From an uncultured Actinomycetota bacterium (GTDB lineage: Bacteria > Actinomycetota > Actinomycetes > JAHEKZ01), in contig CAWHIJ010000003.1 in NCBI GenBank assembly GCA_963829525.1, positions 992,001-1,056,000 of the forward strand: DNA of 64,000 nt, in the 5' to 3' direction. Below are positions 1-64,000 of the stretch, in pieces. The notes below the pieces were generated by a model. It was given only the letters and a program-made list of their open reading frames with translations. It was not told where the DNA came from and did not search any database. Within the stretch, counting starts at the first letter, position 1. Each line of letters starts with the position of its first letter. The translations under genes were made by a program, and so were the position numbers.

Positions 1-1127
1 CTCGCTGCCACCATCCCGGCGACCGCAAGGTAGGGGTTGACGTCTCCGCCGGGAATTCGGTTCTCGACCCGGAGCCCGGCGCCACGACCGACCAGTCGGA
101 GCGCGCACGTCCGGTTGTCGCGTCCCCACTCGATGGAGGTGGGGGCGAAAGAGCCAGGTGCAAAGCGTTTGTAGGAGTTGATGTTCGGTGCGAAGAGCAG
201 GGAGAGCTCGCGCAGATGGGCCAGCTGTCCTGCGATGAACTGGCGTCCGACGTCGGACATCCCGTGTGTGGTGTCAGCAGGGTCGGCCATCACCATGGCG
301 CCGTCGGTTCCGCGGAATGACAGGTGGATGTGGCAGGAGTTTCCCTCACGTTCGTTGTACTTGGCCATGAAGGTGAGGGCGTAGCCATCTTGGGCGGCAA
401 TCTCTTTGGCTGCTGTCTTGTAGACGACGTGGTTGTCGCAGGACTTCAAAGCAGATTCGTACAGGAAGGCGATCTCATGCTGGCCGAGGTTGCACTCGCC
501 CTTGGCGCTTTCGACCTGCAACCCTGACTCCGACATCGCCAGGCGAATCCGGCGCAACAGCGGCTCGACTCGCGAAGTGCCGATGATCGAGTAGTCGACG
601 TTGTAGCTGTTCGATGGGGTGAGGTCTCGGTAGTGGCGCTCCCAAGCGTCCTCGTAGGAGTTGTTGAACAGGATGAACTCGAGCTCGGTGCCGACGAAGG
701 CCTCCATACCGGCGTCAGCGAGCCGGGCAAGCTGCCTCTTCAGCACTTGACGGGGCGAGGCAACCACGTCGGTGCCATCGAGCCACTGGACGTCGGCCTG
801 CACCATGGCGGTCTTGGGATGCCATGGCACGAGTCGAAGCGTGTCCAGGTCATGTGCCATGACGAAGTCGCCGTAGCCGGCATCCCAGCTGGACATCTGG
901 TAGCCGTCGACGGTGTTCATGTCGACGTCGACGGCCAGCAGGTAGTTGCATCCCTCGGTGCCGTGGGCGAGCACGTGGTCGACGAAGTATCGGGCGTCCA
1001 GGCGCTTGCCCTGAAGGCGCCCCTGCATGTCGGTGATCGCAAGGATGACCGTGTCGAAACGGCCGTTGGATACCCCGGTCTTCAGCTCGTCGATGGACAG
1101 CGGCGCGCCGTGCATCTGGTCTGTCAT
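1..1127 (-). CDS. glnA4: Glutamine synthetase-like gamma-glutamyl-amine ligase, GlnA4 type (3' end runs off the window)
   Basis: Not in the ORF track. Manual translation from ATG 1127 gives MTDQMHGAPLSIDELK...ITDMQGRLQGKR...HGTEGCNYLLAVDVDMNTVDGY...GTELEF...ESAKGECNLGQHEI...GNSCHIH...DNRT...ENRIPGGDVNPYLA. This closely resembles Streptomyces GlnA4 as I recall it. Confidence 0.85.
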   Translation of the reverse strand, partial: MTDQMHGAPLSIDELKTGVSNGRFDTVILAITDMQGRLQGKRLDARYFVDHVLAHGTEGCNYLLAVDVDMNTVDGYQMSSWDAGYGDFVMAHDLDTLRLVPWHPKTAMVQADVQWLDGTDVVASPRQVLKRQLARLADAGMEAFVGTELEFILFNNSYEDAWERHYRDLTPSNSYNVDYSIIGTSRVEPLLRRIRLAMSESGLQVESAKGECNLGQHEIAFLYESALKSCDNHVVYKTAAKEIAAQDGYALTFMAKYNEREGNSCHIHLSFRGTDGAMVMADPADTTHGMSDVGRQFIAGQLAHLRELSLLFAPNINSYKRFAPGSFAPTSIEWGRDNRTCALRLVGRGAGLRVENRIPGGDVNPYLAVAGMVAA

Positions 1128-1201
1128 CCCACATCCCTTCGGCTGCACACACCCTGACACGAGCGAGGACGCCCGGAAGGGAGGATGAGCGGGTGTATCG
1201 A

Positions 1202-1243
1202 TCTAGACCGAAAACCTACCTTTCTGATCATTACTGGTCTAGA
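1202..1243. promoter_or_regulatory. Pair of GntR/FadR-like operator boxes in the glnA4/kinase divergent region
   Basis: TCTAGACC (1202-1209) and its reverse complement GGTCTAGA (1236-1243) resemble the FadR-family TGGTCTAGACCA palindrome. Confidence 0.45.
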
Positions 1244-1271
1244 GTCCGGGGCCATCGCACTGGGAGGGTGT

Positions 1272-2201
1272 GTGGCGGTCTTGACAGAGGATGGCGTCAG
1301 CGCTGAGTTACTGGCGCGCCTTGACGCAGTCCCAGAGTTGGCAGACCGATCCGACGTCGTCGTGCTCTCCGGTGGGTTGACCAACCAGAACCTCAAGGTG
1401 ACGACGCCGGTTGGCGTCTACGTGGCGCGGCTGTCGACTCCCGAGAGCTCGCTCCTGGCCATCGACCGCGCCCATGAGCACGTGAACTCGGTGGCCGCCG
1501 CTCAGTCGGGGGCTGCGCCATCGGTGGTTGCCTATGTGGCGGAAGCGAGCATCCTCGTCGTCGACTACGTCGACGGTCGGACGTGGGACAGCGTCGACAT
1601 CCTGGTGCCCGCCAACGCTGGCCGAATCGCAGAGGTGTGCCATTTGCTGCACGCTGGCCCGGCCTTCGGAAACGACTTCAACATGCTTTTGCTCCAGCGC
1701 CACTACCTGACGATCGTCCAGGAGCGCGACCTTCGGCTCCCCGATCGGTACTTGGAATTCGCGGGGCATGCGCAGGCGATCGAGCAAGCTCTCGCGACGC
1801 GCCCGGTGGCTGCGGCACCCTGCAACAACGACCTGCTCGCCGCCAACTTCATCGATACCGGCGACCGGGTGTGGCTCATCGACTACGAGTACTCCGGGAA
1901 CAACGATCCGTTCTTCGAGATCGGCAACATCTGGAGCGAGGCCTCAGGGACGCCGGACGATCTCGCCCGGCTGGTGACCGCCTACGCGGGGCGACGTTCC
2001 CGCGCCTTGACGGCTCGTGCCTGGTTGTGGGGGTTGATGAGCAAGTACGGATGGACGCTCTGGGCGTCGATTCAGGACGGAACGAGCGAACTTGAGTTCG
2101 ATTTCTGGGCGTGGGGGATGGAGAAGTACGAGCGCGTGATCGCCGAGTTCGATTCAGCAGATTTCGGCCGTGCGTTGGAGGAGGTGCGCCAGAGCGACTG
2201 A
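1272..2201 (+). CDS. Choline/ethanolamine kinase family phosphotransferase
   Basis: LSGGLTNQN N-terminal motif, CNNDLLAANFI Brenner motif and LIDYEYSG. Start uncertain (GTG 1272 or TTG 1281, after GGAGGG). Confidence 0.85.
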   Translation: MAVLTEDGVSAELLARLDAVPELADRSDVVVLSGGLTNQNLKVTTPVGVYVARLSTPESSLLAIDRAHEHVNSVAAAQSGAAPSVVAYVAEASILVVDYVDGRTWDSVDILVPANAGRIAEVCHLLHAGPAFGNDFNMLLLQRHYLTIVQERDLRLPDRYLEFAGHAQAIEQALATRPVAAAPCNNDLLAANFIDTGDRVWLIDYEYSGNNDPFFEIGNIWSEASGTPDDLARLVTAYAGRRSRALTARAWLWGLMSKYGWTLWASIQDGTSELEFDFWAWGMEKYERVIAEFDSADFGRALEEVRQSD

Positions 2202-2324
2202 CGTGTGGTGGAGAAACCGGTTCCGCGTGTCGCAAGACGAGAACCGTCTCCAGTGCCACACTGCGACCAAGGTCACGGCGCCGCCGTGGCTGACGCTGGG
2301 GGTTTCGGAAAGAGGAGTCACCAG

Positions 2325-4022
2325 ATGGCGGACATTTCAAGGTTGACCGATGACGAACAGAAGCTCGCAGATCTCGGATACAAGCAAGAGCTGAGCCGCT
2401 CTTGGTCGGGCTTCTCAAACTTCGCCATCTCGTTCTCGATCATTTCGATCCTGGCCGGCTGTTTCACCACATTCTACTTCGGGTGGAACAACGGTGGGCC
2501 TATTGCAATAGCGCTCGGTTGGCCACTGATCTCGGCATTCATCCTGATCATCGGCTTCTGCCTGTCGGAGATGGTCTCGGCCTACCCGACGTCCGGAGGG
2601 ATCTACTGGTGGGCCTCCAAGCTCGGCAGCGTCAAGGCTGGCTACTACACCGGCTGGCTCAACCTGGTCGGGCTGATTGCGATCGTTGCCTCGGTGGCCT
2701 ACGGCACCGCCACGTTCATGGACTACTCGTTGTCGAGGTTCAGCGACTCGTGGGCCGAGGGGTACGACCTCACCCGAGTCTTCTACATGTTCCTCGGAGT
2801 CTTGGTCTTCGTCTCGCTGGTCAATATCTTCTCGAGCCACCTGCTTGCGGTCTTCAACAACATCTCGGTGTGGTGGCACGTCATCGGAGCCAGCGTCGTT
2901 GTCATCATCCTCTGGCTCTTCCTGCAGGATGGCGCCAGTCACTGGAACGTCAGCGATGTCTTCACCGGAACGGTTAACAACACCGGTGGGCTCTACGAGG
3001 GGTCGACCAGCAACTTGGGCTTCTGGTTCTACGTCCTGCCGCTCGGGTTCCTGCTGACTCAGTACACGATCACCGGTTATGACGCTTCGGCCCACTTGTC
3101 CGAAGAGACCCACGGCGCTGCGGATGCGGCCGCCAAGGGCATCTGGCGGTCGATCTTCTACTCAGCGATCGGTGGCTGGATCCTGCTGCTGTCGTTCCTG
3201 TTCGCGGTGCAGGATGCGGACGCTGTCACCGCTGGAGGCGGAGGGGTCCAGGTCATCTTCGACCAGGCACTGTCGCCGACGATGTCGGGGCTAGTGCTGC
3301 TCATCGCGACGATCGGCCAGCTCTTCTGCACGACTGCCTGCCTCACGTCGGCTTCGCGCATGCTCTTCGCATTCAGCCGCGACGGTGCTGTGCCGGGTGC
3401 GAAGTACTGGTCGAAACTGAACGGCCAGAAGACTCCGGTGTACGCGGTGCTGGCAGTGGCGGTCTCCGGGCTGATCCTGACCCTTCCCGCCCTGTGGGAG
3501 GTCAACATCGGAACAGCGGAGGAGCCGATCATCACGGTGACCGCGTTCTTCGCCGTCGTCTCGATCGGGGTGCTCGGCCTCTATCTCGCCTTCGCGATTC
3601 CGATCTTCTACCGGTGGCGTGCTGGCGCCTCGTTCAAGCAGGGATCGTGGAACCTGGGGAACAAGTGGAAGTGGATGGCGCCGATTGCCATCGCCGAGAT
3701 CCTGATCACCTCGGTCTACTTCATCCTGCCGCTCTACCCTGCTGGAGCGCCAGGGTTCCTCCGAGGCTTCCTTGGGGCTCCCGGGACCGACGAGGTCCCG
3801 TTCGACTGGAAGTTCGTCAACTACGCGCCGCTGGTGCTCGGGGCCATCTTCCTCCTGCTCTGGATCGGCTGGCATGTATCGGCCAAGCACTGGTTCACCG
3901 GGCCCAAGCACACGATCGACCTGCCTGCCGGTGTGACGAGTGCAGACGAGCTGGCCCTCGAGCACGAGCACGACGGGTTCCTCACTGGGGAGCACCAGAA
4001 GCACCATCCGGACGACAAGTAG
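2325..4022 (+). CDS. APC-family amino acid/amine permease
   Basis: LGYKQELSR..FSNFAISFSIIS, PTSGGIYWW and GYDASAHLSEET motifs; about 12 TM segments; RBS GAGGAG before ATG 2325. Confidence 0.9.
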   Translation: MADISRLTDDEQKLADLGYKQELSRSWSGFSNFAISFSIISILAGCFTTFYFGWNNGGPIAIALGWPLISAFILIIGFCLSEMVSAYPTSGGIYWWASKLGSVKAGYYTGWLNLVGLIAIVASVAYGTATFMDYSLSRFSDSWAEGYDLTRVFYMFLGVLVFVSLVNIFSSHLLAVFNNISVWWHVIGASVVVIILWLFLQDGASHWNVSDVFTGTVNNTGGLYEGSTSNLGFWFYVLPLGFLLTQYTITGYDASAHLSEETHGAADAAAKGIWRSIFYSAIGGWILLLSFLFAVQDADAVTAGGGGVQVIFDQALSPTMSGLVLLIATIGQLFCTTACLTSASRMLFAFSRDGAVPGAKYWSKLNGQKTPVYAVLAVAVSGLILTLPALWEVNIGTAEEPIITVTAFFAVVSIGVLGLYLAFAIPIFYRWRAGASFKQGSWNLGNKWKWMAPIAIAEILITSVYFILPLYPAGAPGFLRGFLGAPGTDEVPFDWKFVNYAPLVLGAIFLLLWIGWHVSAKHWFTGPKHTIDLPAGVTSADELALEHEHDGFLTGEHQKHHPDDK

Positions 4023-4034
4023 TCCTGTTCTGAC

Positions 4035-4072
4035 CAGAGGGAGGGTGGCCCGGAAGGGTCGCCCTCCCTCTG
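4035..4072 (+). terminator. Intrinsic terminator-like hairpin after the permease
   Basis: CAGAGGGAGGGTGGCCC-GGAA-GGGTCGCCCTCCCTCTG just after stop 4022. Confidence 0.75.
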
Positions 4073-4100
4073 TCGTTCCGTTCGCAGCTACCTTTGAGGC

Positions 4101-4778
4101 ATGGGTCGTCCTACGCGCTGGGTCACTGACACCGACGAAAATCACTCTCAGTGGTACATCGAGCGTTTCCGCGGGATGGAGACCGAGGGTGTCGACCTGG
4201 GCGGCGAAGCCCGCCTACTGGACGCGATGCTCCCGCCGCGGTCGCGAATCCTCGATGCCGGTTGCGGACCCGGTCGAGTCGGGGCACGGCTGCACCAGCG
4301 TGGCCATGACGTGGTCGGGGTCGACGCCGATCCTGAGCTGATCGCCGCCGCCCGCGAGGATCACCCTGGCCCGCAGTGGCTGGTCGCCGATCTTGCCGAG
4401 CTCGACCTCGCCCGACATGGTGTCATCGAGCCATTCGCCGGTGCGGTATTGGCGGGAAACGTAATGGCTTTCGTTGCTCCGGGCACAGAGTCGGACGTCC
4501 TCACCGCGATCGCCGCTCACCTCGCCCCCGACGGCATCCTCGTCGTGGGTTTTGGCGCCGATCGTGGCTACGCACTGGACGACTTCGACCGGCACGCAGG
4601 ATCAGCTGGTCTTCGCATGGAGCACCGGTTCGCCACCTGGGATCTACGTCCGTGGCAGCAGTCCTCCGACTTCGCGGTCACGGTGCTTCGGGCCCGCATC
4701 CATGAGACGGTGGCGCCTGAATCGACCCCGGGAGTGAACGATGAACAAGGCTTTCCGCAAGTACCTGACCGACGCTGA
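4101..4778 (+). CDS. Class I SAM-dependent methyltransferase
   Basis: ILDAGCGPG motif I and VGVDAD. TACCTT lies 6 nt upstream of the ATG, suggesting a leaderless transcript. Confidence 0.85.
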   Translation: MGRPTRWVTDTDENHSQWYIERFRGMETEGVDLGGEARLLDAMLPPRSRILDAGCGPGRVGARLHQRGHDVVGVDADPELIAAAREDHPGPQWLVADLAELDLARHGVIEPFAGAVLAGNVMAFVAPGTESDVLTAIAAHLAPDGILVVGFGADRGYALDDFDRHAGSAGLRMEHRFATWDLRPWQQSSDFAVTVLRARIHETVAPESTPGVNDEQGFPQVPDRR

Positions 4779-5235
4779 GGTCCAGCTGATCGAGGAGACC
4801 AAGCCGGCAGCTCTGGCCGAGCTCGACGAGGATGAGCTCGGAGACCTGCACGATCGTGTTCGGCGGGCCAGCAGTAAATACCGCAAGTTGCACCGAAGGC
4901 AGGCAAGTGCTCAGGTGCGGAGCGACCGTGGCAGGGGAAAGGCGGCTGCCAAGAACCCGAGGTCGGCGGTTAAGGCGGAAGTCTTCGAGGACGCACTGGC
5001 GCGGGTGAGTCGAGCCCTGAGCAAGGCGGCGAAGGCGTCAGCCGCCGAGCTGAAAGCAAAGCGTTTGGCGGCTGCAAAGGCCGGTTCTGCAGGGCCCAAG
5101 AAGGCTCCGGCCCCAGGTCAGGGACCTGGTAGTGGCCGCACCGCTGCGAAGAGGCGGTCGCCCGTCGTGAAGAAGAAGAATGCCGCCACTCTCGCAGCCG
5201 GCTCTCGGAGGCAGGCCAAGCGCGACGCCCGTTAG
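4741..5235 (+). CDS. Hypothetical Lys/Ala/Arg-rich basic protein
   Basis: 164-aa ORF with GGGAG RBS and host-like codon usage; highly basic C-terminal half. Confidence 0.7.
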   Translation: MNKAFRKYLTDAEVQLIEETKPAALAELDEDELGDLHDRVRRASSKYRKLHRRQASAQVRSDRGRGKAAAKNPRSAVKAEVFEDALARVSRALSKAAKASAAELKAKRLAAAKAGSAGPKKAPAPGQGPGSGRTAAKRRSPVVKKKNAATLAAGSRRQAKRDAR

Positions 5236-5445
5236 GCGAGCCTCACTTGGTTGGCTAGGACTCGTGTGTCTCGAACCGGTGACGACGGGTTGCGACTTCG
5301 TAACGTCATGGCGTGGGGTAGGTCCCTACCACGACCCACCGCTGTTATGGTGCGGGCGACTGAGTAGGTCTATCCAGGCCGCACAGTCGCTGGATCAGGG
5401 ACCCTGAGCCGGCGTAGGTACCCCCATCGATCAGGGAGAGATGCA

Positions 5446-7143
5446 GTGGGAAGCACGCGTAAGAAAGCGTCGGCGTGGGCCGTCCTAGTCGGAGCATCGC
5501 TGGTTCTTGCAGCGTGCACAGGCGGGGGATCAAGCGACAACAACGCCGACACGTCCAACGCCCCCGTCAAGTTCACGTATGCCTACGAGCAGGAGTGGCA
5601 GGCATACAACACCGGCACTGCTGCGACGAATGCCAGCCAGAACGCCATCCCGATGAACCGAGTTACCCTTGGCTTTTGGTACTTCGCTCCCGATGGTTCC
5701 GTCGCTCCTGAGACCGATTTCGGTACCTACGAGAAGGTCAGTGACGACCCCCTGACCATCAACTACTCCTTCGCTGACGACGCGGTGTGGAGCGATGGTG
5801 AGCCGATCGACTGTGACGACGCTTACCTCGCCTGGTACGCCAACAGCGGCAAGACCAAGACCTTCAAGACCATCAGCACAGACGGTTACGAAGACATCAA
5901 GACCGTCCAGTGCGCCGACGGCGACAAAGACTTCACGGTCGTGTACGACAAGCCATACGCCGACTGGGTCGCCAACTTCGGTTCGATGCTCCCGGCACAC
6001 GTAGTCGAGAAGCAGGCCGGCATTGACGACCTGATCAAGGCAATCGATGACAACGACCCCAAGCTGGATGCCGCAGGTGACTTCTGGACCAAGGGCTGGG
6101 TCTTCAAGCCCGGTGAGCTGCCGGACCCGTCACTCATCCCGTCGTCCGGGCCATACAAGCTCTCCAAGTGGGAATCGGGCAACAGCCTGACGCTCGCGGC
6201 GAATGAGAACTTCTACGGCGACGCCCCGCTGGCGGACACGGTTGTCATCCGCTTCATTGCCGCCACGTCACAGGCTCAGGCCTTGGAGAATGGCGAGATC
6301 CAGGCGATGGATCCGCAACCGAACCCTGACCTGCAAAAGCAGCTCCAGCAGCTTGGCGACTCGATTGTCTTTGAGACGAAGGACCAGTTCACCTGGGAGC
6401 ACTACGACTTCAACTTCAAGGGTGCGTTCGGCGACAAGGCACTCCGCGAAGCGTTCGCGCTCTGCCTTCCCCGACAGACCATCGTCGACAACTTGATCAA
6501 GCCGGACAATCCCGACGCGATCGTGTTGAACTCGCGCTACTTCCTCCCGTTCCAGCCCGATTACCAAGAAGTAGCTGACGCGATCACTCCGGCGGAATAC
6601 GCCACGCAGGACATCGCAAAGGCCAAGCAGATCCTTGAAGATGCCAACGCGGTAGGGACCCAGCTTCGACTCGGTTACATCTTGCCGAATGACCGGCGTG
6701 CAGCTGAGGCACAGCTGGTCGTGGATGCATGTGGTCCGAAGGGCGCTGGCTTCGACGTGGTGGACGAGGGAGATAAGACCTTCTTCAACGCCGATGGAGC
6801 TCTTGTCACCGGCAACTTCGACGTTGCCCTGTTCGCCTGGGCCGGTTCCCCGCTGGTGACCGGTTCGTCATCCATCTACGTGACCGACGGTGGAAGCAAC
6901 TACGGCAAGTACTCGAACAAGAAGGTCGACGAGTTGATCAACACGCTCAACCAGACCTCCGACCCCGAGGCACAGAAGCAGATCATCATCGAGATGGAAA
7001 CCATCCTCTGGGACGATCTGGCCACTATCCCCGTGTTCGCATTCCCCGGCATTGTCGCCTATCAGGCCAATGCCCAGGGTGTGGAGTACAACGCCACGCA
7101 GGCTGGTCTGACCTGGAACATGCAGGACTGGACCATCTCCTAA
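5446..7143 (+). CDS. oppA: Peptide ABC transporter substrate-binding lipoprotein (SBP family 5)
   Basis: Lipobox LVLAAC; family-5 motifs WSDGEPI..DD and SSGPYKL; followed by permeases and ATPases. Confidence 0.9.
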   Translation: MGSTRKKASAWAVLVGASLVLAACTGGGSSDNNADTSNAPVKFTYAYEQEWQAYNTGTAATNASQNAIPMNRVTLGFWYFAPDGSVAPETDFGTYEKVSDDPLTINYSFADDAVWSDGEPIDCDDAYLAWYANSGKTKTFKTISTDGYEDIKTVQCADGDKDFTVVYDKPYADWVANFGSMLPAHVVEKQAGIDDLIKAIDDNDPKLDAAGDFWTKGWVFKPGELPDPSLIPSSGPYKLSKWESGNSLTLAANENFYGDAPLADTVVIRFIAATSQAQALENGEIQAMDPQPNPDLQKQLQQLGDSIVFETKDQFTWEHYDFNFKGAFGDKALREAFALCLPRQTIVDNLIKPDNPDAIVLNSRYFLPFQPDYQEVADAITPAEYATQDIAKAKQILEDANAVGTQLRLGYILPNDRRAAEAQLVVDACGPKGAGFDVVDEGDKTFFNADGALVTGNFDVALFAWAGSPLVTGSSSIYVTDGGSNYGKYSNKKVDELINTLNQTSDPEAQKQIIIEMETILWDDLATIPVFAFPGIVAYQANAQGVEYNATQAGLTWNMQDWTIS

Positions 7144-7154
7144 AGTTGTGACGC

Positions 7155-7192
7155 GGCGGGTGGTGGTGTCGATTCCGACGCCACCACCCGCC
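7155..7192 (+). terminator. Intergenic stem-loop after oppA (terminator or mRNA stabiliser)
   Basis: GGCGGGTGGTGGTGTCG-ATTC-CGACGCCACCACCCGCC. Confidence 0.7.
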
Positions 7193-7246
7193 AATCAACG
7201 TCTAGCAGGACCGGCAACGCCGGTACCTAACTAGGGAGGGAGCCGA

Positions 7247-8780
7247 GTGGCTGCGTACATCATCCGTCGGGTTTTGGCGTCCCTGTTGATCCTGTTGGCC
7301 GCGACGTTCTTAATGTTCGCTTTGGTCAGTCTGAGCGGCGACCCGTTGGCTGAGTTCGTCAACAACCCCGATCCGGACCAGAAGGCTCTCCTGATCCAGG
7401 CACGGACCGAGGCGCTCAACCTCGACAAGCCGTTCCTCGTCCAGTACCTCCTGTGGCTCGGCGGTGCGGTGGGCTGCATCGTCCCCGGGATGGGGTGTGA
7501 CTTAGGCGTCAACCTCAGCAACCAGCCGGTGACGTCGCTTCTCTCCGATGCATTCCCCACGACGCTGCAGCTCGTCTTGGCCGCAACGGTGTTGTCGATC
7601 GTGTTGGGTGTCGCAATCGGAATCATCTCGGCGATCCGCCAGTACAGCGCTTTCGACTACACCATCACCTTCGCGGCATTCCTCTTCTTCTCGCTCCCGA
7701 TCTTTTGGGTCGCAGTGCTGCTGAAGGAGTTCGGCGCCATCAAGATCAACAACTGGTTGGCCGGATCCGGCCGTCACCATCCCAGTGGCGCTGGTGATGG
7801 CCGGGTTTAGCGCACTCTTCTTCAGCGCCATCATTGGTGGCACCCGAAAACGGCGAACCCTGGTAGCGCTCGCGGCCGCAGTGGGGGGCGTTGCCGTGTT
7901 TGCTCTCCTCGTCACTTCTGGGTGGTTCGTAAACCCGGGTATGGGCCCTGGCCTTGTCACGCTGGGAGCTCTGGCGGGCGCAGTGGGAGCGACACTTCTG
8001 TTCACCAACCTGGAGAACCGCCGGGTCTTGTTCATCTCGCTGGCCACTGCTGTCGTAGGCGTTGTGATCGCCTATAGCGCGACTCCCTTGCTTGAGGACC
8101 CTTCTTGGTTCACTTTGTTTGGGCTCGGCGTTGTCGCGACCCTTGTTGGTGTCGGTATTGCAGCGCTCTTCGGTGACATCGATCGAGCAGCAGCGATCAG
8201 GGCGTCGGTTGTTACCTCTGTCATTGTTGGGCTTCTTGTCTTCATGGACAAGACGATCTCGAGCTTTGCGGCTTACTCAGCGTCTGTGAACGGACGCCCA
8301 ATCGCCACGGTCGGAAGCAAGACCCCGAACTTCGAGGGAACCTTCTGGGAGACGACCCTCGACACCATGACGCACCTGGCACTGCCGACGATCGCGATCA
8401 TGTTGATTTCTTTTGCGGGTTACAGTCGCTACTCGCGAGCCTCGATGCTCGAGGTGATGAATGCCGACTACGTACGTACGGCGCGTGCCAAGGGCTTGAC
8501 CGAGCGGACCGTGGTGCTGCGCCACGCTTTCCGCAACGCCCTGATCCCCATCGCAACGCTGGCGGCGCTCGATTTCGGTGCCGTCATCGGTGGCGCGATC
8601 ATCACCGAGACGGTCTTCGGGTGGAAGGGTATGGGCGTGCTCTTTACTTCGGCGGTGGGCAACTTCGACACCTACCAGATCATGGGGGTCTTCATCGTGA
8701 CCGCAATTGCGGTGCTGATCTTCAACCTGATCGCCGACATCAGTTACGCCGTGCTCGACCCAAGAATCAGGCTCTCATGA
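7247..8780 (+). CDS. oppB: Peptide ABC permease OppB with extra TM segments; split by a +1 frameshift near 7763
   Basis: ORF 7247-7810 has the OppB N-terminus; ORF 7785-8780 has the EAA loop (DYVRTARAKGL). Deleting one G in GCCGGATCCG joins them as NWLADPAVTIPVALV. Confidence 0.85.
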
Positions 8781-8808
8781 GAGCGCAGCGAGCCCTGGGG
8801 GTACACCA

Positions 8809-9796
8809 ATGAGCTTGTCCAACTTGCGTCTTGAGCCTGAGACTCAAAGCTGACACCCCCGAGCGCGAGTTCACCATCAAAGCGCGCACCCAAGGCCAGA
8901 TGGTTCGCGCTCGGTTCTTCCGCCACCGCGGCGCAATGATCGGCTTCGGCGCGATTATGTTCGTTGTGATCATCGCTTATACATCGATTGGGTTCGGGCC
9001 GATCCCGGGATGGTGGGGCCTCGACTTTTCGTCGACGGGCGAATTGGTGAATGAAGGAAGGCCGACCCTTGACTTGATTCCTTTCGTCGATGGTGATGGT
9101 CTCACCATTGGCGCCCACCCCTTCGGACAAGACACGATCGGTCGTGACTACTTCGCCCTGACGATGCGAGGGACGCAGATCTCGCTGATGGTTGCTTTCG
9201 TTATTGGCATCCTTTCAACATTTCTGGGCACGGTGGCCGGAGCGATCTCTGGGTACTACGGCGGCAAGTCTGAGGCGGTGATCATGCGGTTTACCGACCT
9301 CCTGCTCACCATCCCGGTGCTGATCGTTGCGGCGGTAGTCGGGCAGGGATTCGGCGACAGCGGTCCGTTCTTCCTTGCGGTTGTTCTGTCCCTTCTGATC
9401 TGGACGTATCTGGCCAGATTGGTTCGGGGTGAGTTCTTGTCGCTGCGTGAGAAGGAGTTCGTCGAGGCGGCGCGAGCCATGGGGGCGTCATCGACCCGCA
9501 TCATTTTCAGACACATGCTGCCGAACTGCATCGGTACCATCATCGTCAGCGCGACATTGACGATCGCTGCTGCCATTCTGATCGAAGCGGCACTCAGCTA
9601 CCTCGGGTTCGGCGTTCAGTCTCCCGATACGTCTCTAGGACTGCTCATCTCGACGTACCAGACCGCCTTCAGTACCCGACCGTGGCTCTTCTGGTGGCCA
9701 GGTCTTTTCATCATCACCATCGCGCTCTCGGTCAACTTCATCGGAGATGGACTACGCGACGCCTTCGACCCCAGGCAGACCAGGGTGCGTGCTTGA
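8809..9796 (+). CDS. oppC: Peptide ABC permease OppC; probable +1 frameshift at 8846-8848
   Basis: HPFGQDTIGRD and EFVEAARAMGAS motifs. ATG 8809 with a GGGGG RBS joins the frame if one A of CAAAGC is removed. Confidence 0.88.
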
Positions 9797-10818
9797 TGAG
9801 CACTGAGATTCTCAACGTCAGCGACCTCACCGTCGGTTTCCCCACCGACGACGGGTTGGTCACCGCGGTTCGCGGTGTGTCGTACTCGCTGAAGGAGCGC
9901 GAAGTCCTGGCGATTGTAGGGGAATCCGGCTCGGGCAAGTCGGTGTCGGCGATGGCACTCATGGGGCTGCTGCCCAAGACTGCCCGCATCACCGGAAGCA
10001 TCCGCTTCCGCGATGAAGAAGTCCTCGACATGACACCGAGGCGCTACAGGGAGATACGCGGCCAGAACATCGCCATGATCTTCCAAGATCCGATGACATC
10101 GATGAATCCGGTGTACACCGTTGGCGACCAGCTCGCCGAGGCGTATCGATCGCACCACCGGGTCGAGCGGAAGGTAGCGCTGGGAAAGGCGGTCGAGATG
10201 CTTGACCGAGTGGGCATCCCCCAGGCCAAGGATCGTGCGCGCTCCTACCCGCACGAGTTCTCCGGGGGTATGCGTCAACGGGCGATGATTGCGATGGCGA
10301 TCATCAACAGCCCCGACATCATCATCGCCGATGAGCCGACCACGGCGCTTGACGTCACCGTCCAGGCACAGATCCTCGAAACGCTGGTCGAGGTCAAGGA
10401 CTCGGTCAACGCAGCGGTCATCTTGATCACCCATGACCTCGGCGTGGTCGCGGGGATGGCTCACCGGGTGCTGGTCATGTATGCCGGGCGAGGGGTCGAG
10501 AGGTGCGATGTCGAAGACATCTACCGGCGGCCGCGGATGCCCTACACCGCAGGACTTCTGGGATCCATCCCCGCACTGGACAGCGCAGGCGGCAAACTGC
10601 ATCCGATTGCCGGCGCCCCGCCGTCACTGATCAACCTTCCGGCGGGCTGCCCGTTCTCCCCGCGCTGCCCGCTGGTGAGTGACCGCTGTCAGATCGAGGA
10701 GCCGCAGCTTCTCCCGACCGATTTGGCGCACCACGAGGTTGCCTGCCACAACTGGGAGCAGGTCGCCGCAGCACCTGACCCGACGCTGATCTTCCGCACT
10801 GAGGCGGTGGAGGCGTGA
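9796..10818 (+). CDS. oppD: Peptide ABC ATPase
   Basis: GESGSGKS, YPHEFSGGMRQR and C-terminal CPFSPRC; TGATG overlap with oppC. Confidence 0.92.
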   Translation: MSTEILNVSDLTVGFPTDDGLVTAVRGVSYSLKEREVLAIVGESGSGKSVSAMALMGLLPKTARITGSIRFRDEEVLDMTPRRYREIRGQNIAMIFQDPMTSMNPVYTVGDQLAEAYRSHHRVERKVALGKAVEMLDRVGIPQAKDRARSYPHEFSGGMRQRAMIAMAIINSPDIIIADEPTTALDVTVQAQILETLVEVKDSVNAAVILITHDLGVVAGMAHRVLVMYAGRGVERCDVEDIYRRPRMPYTAGLLGSIPALDSAGGKLHPIAGAPPSLINLPAGCPFSPRCPLVSDRCQIEEPQLLPTDLAHHEVACHNWEQVAAAPDPTLIFRTEAVEA

Positions 10819-11831
10819 CGCAGGCTGACGACACAGCAGCGACATCAAGTCACTTGCTCGAGGTGGAGAACCTCGTCAAGGAGTTCCCGGTCAAGGGCGG
10901 GGGGCTGATTCGGCGGACAGTTGGCGCTGTGCAGGCAGTTTCCGACGTCAGCTTCCACCTCGACTCAGGGGAGACTCTCGGGTTGGTCGGAGAGTCTGGC
11001 TGCGGGAAGTCGACCACCGGTCGAGCTGTGCTCCAGCTGCACAAGCCGACGTCAGGGTCGGTTCGTTACAACGGCCGTGAGCTGACGACGCTGTCGCAGA
11101 AGGAGATGCGACCGGTTCGCCGTGACCTGCAGATCGTCTTCCAGGACCCCTACGCGTCACTCAATCCGAAGATGCCGGTCAACGACATCGTCGGCGAGCC
11201 CATGCGAGTCCATGGGATCCGTGGACCTCAGGTGATGGATCGGGTGGCCGATCTGCTCGAGCGGGTAGGGCTGAATCCCGAGCACGGCAATCGCTATCCC
11301 CATGAGTTCTCTGGTGGGCAGCGACAACGCGTGGGGGTGGCTCGCGCACTGGCCCTTGACCCGAAGATCATCATCTTGGACGAGCCGGTCTCAGCACTCG
11401 ACGTCTCCGTGCAGGCGGGCATCGTGAACCTGCTGGAGGAGCTGCAGGAACAGCTCGGTCTGGCCTACCTGTTCATCGCTCACGACCTGTCGGTCATTCG
11501 GCACATCTCCGACCGAGTTGCGGTGATGTATCTGGGTCGGATCGTCGAGATTGGTACCCGTAACGAGGTGTACGAGCAGTCGTCCCACCCGTACACGCAG
11601 GCGCTGCTCTCGTCGGCGCCGATTGCTGACCCGGACAAGGAGCGCGCCCGCGAGCGGATCGTTCTCGAGGGCGACGTCCCGAGCCCGGTAGATCCACCGT
11701 CCGGCTGCCGGTTCCGCACCCGGTGCTGGAAGGCACAGGACATCTGCGCGACCGAGACCCCCGCACTGGTTGACCGCGGTATGGGGCACCCAGTGGCTTG
11801 CCACTTCGCCGAGGTGCGCGAAGTCGTCTAG
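10815..11831 (+). CDS. oppF: Peptide ABC ATPase
   Basis: GESGCGKS, FSGGQRQR and GCRFRTRC; GTGA overlap with oppD. Confidence 0.92.
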   Translation: MTQADDTAATSSHLLEVENLVKEFPVKGGGLIRRTVGAVQAVSDVSFHLDSGETLGLVGESGCGKSTTGRAVLQLHKPTSGSVRYNGRELTTLSQKEMRPVRRDLQIVFQDPYASLNPKMPVNDIVGEPMRVHGIRGPQVMDRVADLLERVGLNPEHGNRYPHEFSGGQRQRVGVARALALDPKIIILDEPVSALDVSVQAGIVNLLEELQEQLGLAYLFIAHDLSVIRHISDRVAVMYLGRIVEIGTRNEVYEQSSHPYTQALLSSAPIADPDKERARERIVLEGDVPSPVDPPSGCRFRTRCWKAQDICATETPALVDRGMGHPVACHFAEVREVV

Positions 11832-11844
11832 GGGGTCAGGACCG

Positions 11845-12856
11845 TCAGGGGCGGTTGCGCCCTGGCTGTCGCATCTGTTTGTGAAGCGACTTCCAGCGGG
11901 CCCGCTCTGCGGCGGCGAGGCGGGCATCGCCCCGGCGTTCTTGGTAGGCGGCCTCGCGAAGGAGTTTTCGGTAGCTGTCGAGCCGCCGCGTCGGCAGAGC
12001 ACCGGATTCAATCGCGGCCAGAACGGCGCAACCTGGCTCGGTGCGGTGTTCGCAGTCGGTGAAGCGACATGATTCGGCAAGCTCACCGATCTCAGCGAAC
12101 ACCTGGTCCAGGCCGTCAGTGCTGGCCAAGCCGATGCTGCGCAGCCCAGGCGTATCGATGACGTACGAGCCGTCGTCGAGAACGTGAAGCTCGCGATGTG
12201 CGGTGGTGTGTCGACCTTTGCCGTCATCGCGAACATGGCTGACCGCCATGGCATGCGGAGCCAAGCAGCGCGTTGAGCAACGTGGACTTGCCTGCGCCGG
12301 ATGGTCCGAGCAGCACGAGGGCCTGACCAGGGTCTGTCAGGGAACCGACGGCGGCCACGCCGACGTTGCTCGGGATGCTGACCGTGACAACCGTGGCACC
12401 CAAGGCGAGTGCCCTGACGTCCGCGGCGGTGCGATCGACATCTGGGTCAAGGTCCGCCTTCGTCAGCAGGACAGCCGGCTGTGCGCCGCACTCCCATGCG
12501 AGCGCGAGCAGCCGCTCGACACGTCCTGCGGCTGGCGCCGGATGGCAGGGTTCGCAGATGGCCAGAACGTCGACGTTGGCAGCGAGTACTTGCTGCTGGC
12601 TGCTGCCTGGCTCGACCGAGGCTCGCGTGACGGCATTGCGGCGGGGGAGCACGGTGTCGAGCCAGGTCTGGTCGCCGTCGAGGCGCAGCAGCACCTCGTC
12701 GCCAACACAAGGGACGGCGTCCAGTGAGTGGCTGGCCTCAGCTGACACCGCAGCCGACCAACGGGCGCGGGTGCTTCCGGCGGGCGTCAGGACGTCGCAG
12801 ATCCCTCGGTCGACGCGGCTGACCCGGCCATGTGGCGCGGGTGGGGTCGGATGCAT
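11845..12856 (-). CDS. RsgA-family circularly permuted GTPase, second paralogue; +1 frameshift near 12256-12260
   Basis: ORF 12224-12856 carries AANVD, TKAD and GPSGAGKST; ORF 11845-12264 carries GRHTT, DTPG and CRFTDCEH..EPGC. The two join if one C is removed. Confidence 0.85.
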
Positions 12857-12904
12857 GCTGCGAAGGTAGGAGCAGTGGGACGATCTGCGCCATTGGATTA
12901 TGCT

Positions 12905-12930
12905 GGAATACTTGAATCATCAAGTAAGTT
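12905..12930 (+). promoter_or_regulatory. SigR/SigH-type promoter with an operator palindrome in its spacer, upstream of pirin
   Basis: GGAAT(12905-09)-N18-GTT(12928-30). Perfect inverted repeat TACTTGA-ATCA-TCAAGTA at 12909-12926. Confidence 0.6.
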
Positions 12931-12969
12931 CTGCAGGGTGAGACCCTACCGTCTGAAAAGGAGGCTGCC

Positions 12970-13932
12970 GTGCCTGCGGTGACCGTCGACGATATCCTGA
13001 CCCTTCCGCGGATCCGCGAGGTTGACCTAGCCGTCGATCAACCGCGTCCAATCCAGAGCGTCACCTCGGCGCCGACGGGCCTCGAGGGCGAGGGCTTCCC
13101 GGTCCGCCGAGCGTTCGCCGGAGTCGACCTCCGTGCGCTGGACCCGTTCATCCACATGGACCAGATGGGTGAGGTCGAGTACGCGCCGGGGGAGCCCAAG
13201 GGGACGCCGTGGCATCCACACCGCGGGTTCGAGACGGTCACCTATATGATCGACGGACTCATGCAGCACCAGGATTCCAACGGTGGCGGCGGCATGATCA
13301 GCGACGGTGACACCCAGTGGATGACTGCTGGCTCCGGCATCTTGCACATCGAGGCTCCGCCCGAGCAAGTGGTGGTATCGGGCGGTCTCTTCCATGGGCT
13401 GCAGCTCTGGGTCAACCTGCCGAGCGCGTTGAAGATGGCACAACCGCGCTATCAGGACATCACTTCGAGCAAGGTCAGCCTGCTGACCTCTCCCGATGGA
13501 GGTGCCCTGGTGCGGCTGATTGCCGGCGATCTGGACGGCCATGCCGGTCCGGGCGCTACCTACACCCCGATCACTCTGGTGCACGCCACCATCGCGCCGG
13601 GCGCCTCGCTCACGCTCCCCTGGCGAGAAGACTTCAACGCTTTGGTCTACGGGCTCTCTGGCAAGGGCTCGGTGGGCGCCGAGCGGCGTCCGATGTCATG
13701 GGGCCAGTTGGCTGTCTATGGGGGAGGCACCTCGCTGACGGTCGCTGCGGACGAGCGTCAGGACGCTCGTGACTCGGCATTCGACGTCTATATCCTCGGC
13801 GGTCAGCCGATCCGCGAACCCGTCGCCGCATACGGCCCCTTCGTGATGAACACCAAGGCCGAGCTCATCGAAGCCTTCGAGGACTTCCAGGCCGGCCGTC
13901 TCGGAACGATCCCGGCATCCCCGGACGCATAA
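12970..13932 (+). CDS. Pirin family protein
   Basis: HPHRGFETVTY, WMTAGSGILHIE, QLWVNLP and GPFVMNT; RBS AAGGAGG. Confidence 0.93.
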   Translation: MPAVTVDDILTLPRIREVDLAVDQPRPIQSVTSAPTGLEGEGFPVRRAFAGVDLRALDPFIHMDQMGEVEYAPGEPKGTPWHPHRGFETVTYMIDGLMQHQDSNGGGGMISDGDTQWMTAGSGILHIEAPPEQVVVSGGLFHGLQLWVNLPSALKMAQPRYQDITSSKVSLLTSPDGGALVRLIAGDLDGHAGPGATYTPITLVHATIAPGASLTLPWREDFNALVYGLSGKGSVGAERRPMSWGQLAVYGGGTSLTVAADERQDARDSAFDVYILGGQPIREPVAAYGPFVMNTKAELIEAFEDFQAGRLGTIPASPDA

Positions 13933-13935
13933 CCA

Positions 13936-14673
13936 TTACACCTTGGTGCGGTCCCACCCCGGGCGGGGCGTCCGGTTGCCGACCGCTCCCGTGTTGCGGG
14001 TGCGGTAGACCACGTATGGGCGGAACAGGTAGCCCACCGGGGCGCTGAACGCGTGGACGAGGCGGGTGAACGGCCAGACGAGGAACAGCGCCATGCCGGC
14101 GAGTGCATGCACCCGGAAGGCCAAGGGCGTGTCGGCCATCAACTCCCCCTGGGGCTGCAAAATGAAGATCGACCGGAACCAGACGGAGACCGTCTCGCGG
14201 TAGTTGTAGCCATCGCCGAGCACGCCGGACCCCGTCATGGTCGCTACCAATCCAAGACAGATCGCAGCAACGAGGAAGATGTACATGACCTTGTCGTTCT
14301 TCGTGGTGGCCGCAAACACCGGGCCAGTGGTACGCCGTCGATAGATCAGCATGGCCACGCCCACCAGGGTTGCTGCGCCAGCCACTGCACCTAGTGCCAT
14401 GGCGTTGAGGTGGTAGAAGTGCTCGCTGACGCCGACCGCCTGGGTCCATGACTCCGGGATCAGCAGGCCGATGATGTGACCACCAAGCACGGCCAACATG
14501 CCGAGGTGAAAGAGCGGGCTGGCGATCCGCAGCAACGAGCGTTCATAGAGCTGCGACGACCGCGTCGTCCAGCCGAACTTGTCGTAACGAAACCGCCAGA
14601 ACATCCCGACGACGAAGACGGCGATAGTGACGTAAGGGAGCGCGTCCCACAGCAAGATCTGGGTGGTCGTCAT
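13936..14673 (-). CDS. narI: Respiratory nitrate reductase gamma subunit (cytochrome b)
   Basis: RYDKFGWTTRSSQ, FHLG..GH and PFTRLVH motifs. Confidence 0.95.
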   Translation of the reverse strand: MTTTQILLWDALPYVTIAVFVVGMFWRFRYDKFGWTTRSSQLYERSLLRIASPLFHLGMLAVLGGHIIGLLIPESWTQAVGVSEHFYHLNAMALGAVAGAATLVGVAMLIYRRRTTGPVFAATTKNDKVMYIFLVAAICLGLVATMTGSGVLGDGYNYRETVSVWFRSIFILQPQGELMADTPLAFRVHALAGMALFLVWPFTRLVHAFSAPVGYLFRPYVVYRTRNTGAVGNRTPRPGWDRTKV

Positions 14674-15326
14674 CGTCGGGCCCCCATCGTGGTGTCAGAG
14701 GACTGGACGCCGAACGGTGCCAGCGTGAGATCGACGGGTCCCGCCATGCCGACGCTCTCAGTCGGCGGTCCCGCCAGGGCCAACTGCTTCATGAGCAGCT
14801 CGTCTTCGGGTGTGAGGGTGCTCGTCGTTGCTAGTACGGCCGCCAACACATTGGCGTAAGGCGTCTCCATGTCGACCAGGGCCTGATGGAGCAGACCGAT
14901 GACCCCTCGGTGCTCGGCCAACAAGGCGTTCCCGAGCTCAGCGTCGTTGCAGGCGGCAAACTCAAGCACAACTGCGAGATGGTCAGGTAGCTCCTGCTCG
15001 TCAATGGTGACGCCCGCCTCGCGGTAGGCTTCTTTGAAGTGCAACAACGCCATTCCGCGGTTTCGAGTATCCCCATGCGTCCAGTAGGTCAGGTAGGGCG
15101 AGCATTTGCGACGCATGTCGAAGGTCTCGACGTAGTGCCGTTGGGCGTCCATGAGAGGTCTCTCGGCCAAGTAGTCCAGGAACTTGCTGAGAGGCGCTGA
15201 AGTCTTGCTGGGAAGAGTGCCGACCACCTGGCCAAGCTCAGGAATCAGGTCGACGAGCATCCCCTCCGGATACTGCAGCAGCAGCGAACAGATCTGCTGC
15301 GAACGAGCGCGGGCGATGGCGTTCAT
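14670..15326 (-). CDS. narJ: Nitrate reductase molybdenum cofactor assembly chaperone
   Basis: YVETFD, GDTRNRG and ELPDHL motifs; position in the operon. Confidence 0.93.
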   Translation of the reverse strand: MNAIARARSQQICSLLLQYPEGMLVDLIPELGQVVGTLPSKTSAPLSKFLDYLAERPLMDAQRHYVETFDMRRKCSPYLTYWTHGDTRNRGMALLHFKEAYREAGVTIDEQELPDHLAVVLEFAACNDAELGNALLAEHRGVIGLLHQALVDMETPYANVLAAVLATTSTLTPEDELLMKQLALAGPPTESVGMAGPVDLTLAPFGVQSSDTTMGARR

Positions 15327-16993
15327 CGGATCTCCGTTCCGGCGTCATCGGGGAAGATGCCAGATGGCGCGCCTTTGCCGTCCCAGTTCAGCAGGTTCAC
15401 CCGACCCTTACGGCTCGTGGTGTCCAAGACTGCTTCGGAGGTCTGACGAGCCTTGAGTGCATGAAAGTTCTCGACGGCGACAGGTACCGGAAGCCCGGAC
15501 GCTTCGCCAAACGGACCGGAGCCATACATGCCGGGGCCCTCGTCAAAGTCCAACGAACACGCCGTTTCCTCGAGCTGCTTGGCCTGCTCGTTGTGCGCGG
15601 CCGGGATCACATATCGCTCTTCATACTTGGCAATGGCAAGAAGCCGGTACAGCTCGAGCACCGTGGTCTCGTCAAAGCCGACCGCCTGCGCCGCGCTCAG
15701 ATCCACGTCACGGCCGAGATTGACGTCACGCATCGTCGAACGCATGGCGGCCAACTTGCGAAGCACCTTGTCGATGACGTCGGTGTCGCCAGCGGTGAAG
15801 AGCTCGGCGAGGTACTCCTTCGGGATGCGAAGCGCGTCGATGGCTCCGAAGAGGTTTCGGGCGTCCTCGCCGTCGTTACCCGTCTCGGCGAGCGCGTCGA
15901 CCACGGGCGAGAGCGGGGGGATGTACCAAACCATCGGCATTGTCCGATACTCCGGGTGCAGCGGGAGCGCGATCTCGAACTCCTTGGCCAGTCTGTAGAC
16001 CGGCGAGTTCTGTGCAGCGGTGATCCAGTCGGGAGGAATCCCATCTCGTCGCGCGGCCTCCACAACTTGGGGGTCGTGAGGGTCGAGCATCAGGTCGAGC
16101 TGAGCCCGATAGAGATCCTTCTCTTCCTCAACAGCCGCGGCCTCCAGGACGCGATCGGCGTCGTAGAGGAAGAGACCGAGGTAGCGAAGTCGGCCGACGC
16201 AGGTCTCCGAGCAGACCGTCGGCATTCCGACCTCGATGCGCGGGTAACAGAAGGTGCACTTCTCGGCCTTCCCGGTCTTATGGTTGAAGTAGACCTTCTT
16301 GTACGGACAGCCGGAGACGCACATCCGCCAGCCACGGCAACGATCCTGGTCGACGAGGACGATCCCGTCCTCGGCGCGCTTGTACATCGCACCTGACGGA
16401 CAGGATGCGACACAGGACGGATTCAGACAGTGCTCGCAGATTCGTGGAAGGTAGAACATGAACGCTCGCTCGAAGTCGAGTCGAACGCGGTCAGCCACCT
16501 GGTCGCGGATCTTGACCAGGATGGGGTCGTCAGAGATGACCTCGGGACCACCACCGAGGTCGTCATCCCAGTTGGCCGACCACTCGATCTTCATCGGCTT
16601 GCCAGAGATCAGCGACTTAGGCTGCGCCACTGGTGTGTGCTCGCCCAACGGGGCAGAGATGAGCGTGTCGTAGTCGTACGTCCACGGCTCGTAGTAGTCG
16701 TTGAGGCTGGGCAGCTTGGGGTTGGCGAAGATCGAGGCCAGCTTCTTGAAGCGACCCCCACCCTTGAGCCGAAGGCCACCGCGGCGGGTCCTCTCCCAGC
16801 CGCCACGCCACACCTCTTGGTCTTCGTAGGTCCGCGGGTAACCCAGACCAGGCCTGGTCTCGACGTTGTTGAACCAGACGTACTCGACACCCGTGCGGTT
16901 CGTCCACGCCTGCTTGCAGGTGACGGAGCAGGTGTGGCACCCGATGCACTTATCGAGGTTCATCACCATGCCCATTTGGGCCATGACCTTCAT
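15323..16993 (-). CDS. narH: Respiratory nitrate reductase beta subunit
   Basis: CIGCHTCSVTCK, CEHCLNPSCVASC, CRGWRMCVSGC and CTFC Fe-S motifs. Confidence 0.97.
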   Translation of the reverse strand: MKVMAQMGMVMNLDKCIGCHTCSVTCKQAWTNRTGVEYVWFNNVETRPGLGYPRTYEDQEVWRGGWERTRRGGLRLKGGGRFKKLASIFANPKLPSLNDYYEPWTYDYDTLISAPLGEHTPVAQPKSLISGKPMKIEWSANWDDDLGGGPEVISDDPILVKIRDQVADRVRLDFERAFMFYLPRICEHCLNPSCVASCPSGAMYKRAEDGIVLVDQDRCRGWRMCVSGCPYKKVYFNHKTGKAEKCTFCYPRIEVGMPTVCSETCVGRLRYLGLFLYDADRVLEAAAVEEEKDLYRAQLDLMLDPHDPQVVEAARRDGIPPDWITAAQNSPVYRLAKEFEIALPLHPEYRTMPMVWYIPPLSPVVDALAETGNDGEDARNLFGAIDALRIPKEYLAELFTAGDTDVIDKVLRKLAAMRSTMRDVNLGRDVDLSAAQAVGFDETTVLELYRLLAIAKYEERYVIPAAHNEQAKQLEETACSLDFDEGPGMYGSGPFGEASGLPVPVAVENFHALKARQTSEAVLDTTSRKGRVNLLNWDGKGAPSGIFPDDAGTEIR

Positions 16994-19900
16994 CAGTACA
17001 CGACCTCCTGTGAGCGACGACGGATCACAGTGACCTCATCGCGTTGATTACCTGTCGGCCCGAGGTAATTGAAGAAGAAGGAGAGCTGGGCGTAGCCGCC
17101 GACGAGATGGCTCGGCTTGAGCATCAGTCGCGTCAGCGAGTTGTGAATCCCGCCGCGCATGCCTGATGTCTCGGTGCGGGGGACGTCGACCACTCGATCC
17201 TTTGCGTGGTACATGAACACCGTGCCCTTAGGCATCCGGTGTGAAACGATGGCACGAGCCACCACCACGCCGTTGCGGTTGTACGCCTCTATCCACTCGT
17301 TGTCCTTGACGCCGATCTGCTCGGCGTCCTCCACGCTCATCCAAATCTCCGGCCCTCCGCGTGAAAGGGAGAGCATGAAGAGGTTGTCCTGGTACTCGGA
17401 GTGAATGGACCACTTCGAGTGTGGTGTCAGGTACCGAACCGTCACCTCCTTACCAACGCCGCTGCCTTGATCACCGAAGATTCGGTGCATGTTGAGTGGC
17501 GGCCGGTAGATCGGCAACTGCTCACCGAGCTCGGTCATCCAGTCGTGGTCGAGGAAGAAGTGCATCCGGCCTGTCAGGGTGTGCCATGGCTTGAGACGGT
17601 CTACGTTGATGGAGAAGGCGGTGTATCGGCGGCCACCGTGCTCTGAACCTGACCACTCGGGACTGGTGATGACGGGGACCGGGCGCGCCTGGGTGTCGGG
17701 GAAGGTGATCCGCTTTCCCTCGTTGTCCAGCGCAAGGTCGGCGAGCTGACGCCCGGTGCGGGCCTCAAGCTGTCGGAACCCTTCCACAGCGACGCGGCCG
17801 TTGGTCGTCCCCGAAAGCGCCAGGATCGTCTCGCAGACGTGGACGTCCGTCACCAGTGAAGGCCGTCCGGCCGCGACGCCATCTGCGATCACGCCGTTGG
17901 TGCGGGCCAGTGCCTCGACTTCGGGGCCGGGTCTGACGTTGACACCCTTGGTAAGGGTGCCGAGCTTCTCGACGAGCGGGCCCAGCGCAGACATCTTGGC
18001 ACCGATAGCGGTGTAGTCGCGCTTGACGACGACGAACTTCGGCATCGTCACGCCAGGAACGGCCTCCACCTCGCCCGCACGCCAGTCCTTGACGATCCCG
18101 TGGGGCACAGACATCGCATCTGGGGTGTCGTGCAGCAGCGGGACCATGACGAGGTCTTCACGCTCGTCGAGGTGTCCGGCAGCAAGGTCGGAGACCTTGC
18201 GGCCAAGGGCGTGGAAGATATCGTGGTCGCTCTTGGTCTCCCACGGTGGATCGATGGCCGGGGTGAAGGCGTGCACGAATGGGTGCATGTCCGTGCTGGA
18301 AAGGTCATGCTTCTCGTACCAGGTAGCTGCCGGCAGCAGGATGTCGCTGTAGAGACCGGTACCGGTCATCCGGAAGTCGATGGAGACGAGCAAGTCGAGC
18401 TTGCCCTCGTCCGGAGTCTCGCGCCACGCGACATCTCGTGGCCGATGCTCTTCAGCGCTCTCCTCCGCCCGCACAGCGTGGTCGGTTCCGAGTAGATGCT
18501 TGAGGAAGTACTCGTTGCCCTTGCTCGACGAACCGAGCAGGTTGGCGCGCCAGACGGTGAGGATGCGTGGCCAGTTCTCCGGGGCGTCCGGGTCGTCGAT
18601 CGCGAACGAGAGATCGCCGGACTTGATCTGTTCCACGACATAGTCGTCAGCGTCAGCGCCGGCGGCTCGCGCCTCGTCGGCGAGGTCGAGAGAGTTGCGG
18701 TTGAGCGAGGGGTAGGACGGCATCCAGCCCGATCGCGCCGACTGCGCGAGTGTGTCGATGGCGGTCATCCCGTTCCAACGGCCGGAGCCAAGGGGAGAGG
18801 CGAGAGTGTCGGCAGGTAGTCCGTCGTACCGCCACTGCCCGGTATTGACGTACCAGAACGCGGTGCCGATCATCTGCCGCGGTGGACGCTGCCAGTCGAG
18901 GCCGAAAGCGAGCTGGGCCCACCCGGTGACCGGACGACACTTCTCTTGCCCGACGTAGTGCGCCCACCCGCCACCGTTGATCCCTTGGCAGCCGGTCAGG
19001 GTCACGAGCGCCAGGAAGGTCCGGTAGATCGTGTCGGAGTGGAACCAGTGATTGGTCCCGGCTCCCATCAGAATCATCGATCTGCCCCCGGAGTCCTCGG
19101 CGTTCTGTGCGAACTCCCGCCCTATGCGTAGGGCTTGCTCAGCGGGAACGCCCGTAATCTCTTCCTGCCACGCCGGGGTGTAAGGCGCTGGATCGTCGTA
19201 CCCTGTCGGCCACTGGCCTGGAAGTCCGTCGCGCCCAACGCCGTACTGCGCGAGCATGAGATCAAAGACTGTGGTGACGGTCATATCGCCGAGTTGAGCG
19301 ACCGGAACGCCGCGACGCAGGATGCCGCCGCCCTCGTTCTGCTCCTGACCGAGATCGAAGCGCGGGAGGAGGATTTCGGCGGTGTCAGTGTTCTCCGCCC
19401 CGTGCAGTGAGAGCGCCGGCTCGACGCCTTCGAGGTCGAGGTTCCAGTGCCCCTTGCCTGACTCACTGAAACGGTCTCCGAGCGATCCATGCGGAACGTG
19501 CGGGCGCCCAGTTGCCGAGTCGACCAGAACCGGCTTCCACGCGGCGGCTTCGGTCTCGATGCCGAGGTCCTCGGCGGTCACGAACTTGTCAGGTACCCAT
19601 GCCCCGTCCTGCTCACGAAGCCGAACCAGGTAGGGCAAGTCGGTGTACTGCTGGACGTAGTCGATGAACCGAGGCACCTGACGGTCGACAAAGAACTCTT
19701 TGAGCACAACATGGCCCATGGCCATGCCCAGTGCACCGTCGGTCCCTGGATGAGGGGCGAGCCACTCGTCAGCGAACTTTGTGTTGTCGGCGTAGTCAGG
19801 GCTGACGACGACGACCTTCTGGCCGCGGTAGCGCGCCTCGGTCATGAAGTGAGCGTCCGGCGTCCTCGTTACCGGGACGTTCGAGCCCCACATGATGAGG

Positions 19901-20670
19901 TAGCTGGAGTTGAACCAGTCGGCTGACTCTGGGACGTCGGTCTGGTCACCGAATACCTGGGGTGATGCGACGGGCAGGTCGGCGTACCAGTCGTAGAACG
20001 ACAGCATGGCCCCTCCCAGCATGCTGATGAATCGGGCGCCAGCTGCGTGCGAGGCCATTGACATGGCCGGAATCGGGCTGAACCCGAAGACTCGGTCAGG
20101 ACCGTACTTCTTGATGGTGTGCACATGAGCCGCTGCAACGAGTTCGGCAACCTCATCCCAGTGGGCGCGCACCAAGCCACCCTTGCCGCGTGCGCGTTGG
20201 TAGCGGCGACGCTTCTCTGGGTCGTCGACCACGGCAGCCCACGCAGCTACTGGGTCACCATGCAGCTTCTTGGCTTCGCGGTACATCTCGAGCAGGGCGC
20301 CGCGCACGTATGGGTAACGAAGCCGCGTGGGGGAGTAGGTGTACCAACTGAAGGCAGCACCCCTTGGGCATCCACGTGGCTCGTACTCCGGTGAGTTCGC
20401 TCCGATCGAGGGATAGTCGGTCTGTTGCGTTTCCCAGGTGATGATGCCGTCCTTGACGTAGACCTTCCACGAGCACGACCCGGTGCAGTTGACGCCGTGG
20501 GTTGAGCGGACGACCTTGTCGTGGCTCCAACGGTCGCGGTAGAAGATGTCGCCCTCACGACCACCTTCGTGGGTGACGGTGCGGAGATCGCCAGACACTT
20601 CGGACCGGCGAAGCAGTCGTCCGGCTTTGACAAGCAGGTCAGCAGCTGGACCGTCGGTGCGAATGGTCAT
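16993..20670 (-). CDS. narG: Respiratory nitrate reductase alpha subunit
   Basis: STHGVNCTGSCSW, PRGCPRG and YDWYADLP. ATG 20670 with RBS AAGGAAG is preferred over the ORF-track start at 20748. Confidence 0.97.
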   Translation of the reverse strand: MTIRTDGPAADLLVKAGRLLRRSEVSGDLRTVTHEGGREGDIFYRDRWSHDKVVRSTHGVNCTGSCSWKVYVKDGIITWETQQTDYPSIGANSPEYEPRGCPRGAAFSWYTYSPTRLRYPYVRGALLEMYREAKKLHGDPVAAWAAVVDDPEKRRRYQRARGKGGLVRAHWDEVAELVAAAHVHTIKKYGPDRVFGFSPIPAMSMASHAAGARFISMLGGAMLSFYDWYADLPVASPQVFGDQTDVPESADWFNSSYLIMWGSNVPVTRTPDAHFMTEARYRGQKVVVVSPDYADNTKFADEWLAPHPGTDGALGMAMGHVVLKEFFVDRQVPRFIDYVQQYTDLPYLVRLREQDGAWVPDKFVTAEDLGIETEAAAWKPVLVDSATGRPHVPHGSLGDRFSESGKGHWNLDLEGVEPALSLHGAENTDTAEILLPRFDLGQEQNEGGGILRRGVPVAQLGDMTVTTVFDLMLAQYGVGRDGLPGQWPTGYDDPAPYTPAWQEEITGVPAEQALRIGREFAQNAEDSGGRSMILMGAGTNHWFHSDTIYRTFLALVTLTGCQGINGGGWAHYVGQEKCRPVTGWAQLAFGLDWQRPPRQMIGTAFWYVNTGQWRYDGLPADTLASPLGSGRWNGMTAIDTLAQSARSGWMPSYPSLNRNSLDLADEARAAGADADDYVVEQIKSGDLSFAIDDPDAPENWPRILTVWRANLLGSSSKGNEYFLKHLLGTDHAVRAEESAEEHRPRDVAWRETPDEGKLDLLVSIDFRMTGTGLYSDILLPAATWYEKHDLSSTDMHPFVHAFTPAIDPPWETKSDHDIFHALGRKVSDLAAGHLDEREDLVMVPLLHDTPDAMSVPHGIVKDWRAGEVEAVPGVTMPKFVVVKRDYTAIGAKMSALGPLVEKLGTLTKGVNVRPGPEVEALARTNGVIADGVAAGRPSLVTDVHVCETILALSGTTNGRVAVEGFRQLEARTGRQLADLALDNEGKRITFPDTQARPVPVITSPEWSGSEHGGRRYTAFSINVDRLKPWHTLTGRMHFFLDHDWMTELGEQLPIYRPPLNMHRIFGDQGSGVGKEVTVRYLTPHSKWSIHSEYQDNLFMLSLSRGGPEIWMSVEDAEQIGVKDNEWIEAYNRNGVVVARAIVSHRMPKGTVFMYHAKDRVVDVPRTETSGMRGGIHNSLTRLMLKPSHLVGGYAQLSFFFNYLGPTGNQRDEVTVIRRRSQEVVY

Positions 20671-20692
20671 GAGGCTTCCTTTGTCTCTTTGG

Positions 20693-21346
20693 CTACGCCG
20701 AGGGTGTGACGGGCCCGAGGTGGGCGACGCAAAGGCCAGGTCGGGCATCTATGTCGAAGTCGTTCACGGCAAGTCCGGACTCGGTGACGGCCAATGATCC
20801 GCGCATGAGCCCGAGGTGAATCTCGCAAACGCCGGGGAAGGCTTCCCGGATCGACGAGTAGGGGCAGGCGCGCAGGTAGATGCGATCGGAGAGTGGTTCG
20901 GTGGCAGCGTCGAAACCGAGCTCGGAGAACAGGGTCGTTACCTGCTCGACGGCATCGGCAGACGACGAGGTGGCTCGGAGGCGACCTTCTTCCACCAAAG
21001 CCTGGGCCCAGAGCAGACCGGCTTCGTCAGCCGTTCGCTGGTCGGTGCCGCCGATGATCGTGAGCTCGTTGGCGAGCGCTGCGGCGAGAGTCTTGTAGGC
21101 GTCCTGCTGCCGAGGCTCATCGGGTGCAAGTTCGTAGAGGACGCGTGGTCGTCCGCGCCCTCCGGTGTGCTCGCTCTCGCGGCTCACGATGCCGAGGTGG
21201 ACGAGCAGTTCCAGGTGACCGCGCACTGTGTTGACGTGAAGACCGACCTGCTCGGCGATGTCGGCGACGGAGAGCGGTGCATGCGCTTCCCGGATGGCCT
21301 GCAGGACCGCCTGGCGGCCTTGCCTGGCCTCCCGCTCGTCGCCCAT
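20693..21346 (-). CDS. wHTH transcriptional regulator with C-terminal Cys motifs (ArnR/SufR-like)
   Basis: IAEQVGLHVNTVRGHL..GRGRP HTH; C-terminal CPY..CEIH..C; lies immediately upstream of narG. Confidence 0.8.
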   Translation of the reverse strand: MGDEREARQGRQAVLQAIREAHAPLSVADIAEQVGLHVNTVRGHLELLVHLGIVSRESEHTGGRGRPRVLYELAPDEPRQQDAYKTLAAALANELTIIGGTDQRTADEAGLLWAQALVEEGRLRATSSSADAVEQVTTLFSELGFDAATEPLSDRIYLRACPYSSIREAFPGVCEIHLGLMRGSLAVTESGLAVNDFDIDARPGLCVAHLGPVTPSA

Positions 21347-21579
21347 CGCTGCTCCCGCGCTTGATTCCGTTTTAATGGCCAGTTGGATCCTTGCGCGTCG
21401 GTGACGCCAGGTCTTGGGACTTTGGTCCCGCTTTCTGACGCCTTTCTGAGCGTGAGAGTCGATGAGCCATTTGAAACGGAGGGCAGCGATTTCAGCTGAT
21501 TAAGCACGGGACCGTGGAACCTGATTGCCGAGTGACTGCCCTTCTACCGTCGAGTGGGCATTCGACGAAGGAGCAACTC

Positions 21580-22962
21580 ATGACGACCACCGCCCCCGCG
21601 GCCCCCGACAGGACGTCGGAGCCGACGATGGCACGCCAAGAGGCACCCGGAAGTACCCGCGTCCTGGTGCTGTCGACCCTGTCGTTCACCTTGATGTTCG
21701 GTGTCTGGCTGATGTTCGGAGTTCTCGGCATTCCGATCCAGGCCGAGTTTGGGCTCTCGGACTCGCAGTTGGCGTGGATCGTGGCTGTCGCCATCTTGAA
21801 CGGCTCGCTCTGGCGTCTGCTGCTAGGAGTACTGACCGACCGCATCGGTGGACGCGTTATCACCATCACCATGCTGTTGGTCACCGCAGTACCGACATTT
21901 CTGGTATCCCAGCTCGACCTGACCTACGGGCTGCTCTTGCTGCTGGCCTTCCTGATCGGCTTCGCCGGCAACCTCTTCAGCGTGGGCATCGCTTGGAATG
22001 CTGCCTGGTTCACCCGGGCCCATCAGGGCTTCGCGCTGGGCATCTTTGGAGCAGGCAACGTCGGCGCGTCGTTGACGAAGTTCTTCGGGCCGGTGCTCAT
22101 CACTGCAACGGCCGGCAGTGTCTATCTTGGGGGACGGATCGAGGGCGGGTGGCGGCTCATCCCCGTGATCTACTCCGTCGCGCTCGTCGGCATGGCGATC
22201 ATCGTTTGGGTTCTGGCGCCGCGGCACGATCGAAAGCCAGGTCAGAGCAGGCCGCTCGGCGAGATGTTCCGGCCGCTGCGCGACGTTCGGGTGTGGCGTT
22301 TCAGTCTCTACTACGTGGCGGTGTTCGGCGCCTATGTCGCTCTGGCGGCTTGGCTACCGCACTACTACGTGAACGTGTACGGACTTGAGCTGCAGGCCGC
22401 CGCACTGCTCACAGCGCTCTTCATCTTTCCTGCGTCACTCCTTCGCCCCTTGGGGGGCTGGATGTCAGACCGGTACGGCGCTCGCCGGCTCATGTACTTC
22501 ACCTTTGGTCTCATGCTGACCGCACTGCTTTTCCTCGCTGCGCCCTTTGGCTACATCGTGCTCGAAACTTCGGAAGGCGCCCGAGAGGTAATGCCGTACT
22601 CGCTCGGCGTCGTTCCGTTCACGGTCTTGATCTTCCTTGTCGGCGTAGCAATGGGCATCGGTAAGGCAGCGGTCTACAAGCACATCCCCGAGTACTTCCC
22701 GGAGGACGTCGGTGCAGTGGGCGGCCTTGTGGGGATGCTCGGCGCCCTGGGGGGATTCTTCCTCCCTCCCCTCTTTGTGGCTGCGACCAGCTGGGTCGGG
22801 ATTCCTCAAGCCACGTTCATGGTGCTGTTCGTCCTCACCGCCTTCTGCGCAATTTGGATGCACCTCACTGTGATGCAGATGCTTCATCGGGCTAGCCCTG
22901 AGCTGAGTCGAAACCTTGAACAAAAGTCCCCAGCAAGTTCATCTGTCACGTCAGGAGTCTGA
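21580..22962 (+). CDS. narK: MFS nitrate/nitrite transporter (NarK1 type)
   Basis: Nitrate signature ALGIFGAGNVG, R-x-x-GG-x-x-SDR and GIGKAAVYK; RBS AAGGAG. Confidence 0.9.
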   Translation: MTTTAPAAPDRTSEPTMARQEAPGSTRVLVLSTLSFTLMFGVWLMFGVLGIPIQAEFGLSDSQLAWIVAVAILNGSLWRLLLGVLTDRIGGRVITITMLLVTAVPTFLVSQLDLTYGLLLLLAFLIGFAGNLFSVGIAWNAAWFTRAHQGFALGIFGAGNVGASLTKFFGPVLITATAGSVYLGGRIEGGWRLIPVIYSVALVGMAIIVWVLAPRHDRKPGQSRPLGEMFRPLRDVRVWRFSLYYVAVFGAYVALAAWLPHYYVNVYGLELQAAALLTALFIFPASLLRPLGGWMSDRYGARRLMYFTFGLMLTALLFLAAPFGYIVLETSEGAREVMPYSLGVVPFTVLIFLVGVAMGIGKAAVYKHIPEYFPEDVGAVGGLVGMLGALGGFFLPPLFVAATSWVGIPQATFMVLFVLTAFCAIWMHLTVMQMLHRASPELSRNLEQKSPASSSVTSGV

Positions 22963-22964
22963 GC

Positions 22965-24368
22965 ATGTCCGGATCAACCCAACTCGACCACCCTCGCGGC
23001 AAGGAGTGGCTCACCAACTGGGACCCAGAGAATGCCGATACTTGGGACTCTCCGCTCGCCTGGCGGACGCTCGGGGTCACCACATTCGCCCTGACGCTCG
23101 CGTTCTCCACCTGGTTTCTTGCGAGCGCTTTAGCACCGATCCTGACCAACCTCGGATTTGTCCTGAGCAAGGGCCAGCTCTACTGGCTCGCTGCCATGCC
23201 TGGCCTGGCTGGCGGATCGTTGCGGCTGATCTGGATGTTCCTGCCGCCCATTCTGGGAACCCGAAAACTTGTCACAGTCACGACGGCGCTGTTACTGCTG
23301 CCGTTGGCTGGATGGGCCATTGCGATCCAGAACAACGAAACCCCCTATTGGGTGCTGATGACCCTGGCCTTCTTCGCGGGTATCGGTGGCGGTGCTTTCA
23401 GCGGCTTCATGCCGAGCACGTCGTACTTCTTTCCGCGGCGCCTGCAGGGCACCGCACTGGGTCTGCAGGCCGGCATCGGGAACTTCGGTGTCAGCCTCGT
23501 ACAGTTCCTCACCCCCCTCGTGGTGGGCGTCAGCATGGTCGGCGCCTCGCAGGTGTTCACCGATCCGGCGACCGGAGACACGAAAGACGTCTGGTACCAG
23601 AACGCGGCCCTCGTGTACGTGCCGCTGGTGCTGATCGCGGCCATTCTGGCGTGGACGATGCTCAAGAGCGTTCCGGTCATCGCCAACTTCAAGCAGCAGA
23701 TGGATATCTACAGCAACCAGGACACCTGGTGGATGACCTACCTCTATGTGATGACCTTCGGCACCTTTGCCGGACTCAGTGCGCAGTTCGGGTTGTTGCT
23801 GAAGAACCTCTACGGAGCCGGTAACACCGCGATCGTCGAGACAGCTGCCAACGGATCAACCCAACTACTCATCCAGGGCTACTCCGTGCCCAATCCGATC
23901 AAGTATGTGTGGCTTGGCCCGTTGATCGGAGCCGGTGCGCGAGTGGTGTTCAGTCCGTTGACCGACAAGATGGGTGGCGCGATCTGGACACTTATCTCGG
24001 GGATCGGCCTTGTGGCCACCATCTCGTACACGATCACGACGCTGTCCCCAGACCCCACTGCGGGGGCTGAGGCACTGCACACCGACTTCACCCACTTCCT
24101 CTGGGGCATGCTCGCCATCTTCTTGTTCGCTGGCATCGGGAACGCCTCCACCTTCAAGCAGATGCCGATGATCTTCGAACGACGACAGGCCGGTGGGGTG
24201 ATTGGGTGGACGGCTGCGATCGCGGCGTTCGGGCCGTTCTTCTTCGGAGCGATTCTGGCCTGGTCCGAGCCGGAGCTCTTCTTCTCCCTTGGTGTCATCT
24301 ACGCCGTCATCGGCGTCGGCATCACCTGGGTGCGGTACGCGCGACCGGGAGCACCCAAGCCCGGCTAA
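22965..24368 (+). CDS. narK: MFS nitrate/nitrite transporter (NarK2 type)
   Basis: W-DPEN N-terminus, GLQAGIGNFG and GIGNASTFK. Confidence 0.9.
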   Translation: MSGSTQLDHPRGKEWLTNWDPENADTWDSPLAWRTLGVTTFALTLAFSTWFLASALAPILTNLGFVLSKGQLYWLAAMPGLAGGSLRLIWMFLPPILGTRKLVTVTTALLLLPLAGWAIAIQNNETPYWVLMTLAFFAGIGGGAFSGFMPSTSYFFPRRLQGTALGLQAGIGNFGVSLVQFLTPLVVGVSMVGASQVFTDPATGDTKDVWYQNAALVYVPLVLIAAILAWTMLKSVPVIANFKQQMDIYSNQDTWWMTYLYVMTFGTFAGLSAQFGLLLKNLYGAGNTAIVETAANGSTQLLIQGYSVPNPIKYVWLGPLIGAGARVVFSPLTDKMGGAIWTLISGIGLVATISYTITTLSPDPTAGAEALHTDFTHFLWGMLAIFLFAGIGNASTFKQMPMIFERRQAGGVIGWTAAIAAFGPFFFGAILAWSEPELFFSLGVIYAVIGVGITWVRYARPGAPKPG

Positions 24369-24383
24369 CCCCCATCAGGGCGG

Positions 24384-26592
24384 TCAGGGGGTGAAGGACC
24401 TCAGCCTGAGGGAGTTCCCCATCACAAAGAGGCTGGACGCCGCCATGGCCAGGCCAGCGATGATGGGGTTCAAAAGGCCAGCAGCAGCGAGCGGGATCGC
24501 GGCGACGTTATAGGCGAAAGCCCAGAAGAGGTTGCCCTTGATGGTGGCCAACACTCTGCGCGAGAGCTTGATGGCGTCCGGTGCGGCGCGAAGGTCACCG
24601 CGCACCAGCGTCAGATCGCTGGCCTGCATCGCAGCGTCGGTCCCGGTGCCCATCGCCAGTCCGAGGTCTGCAGTCGCAAGCGCGGGAGCGTCGTTGACGC
24701 CGTCACCGACCATGGCGACCACGCGGCCCTCTTGTTGAAGGCGTCGGACCTCGTCGACCTTGCCCTCGGGGAGCACCCCGGACACCACCAGGTCGATGCC
24801 GACCTCGGCGGCCACCGCTGATGCGGTTGTCGCATGGTCGCCGGTGAGCAGGATTGGCTCGAGCCCGAGATGGCGCAGCTCGCCGATGGCTTCGGCGCTG
24901 GTGGGCTTGACCGTGTCGCTGACCGCAATGTATCCGTGAACCGTGCCGTCCCAGGCAACGACGGCAACCGTGGCGCCACGGCCCTGTGCCTCTGAGACCG
25001 CGCGAGCCGTTCGGTCGGGGATGGGCACGCTCCAGTCAGCCATCCACGCGAGTTGGCCGACCACGACGGCGCGGCCGTCGACCACGCCGACGACGCCACG
25101 ACCACCATGGTTGGCGAACCCGTCGACGGGAGGGAGCGCCCCAACAGCCGCACGTGCGTGGGTCGCGATTGCCCTGCCGACCGGGTGCTCAGAGGCGTCC
25201 TCTACGGCCCCAGCAATGCGGAGGAGTTCGGTCTGATCGGTGCCGGGCATGCGCCACTACTTCCGTCACCGACATGCGTCCGGTGGTCACCGTCCCGGTC
25301 TTGTCGAGAACGATCGTGTCGATGCTGCGCGTCGACTCCAGAATCTCTGGACCGCGAATGACGATGCCGAGCTGCGCACCGCGTCCTGTCCCGACCAACA
25401 GCGCGGTTGGTGTCGCCAGCCCCAGAGCACAGGGGCAGGCGATGATCAGGACAGCAACTGCAGAGGTGAAAGCTTCAGCCGTTGACCCGGTGGCGAGATA
25501 CCAGCCGACCCACGTTGCCGCGGCGATAGCGATGACGAATGGCACGAAGACAGCTGCAACCCGGTCGGCGAGGCGCTGGACGGGTGCCTTGCCCGCTTGA
25601 GCCGCTGAGACCAGGGCAGCCATCTGCGCGAGCTGCGTGTCGGCGCCGACGCGGGTTGCACGAACCACCAGACGGCCACCGACGTTCACCGTCGCACCGA
25701 CGACGGCATCGCCGGCACCAACCTCGACCGGGACACTCTCTCCGGTCAGCATCGAGGTGTCGACAGCCGATAGCCCTTCGAGGACAACTCCGTCGGTGGC
25801 GATCTGCTCACCCGGGCGTACGACGAAGAGGTCGCCGACGGCGAGCTGTTCAATGGGGATGCGCGACTCCACGTCGTCGCGGAGGACTGCGACATCCTTG
25901 GCACCGAGGCTGAGGAGCGCGCGGAGGGCGGCACCGGACTGTTGCTTGGCGCGCCTTTCGAGGTAGCGACCGGCCACGATGAAGACCGTCACGACCGACG
26001 CGACCTCTAGGTAGATCTCTTCGTCACCAGATGCGTTGAGACTGACGGTCATCGTCATGCCGGTCATGCCGGCGTCACCGAAGAAGAGTGCGTACACCGA
26101 CCAGAGGTATGCAGCGCCAACACCGACGCTGATCAAGGTGTCCATCGTCGTTGTGCCATGTCGGAGGTTGACCCAGGCGGCCTGGTGGAACGGCCACGCC
26201 CCCCAAACGGCGACGGGCGAGGCCAGAGTGAGCGCCAGCCACTGCCAGTTGTCGAACTGCAGTGCCGGAATCATCGACATGAGGAGGACCGGGGTCGCCA
26301 ACACGGTGGAGACGATGAGTCGCTGACGCCACATCGCCGTCTCGGGGTCGAGGCTGTCGGCTGCTGGCTCGTTGTCGAGAGTCGGCAGCGCTGCTGAGTA
26401 TCCGAGCTTCTCGACGGTCGCGATTATCGCGTCGGTGCCGATGGAACCATCCGAGACGTTCACACGAGCGGTCTCGGTGGCGTAGTTGACGCTCGCCGAC
26501 ACGCCCTCGAGTTTGTTGAGCTTCTTCTCGATCCGGGCCGCGCAAGATGCGCAGGTCATGCCGTCGATCGTGAGCTCGACCGACTCGCTCAT
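24384..26592 (-). CDS. copA: Cu(I)-exporting P1B-type ATPase; +1 frameshift near 25251
   Basis: [21 protein letters not shown] and DKTGT in the 5' ORF; EHP, GDGVND, YN and MAASS in the 3' ORF. They join as VVA-MPGT if one base is removed. Confidence 0.88.
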
Positions 26593-26798
26593 GGGGCGAG
26601 GGCGTAGCCGGCCTCATCGACGGCTGCGGCGACGGCGTCCTGGGTGAGGGCCTCTGAGCTGACCACGGTGACGGCACCGCTCGAGAGCTCGACGTCGACA
26701 CGCTGGACGCCATCGAGCGCCGTGATCTCGTCGGTGACGGCCTTGACACAGTGACCGCAGGTCATGCCGGTCACTCGGTAGGTGCTGGTCACGGACAT
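26589..26798 (-). CDS. copZ: Copper chaperone (HMA domain)
   Basis: [17 protein letters not shown]; RBS GGGAGA; ATGA overlap with copA. Confidence 0.9.
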
Positions 26799-26855
26799 TG
26801 GTTCTCCCGAAGGTTTCAGCGCGGTAGTAGACGTCCCGTGGCCTTCAACCAAAGC

Positions 26856-27236
26856 CTAGGCCTTGATGTTCCCCCAGGCGCGCACGACGTCCCGCATCGA
26901 GATGATCCCCACCACGCTGCTGCCCTCGACTACGACGAGGTGCCGGAAGCCTCCTCGTTTCATCGCATCGGTTGCTTCGTCCAGGCTCCACCCCGGCGAG
27001 CCGTAGGCGGAGTCCTTGGTCAGGTGGTCAGTGGCCGTCGAAGTGTCGAGGTCGACGCCTCCGGCGACCGCACTCACGATGTCGCGCTCAGTCAAGATCC
27101 CCGGGCCGTCAGCTTCAGGGTCGTGAACGACAACCGACCCGATCTTTCGGTCGGCCATCACCTTGCTGGCCTCCCGCAGCGAGTGCGACGGACCGATGGT
27201 GACCACATCAGTGGTCATGGCGTCGGAGACGATCAT
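26856..27236 (-). CDS. CBS-pair domain protein
   Basis: MIVSDAMTTDVV..GILTERD..FRHLVV..GIISMRD; RBS GGGAGG. Confidence 0.9.
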   Translation of the reverse strand: MIVSDAMTTDVVTIGPSHSLREASKVMADRKIGSVVVHDPEADGPGILTERDIVSAVAGGVDLDTSTATDHLTKDSAYGSPGWSLDEATDAMKRGGFRHLVVVEGSSVVGIISMRDVVRAWGNIKA

Positions 27237-27325
27237 GGTGCACCTCCCGGGGCAGTACCTCCATGATCGATCTCGAGCGAGCCGCAAAGCAATGGCTGCA
27301 CGGAGTCATCTCGGTCAACCCTGAT

Positions 27326-27347
27326 AATCGATTTGACACTATCGATT
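27326..27347. promoter_or_regulatory. Operator-like inverted repeat upstream of the CBS-copZ-copA genes
   Basis: AATCGAT-TTGACACT-ATCGATT; a minus-strand TAGTGT (-10-like) overlaps it. Confidence 0.45.
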
Positions 27348-27575
27348 CCTACCCAACTTCCCGAATCCGTGCTGGCCACCCTGGGCCGAGCCGCTAGGAG
27401 GGTGACAAACGGAAAGCCACTCCTCTTGATAGACCTCGTCGACGAGGGGCGCGAGAGGGGGTTGATTGATAAGGCTGGGAAACGTCCCTCAGGAAGCCGA
27501 GTCCGAGCCGGAAATGGGCTTACCCCCGCCATGCGCGTTTCGGCGGACGGTTCCTCACCCGGGCGATATCGGCAC

Positions 27576-28511
27576 CTATGCGTGAGTGGCGGCGAGCCAA
27601 TCGAACAGCGCGGCCCGAACGGCGTCGGGCTGCTCGTACTGCGGCAGGTGCCCTGCGTCGCTGATCTCGACGTAGCGTGCATCCCGGATGGCTCGGGCGA
27701 TGGGCTTGTTCCACTCCGGGCCGCAGACGATGTCGTGCTCACCCGCGATCACCAAGGTCGGGCAGCTGACGGTCGACAGAGACGGCAGGGTGTTGGTCCG
27801 TGCATCGATCGGGTCGTCCGACCCGTACCACGCCAACTGCATGTCCATGTTCACCCGAAAGTCGTCCTGGATTCGGCGCACGTGTGGCGCGGACAGTGGC
27901 GTGGTGGGGTCGGAGAAGTACAACGGCCATGCCGGCCGGTAGGAGGCGTTGCCCTCCTCCTCGCTGATCTCGATGCCCGACTCGTACTGCGCCACCTCGT
28001 CGTTCAACCCATGGACGCCCGCGTCGTAGTAAGACCGACCCTCGTGACGGGCCAGGTTGCGCTCCCGCTCGGCAGTCGTGCGCTCGTAGTCGATTTCGGG
28101 GTTGCCATCAGCGCCACCGGGGTACCCGTTGATCACGATGAGTTTCTCGATCGACTCAGGGTGTGCGGCTGCCCACGCGGGAGCCAGGACGCCGCCCCAC
28201 GAGTGACCCATGATCGTCACTCGATCGAACCCGAGCGCCTTTCGGACCTGTTCCCACCAGTCGATGAGAGCGTCCAGTTCGTAGCCTGACGGGTCAACGG
28301 GTGGCGATGTCCGGCCGCAGCCTGGAGCGTTGACCAAGTGGCACCGGAACACGTCCTGGATCAACTCAGCGTCGGGTCGGGCCAGGTGCGCCCAGATGCC
28401 AGGGCCACCCTCGACCCAGATCAGCGGGGGGCCGTCGCCTACGGCCTCCCACTCGACGATCCCATCGTCCAGAGTCAGGGTGTCGGCCAGTTCGAAGTCC
28501 ACCAAGGTCAC
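27576..28511 (-). CDS. Alpha/beta hydrolase, proline iminopeptidase-like
   Basis: GGPG oxyanion motif, GHSWGG nucleophile, GEHD and AGHLP. Confidence 0.85.
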   Translation of the reverse strand: MTLVDFELADTLTLDDGIVEWEAVGDGPPLIWVEGGPGIWAHLARPDAELIQDVFRCHLVNAPGCGRTSPPVDPSGYELDALIDWWEQVRKALGFDRVTIMGHSWGGVLAPAWAAAHPESIEKLIVINGYPGGADGNPEIDYERTTAERERNLARHEGRSYYDAGVHGLNDEVAQYESGIEISEEEGNASYRPAWPLYFSDPTTPLSAPHVRRIQDDFRVNMDMQLAWYGSDDPIDARTNTLPSLSTVSCPTLVIAGEHDIVCGPEWNKPIARAIRDARYVEISDAGHLPQYEQPDAVRAALFDWLAATHA

Positions 28512-28926
28512 CCCGAGACAGTATCCCCGGAACACTCAGAGACCGCCCCGAATGCCGGATACAGATCCGCTATGCAGCCTTGCCCACGGTGGCCCCGACG
28601 ATCGCCTACAGCCAGTCAAGGCGTCTTGAGGAGCACACGGGCCCACTAGCTCAGAGCGCACCTACCCAGCCCCCGACAGATGGGGGGAAGCCTTGGGAAG
28701 GGTGAACAGTCACGCACGACAGCATCTTGAGAGGGGCAGAGATCAGTACCGCTTAGGGCTCTCGCTCACTGTCGTGGCCTCGATCTCGACGACGCTGCGT
28801 TGCGTTGACAATGTCACCCAGGTGGCCACGACTGGCCCGAGCTGTGCGCGTGCGGCTACTCGTGCTCGTATCGCCCTGGACCACTATCGTTCGTCCCCGA
28901 ACAGGTGAACGGAGTGTGGAGGGGAC

Positions 28927-30862
28927 GTGAGTGAGTATCGGGAGCCGCTGACCGCTAGAGCGTCGGCATGGCTTCCGATCCTTTCCTGGTTGCCGCTCTA
29001 CCACCGGCGGCGGCTGAGTGCGGATCTGCTGGCTGGTGCCGTGGTCGCTGCACTCGTCATCCCTCAGGCGCTGGGGTACGCAGGGATCGCTGGGGTGCCG
29101 ATCCAAGTGGGTCTTTATGCGGTTCCGCTGGCTCTGGTCGCTTACGCGCTGCTCGGTTCCTCCCGACAGCTGATCGTCGGACCGGTGTCGACTGTTTCAG
29201 TGCTCTCGGGTTCGCTGGTGGCGACGTGGTCGAGTGGTGATCCAGCGTTGGCACTCAAACTCACTACAGCGTTGGCCATCACCTGCGGCGTGGTTCTCGT
29301 TGTCACCGGACTGCTTGGCCTGGGCTGGACGGCCGAGTTCTTGTCTAAGCCCATCGTCACCGGATTTGTGTTCGGCCTTACCGTCGTCATCGTGGTCGGT
29401 GAGATCCCCAGCATCCTGGGCGTGCCGCGCACTTCGGGGGACGTTCTTCAACAAGTGGTCGAGCTTGCCTACCACCTTGACGACATCCAATGGGACACGC
29501 TTGTCGTCGGGGTCGTCTCCTTGGTCTTGCTGTTTGCCGGCTCGCGGTTCGTTCCCCACGTGCCCTGGGGTTTGGTGGTCCTCTTGGTCGGCATCGTCGT
29601 CTCGCAGGGTGCCGACCTCGCAGCGCGGGGCGTAGCCACGGTAGGTCACGTGCCGACAGGACTACCGCCGCTTACGCTTCCAGGAATTCCAGCGGACCAA
29701 ATCCCCAATGTGCTTTTCGGCGGTGTCGCCATTGCGCTGGTGGGTCTGGCAGAGGGGCTCAGCGCAGCGCGACTGTTTGCTCAGTCCGGCGGCTACCGCA
29801 TCGAGTCCAACCAGGAACTCGTCGCAACCGGAGCAGCCAACATCGGGGCCGGGCTTTCCGGGGGGCTGGGAGTGGCTGGGAGTCTGTCCAAGACGGCGGC
29901 ATCAGTTCGGGCCGGCGGCGGTTCGCAGATCGTCGGGCTCTTTGCCGCAATGATTGTCGCAGTCGCAGTGGTGGCATTCATCGGATCAATTGAACCGCTG
30001 CCTCGTGCCGTGCTCTCGGCCATCGTGATCCATGCTGTTTGGGGCTTGATGGACGTCGATGCAATTCGTCGATACCGCCGAAATTAGACGCAACGACTTC
30101 ATCGGCTGCATGGCTGCACTGGGCGGAGTGCTTGTCTTTGGCACCCTCTACGGGCTGCTTGCGGCGATTGGTCTGTCGGTCCTTGGGCTTGTCTACCGGT
30201 CCAGCCAAGTGGATGCCGATGTCATGGGCAAAATCAGCGATGAAAAGGCCGCATGGGGAAGTGTGGCACGCCACCCAGAGCGCTCCACCGTTGATGGGGT
30301 TCTCGTGTTGAGGCTCGACGCTCCAGTCTTCTGGGTCAACGCTGCTGAGGTGCGCGAACGTATCCTGGCCGAAGTTGATGCCGACCCAAGCGTTCACGTC
30401 CTGATCCTTGACCTCGAGTCGACGAATCAGCTGGACGTGACTAGCGCAGACATGCTCGACGGGTTGCTCGATGACCTCCGAAGTCGCGGAGTGGACCTTC
30501 ACCTCGTGAGGGTGTTTCACTTTGTCAGGAGGGTGCTGAGAGCCAGTGGCTTTGAGGAGCGGTTGGGTGCAGATCACATGTGGCACAGCATCTCCCAGGG
30601 TGTCCGTTCCGCAAAGGCGCAAAGCAAGGCGCTGGTCGAGGGTGCAGATGCCGAGGCAACGCCTTCTGCCGAGAGCATCGCGGTCGAGGATGAACCCTTC
30701 AACGGTCTGACGGAAGACGAGGAGGAGCCATCTTTGCTGGGCTCGGGCAAGCAGCGCAAGAAGTCTGAGCTAGCCACAAAGAAGCACCACAAGAAGAGTC
30801 CGAAGACCGCAAAGAACAAGAGGCAGGGTAGGCACCCCGACCGACCTCACGGTGGAACGTAG
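28927..30862 (+). CDS. sulP: SulP/SLC26 anion transporter with STAS domain; +1 frameshift near 30075-30080
   Basis: IPQALGYA, GSSRQLIVGP and NQELVATG in the 5' ORF; last TMs and STAS (LDAPVFWVNA, LDLES..QLDVTS) in the 3' ORF. Confidence 0.85.
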
Positions 30863-30947
30863 CCGGTGAGATCAGCCGTTGAATCGATCGAAAGGAGCGG
30901 CACCCTCCGGCGCCCGGTCGAACCGATGCGACCGGCTCCCGCCAGAC

Positions 30948-31403
30948 TCAGAGCCGTCCCTTGTGCTGCGCGAAGACCATTGACGTCACCAACAGCACTG
31001 AGGTGGCCACCGTGACCGCCCACAGACCACGGTCGAGCCAGAACATCGGGGCACCCATGGCAACAATGCCTCCGAAGAAGAGCACGAGGTAGGGCACCAG
31101 AACCGACGGACGGGGCGGTGCGCGGAACTCGATCGGTCGCCAGTAGTCGACGACCAGCATCAGGATCACGAAGGTGACGAAGACCGCAGGTCCGACCCAC
31201 TGAGCACTCCCCTCGCGAATGAGCTGGACCAGGGCAGCACCGGCAGGAACCGCCAACGCCGCAATCACGAGGCCAATCCTGCGATTCGGACCCATCCCCC
31301 TCGAGGGTCGCAGGACGAAGCCGATCGACTGCAACACGTTGACCAAGTTCACCACCAGCCAGACGGTCACGGTTGCCCAGCCGAGTTGGTGGAGGGCGGT
31401 CAC
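30948..31403 (-). CDS. Hypothetical membrane protein
   Basis: About 5 hydrophobic segments; start uncertain (GTG 31403 or 31421). Confidence 0.6.
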   Translation of the reverse strand: MTALHQLGWATVTVWLVVNLVNVLQSIGFVLRPSRGMGPNRRIGLVIAALAVPAGAALVQLIREGSAQWVGPAVFVTFVILMLVVDYWRPIEFRAPPRPSVLVPYLVLFFGGIVAMGAPMFWLDRGLWAVTVATSVLLVTSMVFAQHKGRL

Positions 31404-31529
31404 AGGCAGACTCTGACACACAGCGGCCCCCGTGACTCCAAGCGAGGGACTGGGGGCAGGTCAGCGAGTCAACAAAAGCGGGGGTCATCTCGACGATCGC
31501 AGGACTGGCGACGCTGGCACACTGGCCTG

Positions 31530-32285
31530 ATGAGTGAGTGGCGGACGCCAGTTGTCGTATTCGCGTGGATCCCCATCACGCTCGGCCTCGACGGTGGTGT
31601 CACGCTCCCTCAGCAGTATCTGCTCGGGCTCATGACGTGGTGCTTGCTGCTGCTCCTCCTCCGTAGCGAGACTCCACTCGTTCGTGTGCAGACAGCGGTG
31701 GTCATCGTCTTTGCCACCCTTGTGGAGTACACGTTCTCGCCGTGGCTTGAGGTCTACACCTACCGCTTCGACAATGTGCCGTCCTTCGTGCCACCTGGCC
31801 ATGGGCTGGTCTACCTGGCGGCACTCTGCATGGGGCGGTCGACCTTCTTTCGAACGCATGCGCGTTCACTGGTGACGGCGACGATCATCGTCAGTGGTCT
31901 GTATGCAATGTGGGGCATCAGTCCGTGGTCGCCAAGATCAGACCTTCTCGGCTTCTTATGGTTCGGGTGCCTGCTGGGATTCCTTGCCTGGGGCCGGTCA
32001 CGTCTGCTCTACGTCGGGGCTTTCGTCGTCGTCACCTACCTTGAACTCATCGGGACCCGGCTAGGTACCTGGGAGTGGCAGCCCTACGACCCGACCGGCC
32101 TAGTGACCATGGGCAACCCACCGAGTGGTGCCGCGGGTGGCTACGGGTGGTTCGACCTCGCAGCCATCACGCTCGCCCCGTTGCTGCTCGGCTGGTGGCA
32201 GCGGCCAGGCTCAGGTGAACTCCCCCAGCACCGCGGGGTGGAGCAGGCCGTTCGTGGAGACAGCGTTCCCGCCGACCAGGGGTGA
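31530..32285 (+). CDS. Hypothetical multi-pass membrane protein
   Basis: Motifs YTYRFDNVPSFVPPGHGLVY, YLELIGT..GTWEW and GNPPSG; probably leaderless. Confidence 0.7.
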   Translation: MSEWRTPVVVFAWIPITLGLDGGVTLPQQYLLGLMTWCLLLLLLRSETPLVRVQTAVVIVFATLVEYTFSPWLEVYTYRFDNVPSFVPPGHGLVYLAALCMGRSTFFRTHARSLVTATIIVSGLYAMWGISPWSPRSDLLGFLWFGCLLGFLAWGRSRLLYVGAFVVVTYLELIGTRLGTWEWQPYDPTGLVTMGNPPSGAAGGYGWFDLAAITLAPLLLGWWQRPGSGELPQHRGVEQAVRGDSVPADQG

Positions 32286-33002
32286 AGAGCCATCGAGCGC
32301 GGTGATGGTGCCGCCAGCCTCCTCGACGATGGGCACCAGCGCAGCCATGTCCCAGGCGTTCAGCTCGGGCTCGAGTGCCGCATCGGCCGAGCCCTCAGCG
32401 ACCATCATGTGCGACCAGAAGTCGCCGTAGGCCCGAGACCGCCAGGCTGAGCGAAGCAAGCGGTCGAATGAGGCGCGGCGGTTCCCGATCTCCCACGCCG
32501 GGTCGTTCCACTCTGAGAACGACAGTGACGCGTCACTGAGTGCGGAGACGCCGGAGACGTGGATCGGAACGGGAGCCCCACCCGTTGTCAGCCAGGCTCC
32601 GGCCCCTCGCGAGGCCCACCAGCGCCGGCCCAGTGCCGGAGCGCTGACCACCCCGAGGGTGATCGACTGGGTGTTGGTGAACGGAACCTCGTTCGCGAGC
32701 GCGATCAGGGTGGCCCACACCGGCACACCGCGCACGTAGTTCTTGGTCCCGTCGATCGGGTCAATGATCCAGTTGCGATCCGCTAGCCCTGACGCACCGA
32801 ACTCCTCGCCGATCACGGCATCGCTCGGGTGCGCCTCGGAGATCAGGTTTCTGATCAGTTCTTCGGCTGCTCGGTCTGCGTCGCTCACCGGCGTGAGGTC
32901 AGGCTTGGTCTCCACGCGGAGGTCAAGTGCCCCGAACCGCTCGATGGTGAGCGCGTCGGCGGCGTCGGCGAGGCGGAGGGCGAAGGCGAGATCGTCGGTC
33001 AC
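32211..33002 (-). CDS. hisN: Histidinol-phosphatase (inositol monophosphatase family)
   Basis: KPDLTPVSDAD, GEE, WIIDPIDGTKNYVRGVPVW, RAYGDF and WDMAA. Confidence 0.9.
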   Translation of the reverse strand: MTDDLAFALRLADAADALTIERFGALDLRVETKPDLTPVSDADRAAEELIRNLISEAHPSDAVIGEEFGASGLADRNWIIDPIDGTKNYVRGVPVWATLIALANEVPFTNTQSITLGVVSAPALGRRWWASRGAGAWLTTGGAPVPIHVSGVSALSDASLSFSEWNDPAWEIGNRRASFDRLLRSAWRSRAYGDFWSHMMVAEGSADAALEPELNAWDMAALVPIVEEAGGTITALDGSSPLVGGNAVSTNGLLHPAVLGEFT

Positions 33003-33082
33003 GGCCAGCAGAGTATCCGCCCGATTCGCCCGCGGCGGCAGGTGAAGCGGGGTTACCCTGCGCTAGAAGTTGAGGAGGTCAG

Positions 33083-33547
33083 GTGCCTGAGACGGTCTTC
33101 GGTCTGCCGCTGCACCCGCTCGTCGTGCACGGCGGGGCTGTTCTGGTCCCGCTGACGGCATTTCTTGCCGTGATCATCGCGGTCAGCCAGGAGAAGCGGG
33201 GGCGATGGGGCGCCCTGACGTGGCTTATGGCGACGGCGGCCTTGGGCGCAACGATCGTCGCCAAGCTGAGTGGCGAGGCGCTTGCGGATTCTTTGTACCC
33301 GGAGGTCAAACCGCTCGCGACGGCCCAGCATGCCGGCAATGGATCATCTTCGGTCTGGTTCGTGCTCGCCCTCTGGCTGGCCGTTTCTGCCGTGCTGCTG
33401 ATCGACCTGGACAGGCAACGTCGCGGCGGGGTGGGCAATGCGATCCTGCCCACTGTCGTCGCCGTCCTGACGATCGTTGCTGCGATGGCAGCCACCGGTC
33501 AGATTGCGCTGACCGTCTGGACCGGAGCCGTATCCAGGTGGGGCTGA
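33083..33547 (+). CDS. DUF2231-like membrane protein (copy 1)
   Basis: PETVFGLPLHPLVVH, SGE..H; 4 TM; RBS GAGGAGG. Confidence 0.75.
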   Translation: MPETVFGLPLHPLVVHGGAVLVPLTAFLAVIIAVSQEKRGRWGALTWLMATAALGATIVAKLSGEALADSLYPEVKPLATAQHAGNGSSSVWFVLALWLAVSAVLLIDLDRQRRGGVGNAILPTVVAVLTIVAAMAATGQIALTVWTGAVSRWG

Positions 33548-33632
33548 ACGCCGGTAAAGCGAGGGTTAACAGGTCCCTATCGCGGCACGTTGGTTCTTGC
33601 CTCGCTGACCGGTGACTGGCTGAATACCCTCC

Positions 33633-34091
33633 ATGCCGGAAACCATCGGGGGGATCCCCCTACACCCGCTCGTCGTCCATGCCGTTGTGGTCCTCATCCC
33701 GCTTGCGGCCGTCGGAGTCATCGCCATATCGCTGGTACCCAAGTGGCGTAGCCGATTCGGGATTCTGGTCGTCGGTGTCACGGCCTTCGGGACCGTGATG
33801 GTGCCGGTCGCCACCTCGACCGGTGAACAGCTCCAAGAGAGCAGAGGTGAAACCGCGCTCATTGAGCGGCATGCAGAGCTCGGCAACGCGGCGCTCTACA
33901 GCGCCATTCCGCTGTCGATCCTGGCCGTAGCGTTGTGGTGGCTTGGCCGCCGCGCCGAACAACGCGCCCCCGTTCCTCGGTGGCTCAACTTGCTCGTCCC
34001 GGCCCTCGCGGTCGTGGTTGCCGTCGTTGCCATCGTGCAAATGGTGCTTATTGGCCACTCTGGTGCTGAGGCGGTCTGGTCTACCCGGTAG
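33633..34091 (+). CDS. DUF2231-like membrane protein (copy 2)
   Basis: PETIGGIPLHPLVVH, TGE..HAELG and GHSGAEAVW. Confidence 0.8.
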   Translation: MPETIGGIPLHPLVVHAVVVLIPLAAVGVIAISLVPKWRSRFGILVVGVTAFGTVMVPVATSTGEQLQESRGETALIERHAELGNAALYSAIPLSILAVALWWLGRRAEQRAPVPRWLNLLVPALAVVVAVVAIVQMVLIGHSGAEAVWSTR

Positions 34092-35088
34092 CGGTGCTCG
34101 TCGAGTCACCACGACTGGCTAGGAGGCGGCGCAGTGACACCAGCCGTGCGGGGTCGGCCCCGCCGGTTGACACGTAGCGGTCTAGGGCGCAGTGCTCATC
34201 GGTGTGTGCGCACCCGCGCGGGCACTCACGGGTACCCGCTTGAAGATCGGGGAAGGCTCGCATGAAGCGGTCGAGATCGACATGGGCCAAACCGAACGAT
34301 CGAATGCCCGGAGTATCGACCACCCAGCCCCGAGGTTCGAGCGGGAAGGCGACCGCTGACGTCGAAGTGTGACGCCCCCGGCCAGTGACGGCATTGACCA
34401 CTCCTGTAGCACGAAAGGCCTCAGGGACGAGCGAGTTGACCAGTGTCGACTTCCCGACGCCAGAGTGGCCAAGGAGGACCGTGGTATGACCGTCAAGCAG
34501 CTGGTGGACGGCATCCATGGGGTCGCCCTTTGCGCGAGCGAGCACGGTGATATCGAGCGGTGCGTAGCGCTCCACCAGCCCTGCGGCGCTGGCAAGATCG
34601 GTCTTGGTGACGATCACGACGGGCTTGAGTCCGCCATCAAAGGCAGCGATCATGGCGCGGTCCACCAAGCGGGGCCGCGGTTCTGGGTCTGCAGCAGCGA
34701 CCACGATGGCCAGCTGCTCAGCGTTGGCGACCACGACCCGCTCGACGGGATCGTTGTCGTCAGCGGATCGGCGCAGCACGGTCGTCCGCGGCTGGCGGCG
34801 CACGATGCGGGCGAGTGCGTCCCCGCCGCCGGCGATGTCTCCGACGAGGTCGACCCGGTCGCCCACCACGACCCCCTTGCGGCCGATCTCGCGTGCCTTG
34901 ATCGCATAGACCAGTCGTGTCGGATCGTCGTCGAGAACCGCTGTGAAGCGTCCGCGGTCGACGGCGGTCACCAGCGCCTCAGAAGCATGCTGGTGGTCAG
35001 GACGAATCTTGCTGCGCGCGCGTGACTTGCCCTTGCCCGGGCGCACTCGAACGTCGTCCTCATCAAGGTGGTCGTGGCGCTTGCTCAC
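34081..35088 (-). CDS. rsgA: Ribosome small subunit-dependent GTPase A
   Basis: Actinobacterial DEDDVRVRP N-terminus, TKTD, GHSGVGKST, GRHTS, DTPG and CPRGCAH..C. Confidence 0.93.
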   Translation of the reverse strand: MSKRHDHLDEDDVRVRPGKGKSRARSKIRPDHQHASEALVTAVDRGRFTAVLDDDPTRLVYAIKAREIGRKGVVVGDRVDLVGDIAGGGDALARIVRRQPRTTVLRRSADDNDPVERVVVANAEQLAIVVAAADPEPRPRLVDRAMIAAFDGGLKPVVIVTKTDLASAAGLVERYAPLDITVLARAKGDPMDAVHQLLDGHTTVLLGHSGVGKSTLVNSLVPEAFRATGVVNAVTGRGRHTSTSAVAFPLEPRGWVVDTPGIRSFGLAHVDLDRFMRAFPDLQAGTRECPRGCAHTDEHCALDRYVSTGGADPARLVSLRRLLASRGDSTSTATG

Positions 35089-35094
35089 CGCCTC

Positions 35095-35104
35095 AGCCTA
35101 GGGT
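35095..35104. promoter_or_regulatory. Overlapping bidirectional -10 elements for leaderless rsgA and SRAP transcripts
   Basis: AGCCTAGGGT: minus-strand TAGGCT lies 6 nt before GTG 35088 and plus-strand TAGGGT lies 7 nt before ATG 35112. Confidence 0.6.
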
Positions 35105-35111
35105 GAAGTCC

Positions 35112-35930
35112 ATGTGCGGACGCTACGCATCGGCCAAAGATCCCGATGCGCTCGTTGAGGAGTTCGAGGTCGAAGAGTCTCTCGTCGACAAACCTCTGAA
35201 CGCCGACTACAACGTCGCACCCACTAAGCGGGTATACGCGGTGGTGTCCCGACAGCCAGAGGGTGCACCGGACGATGCTGCCGCAGAGCGTCAATTGCGT
35301 GTCATGCGGTGGGGACTCGTCCCCTCGTGGGCAAAGGACCCGTCGATCGGGTCACGCATGATCAATGCACGCGCGGAGACCGTTGCCGAAAAGCCTGCAT
35401 TTCGCCGAGCGTTCGGGAAGCGGCGATGCCTGTTGCCTGCCGATGGCTACTACGAGTGGTACACGCCAACCGGTGACAATGTTCCGCTGACATCGCGAGG
35501 CAAGCCTGTCAAGCAACCCTTCTACATCCACCGTTCAGATGGCCAGAGTCTCGCGATGGCAGGTCTCTACGAATGGTGGCACGACAAGACCAGGGAGCGC
35601 GATGACCCTGAGGGCTGGCTGCTCACCGCGACCATCATCACGACATCGGCAACCGACGCAGTAGGTCGCATTCATGACCGCATGCCGGTGGTGATTGCTG
35701 AACAAGACTGGCAGCGATGGCTTGACCCCACTGTCGCCGAGCGCTCAGTGGTCGAGCAGCTGATGGTGCCAGCGCAGAACTCGGAGTTGTCTGCATATCC
35801 CGTTTCGATTCGGGTCAACAGCGTCCGCAACAACGGTCCGGAGCTGCTTGACCCACTGCCACTCGACGAAGCGACCCCAGGATCAGTCGGCGCCGACGGC
35901 CTTTGGCCACCGCCCGGCAATGACAGCTGA
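35112..35930 (+). CDS. SOS response-associated peptidase (SRAP/HMCES/YedK), abasic-site crosslinking protein
   Basis: MCGRY N-terminus, WGLVPSW, INARAET, GYYEW and HDRMP. Confidence 0.93.
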   Translation: MCGRYASAKDPDALVEEFEVEESLVDKPLNADYNVAPTKRVYAVVSRQPEGAPDDAAAERQLRVMRWGLVPSWAKDPSIGSRMINARAETVAEKPAFRRAFGKRRCLLPADGYYEWYTPTGDNVPLTSRGKPVKQPFYIHRSDGQSLAMAGLYEWWHDKTRERDDPEGWLLTATIITTSATDAVGRIHDRMPVVIAEQDWQRWLDPTVAERSVVEQLMVPAQNSELSAYPVSIRVNSVRNNGPELLDPLPLDEATPGSVGADGLWPPPGNDS

Positions 35931-35946
35931 GGGTTACGACTGGCAC

Positions 35947-36609
35947 ATGAGCAAAGTCGTGGACGTCCTGACGCGGCATGGCCCGGCCCGCTGGCACGTC
36001 GACGAGCCGGCTGGGCGAGCGATGGGCGACTTTGCGCTGGGCCATGGGGCTGGTGGGGGAGTCAGTTCACCGGACGTGGTCATGTTGGCTGCCACGATGG
36101 CGGCTGCTGGTTTCCGGGTCGGAAGGTTCGAGCAGCCGTGGCGAGTGTCCGGACGCCGTGTCGCGGCCCAGCCGGCTCAGCTCGACGAGGCGTGGTGCAA
36201 CGCGATGCCACGCTTTGCCAGCGGCTCGATGCCCCTTCTTGTGGGTGGCCGCAGCGCCGGGGCCCGTGTTGCCTGCCGCACTGCTGGAAAGCTCGGCGCC
36301 GCCGGAGTCGTCGCACTGGCCTTCCCGTTGCACCCGCCCGGCAAGCCGGACAAGTCCAGGATGGCTGAGATCCCCTCCTCGATCCCAGTTCTGGCGATCC
36401 AGGGGGACCGCGACGCTTTTGGCACCGCGGACGAGGTGATCGAGGCCGCAGCAGGTCTACCTCTCCTGACGGTGCTCGCGGTCACGGGCGCTGACCATTC
36501 GCTGCGGGTCCGGCGGCAGGGCCCGATCACCCAGGGTGAGGCCGACGAAATTGTGATGATCGCTGTGCGTCGCTGGGCCCTTCGGGCCGCGCGGGGGAAT
36601 CATCGCTGA
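35947..36609 (+). CDS. Alpha/beta hydrolase (KANL3/Tex30-like)
   Basis: [27 protein letters not shown] and DHS. Confidence 0.85.
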
Positions 36610-36623
36610 CCATCCCGGTGTTG
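36596..36623 (+). promoter_or_regulatory. Autoregulatory SigR-type promoter
   Basis: GGAAT(36596-600)-N19-GTTG(36620-23), 8 nt before ATG 36632. Confidence 0.6.
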
Positions 36624-36631
36624 TGCGTGAC

Positions 36632-37282
36632 ATGACCGTGGCCACTGACCTCGCGCTACCCTTGCGCCCAATGAGCCAAGAAGATGCACCCACGGAATCC
36701 GTTGACGAGCGCGCCGCAAGGTTCGAGCGCGATGCCCTGCCGTTCCTCGACCAGTTGTACGGCGCAGCTCTGCGCATGACGCGCAACGCCAGTGATGCCG
36801 AGGACCTCGTCCAAGAGACCTACGCCAAGGCCTTTGCTGCATTCCACCAGTACAAGGACGGCACCAACCTCAAGGCCTGGCTCTACCGCATTCTCACCAA
36901 CACCTTCATCAACACGTACCGCAAGAAGCAGCGCGAGCCCCAGCAGAGCGGCGCGGACGAGATCGAGGACTGGCAGTTGGCGCGTGCTGAGTCGCATACC
37001 TCACGTGGACTCCGCTCGGCTGAGGTCGAGGCACTCGACCGGCTGCCTGACTCCGACGTCAAGGACGCTCTGGCTGCTCTGTCTGAGGACTTCCGGATGG
37101 CGGTCTACCTGGCCGACGTCGAGGGATTTGCCTACAAGGAGATCGCCGAGATCATGGACACACCCGTGGGAACAGTCATGTCCCGGTTGCACCGCGGCCG
37201 CCGTCAACTGCGGGGGATGCTCGAGGAGTACGCCAAGGAGCGAGGGTTTGTTCCTGCTGGAACCGGCGGTGACCTCACATGA
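36632..37282 (+). CDS. sigR: ECF sigma factor SigR/SigH
   Basis: [41 protein letters not shown] and [11 protein letters not shown]; alternative start ATG 36671. Confidence 0.95.
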
Positions 37283-37563
37283 CCACCCACGATGCCCGCG
37301 GTCATGACCTCGATTGCTCAGACGTAGTTGAGGCCGTCTACCTCTACATTGACGGTGAGCTCAGCGCCGATGTCATCGACAACATCCGCAGCCATCTCGA
37401 CGACTGCTCGCCGTGCCTCCAGGAGTACGGGATCGAGCAGGAGGTGAAGGCGTTGATCGCACGCAGTTGTTGCGAGACGGCGCCAGATGCACTGCGGGCG
37501 TCGATCGTTTCACGCCTAGAGATCGTGAGAACCGAGATGACCATCAAGTTCGACCGCGACTGA
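37279..37563 (+). CDS. rsrA: Zinc-binding anti-sigma factor RsrA/RshA
   Basis: [14 protein letters not shown] motif; ATGA overlap with sigR. Confidence 0.93.
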
Positions 37564-37607
37564 GGTCGGCCACGATCTCAACCGACTTCTGAACTGCCCA
37601 CCCAACT

Positions 37608-37682
37608 TCAGGACGTGGGGCGGTTGCCGTGGTTGGCCTTCTTCTTCTTGCGGTCGCGACGCTTGCGGGCGCGCTTGCTCAT
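37608..37682 (-). CDS. 50S ribosomal protein bL37 (actinobacterial, 24 aa)
   Basis: Not in the ORF track. MSKRARKRRDRKKKKANHGNRPTS with RBS AGGAG matches the bL37 pattern (KRGRKKRDRK..KANHGKRP) and its position next to rshA. Confidence 0.88.
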   Translation of the reverse strand: MSKRARKRRDRKKKKANHGNRPTS

Positions 37683-37753
37683 CGTGACTCCTGCTGCTGG
37701 CTACTGGGGGGCGCCGCATCTGCGGCATGTCATGGTCCCACATAGGCCAGGCG

Positions 37754-38449
37754 TCAGCCCAATCGGCGGTTGACCGCCGCCAGCACTGCCCTTGCCACGG
37801 CATCGGTCTCGTCCCCCCGGATCACCGCGCTACCTGCCAGCGACTGAGCGCCGAGCCTCGGAACAGACAAGGTGATGACCACGAGGGCGACGGCATGAGT
37901 GCCCGTGTCGACGACGGCTGAGCTTTCGACAGCAGCCGGGAGCCCGAGCAGCTCGTCGAGCGCGCTGAGGGTCGCCGACGCCACCAGACGTGGGCGGGCG
38001 CTTGCCGCGGCTGCGCCCCGTTCGATGCCCACGAATGTGTCGCCGTCGAGCTCGAGTCGTACCTCGACCTCGATCTCCGACCCGGTACTGCGTATTCCGA
38101 TCTCGCTGATCATCGGACGCGCTTGCGCCTCGATCTCCTCGAGGATGTCCGCCGCAGGTGCCGGACCCGCTTCGGACATGTCGATGACGGTTGAGCCAGC
38201 ATCCTCAGTGGATGACTCGTCCTCGATCTGGACGACACTGACGATCCGGTGGTCGAGGTCGATGTCGAACTGGGCCATTGCCAACGACTGAACGTCGCGG
38301 ACAACCTGTTTCGCGGGCTTACCGGGGGCAGCTAGGACGTGCACCTCGGTCGGCTGTGCGTGGGCGTCGGTCACCACGCTGACCGCTCTGACTCCGGGGA
38401 TCTGCCGGATCGACTCTTCGAGGTCCGGAAGTAGGCGCAGGCTCGGCAT
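37754..38449 (-). CDS. Conserved hypothetical two-domain protein divergent from the HD-GYP locus
   Basis: EVHVLA..KPAKQVVRDVQS..DLDHRIVSVVQI, then an acidic linker, then a C-terminal AVARAVLAAVNRR; host-like codon usage. Confidence 0.8.
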   Translation of the reverse strand: MPSLRLLPDLEESIRQIPGVRAVSVVTDAHAQPTEVHVLAAPGKPAKQVVRDVQSLAMAQFDIDLDHRIVSVVQIEDESSTEDAGSTVIDMSEAGPAPAADILEEIEAQARPMISEIGIRSTGSEIEVEVRLELDGDTFVGIERGAAAASARPRLVASATLSALDELLGLPAAVESSAVVDTGTHAVALVVITLSVPRLGAQSLAGSAVIRGDETDAVARAVLAAVNRRLG

Positions 38450-38511
38450 AAAGGTGAGTCTCTCTCGGGTCAGGGGCACGGTGGCGTCACAGCTTCACGA
38501 TCGGCGGGCAG

Positions 38512-38931
38512 TCATGGAAGGGTCCCACGGTGGGCGGGGTCGGGCAGCGGTCGTAGTCCAGCCACGAGCAACCGGTAGGGCTGAAGCTGGCGGACAGGGG
38601 CCGGCTCGGCTTGGTCGATGACGTCCGCCGGGTGTTGGTCATCGGCCCACACAGGGGCCACCGGGGGTTCAATCAGGGCCTGTTCGGCCGCGTTGGCTTG
38701 GAGTGCGACCAGGGCAGGTGGGAGAACGGCTTCGGCGTGTTCGACGATGGCGCGTTCGCCGGCTCGCTGGAGCCAGCGAAGCCGTCGAGCGAGGTCGTCG
38801 GAGATGCTGCCGGCCGCAACGGCCTCGGTGAGGGCCGCGTCGAAGGCCCGTGTCGGCCCCGATCCCCGAAGATCGAGCACCGCGGCGACCAGATCGGCGT
38901 AGGCCGTGAGACGGCTTGGCTCAGCGTTCAC
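38512..38931 (-). CDS. Hypothetical protein
   Basis: 139-aa ORF with RBS GGAGGGGG; helical N-terminus, Pro-rich C-terminus. Confidence 0.7.
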   Translation of the reverse strand: MNAEPSRLTAYADLVAAVLDLRGSGPTRAFDAALTEAVAAGSISDDLARRLRWLQRAGERAIVEHAEAVLPPALVALQANAAEQALIEPPVAPVWADDQHPADVIDQAEPAPVRQLQPYRLLVAGLRPLPDPAHRGTLP

Positions 38932-39060
38932 GGTCCCCCTCCCCAGTGGTCGTCTACCCCCCGGGGAGCAGGTTACGGCGTACTGGTGGGGCCGCGAGGA
39001 GGAGTCCGATGACTACATGCTCCAAACGGGTTCAACATGGTTCTTTCTAGCCCTCCGCGA

Positions 39061-39076
39061 TAGCCTAATTGGGCTA
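39061..39076. promoter_or_regulatory. Palindromic site in the divergent promoter region
   Basis: TAGCC-TAATTG-GGCTA. Confidence 0.35.
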
Positions 39077-39191
39077 ATCATGGTCAAGGTTCGGCCTCAG
39101 AGGCCCCTGCTCCTTGACGTTCACACCTGTCACACCCTTCACTTCCGTTTCGGTGGTCTTTTCTTTTCTGAGCGGCCATCAGACAACTGAA

Positions 39192-39432
39192 GAGGGTGGA
39201 TCGGGGATCGGCAGCGGAAGTGCTGCTTTATCTCGTGTCGTTCCTTTGGGAGCACACACCTTGAGCGGAGCGGATGCCGCATGAGCCATAGCGGGGCTCG
39301 TGACATCTCAGGCAAGGGGTGATTCCCACACAATGAGCAAGCTTGTTTCCGCGGTTGAGCGTTTCCTTTCCAGCGGTGCTGGTTGGTCATGGCACTAGAA
39401 ACCGTTGCGCTGCCGATCCCCGATCCCCCCTC
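39192..39432. repeat. Long-range inverted repeat enclosing the small peptide ORF
   Basis: GGATCGGGGATCGGCAGCG (39198-39216) is the exact reverse complement of CGCTGCCGATCCCCGATCC (39408-39426). After one mismatch it extends via GAGGG (39192-96)/CCCTC (39428-32). Confidence 0.9.
39333..39398 (+). CDS. Putative 21-aa signalling peptide MSKLVSAVERFLSSGAGWSWH
   Basis: Read manually from ATG 39333 to TAG 39398; RBS AAGGGGTGA at 39314-39322; same strand as, and 58 nt upstream of, the first HD-GYP gene. Confidence 0.65.
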   Translation: MSKLVSAVERFLSSGAGWSWH

Positions 39433-39456
39433 ACCCTTCCCCCAGGAGTCGACCGC

Positions 39457-40896
39457 ATGCTGCAGCTGCGTCCAGCAGCGAAGGTGTACCTGACCGTCGT
39501 TACGGTCGGTGCCCTCGCTGCGCTGATCGCTGCCACGGTGCAGATAGTCGAAAATCCCGAGCACCTCAGTGTGCTGTTGGTGCTGGCCCCAATCTTCATT
39601 CTGTCGATCTACCTGAAGTCGCGGATGACGCAACAGGTAGACCTGTCGGCGAACGTGCCGATCTTGATTGCCGCCTACCTGATCGGTGGGTGGCAAGTTG
39701 CTTGTCTTGTCGGAGTCTCAGCTGTCGTGCTTGATCGGCGCAAGGCCCTGTCGCGCGTTCTCTTCAACAACGCGCAATGGGTGCTGATGGGCTTGGCTGG
39801 CGGGCTGATCTACGACGCGATGGGCGGCATCTCGATGCAGATGCTGCCCGGTGGAGGATTCCCTACGTATCTGCTTGGCGCGATCGTCGTCTCGATCGTG
39901 GCCGTGATCGGCGTCAACGCTGCGCTCATGCTCGGCATCTTGGCGACTCAGGAACAGATCAAGGCCAGCACGATCTGGCGAAACATGGTGCTCACCTCTG
40001 TTGGTCCCTACTTCGCCTACATGCTGCTGGGCTTGCTGATGGCCGTCCTCTGGTCGATCGGCGGAGGCTTTGCGGCTGCCCTTGTCCTCCTTCCACTGCT
40101 TGTCGCCCGCCGTGCCTGGAACCAGTACGCAGAGCAACGTGAGGCGTACGAGTCGACGATCAGGGCGCTGGTGCAGGCGGTGGAGACCAAGGACCACTAC
40201 ACGCGCGGTCACAGCGAGCGGGTGTCGCGCGCCTCGGTGCTGATCGCGCGAATCCTTAACATGCGCGAAGATCGCGTCGAGGCGCTGCGGTACGCGGGCA
40301 TCCTGCACGATGTCGGCAAGCTGGGCGTGCCAACCAGGGTGCTGCAGAAGACCGGACCGCTGAGCGACATGGAGTTCGCCGCCATCAAGCGCCACCCCAG
40401 GAACGGTACCGAGATGGTCCGCGGAATCGCCTTCCTCGAGGAGGCCTACAACGGCATCATGCATCACCACGAGCGGCTCGACGGTCGTGGCTACCCCTTG
40501 GGTCTGTCCGGAAACGACATCCCTGAGTTTGCCAGGATCATTGCGGTTGCCGACGCGTTCGACTCCATGACGTCGACGCGTTCCTACCGAGGAGCGCGAG
40601 ACGTGTCCGAAGCCCTGAGAGAGCTTGAGAACTGTGCGGGAACGCAGTTCGACCACGCCATGGTCCAGGCGTTGATCACGGCGCTGCAACGTGATCCGTG
40701 GACGACGGTGGCTCCATCTGAGAAGCGTCAGGTAGACGTCGAGCTGGGGTCGCCAACGTTCGACCACGACGACCCGGCGGCGAACCTGCCGACCGAGCCC
40801 GATGTCCAGGTGGCCGCCGAGGCGGCAGCCTCGGAGGCGCTCAACGCGCGAATGCTGCACAGGCGCGACGTCTTGCGTCGAGGTGATTGGTCATGA
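39457..40896 (+). CDS. Membrane-bound HD-GYP c-di-GMP phosphodiesterase (HdgA-like)
   Basis: About 7 N-terminal TM segments; KDHYTRGHSERV, LHDVGK, HHERLDGRGYP and VADAFDSMTS.R.YR are intact; RBS AGGAG. Position after sigR-rsrA matches Streptomyces hdgA as I recall it. Confidence 0.88.
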   Translation: MLQLRPAAKVYLTVVTVGALAALIAATVQIVENPEHLSVLLVLAPIFILSIYLKSRMTQQVDLSANVPILIAAYLIGGWQVACLVGVSAVVLDRRKALSRVLFNNAQWVLMGLAGGLIYDAMGGISMQMLPGGGFPTYLLGAIVVSIVAVIGVNAALMLGILATQEQIKASTIWRNMVLTSVGPYFAYMLLGLLMAVLWSIGGGFAAALVLLPLLVARRAWNQYAEQREAYESTIRALVQAVETKDHYTRGHSERVSRASVLIARILNMREDRVEALRYAGILHDVGKLGVPTRVLQKTGPLSDMEFAAIKRHPRNGTEMVRGIAFLEEAYNGIMHHHERLDGRGYPLGLSGNDIPEFARIIAVADAFDSMTSTRSYRGARDVSEALRELENCAGTQFDHAMVQALITALQRDPWTTVAPSEKRQVDVELGSPTFDHDDPAANLPTEPDVQVAAEAAASEALNARMLHRRDVLRRGDWS

Positions 40897-42180
40897 GACG
40901 AACGTGGGCTGATGAGTTCTCCGGTGGCTCGGTGCTGGTTGTTGTCGGTGGCCTGCTGCTTGCCGTCGCCGGCAGTTGCCGCCACAGCGTCCCAACCGGT
41001 TCTCGACCCGCAGATAGCTCTGGCGTTCGGTGCCTTGATCGCAGTTGGTGAGCTGGTCAGGGTGAACCTCCCCGGTGACCGTTCGGCTGCGCCGATCGGG
41101 GCGGCCGGCGGACTGGCCTACGCCTTGCTCGGCGACTTCCCTCAGGCGGGACCTGACGATACGACCTACGGGGTACTCCAAGTCGTGGCGGTCACCACGA
41201 TCGCCATCCTCGTCGGGGCCGTGCCGCACATGGCAGTCGGGCAGCCGCCGCGCCTTGAGTCGCTGGCCCGCCGCGTGCTGATCGTCGGGTTTGCCGCTCT
41301 GCTCTTCCGTCCGCTCTACACCAACGGAAACCTCGATGGGCTCGCTGACCCGAAGTGGCAGCTCCCGGCGTTCATGCTCGCCATCGTGCTCCTCTGCGGC
41401 TTGGTCGACGCGCTGCTGGCGGCCCTTGCCCGCTCAGGTCGAGAGCGCAGTCCGTTCACGGCCGCCGCACGCGACGAGTTCGGAGCGCTGCTCGGGATCG
41501 GTTCGGCGATCGGCGCCACCGGCGTCCTCATCGCGCTGGCTGCCGGGGTCATGGGTTACTGGGCGCTCCCCCTGTTCGCGCTTCCGCTGCTCGTGGCGCA
41601 GTTCTCGTTCCGTCGCTACGCGAGCATCCGGGCCACCTACGACCAGACGATCCAGGCGCTCTCCCGAGTCACCGAGGTGGGCGGCTACACCGAGACGGGG
41701 CATTCCCAACGGGTGGCCCAGTTGTCGGTCGCCGTTGGACGCGAGATGGGGCTCTCTGAGGACGACATCAAGGACCTGAAGTACGCAGCTCTGATGCACG
41801 ACATCGGGCAGCTCTCGCTCACCGACCCGATCTCCGGCGGTGCCACGACGCTGATCGCCCGTGACGAGCAGCGACGCATTGCGGCGTACGGGGCTGAGGT
41901 GATCCGGCAGAGCGGGATGGACCGGGTGGCGCACATCGTCGAGCAGCAGACCGAGCCTTTCCGGCGTCCTGGGCAGCCGTTCGACGCCAACATCCCCGTG
42001 GCCAGCCGCATCATCCGGGTGGCCAACGCTTACGACGACTTCGCTGGCGGATCGATGGAGAGCGTGCAGCGCATGTACGCCCTCGGCCGACTGCGCGAAG
42101 GAATGGCTGAGGAGTACGACCCCACGGTGGTCGACATCGCCAGCCGGGTTGTCGAGCGCACCATGCTGGTGGATGTCTGA
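40893..42180 (+). CDS. Membrane-bound degenerate HD-GYP protein (HdgB-like); probable +1 frameshift near 40971
   Basis: ATGA overlap at 40893 gives MRRTWADEFSGGSVLVVVGGLLLAVA, which joins ORF 40912-42180 if one G is removed. GHSQRV and MHDIGQ are present, but HHExxDGxGYP is replaced by QQTEPFRRPGQP. Confidence 0.82.
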
Positions 42181-42255
42181 GGTTGGTTAAGTCCAAGACC
42201 TGGGCTGACGTCGTGGTTGGATGGGGCGCCGACGTCGGCTGGAGGGAAGTGACTC

Positions 42256-42471
42256 GTGACTGAGCAGATCCGCGCAGAAATGGTGGCGAATGTGCTGTCG
42301 CTGCTGGTGGGCGCCGGCGACGTGGTCGAGCCAGGCCAGGCTGTCGTGATCATGGAATCGATGAAGATGGAGATTCCCGTTCTTGCCGAGCGCGGTGGGA
42401 CGGTGAGCGCCGTATCGGTCGCCGAGGGCGATGTGGTCCAAGAGGGCGATGTCATGGTCGAGATCGCCTGA
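42256..42471 (+). CDS. Stand-alone biotin/lipoyl carrier protein (Tb7.3-like)
   Basis: ESMKMEIP motif; 71 aa; syntenic with the sigH-rshA-whiB1 block. Confidence 0.9.
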   Translation: MTEQIRAEMVANVLSLLVGAGDVVEPGQAVVIMESMKMEIPVLAERGGTVSAVSVAEGDVVQEGDVMVEIA

Positions 42472-42501
42472 TCCCAAAGGACTAGCCTGCTCGGCCTAAA
42501 G

Positions 42502-43716
42502 GTGGCACTTCCTGACGTCGAAGTCTCCCTCGTGGAGACCACTGACATCGATTACGAGCAGCCGACGGGCTCGGACGACCCTGTTGTCGCGGAGGCGGTA
42601 CCGGCCCCGGTGGCAGCCCCGGCGCCTTCAGGGCCCCAGTCGGTCGAGCCGTTCCTGAAAGCGCTCGTCGAAATCGGTGGCTCTGACCTTCATTGCAAGA
42701 CCGGGTCCCCGCCCCGGGTCCGTATCGATGGCCGGCTTCGCAAGTTGCAGGCGCCGTCACTGACGAACATCGACACCGAGAGCATGGTCTCCGAGGTGCT
42801 TCGCGAGCGCCCCGACCTCTGGCAGGAGTTCGTCAACACCAACGAGGCCGACTTCGCCTACTCGATGTCAGGCGTCGGACGCTTCCGTGTGAACGCCTTC
42901 CGTGCCCGGGGAGCAGCTGGCCTGGTGTTCCGCCGAGTCTCGGTTGGGGCAATCGGCCTGGACGACCTGGGTCTGCCTCAGGTGGTCAACGCGCTGGCGA
43001 TGGAGCCGCGCGGACTGGTGCTCGTCACCGGACCAACCGGTTCTGGAAAGACGACGACGCTCGCCGGGATGATCGACCACATCAACCAGAACCGCGAGGT
43101 ACACGTGGTCACGATCGAGGACCCGATCGAGGTCCTCCACTTCGACAAGCTTTCGATGATCAACCAGCGCGAGGTCAAGCTCGACACCGCCGACTTCGCG
43201 ACGGCATTGCGTGCCGGTATGCGCCAGGACCCCGACGTCATCCTCGTCGGTGAGATGCGTGACCCGGAGACCGTGAAGGCGGCCTTGGCCGCGGCTGAGA
43301 CCGGTCACTTCGTCATGTCGACCCTGCACACCACGGACGCGGCTGAGACCGTTAACCGCATCATCGACTTCTTTCCCCCGCACGAGCAGAAGCAGATCCG
43401 CATGACGCTGTCAGAGTCGCTTCGGGGCATCCTGTGTCAGCGTCTCGTCCCGCGCTCAGATGGCTACGGTCGTTGCGTGACGATGGAGGTGCTGGTCAAC
43501 ACCGGCCGCATCGCCGACGCGATCGCAGACCCGGAGAAGACCGGCACGATCACCCAGCTGATCGGCGAGGGCTCCTACTACGGCATGCAGACGTTCGACC
43601 AGCATCTGGTCTCGTTGATCCGTGACGGCGTGATCACGCTCGAGGCCGCCATGCTGGCATCGAGCAGCCCGCACGACCTCACTGTCGAGCTCCGTCGACT
43701 GGGGCTCGTGGCCTGA
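42502..43716 (+). CDS. pilT: PilT/PilU-family type IV pilus retraction ATPase
   Basis: GSDLH, GRFRVN, GPTGSGKTTT, TIEDPIE, RQDPDVILVGEMRD, TGH..STLHT and GMQTFDQ. Confidence 0.88.
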   Translation: MALPDVEVSLVETTDIDYEQPTGSDDPVVAEAVPAPVAAPAPSGPQSVEPFLKALVEIGGSDLHCKTGSPPRVRIDGRLRKLQAPSLTNIDTESMVSEVLRERPDLWQEFVNTNEADFAYSMSGVGRFRVNAFRARGAAGLVFRRVSVGAIGLDDLGLPQVVNALAMEPRGLVLVTGPTGSGKTTTLAGMIDHINQNREVHVVTIEDPIEVLHFDKLSMINQREVKLDTADFATALRAGMRQDPDVILVGEMRDPETVKAALAAAETGHFVMSTLHTTDAAETVNRIIDFFPPHEQKQIRMTLSESLRGILCQRLVPRSDGYGRCVTMEVLVNTGRIADAIADPEKTGTITQLIGEGSYYGMQTFDQHLVSLIRDGVITLEAAMLASSSPHDLTVELRRLGLVA

Positions 43717-43734
43717 CGGGCCTACTCTGGCGCC

Positions 43735-44121
43735 ATGGCGCTCGAGGTGGGACTGCAGGCGGCTCTGGTCCACGTCGTCACACCCGACGACACCGCATCT
43801 GCCGTCGGCAGCGGGGACGTTCCGATGTTGGCCACCCCTCGACTCCTCGCCCTGGCTGAAGCTGCCTGCATCGCGGCCCTGGGCGATGCCGGGTTACCTC
43901 CAGAGAGCACCACGGTTGGCACCCGCGTCGAGCTCGAACATCTGCTTGCGCTGCCGGTCGGTGAGACCGTTCGCGTCGCGGCGCGCCTTGAGCATCTCGA
44001 CGGTCGACTGCTGCGGTTTGAGGTGGTTGCTACCGATGACGGTGATCGGCTGGTGGCCCGAGCCGTCATCACACGTGTGCTCGTCGACACGCAGCGGTTC
44101 TTGGCCCGAGCAGGCCGCTGA
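43735..44121 (+). CDS. FlK-like hotdog thioesterase
   Basis: VGSG.VPMLATP..LAE and VGT.VELEH; TACTCT 6 nt upstream suggests a leaderless transcript. Confidence 0.85.
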   Translation: MALEVGLQAALVHVVTPDDTASAVGSGDVPMLATPRLLALAEAACIAALGDAGLPPESTTVGTRVELEHLLALPVGETVRVAARLEHLDGRLLRFEVVATDDGDRLVARAVITRVLVDTQRFLARAGR

Positions 44122-44163
44122 CCCGACATCTGCCGGGTCAGCTGGTAGGTGGCTCAGGCCTGG

Positions 44164-44328
44164 TCAACGGATGCCGAGGCGGCTCCAGCTCAGCTCGGCG
44201 TCCCGCCAGTCTGACCGCGAGCCAGGCGGGCACCCTGGCCGGTCGGAGCGGATCGTGCGGGCGGTCGCCAGGAGCACCGCTCCGAGCGTGATGACCAAAG
44301 CGGTCATGATGATCAGTGACGCGTCCAT
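44164..44328 (-). CDS. Small single-TM protein (54 aa)
   Basis: MDASLIIMTALVITLGAVLLATARTIRSDRPGCPPGSRSDW...; RBS GAAAGGA; divergent from the AraC gene. Confidence 0.65.
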   Translation of the reverse strand: MDASLIIMTALVITLGAVLLATARTIRSDRPGCPPGSRSDWRDAELSWSRLGIR

Positions 44329-44419
44329 GATCGTCCTTTCTGAGGTGACTGGCGGCGCCGCCGTGGGGTCTGGGCCGCCAGAATGGAGAGGGCTAACGGG
44401 CTGGGGCTGAATCGGTACA

Positions 44420-44496
44420 TGGCAGTTAGTTTGCGTTAGTTCAGTACCTGCCACCAGTGGCACCCTTGACAGGGTAGGCAAACTTTCTGCCATACT
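44420..44496. promoter_or_regulatory. TGGC/GCCA operator motifs and promoter of the GlxA/AdpA-like regulator
   Basis: TGCCACCAGTGGCA (44449-62), GGCA-N7-TGCC (44477-91), TTGACA (44466) and CATACT (44491) 6 nt before ATG 44503. Confidence 0.55.
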
Positions 44497-44502
44497 TGCG
44501 GC

Positions 44503-45471
44503 ATGCTGCAGAACGTGGCCGTGCTGGCCCTGCCCGGTGTCGCCCCCTTCGAGCTGGGAGTCGTCTGCGAGGTTTTCGGGATCGACCGCAGCGACGTCGG
44601 CCTGCCCGCCTTCGACTTCGCGGTCGTGTCCGAAGATGGCGCGCCCGTGACGACGTCGGCCGGCTTCACCGTCGCCACCGAGCACGGCCTGGAGCGCGCC
44701 GCGCAGGCTGACCTCATCTGCGTTCCAGCATCGGACACCGACCGCGGCGTCAGCCCTGCCGTCAGCGAGCTGCTGCATCAGACCGTCGCGCGTGGCGGCC
44801 GCATCCTGAGCGTCTGTAGCGGCGCATTCACACTGGCGGCGGCCGGCTTGCTCGATGACCGTCCGTGCACCACACATTGGTTCCACATGGAAGAGTTCCA
44901 GCAGCGGTACCCACGCGCACAAGTTGTTCCCGACGTCCTGTACGTCGATGACGGCCCCATCATCACGAGCGCAGGGTCGGCAGCCGGGATCGACGCGTGC
45001 CTGCACTTGGTGCGCCAAGAGCTCGGCGCAGCCGTCGCCAACGGGATCGCCCGACGCATGGTGGTGCCCGCCTACCGAGAGGGCGGACAAGCTCAGTTCA
45101 TCGAGCGGCCCGTGCCCGATACCGACGCGGTGACCCTCGGGCCGCTGCTGGACTGGATGACCGAAAACGTCGACGTCGACGTCTCGGTCGACGAGTTGGC
45201 TGCCCGCGCCCACATGTCACCGCGTACCTTCGCAAGGCGGTTCAAGGGCGAGACTGGCAGCACCCCGCACGCCTGGCTGACCCAGCAACGCGTCCAGCAC
45301 GCTGAGCGCCTGCTGGAGGAGACCGATGAGCCCATTGAGCGGATCGCGCAGCTCTGCGGCTTCGGCTCTGCGACGCTGATGCGTCACCACTTCGTCCGGC
45401 AGCGGGGCACGACACCTCAGGCGTTCCGCCGGGCCTTCCGGAACTGTGGACGGGACTCCGGCGCCGCCTGA
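44503..45471 (+). CDS. GlxA/FtrA-family (DJ-1 + AraC) transcriptional regulator
   Basis: SVCSGAF, TTHW, TSAGSAAGIDACL, REGGQAQF and AraC HTH MSPRTFARRF. Confidence 0.92.
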   Translation: MLQNVAVLALPGVAPFELGVVCEVFGIDRSDVGLPAFDFAVVSEDGAPVTTSAGFTVATEHGLERAAQADLICVPASDTDRGVSPAVSELLHQTVARGGRILSVCSGAFTLAAAGLLDDRPCTTHWFHMEEFQQRYPRAQVVPDVLYVDDGPIITSAGSAAGIDACLHLVRQELGAAVANGIARRMVVPAYREGGQAQFIERPVPDTDAVTLGPLLDWMTENVDVDVSVDELAARAHMSPRTFARRFKGETGSTPHAWLTQQRVQHAERLLEETDEPIERIAQLCGFGSATLMRHHFVRQRGTTPQAFRRAFRNCGRDSGAA

Positions 45472-45492
45472 CCCCGCGGAGCCTCGCCGGGC

Positions 45493-45990
45493 CTAGTTTC
45501 CCTGGGGAACGGGCCACCGCCACACCTGCAGCGTGACGTCGGGGACCGGTTGCCAGTCGCGTTCTGGGACGCGGGCATATCGCAGCCGCTCGTAGAACGC
45601 GACCGCGCTCACATTCGTCTCGACCACGGAAAGCACGACGGCGCAGAACTGCTCGGCCCGCGCAGTCTCGTGGACTCGCTGCATCAGCTGGGCGCCGATG
45701 CGTCGGCCTTGAGCTGCAGGAGATACCGCCAACATCCGGACCTCCAGCTCGTCGGCCGTGGCGATCTCGGCGTAGCGGCTGGCCGGCCGGCAGATGGTCA
45801 CGGTGCCGACGAGCAGGTCGTCACAGGTGGCCGCCCAGAGCTCGGCTGCAGCGGCGCGACCGGCTGCGTCCACGAGGGTTCGGCGGTAGGGGTCGGACTC
45901 GCCGAACGTCAGAACGGGGGCGTAGGCCTCGGCCGTGAGGTTTCCGATCGCCGCGTATTCGCAAGGCAAGGCCCCGCGGATGGTCAGCAC
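45493..45990 (-). CDS. GNAT acetyltransferase
   Basis: LAVSPAAQGRRIG motif A and N..AVAFYER. Confidence 0.85.
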   Translation of the reverse strand: MLTIRGALPCEYAAIGNLTAEAYAPVLTFGESDPYRRTLVDAAGRAAAAELWAATCDDLLVGTVTICRPASRYAEIATADELEVRMLAVSPAAQGRRIGAQLMQRVHETARAEQFCAVVLSVVETNVSAVAFYERLRYARVPERDWQPVPDVTLQVWRWPVPQGN

Positions 45991-46000
45991 GGGTGCGGGG

Positions 46001-46246
46001 TCAGACGTTGGTGCGTATCCGGCTGCGGCGCTTCATGGCGCGGCGCTCGTCCTCGGAGAGGCCGCCCCAGACGCCGGCGTCCTGACCGGTCTCGAGCGCC
46101 CACTCAAGGCATGGTTCGATTACCTCGCAGCGTCGGCAGACGGCCTTGGCCTCTTCGACCTGGAGCAGTGCGGGGCCGGTGTTGCCGATGGGGAAGAAGA
46201 GCTCGGGGTCTTCGTCACGGCAGGCGGCACGGTGGCGCCAGTCCAT
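46001..46246 (-). CDS. whiB1: WhiB-family Fe-S transcription factor WhiB1/WblE
   Basis: MDWRHRAACRDEDPELFFPIGNTGPA..C..C..C..GVWGGLSEDERR. Confidence 0.95.
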   Translation of the reverse strand: MDWRHRAACRDEDPELFFPIGNTGPALLQVEEAKAVCRRCEVIEPCLEWALETGQDAGVWGGLSEDERRAMKRRSRIRTNV

Positions 46247-46416
46247 GCGGATGCACACTCCTCAGAGGATCAACGGGGCGTCCGCCGGAGGGCTGCACCG
46301 GGCGACGCACCATTCCGCTCGTCCCTCGGGGGGTCGGAGACGAAACGGCCTTCTCCACCCTTACAGATGGTGGGTCCGACCACAAGACGATCTCCGGGAT
46401 CATTGGGTCGTCGTTA

Positions 46417-46432
46417 TGTCGGATGCGTCACA
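46417..46432. promoter_or_regulatory. CRP/GlxR-like site upstream of whiB1
   Basis: TGTCG-GATGCG-TCACA matches 8 of 10 positions of TGTGA-N6-TCACA; CRP control of whiB1 is known in mycobacteria. Confidence 0.5.
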
Positions 46433-46494
46433 TCCGCGCAGGTCGCGGGGTGGTGAGGGCTGGCGGCGTGATTTCCGTTACGGGCGGGCTGAGG

Positions 46495-47424
46495 TCACGC
46501 GATCACCTGCAGGGCCTTGGGTACCGCCTCGAAGGTGACGCTGGAGCGCTCGCCCAGGTAGTCGCCGTCGACCTGGAAGGCGACCGGCTCGTCGGCGGTG
46601 ACGGTAAAGCTGGTCAGATCGTGGCGGTGGACCACCCCGGCTCCCGTCGGCGGGCGGTCCCGAGAGCTCAGCGACTGGCGGGCAACGCGCAGCGTTCGTC
46701 GGACGCTCACCCGCTCGAGGGCCAGCAGGTCGAGCCCGAGGTCGAAGGACGCCCCGGGGAAGGGATCGACCGGCAGGCGCCCGAGGTAGGTCCATGGGGA
46801 GGTGTTGCCGACCAGGACCATGCCGACGGGTTCACCCACAGCCTCGTCCAGACCAGAGAGGTGCAGGGGCGGGCTGTGGCGGGCCGAGCGCCTGGCCACC
46901 GAGCGTGCTGCCGTCCGCACGTAGAGCGCGTGGCTGGAGCGGCGTCCGGCGGACCGCTTCTGCTCGACCTGCGCGACGACGTCTGCGTCCAGGCCCAGGC
47001 CAGCGGTGAAGGTGAACCAACGGTTGTCAGCGCGGCCGAGGCCGATGGTGCGCGCAGTTCCGGCGCGCAGAAGCTCAAGCAGGTATCCGGTGGCCTCGAC
47101 CTGGTCGTCGGGCATGCCCAGGGATCTGGCGAAGACGTTGGTGCTTCCTCCGGGGACGACAGCAAGGGTCGGCGCTCCTGCGTCGACGCCGTCCGCCAGC
47201 AGACCGTTGACGACCTCGTTCACGGTTCCGTCGCCGCCAAGGACGAGCACCAGGTCTACGCCAGAGCGAGCGGCGCCTGCGGCGAGCTCAGCTGCGTGCC
47301 CCCGTGCCCCGGTTTCGGTGATGTCGAGCGAGAGCTCTGAAGCGAGTGCCTGGGTGAGCACGTCGCGGGCGCGTGGGCTGGTGCTGGTCGCCCTGGGGTT
47401 GACGATGAGCCTTGCCCGCTGCAT
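46495..47424 (-). CDS. Diacylglycerol kinase family protein
   Basis: IVNP, GGDGTVNE, PGGSTNVFAR and QVDGD; syntenic with whiB1. Confidence 0.9.
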   Translation of the reverse strand: MQRARLIVNPRATSTSPRARDVLTQALASELSLDITETGARGHAAELAAGAARSGVDLVLVLGGDGTVNEVVNGLLADGVDAGAPTLAVVPGGSTNVFARSLGMPDDQVEATGYLLELLRAGTARTIGLGRADNRWFTFTAGLGLDADVVAQVEQKRSAGRRSSHALYVRTAARSVARRSARHSPPLHLSGLDEAVGEPVGMVLVGNTSPWTYLGRLPVDPFPGASFDLGLDLLALERVSVRRTLRVARQSLSSRDRPPTGAGVVHRHDLTSFTVTADEPVAFQVDGDYLGERSSVTFEAVPKALQVIA

Positions 47425-47459
47425 GAGCCTCAGCCTACGCCTCCGGCTACGCTCCGCCC

Positions 47460-47882
47460 GTGACCCCTGACTCCTCCAAGATCGAGTCCTCAGGTCCGCT
47501 ACCGGCGCAGGTGCGGATGTTGTCGATCGCGGTGTTCGTCGAGGCGATGGCGATGATCGCCTTCATCGCCGTTGACGTCGTGAGCGCTGCGCGCAGTGAC
47601 TCAGCCGAGTGGGGGGCCGTCTGGTTCGTTGCGGTCGTCCTTGGGCTGTGGAGTGTGGGGCTGTTCCTGGTTTCGCGCGGGGTCCTAGCCGGCCGACGAT
47701 GGGCGTTCACGCCCATCCTGTTTACCCAGGGGCTGTTCGGCATCGCAGGAATCACCTTCTTCGGCGCCGCCGCTCCCGTCGCTCGCATCGTTTGGGGAGT
47801 GGTGATCGTCGGCGCCGTCGTTGTCCTGCGGCTGCTCTTCAGCCGTGAGGTTCGCGAGCATCTGATCTACGCCAACGCATAG
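47460..47882 (+). CDS. Hypothetical 4-TM membrane protein
   Basis: Four hydrophobic segments and RRWAFTP..Q; TACGCT 6 nt upstream. Confidence 0.7.
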   Translation: MTPDSSKIESSGPLPAQVRMLSIAVFVEAMAMIAFIAVDVVSAARSDSAEWGAVWFVAVVLGLWSVGLFLVSRGVLAGRRWAFTPILFTQGLFGIAGITFFGAAAPVARIVWGVVIVGAVVVLRLLFSREVREHLIYANA

Positions 47883-47938
47883 GCTCGCCGGTGACCCGAA
47901 GCACTCTGGCCCCGGGCCACCAAGCGTTCTCAATAGCG

Positions 47939-48355
47939 TCAGGTGTCGGTGTCCAGGCCGAAACTGCCCTTGGCAACTAACGTTCCACTGTGGGTGCGGA
48001 TCTTGACCCAGTCGCCCTTGGAGGCGCGGGGAATGGCGTCACCGTGGTTGGTGTCCCATTCGCGGTGCGCCCAGCCACTGTTCGCGACGTGGATGCGTCC
48101 CACCTTGGTTCCGGCGACGTACACAAACACGTACCGGTCGGCCAAGCGGTTGATGTTGTTAACCGTGACCTCTAGTTCACGTCCGGTGCTGCCGCGCTCG
48201 TACTCGGCCACGCCGTTCGCGTTGGGGAATGAGCTGCTGTGGTGCAGCCGGGTGAACAAGTCCAACTCGTGGCTTGCCGAGGCGGGCGCGACACCCATTG
48301 TTCCCGCAATGAGAAGCGACCCGACAACTGCTGATGCTCGGTACAGGGCCCTCAT
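47939..48355 (-). CDS. Hypothetical secreted protein
   Basis: Signal peptide ending PASA, beta-rich body; RBS GAGGAG. Confidence 0.7.
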   Translation of the reverse strand: MRALYRASAVVGSLLIAGTMGVAPASASHELDLFTRLHHSSSFPNANGVAEYERGSTGRELEVTVNNINRLADRYVFVYVAGTKVGRIHVANSGWAHREWDTNHGDAIPRASKGDWVKIRTHSGTLVAKGSFGLDTDT

Positions 48356-48589
48356 GAGTACTCCTCTGAAAAACTTCGCGATCCCTCCACCTCCTTCCTA
48401 GCCGAGAAGCGATGATGCCAACAGAGGCTTGCGACAGGGGCTCACCCTTCGGGGTCGTCGGCCTCGTCGAGACGGCCGGCCGTGATGTTCGCACGGGTGC
48501 GACCGAGCATCGGGCGGACGCCCGCTGTTGACGATTCTGCTTGGGATGTGGGTGCGGAAAGTGCTGCTAGAGCACCAGTTGGCGCACCC

Positions 48590-48720
48590 AAACTCGCTGA
48601 AACGGCTCAGCGCGTGAAGCGGGTCAGCACCGGGTCAGAGTGCACACTCGCTGAACCGGCTCAGAGTGTGAACGGAGTCGGCACCGGCTCGGCGCGTGAA
48701 CGGAGTCAGCGCCGGGGTCA
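48590..48720. repeat. Degenerate ~27-28-bp tandem/REP-like repeats
   Basis: Units ACGGCTCAGCGCGTGAAGCGGGTCAGC, ACCGGCTCAGAGTGTGAACGGAGTCGGC and ACCGGCTCGGCGCGTGAACGGAGTCAGC; CTCGCTGAA at 48593 and 48647. Confidence 0.65.
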
Positions 48721-49263
48721 CACTGCTTCGGGGTCGCCGGTGTCGTCGAATCGGCCGGATGCCAGTCGCTCCAGGGCTGTGCCGGTCAGTCGGTTCACGG
48801 TCCAGTCGTCCATCGAGATGGCACCGATCCGCTGGTAGAAGTCGACGGCGGGATTCCAGTCGAGGACCCACCAGTCGAGGCGCGGGTAACCGCGATCGAC
48901 GCAGATCTGCGCGAGGTGCTGCAACAGCGCCTTGCCGTAGCCGAGCCCGCGGTACTGCTCGCGGACGTACAGGTCGTCGAGGTAGATCGAGTGCTTGGCC
49001 GTCCAAGTGAAGAAGTTGCGGAACCAGATCGCCATGCCGGCGATCTCCCAGTTGGCGTGCTCCGCAGGGGTGTCGTCCTTAGCGTGGTGCTCCAGGATGG
49101 AGCACCAGACGGCTGGTTCGTCACAGAAGAGCGCCTCGGTGAAGAGCTTTTCGCTGGACTGCACCTCGTGGCGGGCCTTTTCATACTCAGCCAGCTCGCA
49201 CACCATCGCGAAGATCTCGGGGACGTCGTCGGGGCGGGCGCCGCGGATCCGGTAGCTCGTCAT
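48718..49263 (-). CDS. GNAT acetyltransferase (diamine N-acetyltransferase-like)
   Basis: ELAEYEK, YLDDLYV..YRGLGYG and VLDWNPAVDFY. Confidence 0.88.
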   Translation of the reverse strand: MTSYRIRGARPDDVPEIFAMVCELAEYEKARHEVQSSEKLFTEALFCDEPAVWCSILEHHAKDDTPAEHANWEIAGMAIWFRNFFTWTAKHSIYLDDLYVREQYRGLGYGKALLQHLAQICVDRGYPRLDWWVLDWNPAVDFYQRIGAISMDDWTVNRLTGTALERLASGRFDDTGDPEAV

Positions 49264-49299
49264 GGCTCGATCTTGGCGCAGGCGCGGACAGACATAGGA

Positions 49300-49333
49300 A
49301 CGCGGGGTCGCTCCCGAGAGAACGACCCCGCGT
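49300..49333 (-). terminator. Hairpin downstream of sodN
   Basis: ACGCGGGGTCG...CGACCCCGCGT 11-bp stem. Confidence 0.7.
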
Positions 49334-49357
49334 CCAACGCCGTGGGCTGTGCGTGCG

Positions 49358-49750
49358 TCAGGCCTTCTTGGTCTCCCAGAAGATGTTGGCGATCTCGTCG
49401 ATCTTGCCAAGCAGCTGGTCGGCAACGGCAACGTCGTTGCTGCCTTTGGTGCCACCGGCGCCGGCGAGCTTGGTGGCGTCGTTGAAGAGCCCGTGCAGCT
49501 GGGGATACTTCTCGAAGTGCGGGGGCTTGAAGTAGTCAGTCCAGAGCACCCACAGGTGCTCCTTGACCATGTTGGAGCGCTGCTCCTTGATGGAGACTGC
49601 GCGCGCCTTGAAGTCGGCGTCGTCGCTGCCGTGGTACTTCTCCATGCACGCCTTCACCGACTGGGCCTCGATCTTGGCCTGAGCAGGGTCGTAGACGCCG
49701 CACGGCAGGTCGCAGTGGGCACTGACCTCGGCGATGAGCCGGAGAGCCAT
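49358..49750 (-). CDS. sodN: Nickel superoxide dismutase precursor
   Basis: Short leader MALRLIAEVSA, then Ni-hook HCDLPCGVYDP, and LWTDYFKP; RBS GAAAGGA. Confidence 0.96.
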   Translation of the reverse strand: MALRLIAEVSAHCDLPCGVYDPAQAKIEAQSVKACMEKYHGSDDADFKARAVSIKEQRSNMVKEHLWVLWTDYFKPPHFEKYPQLHGLFNDATKLAGAGGTKGSNDVAVADQLLGKIDEIANIFWETKKA

Positions 49751-49799
49751 GGGTGGGTCCTTTCGACGCAGGTCTGGGATGTCAGCGACACTACCCCTC

Positions 49800-50165
49800 A
49801 TGTCACGCGCACGCAGATCCCCCTCCGAGCACGAACTTGGGGCGGTCGTTGCCGGGCGAGCCATCGTCCGCGTGCGAGGGGCGTCCATGGAGCCGACGCT
49901 GCGCGACGGGGACCTGCTGTTGGTGCGAGTCGGCCTGGAGCCGGCACCCGGCAGCCTCGTTGTGCTGGCGCTGCCAGGACGCCATGGGCTGGCCGTCAAG
50001 CGGGCTGTGCGCTTGGAGCCGGAGGGCTGGTGGGTCGAGCGCGACAACCCGCGGGAAGGCGTCGACTCTTGGGTGGTGGGGGCCATCCCGACCCGTGACG
50101 TGGTGGCGCAGGTGGTGCAACGTGTTTGGCCGCTTCGGCGCATCAGGCCAGCTCCGGCCCTGTGA
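49800..50165 (+). CDS. sodX: NiSOD maturation protease (S26-like)
   Basis: GASMEPTLRDGD, VKR and DNP..G.DS; divergent from sodN; start approximate. Confidence 0.85.
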   Translation: MSRARRSPSEHELGAVVAGRAIVRVRGASMEPTLRDGDLLLVRVGLEPAPGSLVVLALPGRHGLAVKRAVRLEPEGWWVERDNPREGVDSWVVGAIPTRDVVAQVVQRVWPLRRIRPAPAL

Positions 50166-50203
50166 CACGATGGTCGATCCGCCCACCTTCGGAAGCGTGC
50201 TCC

Positions 50204-51379
50204 GTGACAACCTCTGACTTGCCCATCGACCCGGTCTTCGCGCTCCACCGCGGCGGAAAGATCGAGATGCGCTCGACCGCTCGGGTCCGCGATGCCGAGG
50301 GCCTGGCCCTGGCCTACACGCCGGGCGTCGCACGGGTGAGCGAAGCTATCGCCGCCGACCCTGGCCTGGCCGACACCTATACCTGGCGCTCGCATGTCGT
50401 CGCCGTCGTGTCTGACGGCACGGCTGTTCTCGGTCTGGGTGACATCGGCCCGCTTGCGGCGTTGCCGGTGATGGAGGGGAAGGCGTTGCTCTTCAAGGAC
50501 TTCGGTGGGATCGACGCCGTGCCGATCGTGCTGGACACGAAGGACACGGACGAGATCGTTGAGACGGTGGCGCACCTTGCGCCAAGTTTTGGTGGCATCA
50601 ACCTGGAGGACATCAGCGCCCCGCGCTGCTTCGAGATCGAGAAGCGGCTGCAGGAACGGCTCGACATCCCGGTCTTCCACGACGACCAGCACGGCACTGC
50701 GATCGTGGTGCTCGCGGCGCTCGAGAACGCCATGCGATTGATCAACCGGCCACTTTCAGATCTTCGTGTCGTCGTCTCCGGTGCTGGCGCGGCGGGTGTT
50801 GCCGTCACCAAGATCCTGCTCGAGGCGGGGATCGGCGACATCGCTGTCGGCGACAGCAAGGGGATCATCCACGCAGGACGCGGCGAACTGGAAGGCATGA
50901 AGGAGCGGATCGCCGGCGCCACCAACTCCGCTGGCCTGACCGGATCGATCGAAGAGGCCATGCGGGGTGCCGACGTCTTCATCGGTGTCTCTGCCGGCAA
51001 GGTCTCCGAGGCTGCTGTCGCGTCGATGTCGTCCGACGCGATGGTGTTCGCGCTCGCGAACCCCGACCCCGAGGTGGATCCGTCGATGGCAGCCAAGTAC
51101 GCCAGGGTCGTGGCCACCGGCCGCAGCGACTTCCCGAACCAGATCAACAACGTGCTCGCGTTCCCCGGCATCTTCAAGGGTGCGCTCGAGGTTGGAGCCA
51201 CCCAGATCACGAAGGGGATGAAGCTGGCGGCCGCCAACGCGCTGGCGAAGGTGGTGGGCGACGACGTCGCCTTTGACCACGTCATCCCCAGCGTCTTCGA
51301 CCAGCGGGTTGCGCCTTCAGTTGCTGAAGCCGTATCCAAGGCTGCCCGCGAGGATGGCGTCCTGCGCCCGCATCACTGA
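50204..51379 (+). CDS. NAD(P)-dependent malic enzyme (short type)
   Basis: AYTPGVA, VMEGKALLFK, NLEDI, FHDDQHGT, GAGAAG and GRSDFPNQINN. Confidence 0.93.
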   Translation: MTTSDLPIDPVFALHRGGKIEMRSTARVRDAEGLALAYTPGVARVSEAIAADPGLADTYTWRSHVVAVVSDGTAVLGLGDIGPLAALPVMEGKALLFKDFGGIDAVPIVLDTKDTDEIVETVAHLAPSFGGINLEDISAPRCFEIEKRLQERLDIPVFHDDQHGTAIVVLAALENAMRLINRPLSDLRVVVSGAGAAGVAVTKILLEAGIGDIAVGDSKGIIHAGRGELEGMKERIAGATNSAGLTGSIEEAMRGADVFIGVSAGKVSEAAVASMSSDAMVFALANPDPEVDPSMAAKYARVVATGRSDFPNQINNVLAFPGIFKGALEVGATQITKGMKLAAANALAKVVGDDVAFDHVIPSVFDQRVAPSVAEAVSKAAREDGVLRPHH

Positions 51380-51389
51380 CCGGCGTATA

Positions 51390-51450
51390 CGTGAGCACTA
51401 GGTACATCCTCGGCCCGTGGGACGCCCCCGATCTGTACCTAACTCTCACG
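51390..51450. repeat. Palindromic REP-like element or bidirectional terminator between convergent genes
   Basis: CGTGAG..TAGGTACA ... TGTACCTA..CTCACG. Confidence 0.5.
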
Positions 51451-51551
51451 CGAGTGAGGGTGGCGGTCCAGCGGGCGTACTGCCACGTCAGGGATGGCGG
51501 TGGCCGGTCAGAGGATTGCTAGTTCGTGGTCCAAGAGTGTGACGACCCTGG

Positions 51552-52025
51552 CTACTCCGGGTCGGTGACGTCCGCGATCTGCGCGTGAAGCGCCGCTAGC
51601 GCCTCGTCGGCATCGACAGCGATAGCGGTGTTGTTGACGCCGGCCCCAAGAGTGATGGCGCGTCCGGCGAGCAGCTCATCGGCGATCACGGGTAGCGCAG
51701 TCTTGGCGCCGAAGGGTGTGATGGTGCCCCTGGGGTAGCCGGTGACAGCCAACGCCTCGTCAGCATCGGGCATAGAGAGGCGGTTGACGCCAAGCAGGGT
51801 GCGCAGCTTGGGCCAGCTGATCACCCGGTCACCTGGCACCAGCACGAAGACAAAGTCGCCTTCGCCGCGGCGCACGACCATGGTCTTGACGACATCAGCG
51901 GCATCCACGCCTCGCGCAACGGCCGCTTCAGCGAGGCTGCGCACCGACCCATGGCGGATGACACGACGCGCCAGCCCCATCTGCTCAGCAGCCACCGCCC
52001 CGGGCGGCAGGTCTTCAGCCGTCAC
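51552..52025 (-). CDS. YbaK/EbsC aminoacyl-tRNA deacylase family protein
   Basis: VVKTMVV, TGYPRGTITPFG and LGAG; GTGA overlap with the ltaE stop. Confidence 0.85.
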   Translation of the reverse strand: MTAEDLPPGAVAAEQMGLARRVIRHGSVRSLAEAAVARGVDAADVVKTMVVRRGEGDFVFVLVPGDRVISWPKLRTLLGVNRLSMPDADEALAVTGYPRGTITPFGAKTALPVIADELLAGRAITLGAGVNNTAIAVDADEALAALHAQIADVTDPE

Positions 52026-53059
52026 AGCGACGCTGGCACGACCTCGGCGACCAGACGCGCGAACGAGTCGATGTCGTCCTCGGTGGTGTCCCACGAGCAC
52101 ATCCAGCGCACCTCGTTGCGGGCCTCATCCCAGGCGTAGAAGGGGTAGGCCTCCTGCAGCTTGGCGATCGCTAGCTGGGGAAGGATGGCAAAGACACCGT
52201 TGGCCTGCACCCTCTGCGTGATGGTCACGCCGGGGATGTCGACGACGGCATTGTGCAGACGCTGAGCCATGGCGTTGGCGTGCGCGGCGTTGTGGCGCCA
52301 CAGGTCGTTCTCGAATAGCGCCAGGAACTGTGCAGAGATGAAGCGCATCTTGCTGGAAAGCTGCATCCCTTGCTTGCGGATGAAGGGAGTGCTCTCGGCG
52401 AGCTCCGGACGGAAGTAGACGATGGCCTCACCGCCCATGAGGCCGTTCTTGGTGCCGCCGAAGGAAAGGACGTCGACGCCGGCATCTGCTGTGGTCTCCC
52501 GGATCTGAACTCCCAGGGATACGGCGGCGTTGGAGATTCGGGCGCCATCCATGTGGAGGTACATGTCGAGCTCGTGCGCAGTGTCGGCGATCGCCTTGAC
52601 CTCGTCGACGGAGTACAGCGTCCCGAGCTCGGTCGACTGCGTGATGGCGACGACCCTTGGCTGAACGTGATGCACGTCGCCGCGTCCGATGTAGGCGGCG
52701 CGGATCATCTCGGGGGTCAGCTTGCCGTCCGGTGTCGGTACGTCCCAGAGCTTGCTGCCGAGGAAGCGCTCAGGTGCTCCGCACTCGTCCCAGTTGATGT
52801 GGGCGTTCTGGGTGCAGATGACGTTCTCCCACGGCCGCAGCAGCGACTGCAGGGCGGTGACGTTGGCACCGGTGCCGTTGAAGACGAAGAACACCTCGAC
52901 CTGCTCACCGAGCATCGAGCGAAAACGCTCAACGGTCTCTTCGGTATACGGGTCTTCGCCGTAGGACACGACGTGTCCCACGTTGACCTCGGCCAGCTTG
53001 GCGAGGACGTCGGGGTGGACGCCGGCGTAGTTGTCGCTGGCGAAGCCGCGGTGGTTCAC
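52022..53059 (-). CDS. ltaE: Low-specificity L-threonine aldolase
   Basis: FASDNYAG, NGTGAN, HMDGAR and SFGGTKNG (PLP lysine). Confidence 0.92.
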   Translation of the reverse strand: MNHRGFASDNYAGVHPDVLAKLAEVNVGHVVSYGEDPYTEETVERFRSMLGEQVEVFFVFNGTGANVTALQSLLRPWENVICTQNAHINWDECGAPERFLGSKLWDVPTPDGKLTPEMIRAAYIGRGDVHHVQPRVVAITQSTELGTLYSVDEVKAIADTAHELDMYLHMDGARISNAAVSLGVQIRETTADAGVDVLSFGGTKNGLMGGEAIVYFRPELAESTPFIRKQGMQLSSKMRFISAQFLALFENDLWRHNAAHANAMAQRLHNAVVDIPGVTITQRVQANGVFAILPQLAIAKLQEAYPFYAWDEARNEVRWMCSWDTTEDDIDSFARLVAEVVPASL

Positions 53060-53769
53060 GAGGGCCCTCCGGAGTAGAGGCGGATGCGTTGTCCGTTCAT
53101 CTTGGCGCCAGCGGGGGAGGAGAGGTACACCAGGGCGTCGGCGATCTCCTCGGCCGGGACAAAGGTGCCCCAGTCCTTGTCTGGGTTCTTCTCACGCATG
53201 GCCGGTGTGAGGATCGCGGGTACAACCACGACGTTGGCGGTCGCCGTCGTGCCCTTGAAGCCGTTCGCCAGCGCCAGCACGACGGCCTCTGACGCAGCCT
53301 TGGCCGTCGCGTAGGCGGCGTTCTTGCTCGTGGGCGCTTGCGCCTCCTTGGCGGAGATGATGGCGAACCGGCCCTGTTCGGACGTCACGAGCGGCTCGGC
53401 GAAGGCGCGCACCACGTGCACCGTGGTGCGCACCAGCAAGTCGTGCAGCCACTCCCAGTCCTCCAGCGGTTGCTCCTGAAGGGGGGTGCCACCCCGCCAC
53501 CCACCCACGAGGTGCCACACGGCGTCGACCGGTGCCGACGCAGTGACGTCCGCAGCGAAGACACGGACCGCATCGTCGTCGAGCAGGTCGACGACGTGCG
53601 TGCTCTCAATGGAGTCGCTGAAGCGGGCCGCGAGCGCGTCGAGGCGATCCTGCGCGACGTCCACCAGAATCAGACGTGCCCCTGCCGCGCCGGCCGCCGC
53701 GACGACCGTCGGACCAAGGCCGCCAGCTGCGCCGGTGACGAGGACGCGACGACCAGCCAGCGGCGTCAC
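53056..53769 (-). CDS. SDR oxidoreductase
   Basis: VLVTGAAGGLG, HLVGGW and YATAK; GTG 53769 overlaps the predicted stop of the upstream gene. Confidence 0.85.
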   Translation of the reverse strand: MTPLAGRRVLVTGAAGGLGPTVVAAAGAAGARLILVDVAQDRLDALAARFSDSIESTHVVDLLDDDAVRVFAADVTASAPVDAVWHLVGGWRGGTPLQEQPLEDWEWLHDLLVRTTVHVVRAFAEPLVTSEQGRFAIISAKEAQAPTSKNAAYATAKAASEAVVLALANGFKGTTATANVVVVPAILTPAMREKNPDKDWGTFVPAEEIADALVYLSSPAGAKMNGQRIRLYSGGPS

Positions 53770-55851
53770 GCGGCTGCTCCGCTGGCCGACTCGATCGTGG
53801 GGAGCAGCTTGGCGCCCAAGCGATTGGTAGAACATGCTCAGCGGGAACTCATCAGGGTTGACCAGGTTGACCCACGCCTTGTGGTCGGCCTCGTCGCGTC
53901 CCGTACGCGCCTCCGGCGTCCACTGAGACGCGAGGTTTGGCTGGACGTACTTGCTCACGAGGTCGTGAGCGGCGATCCAGTAGCGCACCTTCGAGCTGCT
54001 GATGCCAGTGCGGTACAGCGCCTCGATCTCCAGCCGCAGCTCGTTGACGCCATCGGGCAGGCGGGCCCAGTCGATAGTCAGAGTGTTGTTGCGCCACGTG
54101 AGGATGCCGTTGTTGTGCAGGTATCCGAAAAGAACCTGGCCTGCCAGCCCGTCGTAGTTGCGGACGCGCCCACCGGTGAGTGGGAATCGGAAGAGGCGGT
54201 CGAAGAGGACGCCGTACTGCACGTACTCGGCGAACGGGAAGTCGCCAGCGATCTCGCCCGCCTGGTGAAAGGCGGTGAGGTCACACCGCAGCTCTTCCAG
54301 CGAGTACATCCAGAACGGAAGTCGCTTACGGATCATGAACGGGTCAAAGGGCAGTTCACCGTGGCTGTGTGCCCGGTCGTGGATGAGGTCCCACAGCTCG
54401 AACATGTCGCGGGTCATCGGCTCACTCGCGAGGAGCGCCGAGAGTGCGGGCGGCAGCTCAAGGGCGGTGATCTGCACGGCTTCGCCCACCACTCGCTGGT
54501 AGCGAGCTGCCTCGCGGTCGCAGAAGATGCCGCCAAAGGTGTTAGCGGCCTCACCGACGACGCTGACCGTCTCGGGGAAGAAGACCGCACATTCGCTGTC
54601 GTAGCCAGCGGTGTTGTCGACGAGGTGAACCGGAACGAACTTGTCGTTGGCGAACTGCGTGCTCTCCAGCTCAGCGATCCAGGCTGGCCATGGCACGCGA
54701 ACGATGAGGGCCTCGAAGCGGACATCGAGTGAGCCGTTGGGGGTGTACATCGGGAAGAAGGCGAGGTGCTCGACTCCGTCCGCACGCTGCAGCTCGGGGC
54801 GGAAGAGCGACAGCGCAGGACCGAAGTTGGGCTTGCCGCATCCGCCTTCGATCCAGGCGTCCAGGTCGACGATCACCTGTGCGAGGTACTCAGCTTGGTG
54901 GGGGAAGTACGGGGAAAGCCCCGCGACTGCAGCGCCGACGCGATCAGCGATCGCGCGCACCTGCTCCACCGGTGTGGCTGCGAGGTCGACAGTGGCGTCG
55001 GCGGCCTGCAGGGTCCTTAGCTCCTCTGTCGCCGCTTTCAGCTGAGCCCAGTTCGGGTCAGCGGCAGCGGCGGAGACGTGGTGGTCGACTTGTGACGCGA
55101 ACGTGGGCAGCGCGGCCCAGTAGGCCATGTTGACCCAGAGCTGTGCGTGGTCGAAGTCATCGATGCAGTCGTCCCCGAAGAGGTCGGAGTCGGCGGCAAC
55201 GACCACTCTGCCCTTGCCGGCGGTCGTGGCCGCGAGCAGCGGGGCCGCCGCCGGGGCGGCTGCCTTGCTCGAGCGGGCCAAAACGGTGACCTCGTCGTTG
55301 GGGCTGAGCGACCCCGCCCGGTAGAAGACCAGCTTCTCGACATCGGTGAGCAGCGGGTGGGCGGTCGCGATCTCAGACTCGACCCAGCTCGGTGCCTGGT
55401 GATGGCTTTGGTAGTCCTGAACGGTGGCGTGCTCGACGGTGATGCCAAAGCTGGCAGCGATGTCGGCAAGGTTGGAGTCGTACTTGTCCTGTTCGGACTC
55501 GGCCAAGATGACGAGCCCGCCGCCGGCCGCCACGAACGCGTGAATGGCCGCGACCTCGTCGTCGTCGTAGTGGGCCGATCCGACGCCGGTCGTCGCTTCG
55601 AACTTCGGCGAGCTGGCGTGTGGGAGCACAAGTACCGAGATGTCGGCGAGGGTCTCTGGTGTCAGGCGTCCCGTGGTCAGTGCCTCGACGACGAAGTCGC
55701 GACGGCGAAGCAGCCCGGCGGCCTTGGCGTACGAGCTGTCGCCTGGGTGTGCCGGCTGCATCTGGGCGGAGATGTCGGGTCGGATTGACCATGCTTGCTG
55801 GTGGGCCTCGTCGACGAGCACGCGGACGGACGCTGGACGGACGACGGACAT
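53766..55851 (-). CDS. DUF6421-family protein with an N-terminal GATase-like domain; +1 G near 53815 makes it appear fused to the SDR
   Basis: FPMYTPNGS, FGGIFCDREAAR, WDLIHDRAHSHG, LEELRCD and NYDGLAGQ. Removing one G gives a C-terminus SLGAKLLPTIESASGAAA* with a GTGA overlap. Confidence 0.75.
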
Positions 55852-56001
55852 GGTCACTCCCCTGTGAAAGCAATGTCGTAGTGGCGATTCAGTCTCAGGC
55901 AACCCGGCTGAAAGGCAATTCTGCGGTATTCAGTCTATCTGACCGGAATATTGCCCGCCTAGAGACCATTGGCCCGCCGAAACAGATAGACGCCGGTCGA
56001 G

Positions 56002-56175
56002 TCAGTCTTCGTCGTCGAGCCTCGCGAGCCAGGTCGCGAACCGCTCGATGGCGGTCTCGAAGTCCGGGTTGAGGTCGACGAACACCTGCAGCTGGTCCGC
56101 GAGCCAGGCGAGACTGACCTGCTCTTCGCCACGCCGCGACGAGAGCTCCTCGATCCCGCGGTCGGTGAAGTACAT
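56002..56175 (-). CDS. DUF6104-family small protein
   Basis: MYFTDRGIEEL..RRGEE..WLA..L..FVDLNPDFE..ERFATWLARLDDED. Confidence 0.85.
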   Translation of the reverse strand: MYFTDRGIEELSSRRGEEQVSLAWLADQLQVFVDLNPDFETAIERFATWLARLDDED

Positions 56176-56185
56176 GACGGCCCGC

Positions 56186-59100
56186 TCAGCCGGCGGAGAA
56201 CGCACGCTCGACCAATGCGCGTTGCTCGTGGTCGTGGGCATGCGCGGAGCCGGTGGCCGGCGCCGAGCTGGCTGGACGCGAGACAGGACGGATCGGTTGG
56301 CCGAGTGCCTCGGTGAGGGCGAGCCCCATGAAGGGCCAAGCACCTTGGTTCGCGGGCTCTTCCTGAACCCATCGCAGCTCTGCCTGCCCGTACTTTGCGA
56401 TGGCGCGGAACGTCTCGTTGGTAGGCAGCGGGTAGAGCCGCTCGACGCGGACGATGGCGGTGTCGGTCTGCCCGGTCTCCTCGCGGTGCTTCAGCAGGTC
56501 GTAGTACACCTTGCCGCTGCAGAGCAGGACGCGACGGACGCCGTCTGCGGTGAGGGAATCGTTGGTGTCGGGATAGACGGGGTTGAAGTGTCCTGAGGTG
56601 AAGTCTTTGGTGGCAGACGCCGCGGCTTTGAGTCGGAGCATCGACTTCGGGGTGAAGACCACGAGAGGGCGTCGTACGGGCGACAACGCCTGCCAGCGCA
56701 ACAGGTGGAAGTAGTTCGCAGGTGTCGTGAGGTTGGCGATCGTCATGTTGTCCTGCGCGCACAGCTGGAGGAACCGCTCGATCCGAGCCGATGAGTGGTC
56801 GGGGCCCTGGCCCTCGTGACCGTGCGGCAGCAGCAGCACGAGCCCGGACTGTTGGCCCCACTTCTGCTCACCGGGCGCGAGAAACTCGTCGATGATGGTC
56901 TGGGCGCCGTTGACGAAGTCACCGAACTGGGCCTCCCACATCACCAGGGCCTCAGGGCGCGCGACGCTGTAGCCGTACTCGAAGCCCATTGCCGCAAACT
57001 CCGACAGAGGCGAGTCGTATACGTAGAGCTTCGCGCCCTTCTCGTAGCAGCGCTTCAGTGGCTTGTAGGCCCAACCGGTCTTTCGGTCGATGATCACCAT
57101 GTGCCGCTGACCAAAGGTCCCGCGGCGCGAGTCCTGGCCGGCGAGGCGCACCGAGATGCCGTCGCTGAGCACCGAGCCGATCGCCAATGTCTCACCCATG
57201 GCCCAGTCGATCGTGTCGTCCTCCACCATCTGGGCGCGCCGCTGCAGCTGTGGGGCGAGTCGGGGGTGGACCGTGAACCCGTCGGGGAGCTGAAGCTGGG
57301 TCTGGACGACGCGATCGACGGTCTCGCGGTTGATCGCCGTGACCACATCTCGTTCGGGTGTCTGGGGCGCCAGGGTGACCTCGCCGCGCTGCTCGACCTC
57401 GCTGGCCGGCTCAGCCATCTCGTCGGTGCTCTCGGCGGCCTCGCGCGTCTCGCGGAAGACCTTCTCGAGCTGCTCCTGGTAGTTGCGCAGGGCTCCCTCG
57501 GCCTCTTCGACGGTGATGTCACCGCGTCCGATCAACGCCTCGGTGTACAGCTTGCGGGCCGAGCGTTTGGCATCGATGACGTTGTACATGAGTGGCTGGG
57601 TCAACGATGGGTCGTCGGCCTCGTTGTGTCCGCGTCGGCGGTAGCAGACGAGGTCGATGACAACGTCCTTCTTGAAGGCACGGCGAAACTCAAAGGCCTC
57701 CTGAGCCACGCGAACGACGGCTTCGGGGTCGTCGCCATTGACGTGGAAGATCGGTGCCTGGACGGCGCGCGCGACATCGGTGGCGTAGACGCTGGACCGT
57801 GCGGCAGCGGGTGACGTGGTGAAGCCCACCTGATTGTTGACGACCACGTGCACGGTTCCGCCCGTGCGATAGCCACGCAGCTGGGAGAGCTCGAGCGTCT
57901 CGGCGACGACCCCTTGCCCGGCGAAGGCGGCATCCCCGTGCATCAGCACGGGCAACACGGTGAAGCCGGACTCGCCAAGGCCGAGGGTATCCTGCTTGGC
58001 GCGGGTGAACCCCTCCAGGACTGGGCTCACCGCTTCGAGGTGGCTGGGGTTGGAGACCAGCGAGACGTTGATCGTCGATCCGTCGGGAGCGGTGAAGGTT
58101 CCGTCGGCTCCGAGGTGGTACTTGACGTCTCCTGAGCCCTGCACGGCCTCGGTGTCGAGGTTGCCTTCGAACTCGCGGAAGATCTGGGCGTAGGACTTGC
58201 CGACGATGTTCGCCAAGACGTTCAGGCGGCCACGGTGTGGCATGCCGATGGCGACCTCGTGGAGGCCGGTGTGCGCAGCGGACGTGATGAGCTCGTCGAT
58301 CAGCGGGATGACCGACTCGCTGCCCTCGAGCGAGAAGCGCTTCTGACCGACGTACTTGGTCTGCAGGAAGGCCTCGAAGGCCTCAGCGGCGTTGAGGCGC
58401 CGAAGGATGTGCAGCTGCTCCTCCGCCGTGGGGCGGCTGTGTCCACGTTCGAAGCGCGCTTGGATCCACTCGCGTTGCTCGGGGTCCTGAATGTGCATGT
58501 ACTCGATGCCGATGGTGCGCGCGTAGGAGTCGCGCAGCACGCCCAGGATGTCGCGCAGCGTCATCAGCGGCTCGCCGCCAAAGCCGCCAGTCGCGAACTC
58601 GCGGTCGAGGTCCCAGAGCGTCAGCCCGTGGTTGACCAGGTCGAGGTCGGGGTGGCGACGCTGCTCGTACTCAAGCGGGTCGGTGTCTGCCATCAGGTGA
58701 CCGCGCACACGGTAAGCGTGAATCAGTTCTTGTACGCGCGCCGTCTTGTTGATGTCGTCCTCGTGGGACGCGCTGATGTCGCTCACCCAGCGGATCGGCT
58801 CGTAGGGGATCCGCAGTGCGGCGAAGACGCCGTCGTAGAAGTCGTCCTCGCCGAGCAGCAGCTTGTGGATTCGCTTCAAGAACTCGCCCGACTGGGCACC
58901 CTGGATGATCCGGTGGTCATAGGTCGAGGTCAGCGTCAGCGTCTTGCTCACCGCGAGTCTGGCCAGCGTCTCAGGTGACGCCCCTTGGTACTCGGCTGGG
59001 TACTCAAGGGCTCCGACGCCGATGATTGCCCCCTGCCCCTGCATGAGGCGAGGAACCGAGTGGACGGTGCCGATGGTGCCCGGGTTCGTGAGACTGATCG

Positions 59101-59908
59101 TCGTTCCGACGAAGTCGTCGACGCCCAGCTTTCCTGCTCTCGCCCTGCGGATGAGGTCTTCGTACGCCGACCAGAATCCGGTGAAGTCCATCATCTCGGC
59201 GGCCTTGATGGCCGGCACCATCAGCTGGCGGGTTCCGTCGGGTTTGACCAGGTCGATGGCCAGGCCGAGGTTGATCCGCTCTGGACGCGCGATCACCGGC
59301 TTTCCGTCGAGCTCGGCATAGCTGGCATTCATCGCGGGCATCGTCTTCAGCGATTGGACGACGGCCCAGGCGATCATGTGGGTGAACGAAACCTTGCCGC
59401 CACGGCTACGACGCAGGTGGTTGTTGATCACGGTGCGGTTGTCGATCAGCAGCTTGGCGGGGATCGCGCGGACGCTGGTCGCGGTGGGGACCGCGAGCGA
59501 TGCCTCCATGTTGGTGACGACCCGGGCAGCGGGCCCACGAAGCACCTGGGTGTCGACGTCCTCGGCCACGGAGGTGGGCCCGTTTGTTGATGCCGGAGCT
59601 GGCGGGGAGGCCGGCGTCGGGGTCCTCGAAGGCGGAACCGGAGCTGCTGGGGCCGGGGGAGGTGGGGTGGGGGGCGGTGCGGTCGGAGACGGTGGCGCTG
59701 GTTCTAGATGGACGGCACCAGGGTCGGTGGGAGGCACCGGGACGGCGGCGGGGCCACCCGTGCCGTCGCCGGGGCGATAGTCCTCGAAGAAGCCGTGCCA
59801 GGCCGGGTCGACCGACGCTGGGTCGGCGAGGTACTGCTGGTACAACTCGTCGACAAGCCACTGGTTCGGCCCGAACTCCGCTGCCGCTGACTGCTGCTGA
59901 GTGGTCAT
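56186..59908 (-). CDS. kgd: Multifunctional 2-oxoglutarate decarboxylase/dehydrogenase (Kgd/OdhA; E2-E1 fusion)
   Basis: [11 protein letters not shown]-terminus, Pro-rich linker, E2-like [24 protein letters not shown] and WEAQFGDF; RBS GAGG. Confidence 0.95.
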
Positions 59909-60033
59909 CCTCGCGTTGCTGCCCCTCGCTGATTCGTCGTCTCGACCGTCAGGGTATCCCCGCAACAGTGCAGACACCGGGTCGGACGTCCCGTGCGTTT
60001 GCACGCCTGTGCTTCCTCCCCCACGGTGGGGGA

Positions 60034-60750
60034 ATGGAATCTTCCAGGATCGCCCTCGTGACGGGGGGCAGCAGAGGGATCGGTCGAGCAGCGGCAACTG
60101 GGCTTGCCGAACACGGCTTCACCCTCGTCATCGTCGGTCAGGACACGCACCGGGTCATGCTGGCGGCACAAGAGATGGTCGCGGCCGGCCACGATGTGAT
60201 CGGCCATGTCTGTGACGTCACCGATGCGGCAGACGTCGCACGGCTCCGCGCAGACCTTGTGGATCTTGGGCCGGTGGAGGTACTTGTCAACTCCGCCGGG
60301 GTGATGAGCGATCGGACGGCCAAGACACTGCGGGCCACCCCAGACGAGTGGCGCCGGGTCATCGACGTCAACCTCTTCGGCGCCATCCACCTCATCGGCC
60401 AGTTTGGCCCGGAGATGGTCGAACGTCGGCGCGGACGGGTCATCAACGTCTCGGCGTGCCTGGGCCGGTTCAGCGGCCCAGGGTTGGCCGGCGGGCTAGC
60501 GCCATACCGGGTGAGTAAAGCCGCGCTGAACGCGCTCACCCGAAATTTCGCAGCTGAAACTGGGTTCGGTCGCAGGGGGATCCTCGTCGATGCGATGTGT
60601 CCGGCACACTGCCGCACCGACATGGGGGGTCCAGAAGCTCCGCGCTCGGCTGGGGAAGGAGCCGACACCATCGTCTGGCTCGCGACACGTCACTCCGATG
60701 GCGTGGAGACTGGCCTGTTGTGGGAGGACCGGCAGCCCATCGCCTGGTGA
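60034..60750 (+). CDS. SDR oxidoreductase (carbonyl reductase-like)
   Basis: [18 protein letters not shown] and [11 protein letters not shown]. Confidence 0.88.
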
Positions 60751-60763
60751 AGAGCCGACCGCG

Positions 60764-62692
60764 TCAACTCGCGGTGCGGAAGCCAACCCGGATGTCGGCG
60801 ATGGACCGCTCTCCAACAGTCCGGAGACCGTTGAGTACGACGGAGTAGGTGCGCGTCGAGCCCAGTTGAGCGTTTGGCGTGAGCGTTAACGATCTTCCCG
60901 AGACGGTAACCGAGCGCCCAACGGGTCGGCCCGTCTCTCCGTCGACCAGTTGGACCGACCGGGGGCTGACGCTGCCTGGTTCGACGACCGAACCGAGCAG
61001 CAGCTCGATGACGGCAGTGCGCGCAGAGTCGTACGACTCCGGAAGAGGGCTCGCCTCGACCAGCTCCGGGCGCGGCTGACCACCCACCTGGACGTTTCCG
61101 GGACTCGCGGACGCGGTGTCGATGCCGAGCCTGACCGTCGACGGCCACCGGGTGTCCCTCAGGTTTCGCACCCGGACGTAGACGGAGCGATTCACTACCG
61201 CACCTACGGTCTCGCGTCCGGCGCCGGACCGTGCGTCAGCAACGTCTAGTCGCCCGAGGGAGCTGTCGAAAAGACTGAGCTCGATGTCCCCCCGTCGAAC
61301 GCCCTTCTTGGCAAGATCGATGTCGGCCGAAACCGCAACTTTGGTCGGACTCGTGATCACAAGACGGAACCAGCGGTCGGTGCCCTCCGGGTTCGTTGTG
61401 GGAACTTCTGAGTCACGGCGTAGCGGTTGAGCCGTCACCGGAAGCGTGCCGGGCGTCGGCCCTGTGCTGGAGACTGCCCGCTTGGCGGCCCCGCCGACCA
61501 TGCCGTCAACGTCGAGGACTCCGTGGCCGGTGAAGGGGTCCGGCCCCACCGGGCCAGCATCTGCGGCGCCACGGATCAGGGCTGCCCGAAGCTGGTCGAC
61601 CGACCATCTCCGGTGATCGGAGAGGGCCAAAGCTGCTGCTCCGGCCACCAGCGGCGAGGAGAAGGACGTCCCTGCGCCGATGGCGTACCCGTTGCCCGGA
61701 ACGGTGGAGGCGATGCCCACGCCGGGGGCGACCACGTCGAGCCAGCTGCCGTGGTCGGTGAACCAGGCCATTCGGTCGTCGATGTCGGTGGCGCCCACTG
61801 CGACAGCCTGCGAGTACGCGGCCGGGTACATCGGACGGGTCCCACCGCTGTTCCCGCTGGCAGCCACCACGAGGCTTCCCCTGCGAGTGGCATAGCGGAC
61901 GGCGTCCTTGAGGATGCGGCTGCTTCGCCCGCCGCCGAGCGACATGTTGATGATGTCGGCACCCTCGTTTGCGGCCCACCGGATACCGCGAGTGATATCG
62001 GAGTCGCGGCCGGACCCTCGGGCGTTGAGCACCCGCACCGGGAGGATTGATGCGCGGCTGACTCCGGCGATGCCAAGCCCGTTGCTGCGTCGGGCGGCGA
62101 TCACGCCGGCGACGAAAGTGCCATGACCATTCTCGTCGAAAGCGTTGGCGCCACCAGAAACGAAGTCGCGCCCCCGCAGCAGCCTTGGCAGGTCTTCATG
62201 GCGGGGATCAACCCCGGTGTCGACGACCGCGACTGTGACTCCGCGTCCTGAGCTCCGCTTCCAGGCCCGGTTCACGTCCATGGACGCGCGCAGGTACGGC
62301 TGATAGCGCTCGTAGTAGGGGTCCCCAAAGGCGTGGCGAATATGGTCGACCTGTACGGCGCGCACGCTTGGGCTTGCCGCGAGGGCTGCCCGCGCCTGGG
62401 CAACATCTTCGACGCCGCGCAAGAGGAACCAGTTACCTCCCAGGGGCTTGGGCCTCTGGCTCGAGACGCGTGACGCTTCCCGAGAAGCGGCTGTTCGCGC
62501 TGTGGCAGCTGGGGAGTCGGCGATCTTGATGACGAGCCGGTCGGCCGGCGATTGCCTTGCGGTGGGGCTCGGCGCCAGGTCGTCGAGGGTGGCCGACGAG
62601 GCGCTGGGAACGAGCGCCGACATCGTGGCAGCGATGGCCACCGTCAGCGCTCCCGACCACACCACCGACATTCGCAAAGGCATGATTGGCAT
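60764..62692 (-). CDS. Secreted S8 subtilase with C-terminal beta/Ig-like domains
   Basis: Signal peptide, then VAVVDTG, HGTFVAG and GTSFSSP triad motifs; start may be 62683. Confidence 0.88.
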   Translation of the reverse strand: MPIMPLRMSVVWSGALTVAIAATMSALVPSASSATLDDLAPSPTARQSPADRLVIKIADSPAATARTAASREASRVSSQRPKPLGGNWFLLRGVEDVAQARAALAASPSVRAVQVDHIRHAFGDPYYERYQPYLRASMDVNRAWKRSSGRGVTVAVVDTGVDPRHEDLPRLLRGRDFVSGGANAFDENGHGTFVAGVIAARRSNGLGIAGVSRASILPVRVLNARGSGRDSDITRGIRWAANEGADIINMSLGGGRSSRILKDAVRYATRRGSLVVAASGNSGGTRPMYPAAYSQAVAVGATDIDDRMAWFTDHGSWLDVVAPGVGIASTVPGNGYAIGAGTSFSSPLVAGAAALALSDHRRWSVDQLRAALIRGAADAGPVGPDPFTGHGVLDVDGMVGGAAKRAVSSTGPTPGTLPVTAQPLRRDSEVPTTNPEGTDRWFRLVITSPTKVAVSADIDLAKKGVRRGDIELSLFDSSLGRLDVADARSGAGRETVGAVVNRSVYVRVRNLRDTRWPSTVRLGIDTASASPGNVQVGGQPRPELVEASPLPESYDSARTAVIELLLGSVVEPGSVSPRSVQLVDGETGRPVGRSVTVSGRSLTLTPNAQLGSTRTYSVVLNGLRTVGERSIADIRVGFRTAS

Positions 62693-62701
62693 GATGTCAC
62701 G

Positions 62702-63784
62702 GTGCCTCGCTTCCGAGATCTAGATGTAGCAGTCGGTGTCCTGCCCGCCGGGCCGACCAACTCGATGCTCGACGTTCCGGGCGTCGGTGTCGGTCATGCC
62801 ACTGTGTGGCGTGACGAGCCGGCGCCGCCCGAGGGGCGTGGAGTTGCTCGCACCGGGGTGACAGTCGTTGACCCCGGTGGTGACACCTTCGGCATGCCGA
62901 TGCCCTTTGGTGCCGTGGTGCTGAACGGCGCTGGTGAGATGACCGGGTTCCTGACTGCCGGTGAATGGGGCCTGCTCGAGTCGCCCATCTTCTTGACGTC
63001 CACGATGCAGCTGGGCCGCGTCTATGACGCAGCGTGCCGGTTGCTGATCGCAGAGAACGCGACCGTCGGCCGTGATGATGTGATGATCCCGGTCGTCGCG
63101 GAGTGCGACGACTCGTTCGTCAACGAGCCGCGCGCCATGCAGGTCGAGGAGTCTGACGTCGCGGATGCGCTGGACGCGGCGCGCGCTTCCATCGGCTCTG
63201 CGGAGCCACCAGCAGAGGGGGCTGTCGGCAGCGGCACAGGAATGGCCTGCCTGGGTCACAAGGGCGGGATCGGTACGTCGTCGCGGGTCCTGCAGTCCGG
63301 ACACACCGTGGCCGTGCTGGTGATGTCGAACTTCGGCGAATTCGGTCGGCTGACCGTCGACGGCATCCCCGTGGGACGTCGGATACCCAACCCGGCCGAG
63401 GCCGCTCCTGAGGTGGCGGCCGACCCTGGATCGAAGGGTTCCTGCATCGTGATCGTTGCCACCGACGCTCCGGTCGACCATGCCGGGTGTGAGCGGCTCG
63501 CACGGCGCGCCGGCCTTGGTCTGGCCCGCACCGGGTCGACAGCGCATCACGGCAGCGGTGAGATCTTCATGGCGTTCGCCACTGGGTTGCGGAGGCCGCG
63601 CGGCACCGTCCCGTCGACAGCTCCGGTGGCTGGGAGCGAGCTCAACCCGCTTTTCGAGGCGGTCGTGGACGCTACCGAAGAGTCGGTGCTCAATTCGATG
63701 CTGATGGCGCCGACGGTGACCGGACGGAACGGCAACACCCTTTACGGCTTGGACGCCGACGTGGTCCGCGCACTGCTGCGCTGA
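62702..63784 (+). CDS. DmpA/P1-family aminopeptidase (S58)
   Basis: DVPGVGVGH, TGVT, NGAGE, EG.VG.GTG, KGGIGTSSR, the G-S autocleavage site GSCIVIVATDAP, and GSGE. Confidence 0.88.
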   Translation: MPRFRDLDVAVGVLPAGPTNSMLDVPGVGVGHATVWRDEPAPPEGRGVARTGVTVVDPGGDTFGMPMPFGAVVLNGAGEMTGFLTAGEWGLLESPIFLTSTMQLGRVYDAACRLLIAENATVGRDDVMIPVVAECDDSFVNEPRAMQVEESDVADALDAARASIGSAEPPAEGAVGSGTGMACLGHKGGIGTSSRVLQSGHTVAVLVMSNFGEFGRLTVDGIPVGRRIPNPAEAAPEVAADPGSKGSCIVIVATDAPVDHAGCERLARRAGLGLARTGSTAHHGSGEIFMAFATGLRRPRGTVPSTAPVAGSELNPLFEAVVDATEESVLNSMLMAPTVTGRNGNTLYGLDADVVRALLR

Positions 63785-63812
63785 TCGCCACCGATTGATA
63801 GCGTCCTGACTC

Positions 63813-64000
63813 ATGAGTCAGCCCCCGGTAGCGCCACAGCACCCGTACACCCATATCGAGCACGGTGTCGAACGACCCGATCCGTATTCCTGGTTGAAGG
63901 ACAAGACCTCCGAACAGTCTCTGGCCTACCTACGCGCCGAGCGGGCGTACTACGACGAGCAGATGGCGCCGTTGCGGTCTCTGGTCGAGGAGCTTACGCA
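63813..64000 (+). CDS. ptrB: S9 oligopeptidase B, N-terminal fragment (runs off the window)
   Basis: MSQPPVAPQHPYTHIEHGVERPDPYSWLKD..LAYLRAERAY matches the typical PtrB N-terminus. Confidence 0.75.
   Translation, partial: MSQPPVAPQHPYTHIEHGVERPDPYSWLKDKTSEQSLAYLRAERAYYDEQMAPLRSLVEELT

Follow-up and report, generated by a model that had tools for sequence, protein, structure and literature searches.

The window, meaning the whole stretch of 64,000 nucleotides analyzed here, contains a locus in which a 21-codon gene precedes a pair of genes for membrane proteins, hdgA and hdgB, and two further genes diverge on the opposite strand. The neighborhood includes genes for a sigR-type sigma factor (TIGR02947), rsrA (TIGR03988) and bL37, two HD_5 genes and a biotin-carrier gene.

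The first gene of the pair, hdgA (39457..40896, forward strand), encodes a protein of 479 aa in which a MASE9-like membrane domain, with a pocket at Asn104 and Asn154, is joined to an HD-GYP domain. The latter matches the HD_5 profile (E 2.8e-39) and keeps all motifs (HD, HHE..GYP, RxY[K/R] and the N-terminal Glu), on the basis of which HdgA is predicted to be a c-di-GMP phosphodiesterase. The second gene, hdgB (40893..42180, forward strand), encodes a related membrane domain, in which the Asn pair is absent, and an HD-GYP domain that lacks the GYP and HHE motifs and is, judged by sequence, catalytically degenerate. The general activity assigned in the first-pass annotation, hydrolysis of c-di-GMP by HD-GYP domains, hence suits HdgA but not HdgB. 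Likewise, the translational coupling claimed for the two genes agrees with the ATGA at 40893 through which they overlap, but in this assembly an additional base near 40972-40974 disrupts the hdgB reading frame after about codon 27; the frame is intact in 5/5 genus relatives displayed.

Both divergent genes had been called unknown, and neither has a family match. Pfam/NCBIfam-type searches with the peptide, gene A and gene B gave no matches, and Atlas returned unnamed clusters or nothing (no match for gene B). Gene A (37754..38449, reverse strand; 231 aa) most likely starts at 38449 and not, as listed before, at 38479. Its N-terminal alpha/beta domain resembles BolA and CDF C-terminal domains, and its C-terminal domain resembles the regulatory domain of LeuA/CimA; the best hit of a PDB sequence search had an E-value of 0.0075 and the rest were weaker. 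The family is large, with 1,920 clusters at E<=1e-10. Gene B (38512..38931, reverse strand; 139 aa) is found at many comparable loci of Actinomycetia but is missing from others, and its patchy presence marks it as accessory.

The micropeptide gene

The 21-codon gene (39333..39398, forward strand) follows a ribosome-binding site, AAGGGGTGA, at 39314..39322 on the same strand and encodes MSKLVSAVERFLSSGAGWSWH, an amphipathic helix ending in a GAGWSWH tip. This open reading frame (ORF) was previously unannotated and had been noted together with its strong ribosome-binding site; comparison with relatives shows that it is a real, conserved gene. A Trp-ended ORF of 13-28 aa lies 56-105 nt upstream of the hdgA orthologue in 29/29 relatives' loci (L002-L030), as had been anticipated for orthologous HD-GYP pairs. 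In two of these loci (L022 and L023) the upstream ORF is divergent in form. The pN/pS ratio is 0.08 among 13 genus sequences and 0.23 among 19 family sequences, compared with 1.25-6.0 in the alternative frames tested, and the relatives use all three stop codons. Residues 2-13 are amphipathic, with a moment matched by only 0.6% of 5000 shuffles, which bears out the amphipathic character first proposed for the N-terminal part. Taken together, the conserved ORFs, pN/pS and the amphipathic moment argue that the ORF is not a product of chance, an origin that conservation and pN/pS rule out. A 32-aa version starting at GTG 39300 was also rejected: its added codons cross a hairpin and the ribosome-binding site and are open in few relatives only.

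The C-terminal tip is the most persistent portion of the peptide and is retained even in orthologous peptides of 8-9 aa. A Trp in the tip, as had been foreseen for a conserved end, is not universal.

The membrane domain of HdgA and a candidate ligand

The membrane domain of HdgA has eight helices, a short hairpin and conserved Asn/Ser residues, the traits of MASE9. Galperin and Chou (bioRxiv 10.1101/2021.11.05.467447) describe MASE9 as an eight-helix membrane domain with conserved Asn/Ser that is fused to HD-GYP or GGDEF-EAL; their section on the domain says nothing of a ligand, a peptide gene, a fold or an RNA. While helix count and Asn/Ser are common to both, the window HdgA falls below a match to the MASE9 profile PF20972, which is matched by 41/128 aligned relatives (best 1.3e-13). 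In structural comparison the domain has the fold of the ECF S-components (Z 13.7, rmsd 3.8, 186 residues aligned, six-helix core). This family fills the top 14 rows, with the next match at Z 7.9; Foldseek gave weak matches (E of 0.12 or higher). According to the available part of PMC11109136, the same fold is found in the 5TMR/LytS receptors, and the pockets of both receptor types face outward and bind small nutrients; its main text contains no mention of MASE or HD-GYP. In HdgA, by contrast, an extra last helix is predicted to invert the pocket, for which the peptide is the candidate ligand.

Co-folding set the GWSW tip against Asn104 and Asn154 with a score of 0.61, compared with 0.00 for the best of three controls, where the peptide was the 32-aa in-frame ORF and the controls were unrelated proteins rather than a scrambled tip or a Streptomyces receptor. 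Runs shared at least 97% of contacts and the partner pLDDT was at least 67; in a benchmark, the same mark was reached by 116/157 solved pairs and 2/215 mismatched pairs. Both Asn residues are kept in 32/33, 20/20 and 21/25 peptide-bearing sequences versus 1/38 from Streptomycetaceae, and Asn104 is replaced in four peptide-bearing receptors. The co-fold thus places the tip in a conserved pocket, in line with the earlier suggestion that the peptide, or its GAGWSWH end, is a ligand or modulator of the membrane sensor.

The part of that suggestion that fared poorly is the pheromone-like input from outside. Helix count and K+R distribution put the contacted loops, which bear the positive charges, together with the HD-GYP domain on one side of the membrane (mean K+R of 1.8, 3.4 and 2.9 in the pocket-side loops, versus 0.8, 0.9 and 0.3 in those opposite). 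The pocket is accordingly predicted to open to the cytoplasm, where an internal ligand fits better than a pheromone. Peptides of 8-9 aa leave no room for an export leader, and no exporter or processing gene, kinase or response regulator of the Agr/Com type was identified among the neighbors scanned. A peptide that is exported, possibly with cutting by a DUF5317 protein, and then sensed outside or re-imported as a cell-density input to c-di-GMP is nevertheless consistent with several features. The basic N-terminus, helix and aromatic tip are like those of peptide-signal precursors, and DUF5317 follows the pair directly in eight genomes and the HD-GYP gene in Natranaerobius. S-component pockets, moreover, usually face outside (PMC11109136, in the part available). 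DUF5317 was, however, not found in five peptide-carrying genomes (G020, G021, G027, G043, G049; 97-100% complete), and on balance we consider such a signal unlikely. Amphipathic peptides showed no strict link to DUF5317 loss across the genomes compared.

Our favored interpretation, to which we give slightly better than even chances, is that the peptide is a genetically encoded intracellular ligand of HdgA with an RNA-controlled supply. The amphipathic helix would hold the peptide on the inner membrane face, so that its G-W-S-W tip could enter the predicted cytoplasm-facing pocket of the MASE9-like domain. Occupancy would be signaled along the last helix to the HD-GYP domain, setting c-di-GMP breakdown, with HdgB, whose motifs are degenerate, as a putative dead partner. 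As to direction, we lean only marginally towards inhibition, in which loss of a short-lived peptide turns the enzyme on.

The stable interface predicted by co-folding would also suit a constitutive small subunit, a fixed structural part that stabilizes or assembles HdgA or HdgA-HdgB rather than a regulated signal. The peptide and HdgA genes are linked one-to-one across Actinomycetota and two Bacillota records, as such a part might be. Yet Streptomyces HdgA is made and membrane-located without a peptide (PMC6205966, in the part available), and the elaborate conserved RNA and dedicated gene A suggest a regulated supply, which makes this a rather improbable account.

The RNA element and gene A

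The peptide gene is bracketed by a structured RNA, which the first-pass annotation overlooked together with gene A as a fixed part of the module. Upstream lies a box beginning CTTGACG (39113..39148, forward strand as for all elements here) that is near-invariant in 13 aligned loci and is probably a promoter or regulator site of the peptide operon, for which no standard sigma-70 promoter was found. It is followed by the conserved element GACAACTGAAGAG (39182..39194), which resembles an rRNA leader/spacer site and whose first 8 nt are able to pair with the hdgA ribosome-binding site. The 5' arm of a closing helix (39198..39216) makes 19 perfect pairs with 39408-39426. Between the arms, a motif at 39264..39304 consists of the AGCG repeat AGCGGAGCGGAT and a hairpin (39280-39287/39295-39302) with a third AGCG in its loop. 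The 3' region (39408..39450) comprises the 3' arm (39408-39426, 39428-39432) and, at the helix base, the hdgA Shine-Dalgarno sequence CAGGAGTC (39443-39450). The helix has z below -3 in 45/48 loci, and covariation demonstrates the structure. Rfam 15 gave no match (best E 1.6; none at E<=0.1 in 16 loci).

The peptide ORF abuts an RNA structure that bears on the next gene, as in attenuators and leader peptides. Roughly 10 nt separate its stop codon from the 3' arm that follows. In the host family the hdgA Shine-Dalgarno is covered by the base of the helix, and L014-L019 show a compensatory change there. In addition, 8/12 codons end in U, a share reached by 0/477 gene starts. Translation alone might then open the helix and free the hdgA ribosome-binding site, leaving the product without a target. 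Selection acts at the amino-acid level, however; peptides outlive the RNA element in 22 Streptosporangiales-type loci; and the co-fold and the pattern of pocket conservation also speak against a purely cis-acting leader, which is quite unlikely. A leader role may exist alongside that of ligand.

For the favored intracellular ligand, control of supply would lie on the RNA: the closing helix brackets the ORF and would hide the hdgA ribosome-binding site in the host family, RNase III probably frees a separate small mRNA by way of this helix, and the AGCG repeats are probably where gene A acts. These blocks are invariant across 25 position-chosen leaders. They do not match the ANGGA pattern of CsrA-type sites. 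The element was seen only together with gene A: among 80 genomes of the phylum, all 18 strong matches fall within the 28 gene A carriers. Gene A is a fixed part of the module. Invariant AGCG blocks and the ligand-binding-type regulatory fold of gene A could instead point to a riboswitch-like sensor, or to a peptide acting on the gene A product, with the pocket binding an unrelated small molecule. The nine loci described below that keep the pocket with no adjacent peptide would suit this. Conversely, a 4-mer repeated three times is more suggestive of a site for a protein than of an aptamer, and peptides without gene A (G059, G033, G021, G359, G360) always lie upstream of a MASE9-like gene; we regard this alternative as very unlikely.

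A more specific proposal treats MASE9 as an S-component receptor in inverted orientation that has micropeptides from inside the cell as its ligands. In this module the peptide mRNA would be transcribed and excised in the manner of a small pre-rRNA (boxA-like site, leader-trailer helix, RNase III), controlled by gene A bound to the AGCG repeats. In the available parts of the sources, an rRNA leader has boxA and a leader-trailer helix cut by RNase III (PMC10250234, PMC13753749, PMC5725501), and in the window a similar sequence opens a long helix closing around an enclosed RNA. Here, however, what the helix encloses is an mRNA of 21 codons, the host family has a weak U-rich boxA core, and roles of NusB-S10 and RNase III are putative. 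An rRNA-only matrix scored at least 10 bits in 21/61 leaders, 1/61 reverse strands and 0/60 far-upstream controls; the window scores below 10 and lacks the TT of the rRNA site. The genome contains a nusB family member and an rnc motif. Two metatranscriptomes contain only 5-6% of sampled words, and in each of them one contig is nearly identical to the bracketed unit (39175-39388 and 39214-39386). These were not counted as proof of a separate transcript because both end beside a variable codon and the stretch is better conserved than hdgA. The full proposal is doubtful; if true, it would tie c-di-GMP breakdown to the state of RNA processing and translation via a short-lived peptide.

Distribution and relation to known systems

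The Streptomyces hdgA/hdgB pair named in the earlier annotation exists (PMC6205966). As in the window, S. venezuelae has an orthologous membrane HD-GYP protein and a degenerate partner after sigR-rsrA, HdgA with intact motifs and HdgB without GYP; the available parts of PMC6205966 and PMC13232838 describe no phenotype and propose that an activating signal was lacking. In Streptomycetaceae, in contrast to the window, a comparable upstream peptide is found at 0/43 loci (with one weak candidate in L085), there is no AGCG RNA and the pocket is rebuilt in 37/38, a change that is one evolutionary event as counted on a quick tree. The lineage having lost the peptide and rebuilt the pocket, its mutants, the sole studied case, are suggested to be uninformative on the family.

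Several observations weigh against the favored interpretation, besides the four replacements of Asn104 and the fact that the change in Streptomycetaceae is a single event. Nine hdgA loci outside Streptomycetaceae keep both Asn residues with no adjacent peptide, and no such ORF was found in trans at five other MASE9-like loci of three such genomes. Outside Actinomycetia most peptides are hydrophobic with a basic N-terminus; as N-in membrane helices, these would place the tip outside, away from the pocket.

Small proteins that tune a membrane sensor have precedents. In small-protein modulators such as MgrB-PhoQ and in the peptide pheromone systems Agr, Com and RRNPP, a sensor in the membrane or cytoplasm has its output set by a very small gene product; these systems have another receptor fold, whereas the locus here has a c-di-GMP output and lacks a kinase, a response regulator and an exporter. 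The parts described here and their combination had no match in literature searches, in which neither the peptide nor DUF5317 nor the RNA element was found to be described and subscription journals were thinly covered. These parts include an RNA element whose range extends from Actinomycetota to Bacillota and, tied to it, the large and unannotated family of the gene A protein. Most membrane c-di-GMP enzymes have no described input signal. MASE9 has no described ligand, and the modeled peptide is a first candidate signal for this sensor domain; the proposal names one ligand, two residues that it would contact and the side of the membrane concerned. In favor of the ligand role, a second MASE9-like gene in the genome, whose output domain differs, shares the Asn pair and has two GAGxxW peptides.

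Peptide gene and operon

The module is real and undescribed, with its peptide gene, RNA structure, gene linkage, and HdgA motifs demonstrated at the sequence level. The first-pass annotation had proposed a short ORF (39333-39398) with a strong ribosome-binding site as the first cistron before two coupled membrane HD-GYP genes, and re-reading the sequence bore this out for the ORF, for its ribosome-binding site, and for the order of the genes. The product of hdgA (39457-40896, + strand) has all HD-GYP motifs; HdgB does not retain the full set. The two genes do overlap by ATGA at 40893, but the hdgB frame is lost after about codon 27 through one extra base at 40972-40974. This break is private to the window's genome, with the frame unbroken in all five genus relatives compared, and could reflect a fault in the assembly. 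The start of a MASE9-like GGDEF gene in the same genome (locus L032) also seems one base out of register, a hint of assembly indels.

Family matches place a SigR/SigH-type sigma factor, rsrA, and bL37 upstream of the module, and a biotin-carrier gene and pilT-type ATPase downstream. The 24-aa bL37 ribosomal protein gene (37608-37682, - strand; NF047428) lies between rsrA and gene A, a position retained in many loci of the window type. The divergent gene B-gene A transcript has its likely -10 at a conserved hexamer, TAACCT/TAGCCT (window 38970-38980, - strand).

Comparative evidence identifies the peptide ORF as a gene. When HdgA was queried against 61 genomes and the best 30 loci kept, window included, a short Trp-ended ORF was found 56-105 nt upstream of hdgA in all 29 non-window loci. 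In the peptide's frame, pN/pS comes to 0.08 over 13 genus sequences, compared with 2.07, 5.99, and 1.38 in other frames; over 19 family sequences, it is 0.23 compared with 1.25-1.94. Among 80 named hdgA loci sorted by eye, the best 80 of 597 candidates, 43 Streptomycetaceae loci lack a peptide (one weak candidate, L085), 22 Streptosporangiales-type loci encode peptides of 8-35 aa with a G-x-x-W-x tip (the shortest being MREGVSWA and MRASGVSWG), 10 of that type have none, and five loci are window-type. Of the latter, L060 has no peptide called because its hdgA is broken, and L065 lacks the RNA motif. The tip persists, and the N-terminal part can be as little as three residues or as much as a hydrophobic helix.

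L065 (Sporichthya) has tandem peptide ORFs 216 and 100 nt before hdgA, one a 21-aa window-type peptide and one of 9 aa ending NWKWG, and the 28-aa ORF of locus L022 repeats its NWKW tip. In the window's ORF, eight of the 12 fourfold codons have U in third position despite the GC-rich genome, a share matched by none of 477 gene starts; these codons may keep the looped-out ORF unfolded. The Streptomycetaceae rsrA-hdgA gap (L061-L131) contains a conserved box, TCACCCGAACGTGCTAATC, ahead of the likely hdgA -10, possibly a regulator site.

Structured leader RNA

The most surprising addition to the first-pass picture is that the mRNA is structured. Two AGCG blocks, and a third within a hairpin loop, do not vary across 25 leaders picked by position. 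In 48 motifs picked by pattern, a choice that fixes the AGCG blocks in advance, stem pairing reaches 86%, compared with 60% after shuffling and no more than 51% after sliding, with two-sided changes at all eight pairs. A model built from these 48 motifs gives 33 strong matches in the 61 relatives, most of them from the training set. Counts of co-occurrence with gene A include kin and hence are not independent: the motif is present in 30/30 of the 61 relatives having full-length gene A; the three genomes with the RNA and without full-length gene A are 60-88% complete; no gene A match was found in five genomes having the peptide but no RNA motif; and among 80 phylum genomes, all 18 strong RNA matches fall within the 28 with gene A and none within the 52 without, the motif being diverged or absent in several gene A genomes. 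A sequence-only metagenome scan that yielded at least 120 stretches provided an outside test. Of the 11 stretches with a stem and 700 nt or more of sequence beyond it, nine have a MASE9-like or HD gene downstream and nine a peptide ORF; among the matches listed, stretches without the stem had such a gene in 0/52.

A long closing helix brackets motif and ORF, with 19 perfect pairs in the window and z < -3 in 45/48 loci. Its base begins at a conserved element resembling a site of rRNA leaders and spacers. At a threshold of at least 10 bits, a matrix from nine rRNA sites alone matched 21/61 module leaders, 1/61 reverse strands, and 0/60 far-upstream controls; with a module-only matrix, the pre-23S site of the window's genome ranked fourth among genome-wide matches. 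The rRNA site, which is paired within the predicted 16S leader-trailer helix, can be likened to the Bacillus subtilis boxA consensus AUGAUCUUUGAAA. According to published work, this consensus binds NusB (PMC13753749) and leader-trailer helices are RNase III substrates (PMC10250234). As the window's element lacks the U-rich part, we trust a processing stem more than a boxA; RNase III would process the structured mRNA. In the window's family, the helix base pairs with the Shine-Dalgarno of hdgA, and in loci L014-L019 a G-C pair there is exchanged for C-G. The structured RNA has no Rfam match. The HdgA-relative, gene A, DUF5317, RNA-motif, matrix, and helix counts include unpublished genomes (G048, G050, G054, G060, G061, G106), on which no conclusion rests.

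HdgA membrane domain as predicted receptor

Among MASE9 proteins, HdgA is the one that has been studied, and the source's section on MASE9 mentions no ligand (bioRxiv 10.1101/2021.11.05.467447). The MASE9 Pfam model does not match the window's HdgA domain and matches 41/128 aligned relatives. With controls, modeling predicts the fold of HdgA, its contact with the peptide, and the side on which this occurs. The domain model (pLDDT 93) has eight helices, and its best structural match is an ECF S-component (Z 13.7, rmsd 3.8 over 186 residues). Fourteen rows of this family outrank the next match (Z 7.9); Foldseek also ranks it top, but weakly. S-component folds act as receptors in 5TMR kinases, as described in a paper whose main text mentions neither MASE nor HD-GYP (PMC11109136).

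In one run set, the membrane domain was co-folded with the 32-codon in-frame ORF ending in the 21-mer. This check, suggested by the first-pass annotation, was passed: the tip is predicted to occupy a membrane-domain pocket, scoring 0.61 versus 0.00 for the best control, with runs sharing at least 97% of contacts and partner pLDDT of at least 67. The mark, valid only roughly with the alignments used here, was reached by 116/157 solved and 2/215 mismatched pairs. Only peptide residues 9-21 are in the interface, and the tightest contacts join Gly17-Trp18-Ser19-Trp20 with Asn154, Asn104, Gln107, Met158, Phe103, and loop 62-67. Counting helices back from the cytoplasmic HD-GYP domain puts the contact residues on the inner side, and Lys+Arg per loop is 1.8, 3.4, and 2.9 on the pocket side versus 0.8, 0.9, and 0.3 opposite. 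The pocket is therefore predicted to be cytoplasmic, inverted relative to that of S-components, which makes the originally proposed pheromone-like input the weaker reading.

Computational evidence supports the link between peptide and receptor well. The pair Asn104 and Asn154 occurs in 32/33 window-type receptors, 20/20 short-tip and 21/25 other peptide-bearing receptors (the latter including same-class L162), 3/3 with an unclear peptide, and 1/38 Streptomycetaceae, where Arg104, Leu154, Gly64, and Trp103 dominate. In a quick HD-GYP tree of 92/128 rows (28 Streptomycetaceae and eight close relatives omitted), the 10 Streptomycetaceae included cluster together with support 99, and L085, the member retaining the Asn pair, is the first of them to split off. 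On these alignments, pocket and peptide change together once, which is one event and not a statistic. Also supporting the link, a second MASE9-like gene in the window's genome, with a different output domain, carries the Asn pair and is accompanied by two 34-aa peptides ending GAGxxWxN; HdgB's related membrane domain lacks the pair. Counting against it, 9/9 peptide-less Streptosporangiales-type receptors keep the pair, and no comparable ORF was found at five other MASE9-like loci in three of the genomes with such receptors. The peptide would affect c-di-GMP, slightly more probably by inhibiting HdgA than by activating it, and HdgB would serve as partner. The Streptomycetaceae pocket is newly conserved, not merely decayed (Trp103, Arg104, Asp158, His188, His225), and may hold a different ligand or be self-filled.

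Gene A and other neighbors

Gene A (37754-38449, - strand), of a large unnamed family, is present in 79/301 phylum genomes; gene B (38512-38931, - strand) is accessory. Forty gene A loci were picked from the phylum set by score and contig room, one being a paralogue in the window's genome, and in 35/40 an HdgA-like membrane domain is encoded no more than 6 kb away. These HdgA-like genes are mostly preceded by a hydrophobic peptide of 24-34 aa, often, not always, with a tip Trp. Two Bacillota plasmid records carry gene A, RNA motif, peptide, and HD-GYP gene consecutively, and in Natranaerobius an annotated DUF5317 gene follows this row. DUF5317, which presumably resembles signal peptidase II, sits immediately beyond hdgB in head-to-head orientation in G024, G026, G029, G035, G055, G058, and G059, about 2 kb beyond it in G038, and only elsewhere in the genome in the window's family. 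It was not found in peptide-bearing G020, G021, G027, G043, and G049 (97-100% complete) and is therefore not required.

In the gene A protein model (pLDDT 85), the N-terminal domain resembles BolA and CDF C-terminal domains at a middling Z of about 8. The C-terminal domain is similar to the regulatory domain of LeuA/CimA, with Z 9.5 and rmsd 3.1 over 109 residues and a Foldseek E of 6e-5; matches to double-stranded-RNA-binding domains are weaker. Going by co-occurrence only, the protein may bind the AGCG repeats, and it would act as an RNA regulator. No MASE9-like or HD gene was detected within 5 kb of a second, distant two-domain paralogue, L201:5289-6110 (G000:C3:937289-938110). In several other-class genomes (L197, L199, L228), gene A appears in two frames, through either a genuine split or an error in sequencing.

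Follow-up and report, generated by a model that had tools for sequence, protein, structure and literature searches.

A covarying long-range RNA helix around a short ORF in the leader of hdgA-type HD-GYP genes of Actinomycetota

The inverted repeat in front of an hdgA-type gene in the window (the whole 64-kb stretch of DNA analysed here) is confirmed as a conserved RNA helix, P1, of 24–42 bp on the plus strand; it is neither a chance repeat nor a DNA switch. In the leader alignments the pairs of P1 covary between genera of Actinomycetota and likewise between its families and classes. P1 closes a domain of about 190 nt that contains a variable hairpin, the AGCGGAGCGGAU tract, the hairpin P3, a hairpin at the Shine-Dalgarno (SD) sequence of a short ORF (sORF) and the sORF itself, see Table 1.

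Table 1. Features of the leader and of the two genes downstream, in window coordinates.
Feature	Position	Strand	Remarks
Promoter-like box	39114–39143	+	TTGACG at 39114–39119, 18-nt spacer, TTCACT at 39138–39143
P0, 5' strand GACAACUG	39182–39189	+	pairs GAC/GUC and CUG/CAG with the hdgA SD region
P1, 5' arm	39192–39219	+	G-rich; exact core 39198–39216; covariation
P2, variable hairpin	39235–39257	+	from the MFE fold; follows the 5' arm, ahead of the conserved tract
AGCGGAGCGGAU tract	39264–39275	+	unpaired in the model; at least 97% conserved in 54 leaders
P3, hairpin (GAGCC-N7-GGCTC)	39280–39302	+	8-bp covarying stem; loop ends in AGCGG
P4, small hairpin	39304–39321	+	CAUCUC pairs with the sORF SD AAGGGGUG (39314–39321)
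sORF	39333–39398	+	21 codons and stop, MSKLVSAVERFLSSGAGWSWH; encloses the small hairpin P5 (39370–39382)
P1, 3' arm	39405–39432	+	C-rich; exact core 39408–39426; covariation
Linker ACCCUUCCCC	39433–39442	+	C-rich, between P1 and the hdgA RBS; unpaired in the model
CAGGAGUC	39443–39450	+	hdgA SD and 3' strand of P0; outer-pair covariation
hdgA-type gene	39457–40896	+	Pfam HD_5, E = 2.8e-39; membrane N-terminal domain and HD-GYP
hdgB-type gene	40912–42180	+	Pfam HD_5, E = 8.5e-14; membrane HD-GYP paralogue

Read in the window, the two exact cores are perfect reverse complements, as the initial annotation had claimed. The extended arms are 28 nt long, 93% complementary and spaced by 185 nt, and P1 comprises 19 exact base pairs here, or 25–28 bp with one mismatch. 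The 19-mer at 39198–39216 (plus strand) and 39408–39426 (minus strand) has these sole two matches in the 64 kb with up to 3 mismatches allowed, while 0.12 are expected by chance per window and at least two are seen in 1 of 100 shuffles. The repeat pair is unique in the 2.96-Mb genome, and the 311-nt leader matches its own locus alone. The repeat is far beyond chance expectation because compensatory changes in relatives keep the pairing. The other elements described earlier are also present, i.e. the GAGCC-N7-GGCTC hairpin at 39283–39299, the peptide ORF (ATG at 39333, stop at 39396–39398, 21 aa) and the HD-GYP RBS AGGAG at 39444–39448, with its ATG at 39457. A downstream CACCCTT tract lies at 39432–39438 as described; the upstream copy is at 39133–39139, and its earlier position of 39134 was off by one.

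RNAalifold, given 20 leaders aligned by MAFFT alone, predicts P1 de novo. In this alignment 94.4% of the P1 cells are paired, against 31–51% when the partner is slid by 1–3 columns; 10 of the 24 pairs have changed on both sides, and the covariation score is reached by none of 500 shuffles. Over 54 leaders, in an alignment that unlike the MAFFT-only one was fitted to the model, 16 of 21 pairs in the upper part of P1 covary. An independent, ungapped stem scan gives the same picture: the stem between the 5' and 3' arms outscores all 20 shuffles in 46/46 leaders from many families. The scanned stems span 18–52 nt (at least 24 nt in all except one), and the arm sequences are quite different in many of these leaders, for example L069, L107, L108 and L115. 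The median arm length in 52 leaders is 30.5 nt (range 24–42), which is far longer than the stem that closes a riboswitch and in the size range required by RNase III. The initial annotation had proposed a long closing stem in the mRNA around the peptide cistron and had named covariation in relatives as the check. This proposal is strongly supported, as the stem is found de novo and is both conserved and covarying.

The strand on which P1 acts can also be read from the alignments. U-G replaces U-A or C-G at several pairs (in 13 and 14 of the 54 sequences), and since G-U pairs are workable on the plus strand alone, P1 acts as plus-strand RNA. The covariance model scores the window with 292 bits in the forward and 38 bits in the reverse direction. 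The plus-strand RNA 39180–39460 folds with an MFE of -121.3 kcal/mol (z = -3.81), equalled by none of 200 shuffles, and the z-score of the minus-strand fold is -2.76. Among the 54 leaders the 5' arm is conserved as G-rich and the 3' arm as C-rich, and in the upper half of P1 (GGGAUCGGCAGC / GCUGCCGAUCCC) the sequence itself is conserved, beyond what pairing demands.

Inside the helix, the region of P2 differs among relatives in length and sequence, while an invariance of at least 97% in 54 leaders is seen for three elements that are largely unpaired in the model, namely the AGCGGAGCGGAU tract, the AGCGG of the P3 loop and GUGAC. The AGCGG (39290–39294) is the end of the P3 loop, and P3 overlaps GUGAC (39300–39304). 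Many variants of the P3 stem are seen; 5 of its 8 pairs covary in alignment A1 and 7 of 8 in alignment A6. At the AGCGGAGCGGAU tract a ligand or a protein may make contact, or a tertiary interaction may form. In P4, 85.8% of the cells are paired, with changes on one side only, and other lineages carry AAUCC...GGGGUU at this position; the GGGG core of the sORF SD has a P(unpaired) of 0.01–0.16 in the fold. Two further pairings were considered and rejected. RNAalifold proposed that AGCGGAGCGG pairs with the codons at the start of the sORF, which does not hold where these codons differ, e.g. in L020, and the pairing of GGGGAUC in the 5' arm with GAUUCCC after the sORF SD forms in a fold without the 3' arm and is unconserved in other lineages. 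The alternative pairings through the CACCCTT tracts that had been suggested earlier find no support; neither has a compensatory change in the alignments. The upstream tract falls within the promoter-like box, and the register shift offered by the downstream one is just 75% complementary.

The sORF was detected by script in 51 of 54 leaders, and its length is 19–25 codons in 51 of 52. It is preceded by a long SD, AAGGGGUGAU. The entropy at the three codon positions is 0.74, 0.60 and 1.16, i.e. the third position is the most variable, and the share of synonymous changes is 35% in frame, while the two other frames give 12% and 10%. This is a clear coding signature, and judged by it the sORF is under coding selection along its whole length; the leader is thereby predicted to hold a translated short ORF. 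The C-terminus is usually Trp-x-Trp, with a Trp 0–3 residues ahead of the stop in nearly all leaders and a number of residues past the last Trp that varies from 0 to 3 among them. Both leaders of G462 have sORFs without Trp. The Nocardiopsis and Lipingzhangella loci carry unrelated sORFs, ending in GWSWW and a stop, at the same place before hdgA. The gap between the stop and the 3' arm has a median of 8 nt in 52 leaders; it is at most 10 nt in 34, with overlap of stop and arm in 5, and 13–44 nt in the other 18. In the window the 3' arm begins 6–9 nt past the stop, according to the extent of pairing counted.

The product of the sORF is hydrophobic in many lineages. Pfam and NCBIfam searches assign the peptide to no family, and none of 8 peptides looked up exactly is present in a collection of 15 billion proteins. 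A complex prediction of HdgA 1–240 (alignment A2) with the 32-aa ORF at 39300–39395 speaks neither for nor against binding (score 0.08, mark 0.32). The leader does not have the makeup of a trpL-type attenuator: Trp-x-Trp is found in most sORFs, yet the genes downstream are HD-GYP genes. A terminator scan gives a single weak terminator-like site, at 39209–39225, within the 5' arm.

Downstream of P1, the hdgA ribosome-binding region takes part in a basal helix, P0, of 6 bp with an internal loop, which is 81–88% paired over the 54 leaders. Its 5' strand is at least 97% conserved in these leaders, with a nearly invariant ACAAC. The outermost pair is GC in 31 leaders, CG in 11, GU in 5, UA in 1 and unpaired in 6, and it switches from G-C to C-G between genera; the inner pairs are 98% paired within the family. 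By eye, the pairing of P0 with the SD is absent in leaders of other classes. The linker contains a CUUCCCC that is conserved within the family. In the ensemble the GGAG core of the hdgA SD is mostly paired, with a P(unpaired) of 0.01–0.34. The distance from the end of the 3' arm to the end of the SD is mostly 14–18 nt (range 5–26, 52 leaders). The base of P1 is about 15 nt from the hdgA RBS and at about -25 from the hdgA AUG, i.e. at the edge of the 30S footprint, and therefore P1 alone need not block initiation.

The two genes downstream fit the hdgA-hdgB pair of S. venezuelae, as far as can be judged from their sequences and from Table 1 of PMC6205966: a membrane HD-GYP protein whose GYP motif is intact, in tandem with a degenerate membrane paralogue downstream. 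The hdgA product has intact HD and HHERLDGRGYP motifs, and the translation of hdgB is degenerate and reads without the HHExxDGxGYP / GYP motif. The architecture of the hdgA product matches that given for S. venezuelae HdgA in the accessible part of the same paper (PMC6205966). The Streptacidiphilus homologues are 49–55% identical. In the accessible part of a preprint (10.1101/2021.11.05.467447), S. venezuelae HdgA is described as poorly expressed.

We tentatively suggest, as the most likely explanation, that P1 gates the translation of hdgA and marks out an sORF RNA that accumulates separately, probably through RNase III. P1 and the basal helix P0, formed by GACAACUG with CAGGAGUC, would hold the hdgA ribosome-binding region shut, so that little HdgA is made. 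As a near-perfect duplex of more than 22 bp, P1 could be a substrate of RNase III, the double-strand RNase. Once P1 is cleaved, the hdgA message and a stable sORF RNA would be separate molecules; the output of micropeptide might then exceed that of the enzyme, and the hdgA RBS would be left without its pairing partner. An RNase III substrate needs a duplex of 20–22 bp or longer, which P1 provides, and this length, taken from the sequence alignments, supports the suggestion. The mostly paired hdgA SD and the poor expression described for HdgA of S. venezuelae also agree with it. However, the sequence conservation of upper P1 is explained by neither RNase III recognition nor RBS occlusion, P0 is weak and by eye lost in other classes, the hdgA SD is still not freed when the 5' arm is deleted in silico, and the AGCGG tracts and GUGAC are left without a role.

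Assembled RNA also bears on a separate sORF RNA. In metatranscriptomes from four studies, contigs of 152–218 nt lie wholly inside 39175–39399. On one side three of them end at 39214–39222, and on the other side the four end at 39373–39399, in both cases at the inner edge of an arm. The contigs are a weak hint of a separate sORF RNA; true ends cannot be read from contigs, and DNA may be present in RNA libraries. The comparison covered four runs; the word shares of the 20 others were 0.05–0.12. In the four runs 39000–39174 and 39527–39900 are without contig cover; with no DNA run as control, this is not counted as evidence.

Other explanations of the leader have to be weighed against the gating and processing by P1. 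One is that unfolding is coupled to the ribosome: a ribosome translating the sORF, or paused at its C-terminal Trp or stop codons, would melt the top of P1, destabilise the helix and expose the hdgA RBS, so that hdgA translation would be a readout of sORF translation or of a signal that the nascent peptide senses, in the manner of ermC, mifM or the Min Jou interaction of MS2. Coding selection throughout the sORF is in favour of this, as are the Trp within 0–3 residues of the stop in nearly all leaders and the unrelated GWSWW-ending sORFs before hdgA in Nocardiopsis and Lipingzhangella. A peptide of 19–25 codons is short enough to be held entirely in the exit tunnel at termination, which also agrees with coupling. 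The initial annotation had suggested a coupling of peptide translation to HD-GYP expression as well, and its geometry fits the 34 of 52 leaders in which the stop is at most 10 nt from the 3' arm (overlapping it in 5). It does not fit the 18 leaders where a gap of 13–44 nt puts the arm out of reach of the ribosome, and in silico a ribosome at the stop hardly opens the stem of the window: with 39381–39411 forced to be unpaired, at least 15 bp of P1 and the lower helix remain and the accessibility of the hdgA SD is unchanged. The two sORFs of G462 without Trp and the varying number of residues (0–3) after the last Trp also argue against it, and we consider ribosome coupling unlikely, if worth keeping in mind. 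Rho-dependent attenuation would instead make transcription of hdgA depend on whether P1 forms: the 3' arm and the linker, which are rich in C and poor in G, would be a Rho loading site that is masked by P1 and exposed without it. The composition of 39405–39456 (52% C, 19% G) and the conserved contrast of a C-rich 3' and a G-rich 5' arm agree with such a site, and mgtL-mgtA is a known leader that combines a sORF, alternative structures and Rho. However, there is no conserved alternative partner for the 5' arm, the candidate GAUUCCC being lost in other lineages, and the C-rich stretch is just about 50 nt, which makes attenuation by Rho quite improbable.

The conserved core suggests another explanation, a riboswitch-like or protein-binding sensor. 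P1 would close a multi-stem junction in which the AGCGGAGCGGAU tract joins P2 to P3, the hairpin with the AGCGG loop, and binding of a small molecule or an RNA-binding protein at the junction would control the adjacent P4, which sequesters the sORF SD, and hence the expression of both the sORF and hdgA; a nucleotide messenger of the c-di-GMP type would be sensible before a phosphodiesterase gene. In the model, the leader has the usual signature of an aptamer, i.e. covarying stems around invariant unpaired nucleotides, and these nucleotides are concentrated at the junction and within the loop of P3. The position in the 5' leader, the constant association with HD-GYP genes (26/30 and 5/5 downstream ORFs) and the sORF SD hairpin directly 3' of the conserved core also point to a sensor. 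On the other hand, there is no match to an Rfam family and no test here points to a ligand. A closing helix of 25–40 bp and an enclosed translated ORF are atypical of riboswitch aptamers, and the three copies of AGCGG resemble a repeated protein-binding word rather than a binding pocket. We regard the sensor as a rather doubtful explanation. It can also be speculated, again with a low probability, that the leader is a new signalling module of two parts that controls c-di-GMP and recurs across phyla. The AGCGG-rich junction closed by P1 would then be a new sensor RNA that is a riboswitch or is bound by a dedicated RNA-binding protein. The micro-ORF product would be a membrane-active micropeptide, with the terminal Trp-x-Trp as an interface anchor, and would serve the intramembrane MASE9 sensor domain of HdgA as ligand or subunit; a high ratio of peptide to enzyme would be set by processing at P1. 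Finally, near-perfect inverted repeats around a segment of about 190 bp could be a DNA-level element, such as a switch by inversion of a promoter or gene, a miniature mobile element or a cruciform. However, the pair is a single copy in the genome, unlike a multi-copy MITE-like element, its position and orientation relative to hdgA are constant in all leaders examined, and the arms change compensatorily through G-U intermediates that are A-C mismatches on the other strand. No recombinase is found among the eight neighbouring ORFs scanned, and there are no joints in the RNA contigs. A DNA element has next to no probability, and the earlier dismissal of an inversion switch is borne out by the strand bias of G-U, the asymmetric covariance score, the single orientation and the jointless contigs.

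Several known systems share features with the leader. In RNase III stalks, such as the rRNA operon stems, the lambda N leader and the E. coli rnc and pnp leaders, a long near-perfect duplex also flanks a functional RNA, and cleavage would cut the RNA between the arms loose from the message that follows and may alter access to the downstream RBS. Here the segment is however a 190-nt leader with a micro-ORF instead of rRNA, cleavage is predicted, and the upper stem is conserved in sequence across families, which is unneeded at known sites. Translation attenuators (ermC/ermB, cat/cmlA, mifM-yidC2, secM-secA) likewise have a short leader ORF with a conserved C-terminal peptide ahead of an RBS held in structure. 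Their pairing partner lies within or just past the ORF, while here it is about 250 nt upstream, 5' of the sORF, and one leader in three has its sORF stop too far from the helix to reach it. The Min Jou interaction of MS2 and Qbeta is alike in that long-range pairing across an upstream cistron controls initiation downstream; in MS2 one strand is inside the translated coat gene and is thus opened directly by translation, whereas here both arms are outside the sORF in most leaders. With the mgtL-mgtA and tnaC-tnaA leaders the present one shares a very short regulatory ORF with Trp near its end, a long structured leader and a C-rich stretch downstream, but the genes that follow are not trp, tna or Mg2+ genes, a conserved alternative structure was not found, and the conserved residues are unlike those of TnaC. 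The c-di-GMP riboswitches GEMM-I and GEMM-II, which often precede GGDEF, EAL or HD-GYP genes, are also conserved structured leaders before genes of c-di-GMP turnover. They differ in conserved nucleotides and architecture, the leader has no Rfam match beyond chance level with E up to 10, and it contains a translated ORF.

The leader appears to be part of a control module that is common to many actinobacteria and undescribed so far. Of 401 genomes sampled from the class, 92 match the AGCGGAGCGGAU-seeded pattern, and about 83 have the core motif after removal of false matches. The pattern matches of genus g33 are one shared sequence in eight genomes of 6–10 Mb; the one in G171 (L134) is the start of a PBP-like ORF. 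All eight were counted as false on this one read, and G316 was counted as doubtful. The leader is spread over 21 families of the class and further classes of Actinomycetota, and an HD-GYP HMM matches the downstream ORFs in 26 of 30 cases in one leader set and in 5 of 5 in another. A search of 38000–40500 against Rfam 15 with E up to 10 gives three chance-level matches (13.8–16.4 bits against gathering thresholds of 33–93), and six other leaders have no match at the gathering threshold. No description of the leader or the peptide was found in the literature searched, a coverage outside which most subscription journals fall. To the best of our knowledge, little is known about the regulation of HD-GYP phosphodiesterases. 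In the accessible part of the published work, HdgA of Streptomyces is reported just as an enzyme of poor expression whose sensor domain in the membrane, MASE9, is uncharacterised. The leader, widespread, strongly covarying and with an unannotated micropeptide gene, would be a testable handle on HD-GYP regulation and on MASE9. It would add a new candidate cis-regulatory RNA for Actinomycetota and a conserved family of 19–25-residue peptides missed by gene callers.

The leader transcript probably starts in the region of the promoter-like box. A scan for the sigma-70 consensus finds no promoter at the box at 39114–39143. A box of this kind, with a fixed 17–18-nt spacer, lies 30–120 nt 5' of the leader in at least 32 of the 54 leaders, from several families.

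The long-range helix P1, formed by the two arms of the inverted repeat in the leader of the membrane HD-GYP gene hdgA, is a conserved RNA helix according to three independent lines, i.e., plain alignment, an alignment-free stem scan and a covariance model of the leader (R1). The initial annotation had proposed such a closing stem of the mRNA, and in orthologous leaders the stem is conserved and covaries. A repeat search returns arms of 28 nt, 93% complementary and separated by 185 nt, and a search of the window places the exact 19-mer GGATCGGGGATCGGCAGCG once per strand, at 39198-39216 and 39408-39426, where it had first been described. No further copy with up to three mismatches occurs in the window (0.12 matches expected by chance), and the 311-nt leader matches only its own locus in the whole 2.96-Mb genome, so that a dispersed repeat is excluded. 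The folding z-score of the leader RNA is -3.81 for the + strand, with 0 of 200 shuffles folding as well, and -2.76 for the - strand.

By DNA comparison, 12 of 13 genomes of the window's genus and all six from other genera of the family share the conserved intergenic region; weaker matches come from four of the 21 other-family genomes searched, no two of the four belonging to one family. From a MAFFT alignment of 20 leaders, RNAalifold recovers the long stem de novo. In this alignment two-sided changes are found at 10 of 24 P1 pairs (e.g. GC 14, AU 5, UA 1, or GC 12, CG 7), 94.4% of cells pair in the modelled structure versus 31-51% after the 3' partner is shifted by 1-3 columns, and the covariation score is reached by none of 500 shuffles. 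In the ungapped stem scan, the 5'-to-3' stem beats all 20 shuffles in each of the 46 motif-carrying leaders, with stem lengths of 18-52 nt (at least 24 nt in all but one), and in many of them, such as L069, L107, L108 and L115, the arms differ throughout. With R1, a model of 277 positions and 49 pairs, the + strand of the window reaches 292 bits and the - strand 38 bits. Over the 54 forward matches of R1, whose alignment is fitted to the model and hence biased towards its structure, 16 of 21 pairs covary in upper P1 and 7 of 8 in hairpin P3. Several pairs use U-G (in 13 and 14 of the 54 sequences), which on the opposite strand is an A-C mismatch, so function resides on the sense strand of hdgA, and the element acts as RNA.

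A long-range conserved helix on the sense RNA and a fixed spacing between its base and the hdgA ribosome binding site (RBS) are demonstrated; the distance to the Shine-Dalgarno (SD) sequence, mostly 14-18 nt, is the most constant spacing of the leader. Reading the sequence confirmed the peptide ORF, the hairpin GAGCC-N7-GGCTC at 39283-39299 and the HD-GYP RBS at 39444-39448 with its ATG at 39457. The downstream CACCCTT tract also lies at 39432 as claimed, while the upstream one begins at 39133 and not at 39134.

Features of the leader and its neighbourhood, in window coordinates
Feature	Position	Strand	Remarks
Promoter-like box	39114-39143	+	TTGACG, 18 nt, TTCACT; 17-18-nt spacer kept in at least 32 of 54 leaders, several families
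GACAACUG	39182-39189	+	ACAAC at least 97% invariant
P1 5' arm	39192-39219	+	
P2, variable hairpin	39235-39257	+	
AGCGGAGCGGAU	39264-39275	+	invariant, unpaired
P3	39280-39302	+	loop terminates in invariant AGCGG
GUGAC	39300-39304	+	invariant
P4	39304-39321	+	anti-SD-like CAUCUC pairs with sORF SD AAGGGGUG
sORF	39333-39398	+	
P1 3' arm	39405-39432	+	
C-rich linker	39433-39442	+	
hdgA SD, CAGGAGUC	39443-39450	+	
ECF-type sigma factor and zf-HC2 (ZAS) anti-sigma genes	36623-37563	+	4-nt overlap
24-codon ORF MSKRARKRRDRKKKKANHGNRPTS	37608-37682	-	NCBIfam NF047428 (50S ribosomal protein bL37, mycobacterial type), E = 1.8e-10, above cut-off
ORFs of 241 and 139 aa	37754-38479, 38512-38931	-	between anti-sigma gene and leader
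First HD-GYP gene	39457-40896	+	intact HHERLDGRGYP motif
Second HD-GYP gene	40912-42180	+	without HHERLDGRGYP motif

The promoter-like box has no match in a sigma-70 consensus scan, and its -10-like hexamer is without the A expected at position 2 by the housekeeping sigma factor; an alternative sigma factor may use the box as a promoter. Three TCACnnC repeats at 9-bp spacing also lie within the box in this window. P0 is a potential pairing of GACAACUG with CAGGAGUC, in which GAC/GUC and CUG/CAG flank a 2x2 loop. This helix is weak; its outermost pair, G-C in the window's genus, is C-G in sister genera, and on visual inspection leaders of other classes do not retain the helix. A local hairpin is possible atop the 5' arm (39209-39225, + strand; GCAGC-GGAAGU-GCUGC, then CUUUAUCU). 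It is terminator-like by consensus scan, also appears in the fold without the 3' arm and could compete with P1 during transcription; its pairing partner is not retained in the sister genomes.

The sORF, a 21-codon peptide ORF inside the leader, has a counterpart of 19-25 codons at the same position in 51 of 54 leaders, apart from one outlier of 13 codons; the three leaders without a scored sORF are regular-expression failures or possible frame problems. Its codon-position entropies are 0.74, 0.60 and 1.16, and 35% of codon differences are synonymous in its frame versus 12% and 10% in the other frames, a pattern that reads as a clear coding signature. The peptides start with M-x-K-I, have a Trp 0-3 residues ahead of the stop and mostly contain W-x-W, while their variable middle is amphipathic in the window's family (MSKLVSAVERFLSSGAGWSWH) and plainly hydrophobic in other lineages, e.g. 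MKKIAAVFGGLVALFVSAGAGWNWG and MKTKILAVLATLYVLVLAGGAGWGW. An exact look-up of eight peptides in a collection of 15 billion proteins found none of them, and Pfam and NCBIfam hold no such family. From its sequence the micro-ORF looks translated, with an SD that is strong but predicted to be masked by a hairpin. The tract of SD plus UGAU is conserved among leaders and, judged against the 16S 3' end, resembles an unusually long Shine-Dalgarno.

We tentatively suggest, with slightly less than even confidence, that P1, together with P0 in the window's family, holds hdgA initiation low and that RNase III cleavage of P1 frees an sORF RNA. The near-perfect duplex of 25-40 bp, which looks like an RNase III stalk, would be cut, leaving a stable sORF RNA apart from the hdgA message, and from this RNA the peptide would be made in excess over the enzyme. 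However, the sequence and not only the pairing is conserved in the upper half of P1, the hdgA SD does not become accessible when the 5' arm is deleted in silico, and the AGCGG tracts are left unexplained, all of which counts against this explanation. The leader holds a conserved aptamer-like core. A riboswitch or a protein-binding junction is a reading that we find quite doubtful.

Opening of P1 by a ribosome translating the sORF is unlikely, although the stop codon often lies close to the arm (median gap 8 nt, at most 10 nt in 34 of 52 leaders); in the other 18 the gap is 13-44 nt, and a ribosome set at the sORF stop in silico leaves P1 of this window closed. That P1 masks a Rho loading site seems improbable. 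A DNA inversion or mobile element can practically be dismissed; the initial annotation already doubted an inversion switch, rightly so, as the U-G pairs place the function on the sense RNA. Among known leader devices, the erm leaders, mifM, mgtL and the Min Jou interaction of MS2 likewise combine long-range pairing with a short ORF in controlling a downstream RBS. The leader belongs to none of the described families that could be tested and has no Rfam match; no published description of leader or peptide was found in the literature searched, mostly outside subscription journals.

Between 5 and 12% of sampled words from 39000-39900 are present in 24 metatranscriptome runs from 18 studies. Four of the 24 (soil, sediment, riverine and freshwater) were aligned to this region, all as contigs. 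Contigs of 152-218 nt cover 39214-39386, 39175-39388, 39219-39399 and 39222-39373, i.e., the inside of the P1 clamp, and one divergent contig covers 39363-39523. That contig ends cluster at the inner arm edges hints only weakly at a discrete leader RNA, as true ends are not visible from contigs and the libraries may hold DNA. In one run (X2), apparent sequencing-adapter sequence abuts 39334 and 39426-39428 in two short contigs, so short inserts end there; these positions are the sORF start and the lower 3' arm, and they may reflect natural RNA termini or be due to chance.

A core pattern, AGCGGAGCGRA-N13-18-AGCGG-N6-9-GAC, is present in 92 of 401 genomes sampled in the class, and its reversed control in six. 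In one genus of large genomes, eight of these matches are to a single shared sequence, which in the one that was read (L134, genome G171) is the start of a PBP-like gene; there the stretch AGCGGAGCGGATCGGACCCATGGGA..AGCGGAAGAGAGAC (locus positions 1220-1260) spans the start of a 763-aa ORF, and its likeness to the leader tract is probably chance, though it is well conserved in that genus. Removing these eight and one doubtful match leaves about 83 genomes in 21 families, a count that takes in G050, a genome flagged unpublished and the sole match of its family. An HD-GYP HMM matches the script-picked downstream ORF in 26 of 30 new loci and not in the other four.

In named records, the leader is detected by nhmmer at 12 of the 80 closest HD-GYP loci. 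Two more have only an sORF homologue upstream of the HD-GYP gene (MKKIVTLVEQILDSSTPTRWQ at L027, a Sporichthyaceae MAG, and MHRLTAILEQFLSSGCTTHWT at L028, a Streptomycetales MAG), the RNA motif being detected there by neither nhmmer nor R1; each also has a second W-rich sORF. Five loci from Nocardiopsis, Lipingzhangella and a MAG (L062, L067, L078, L081, L082) carry a different hydrophobic sORF of 26-28 codons about 55 nt upstream of hdgA homologues, and R1 matches none of them. These sORFs end in (N/S/T)GWSWW*, or KWDWW* at L062; GCCGTTAAACTGG..CCATATCCACCGTATGGG..AATTCGC is common to all five upstream, and AACGGAATCGATGAAATCATGACAGTTCGGTCGG follows the sORF in the four Nocardiopsis-like loci, not in Lipingzhangella L078. 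At the remaining 61, mostly Streptosporangiales, neither leader nor sORF was found. R1 finds five more leaders in 151 genomes searched, from four genomes labelled 'same phylum', all five with an HD-GYP gene downstream. One genome from another class of the phylum (G462) has two leader and HD-GYP modules, L142 and L146, whose sORFs (MKARIFAVFAAIASLFLVAGAFGSSRP, MKARIIAIITALASLFLVAGAYGSARP) are without Trp.

The sigma/anti-sigma pair, presumably SigR/RsrA- or SigH/RshA-like, is located some 1.9 kb upstream of the hdgA leader, in line with the gene order of Streptomyces. For the ORFs of 241 and 139 aa, which are transcribed away from hdgA, neither Pfam nor NCBIfam gives a match; a 525-nt gap then precedes the two membrane HD-GYP genes. 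These two genes are arranged as hdgA-hdgB of Streptomyces venezuelae, described in PMC6205966. In a preprint (10.1101/2021.11.05.467447), the HdgA N-terminus is assigned to the MASE9 membrane sensor domain and poor expression of HdgA is noted. Among named records, a MAG of a 'Candidatus Nanopelagicales bacterium' is the closest, at 85% protein identity.
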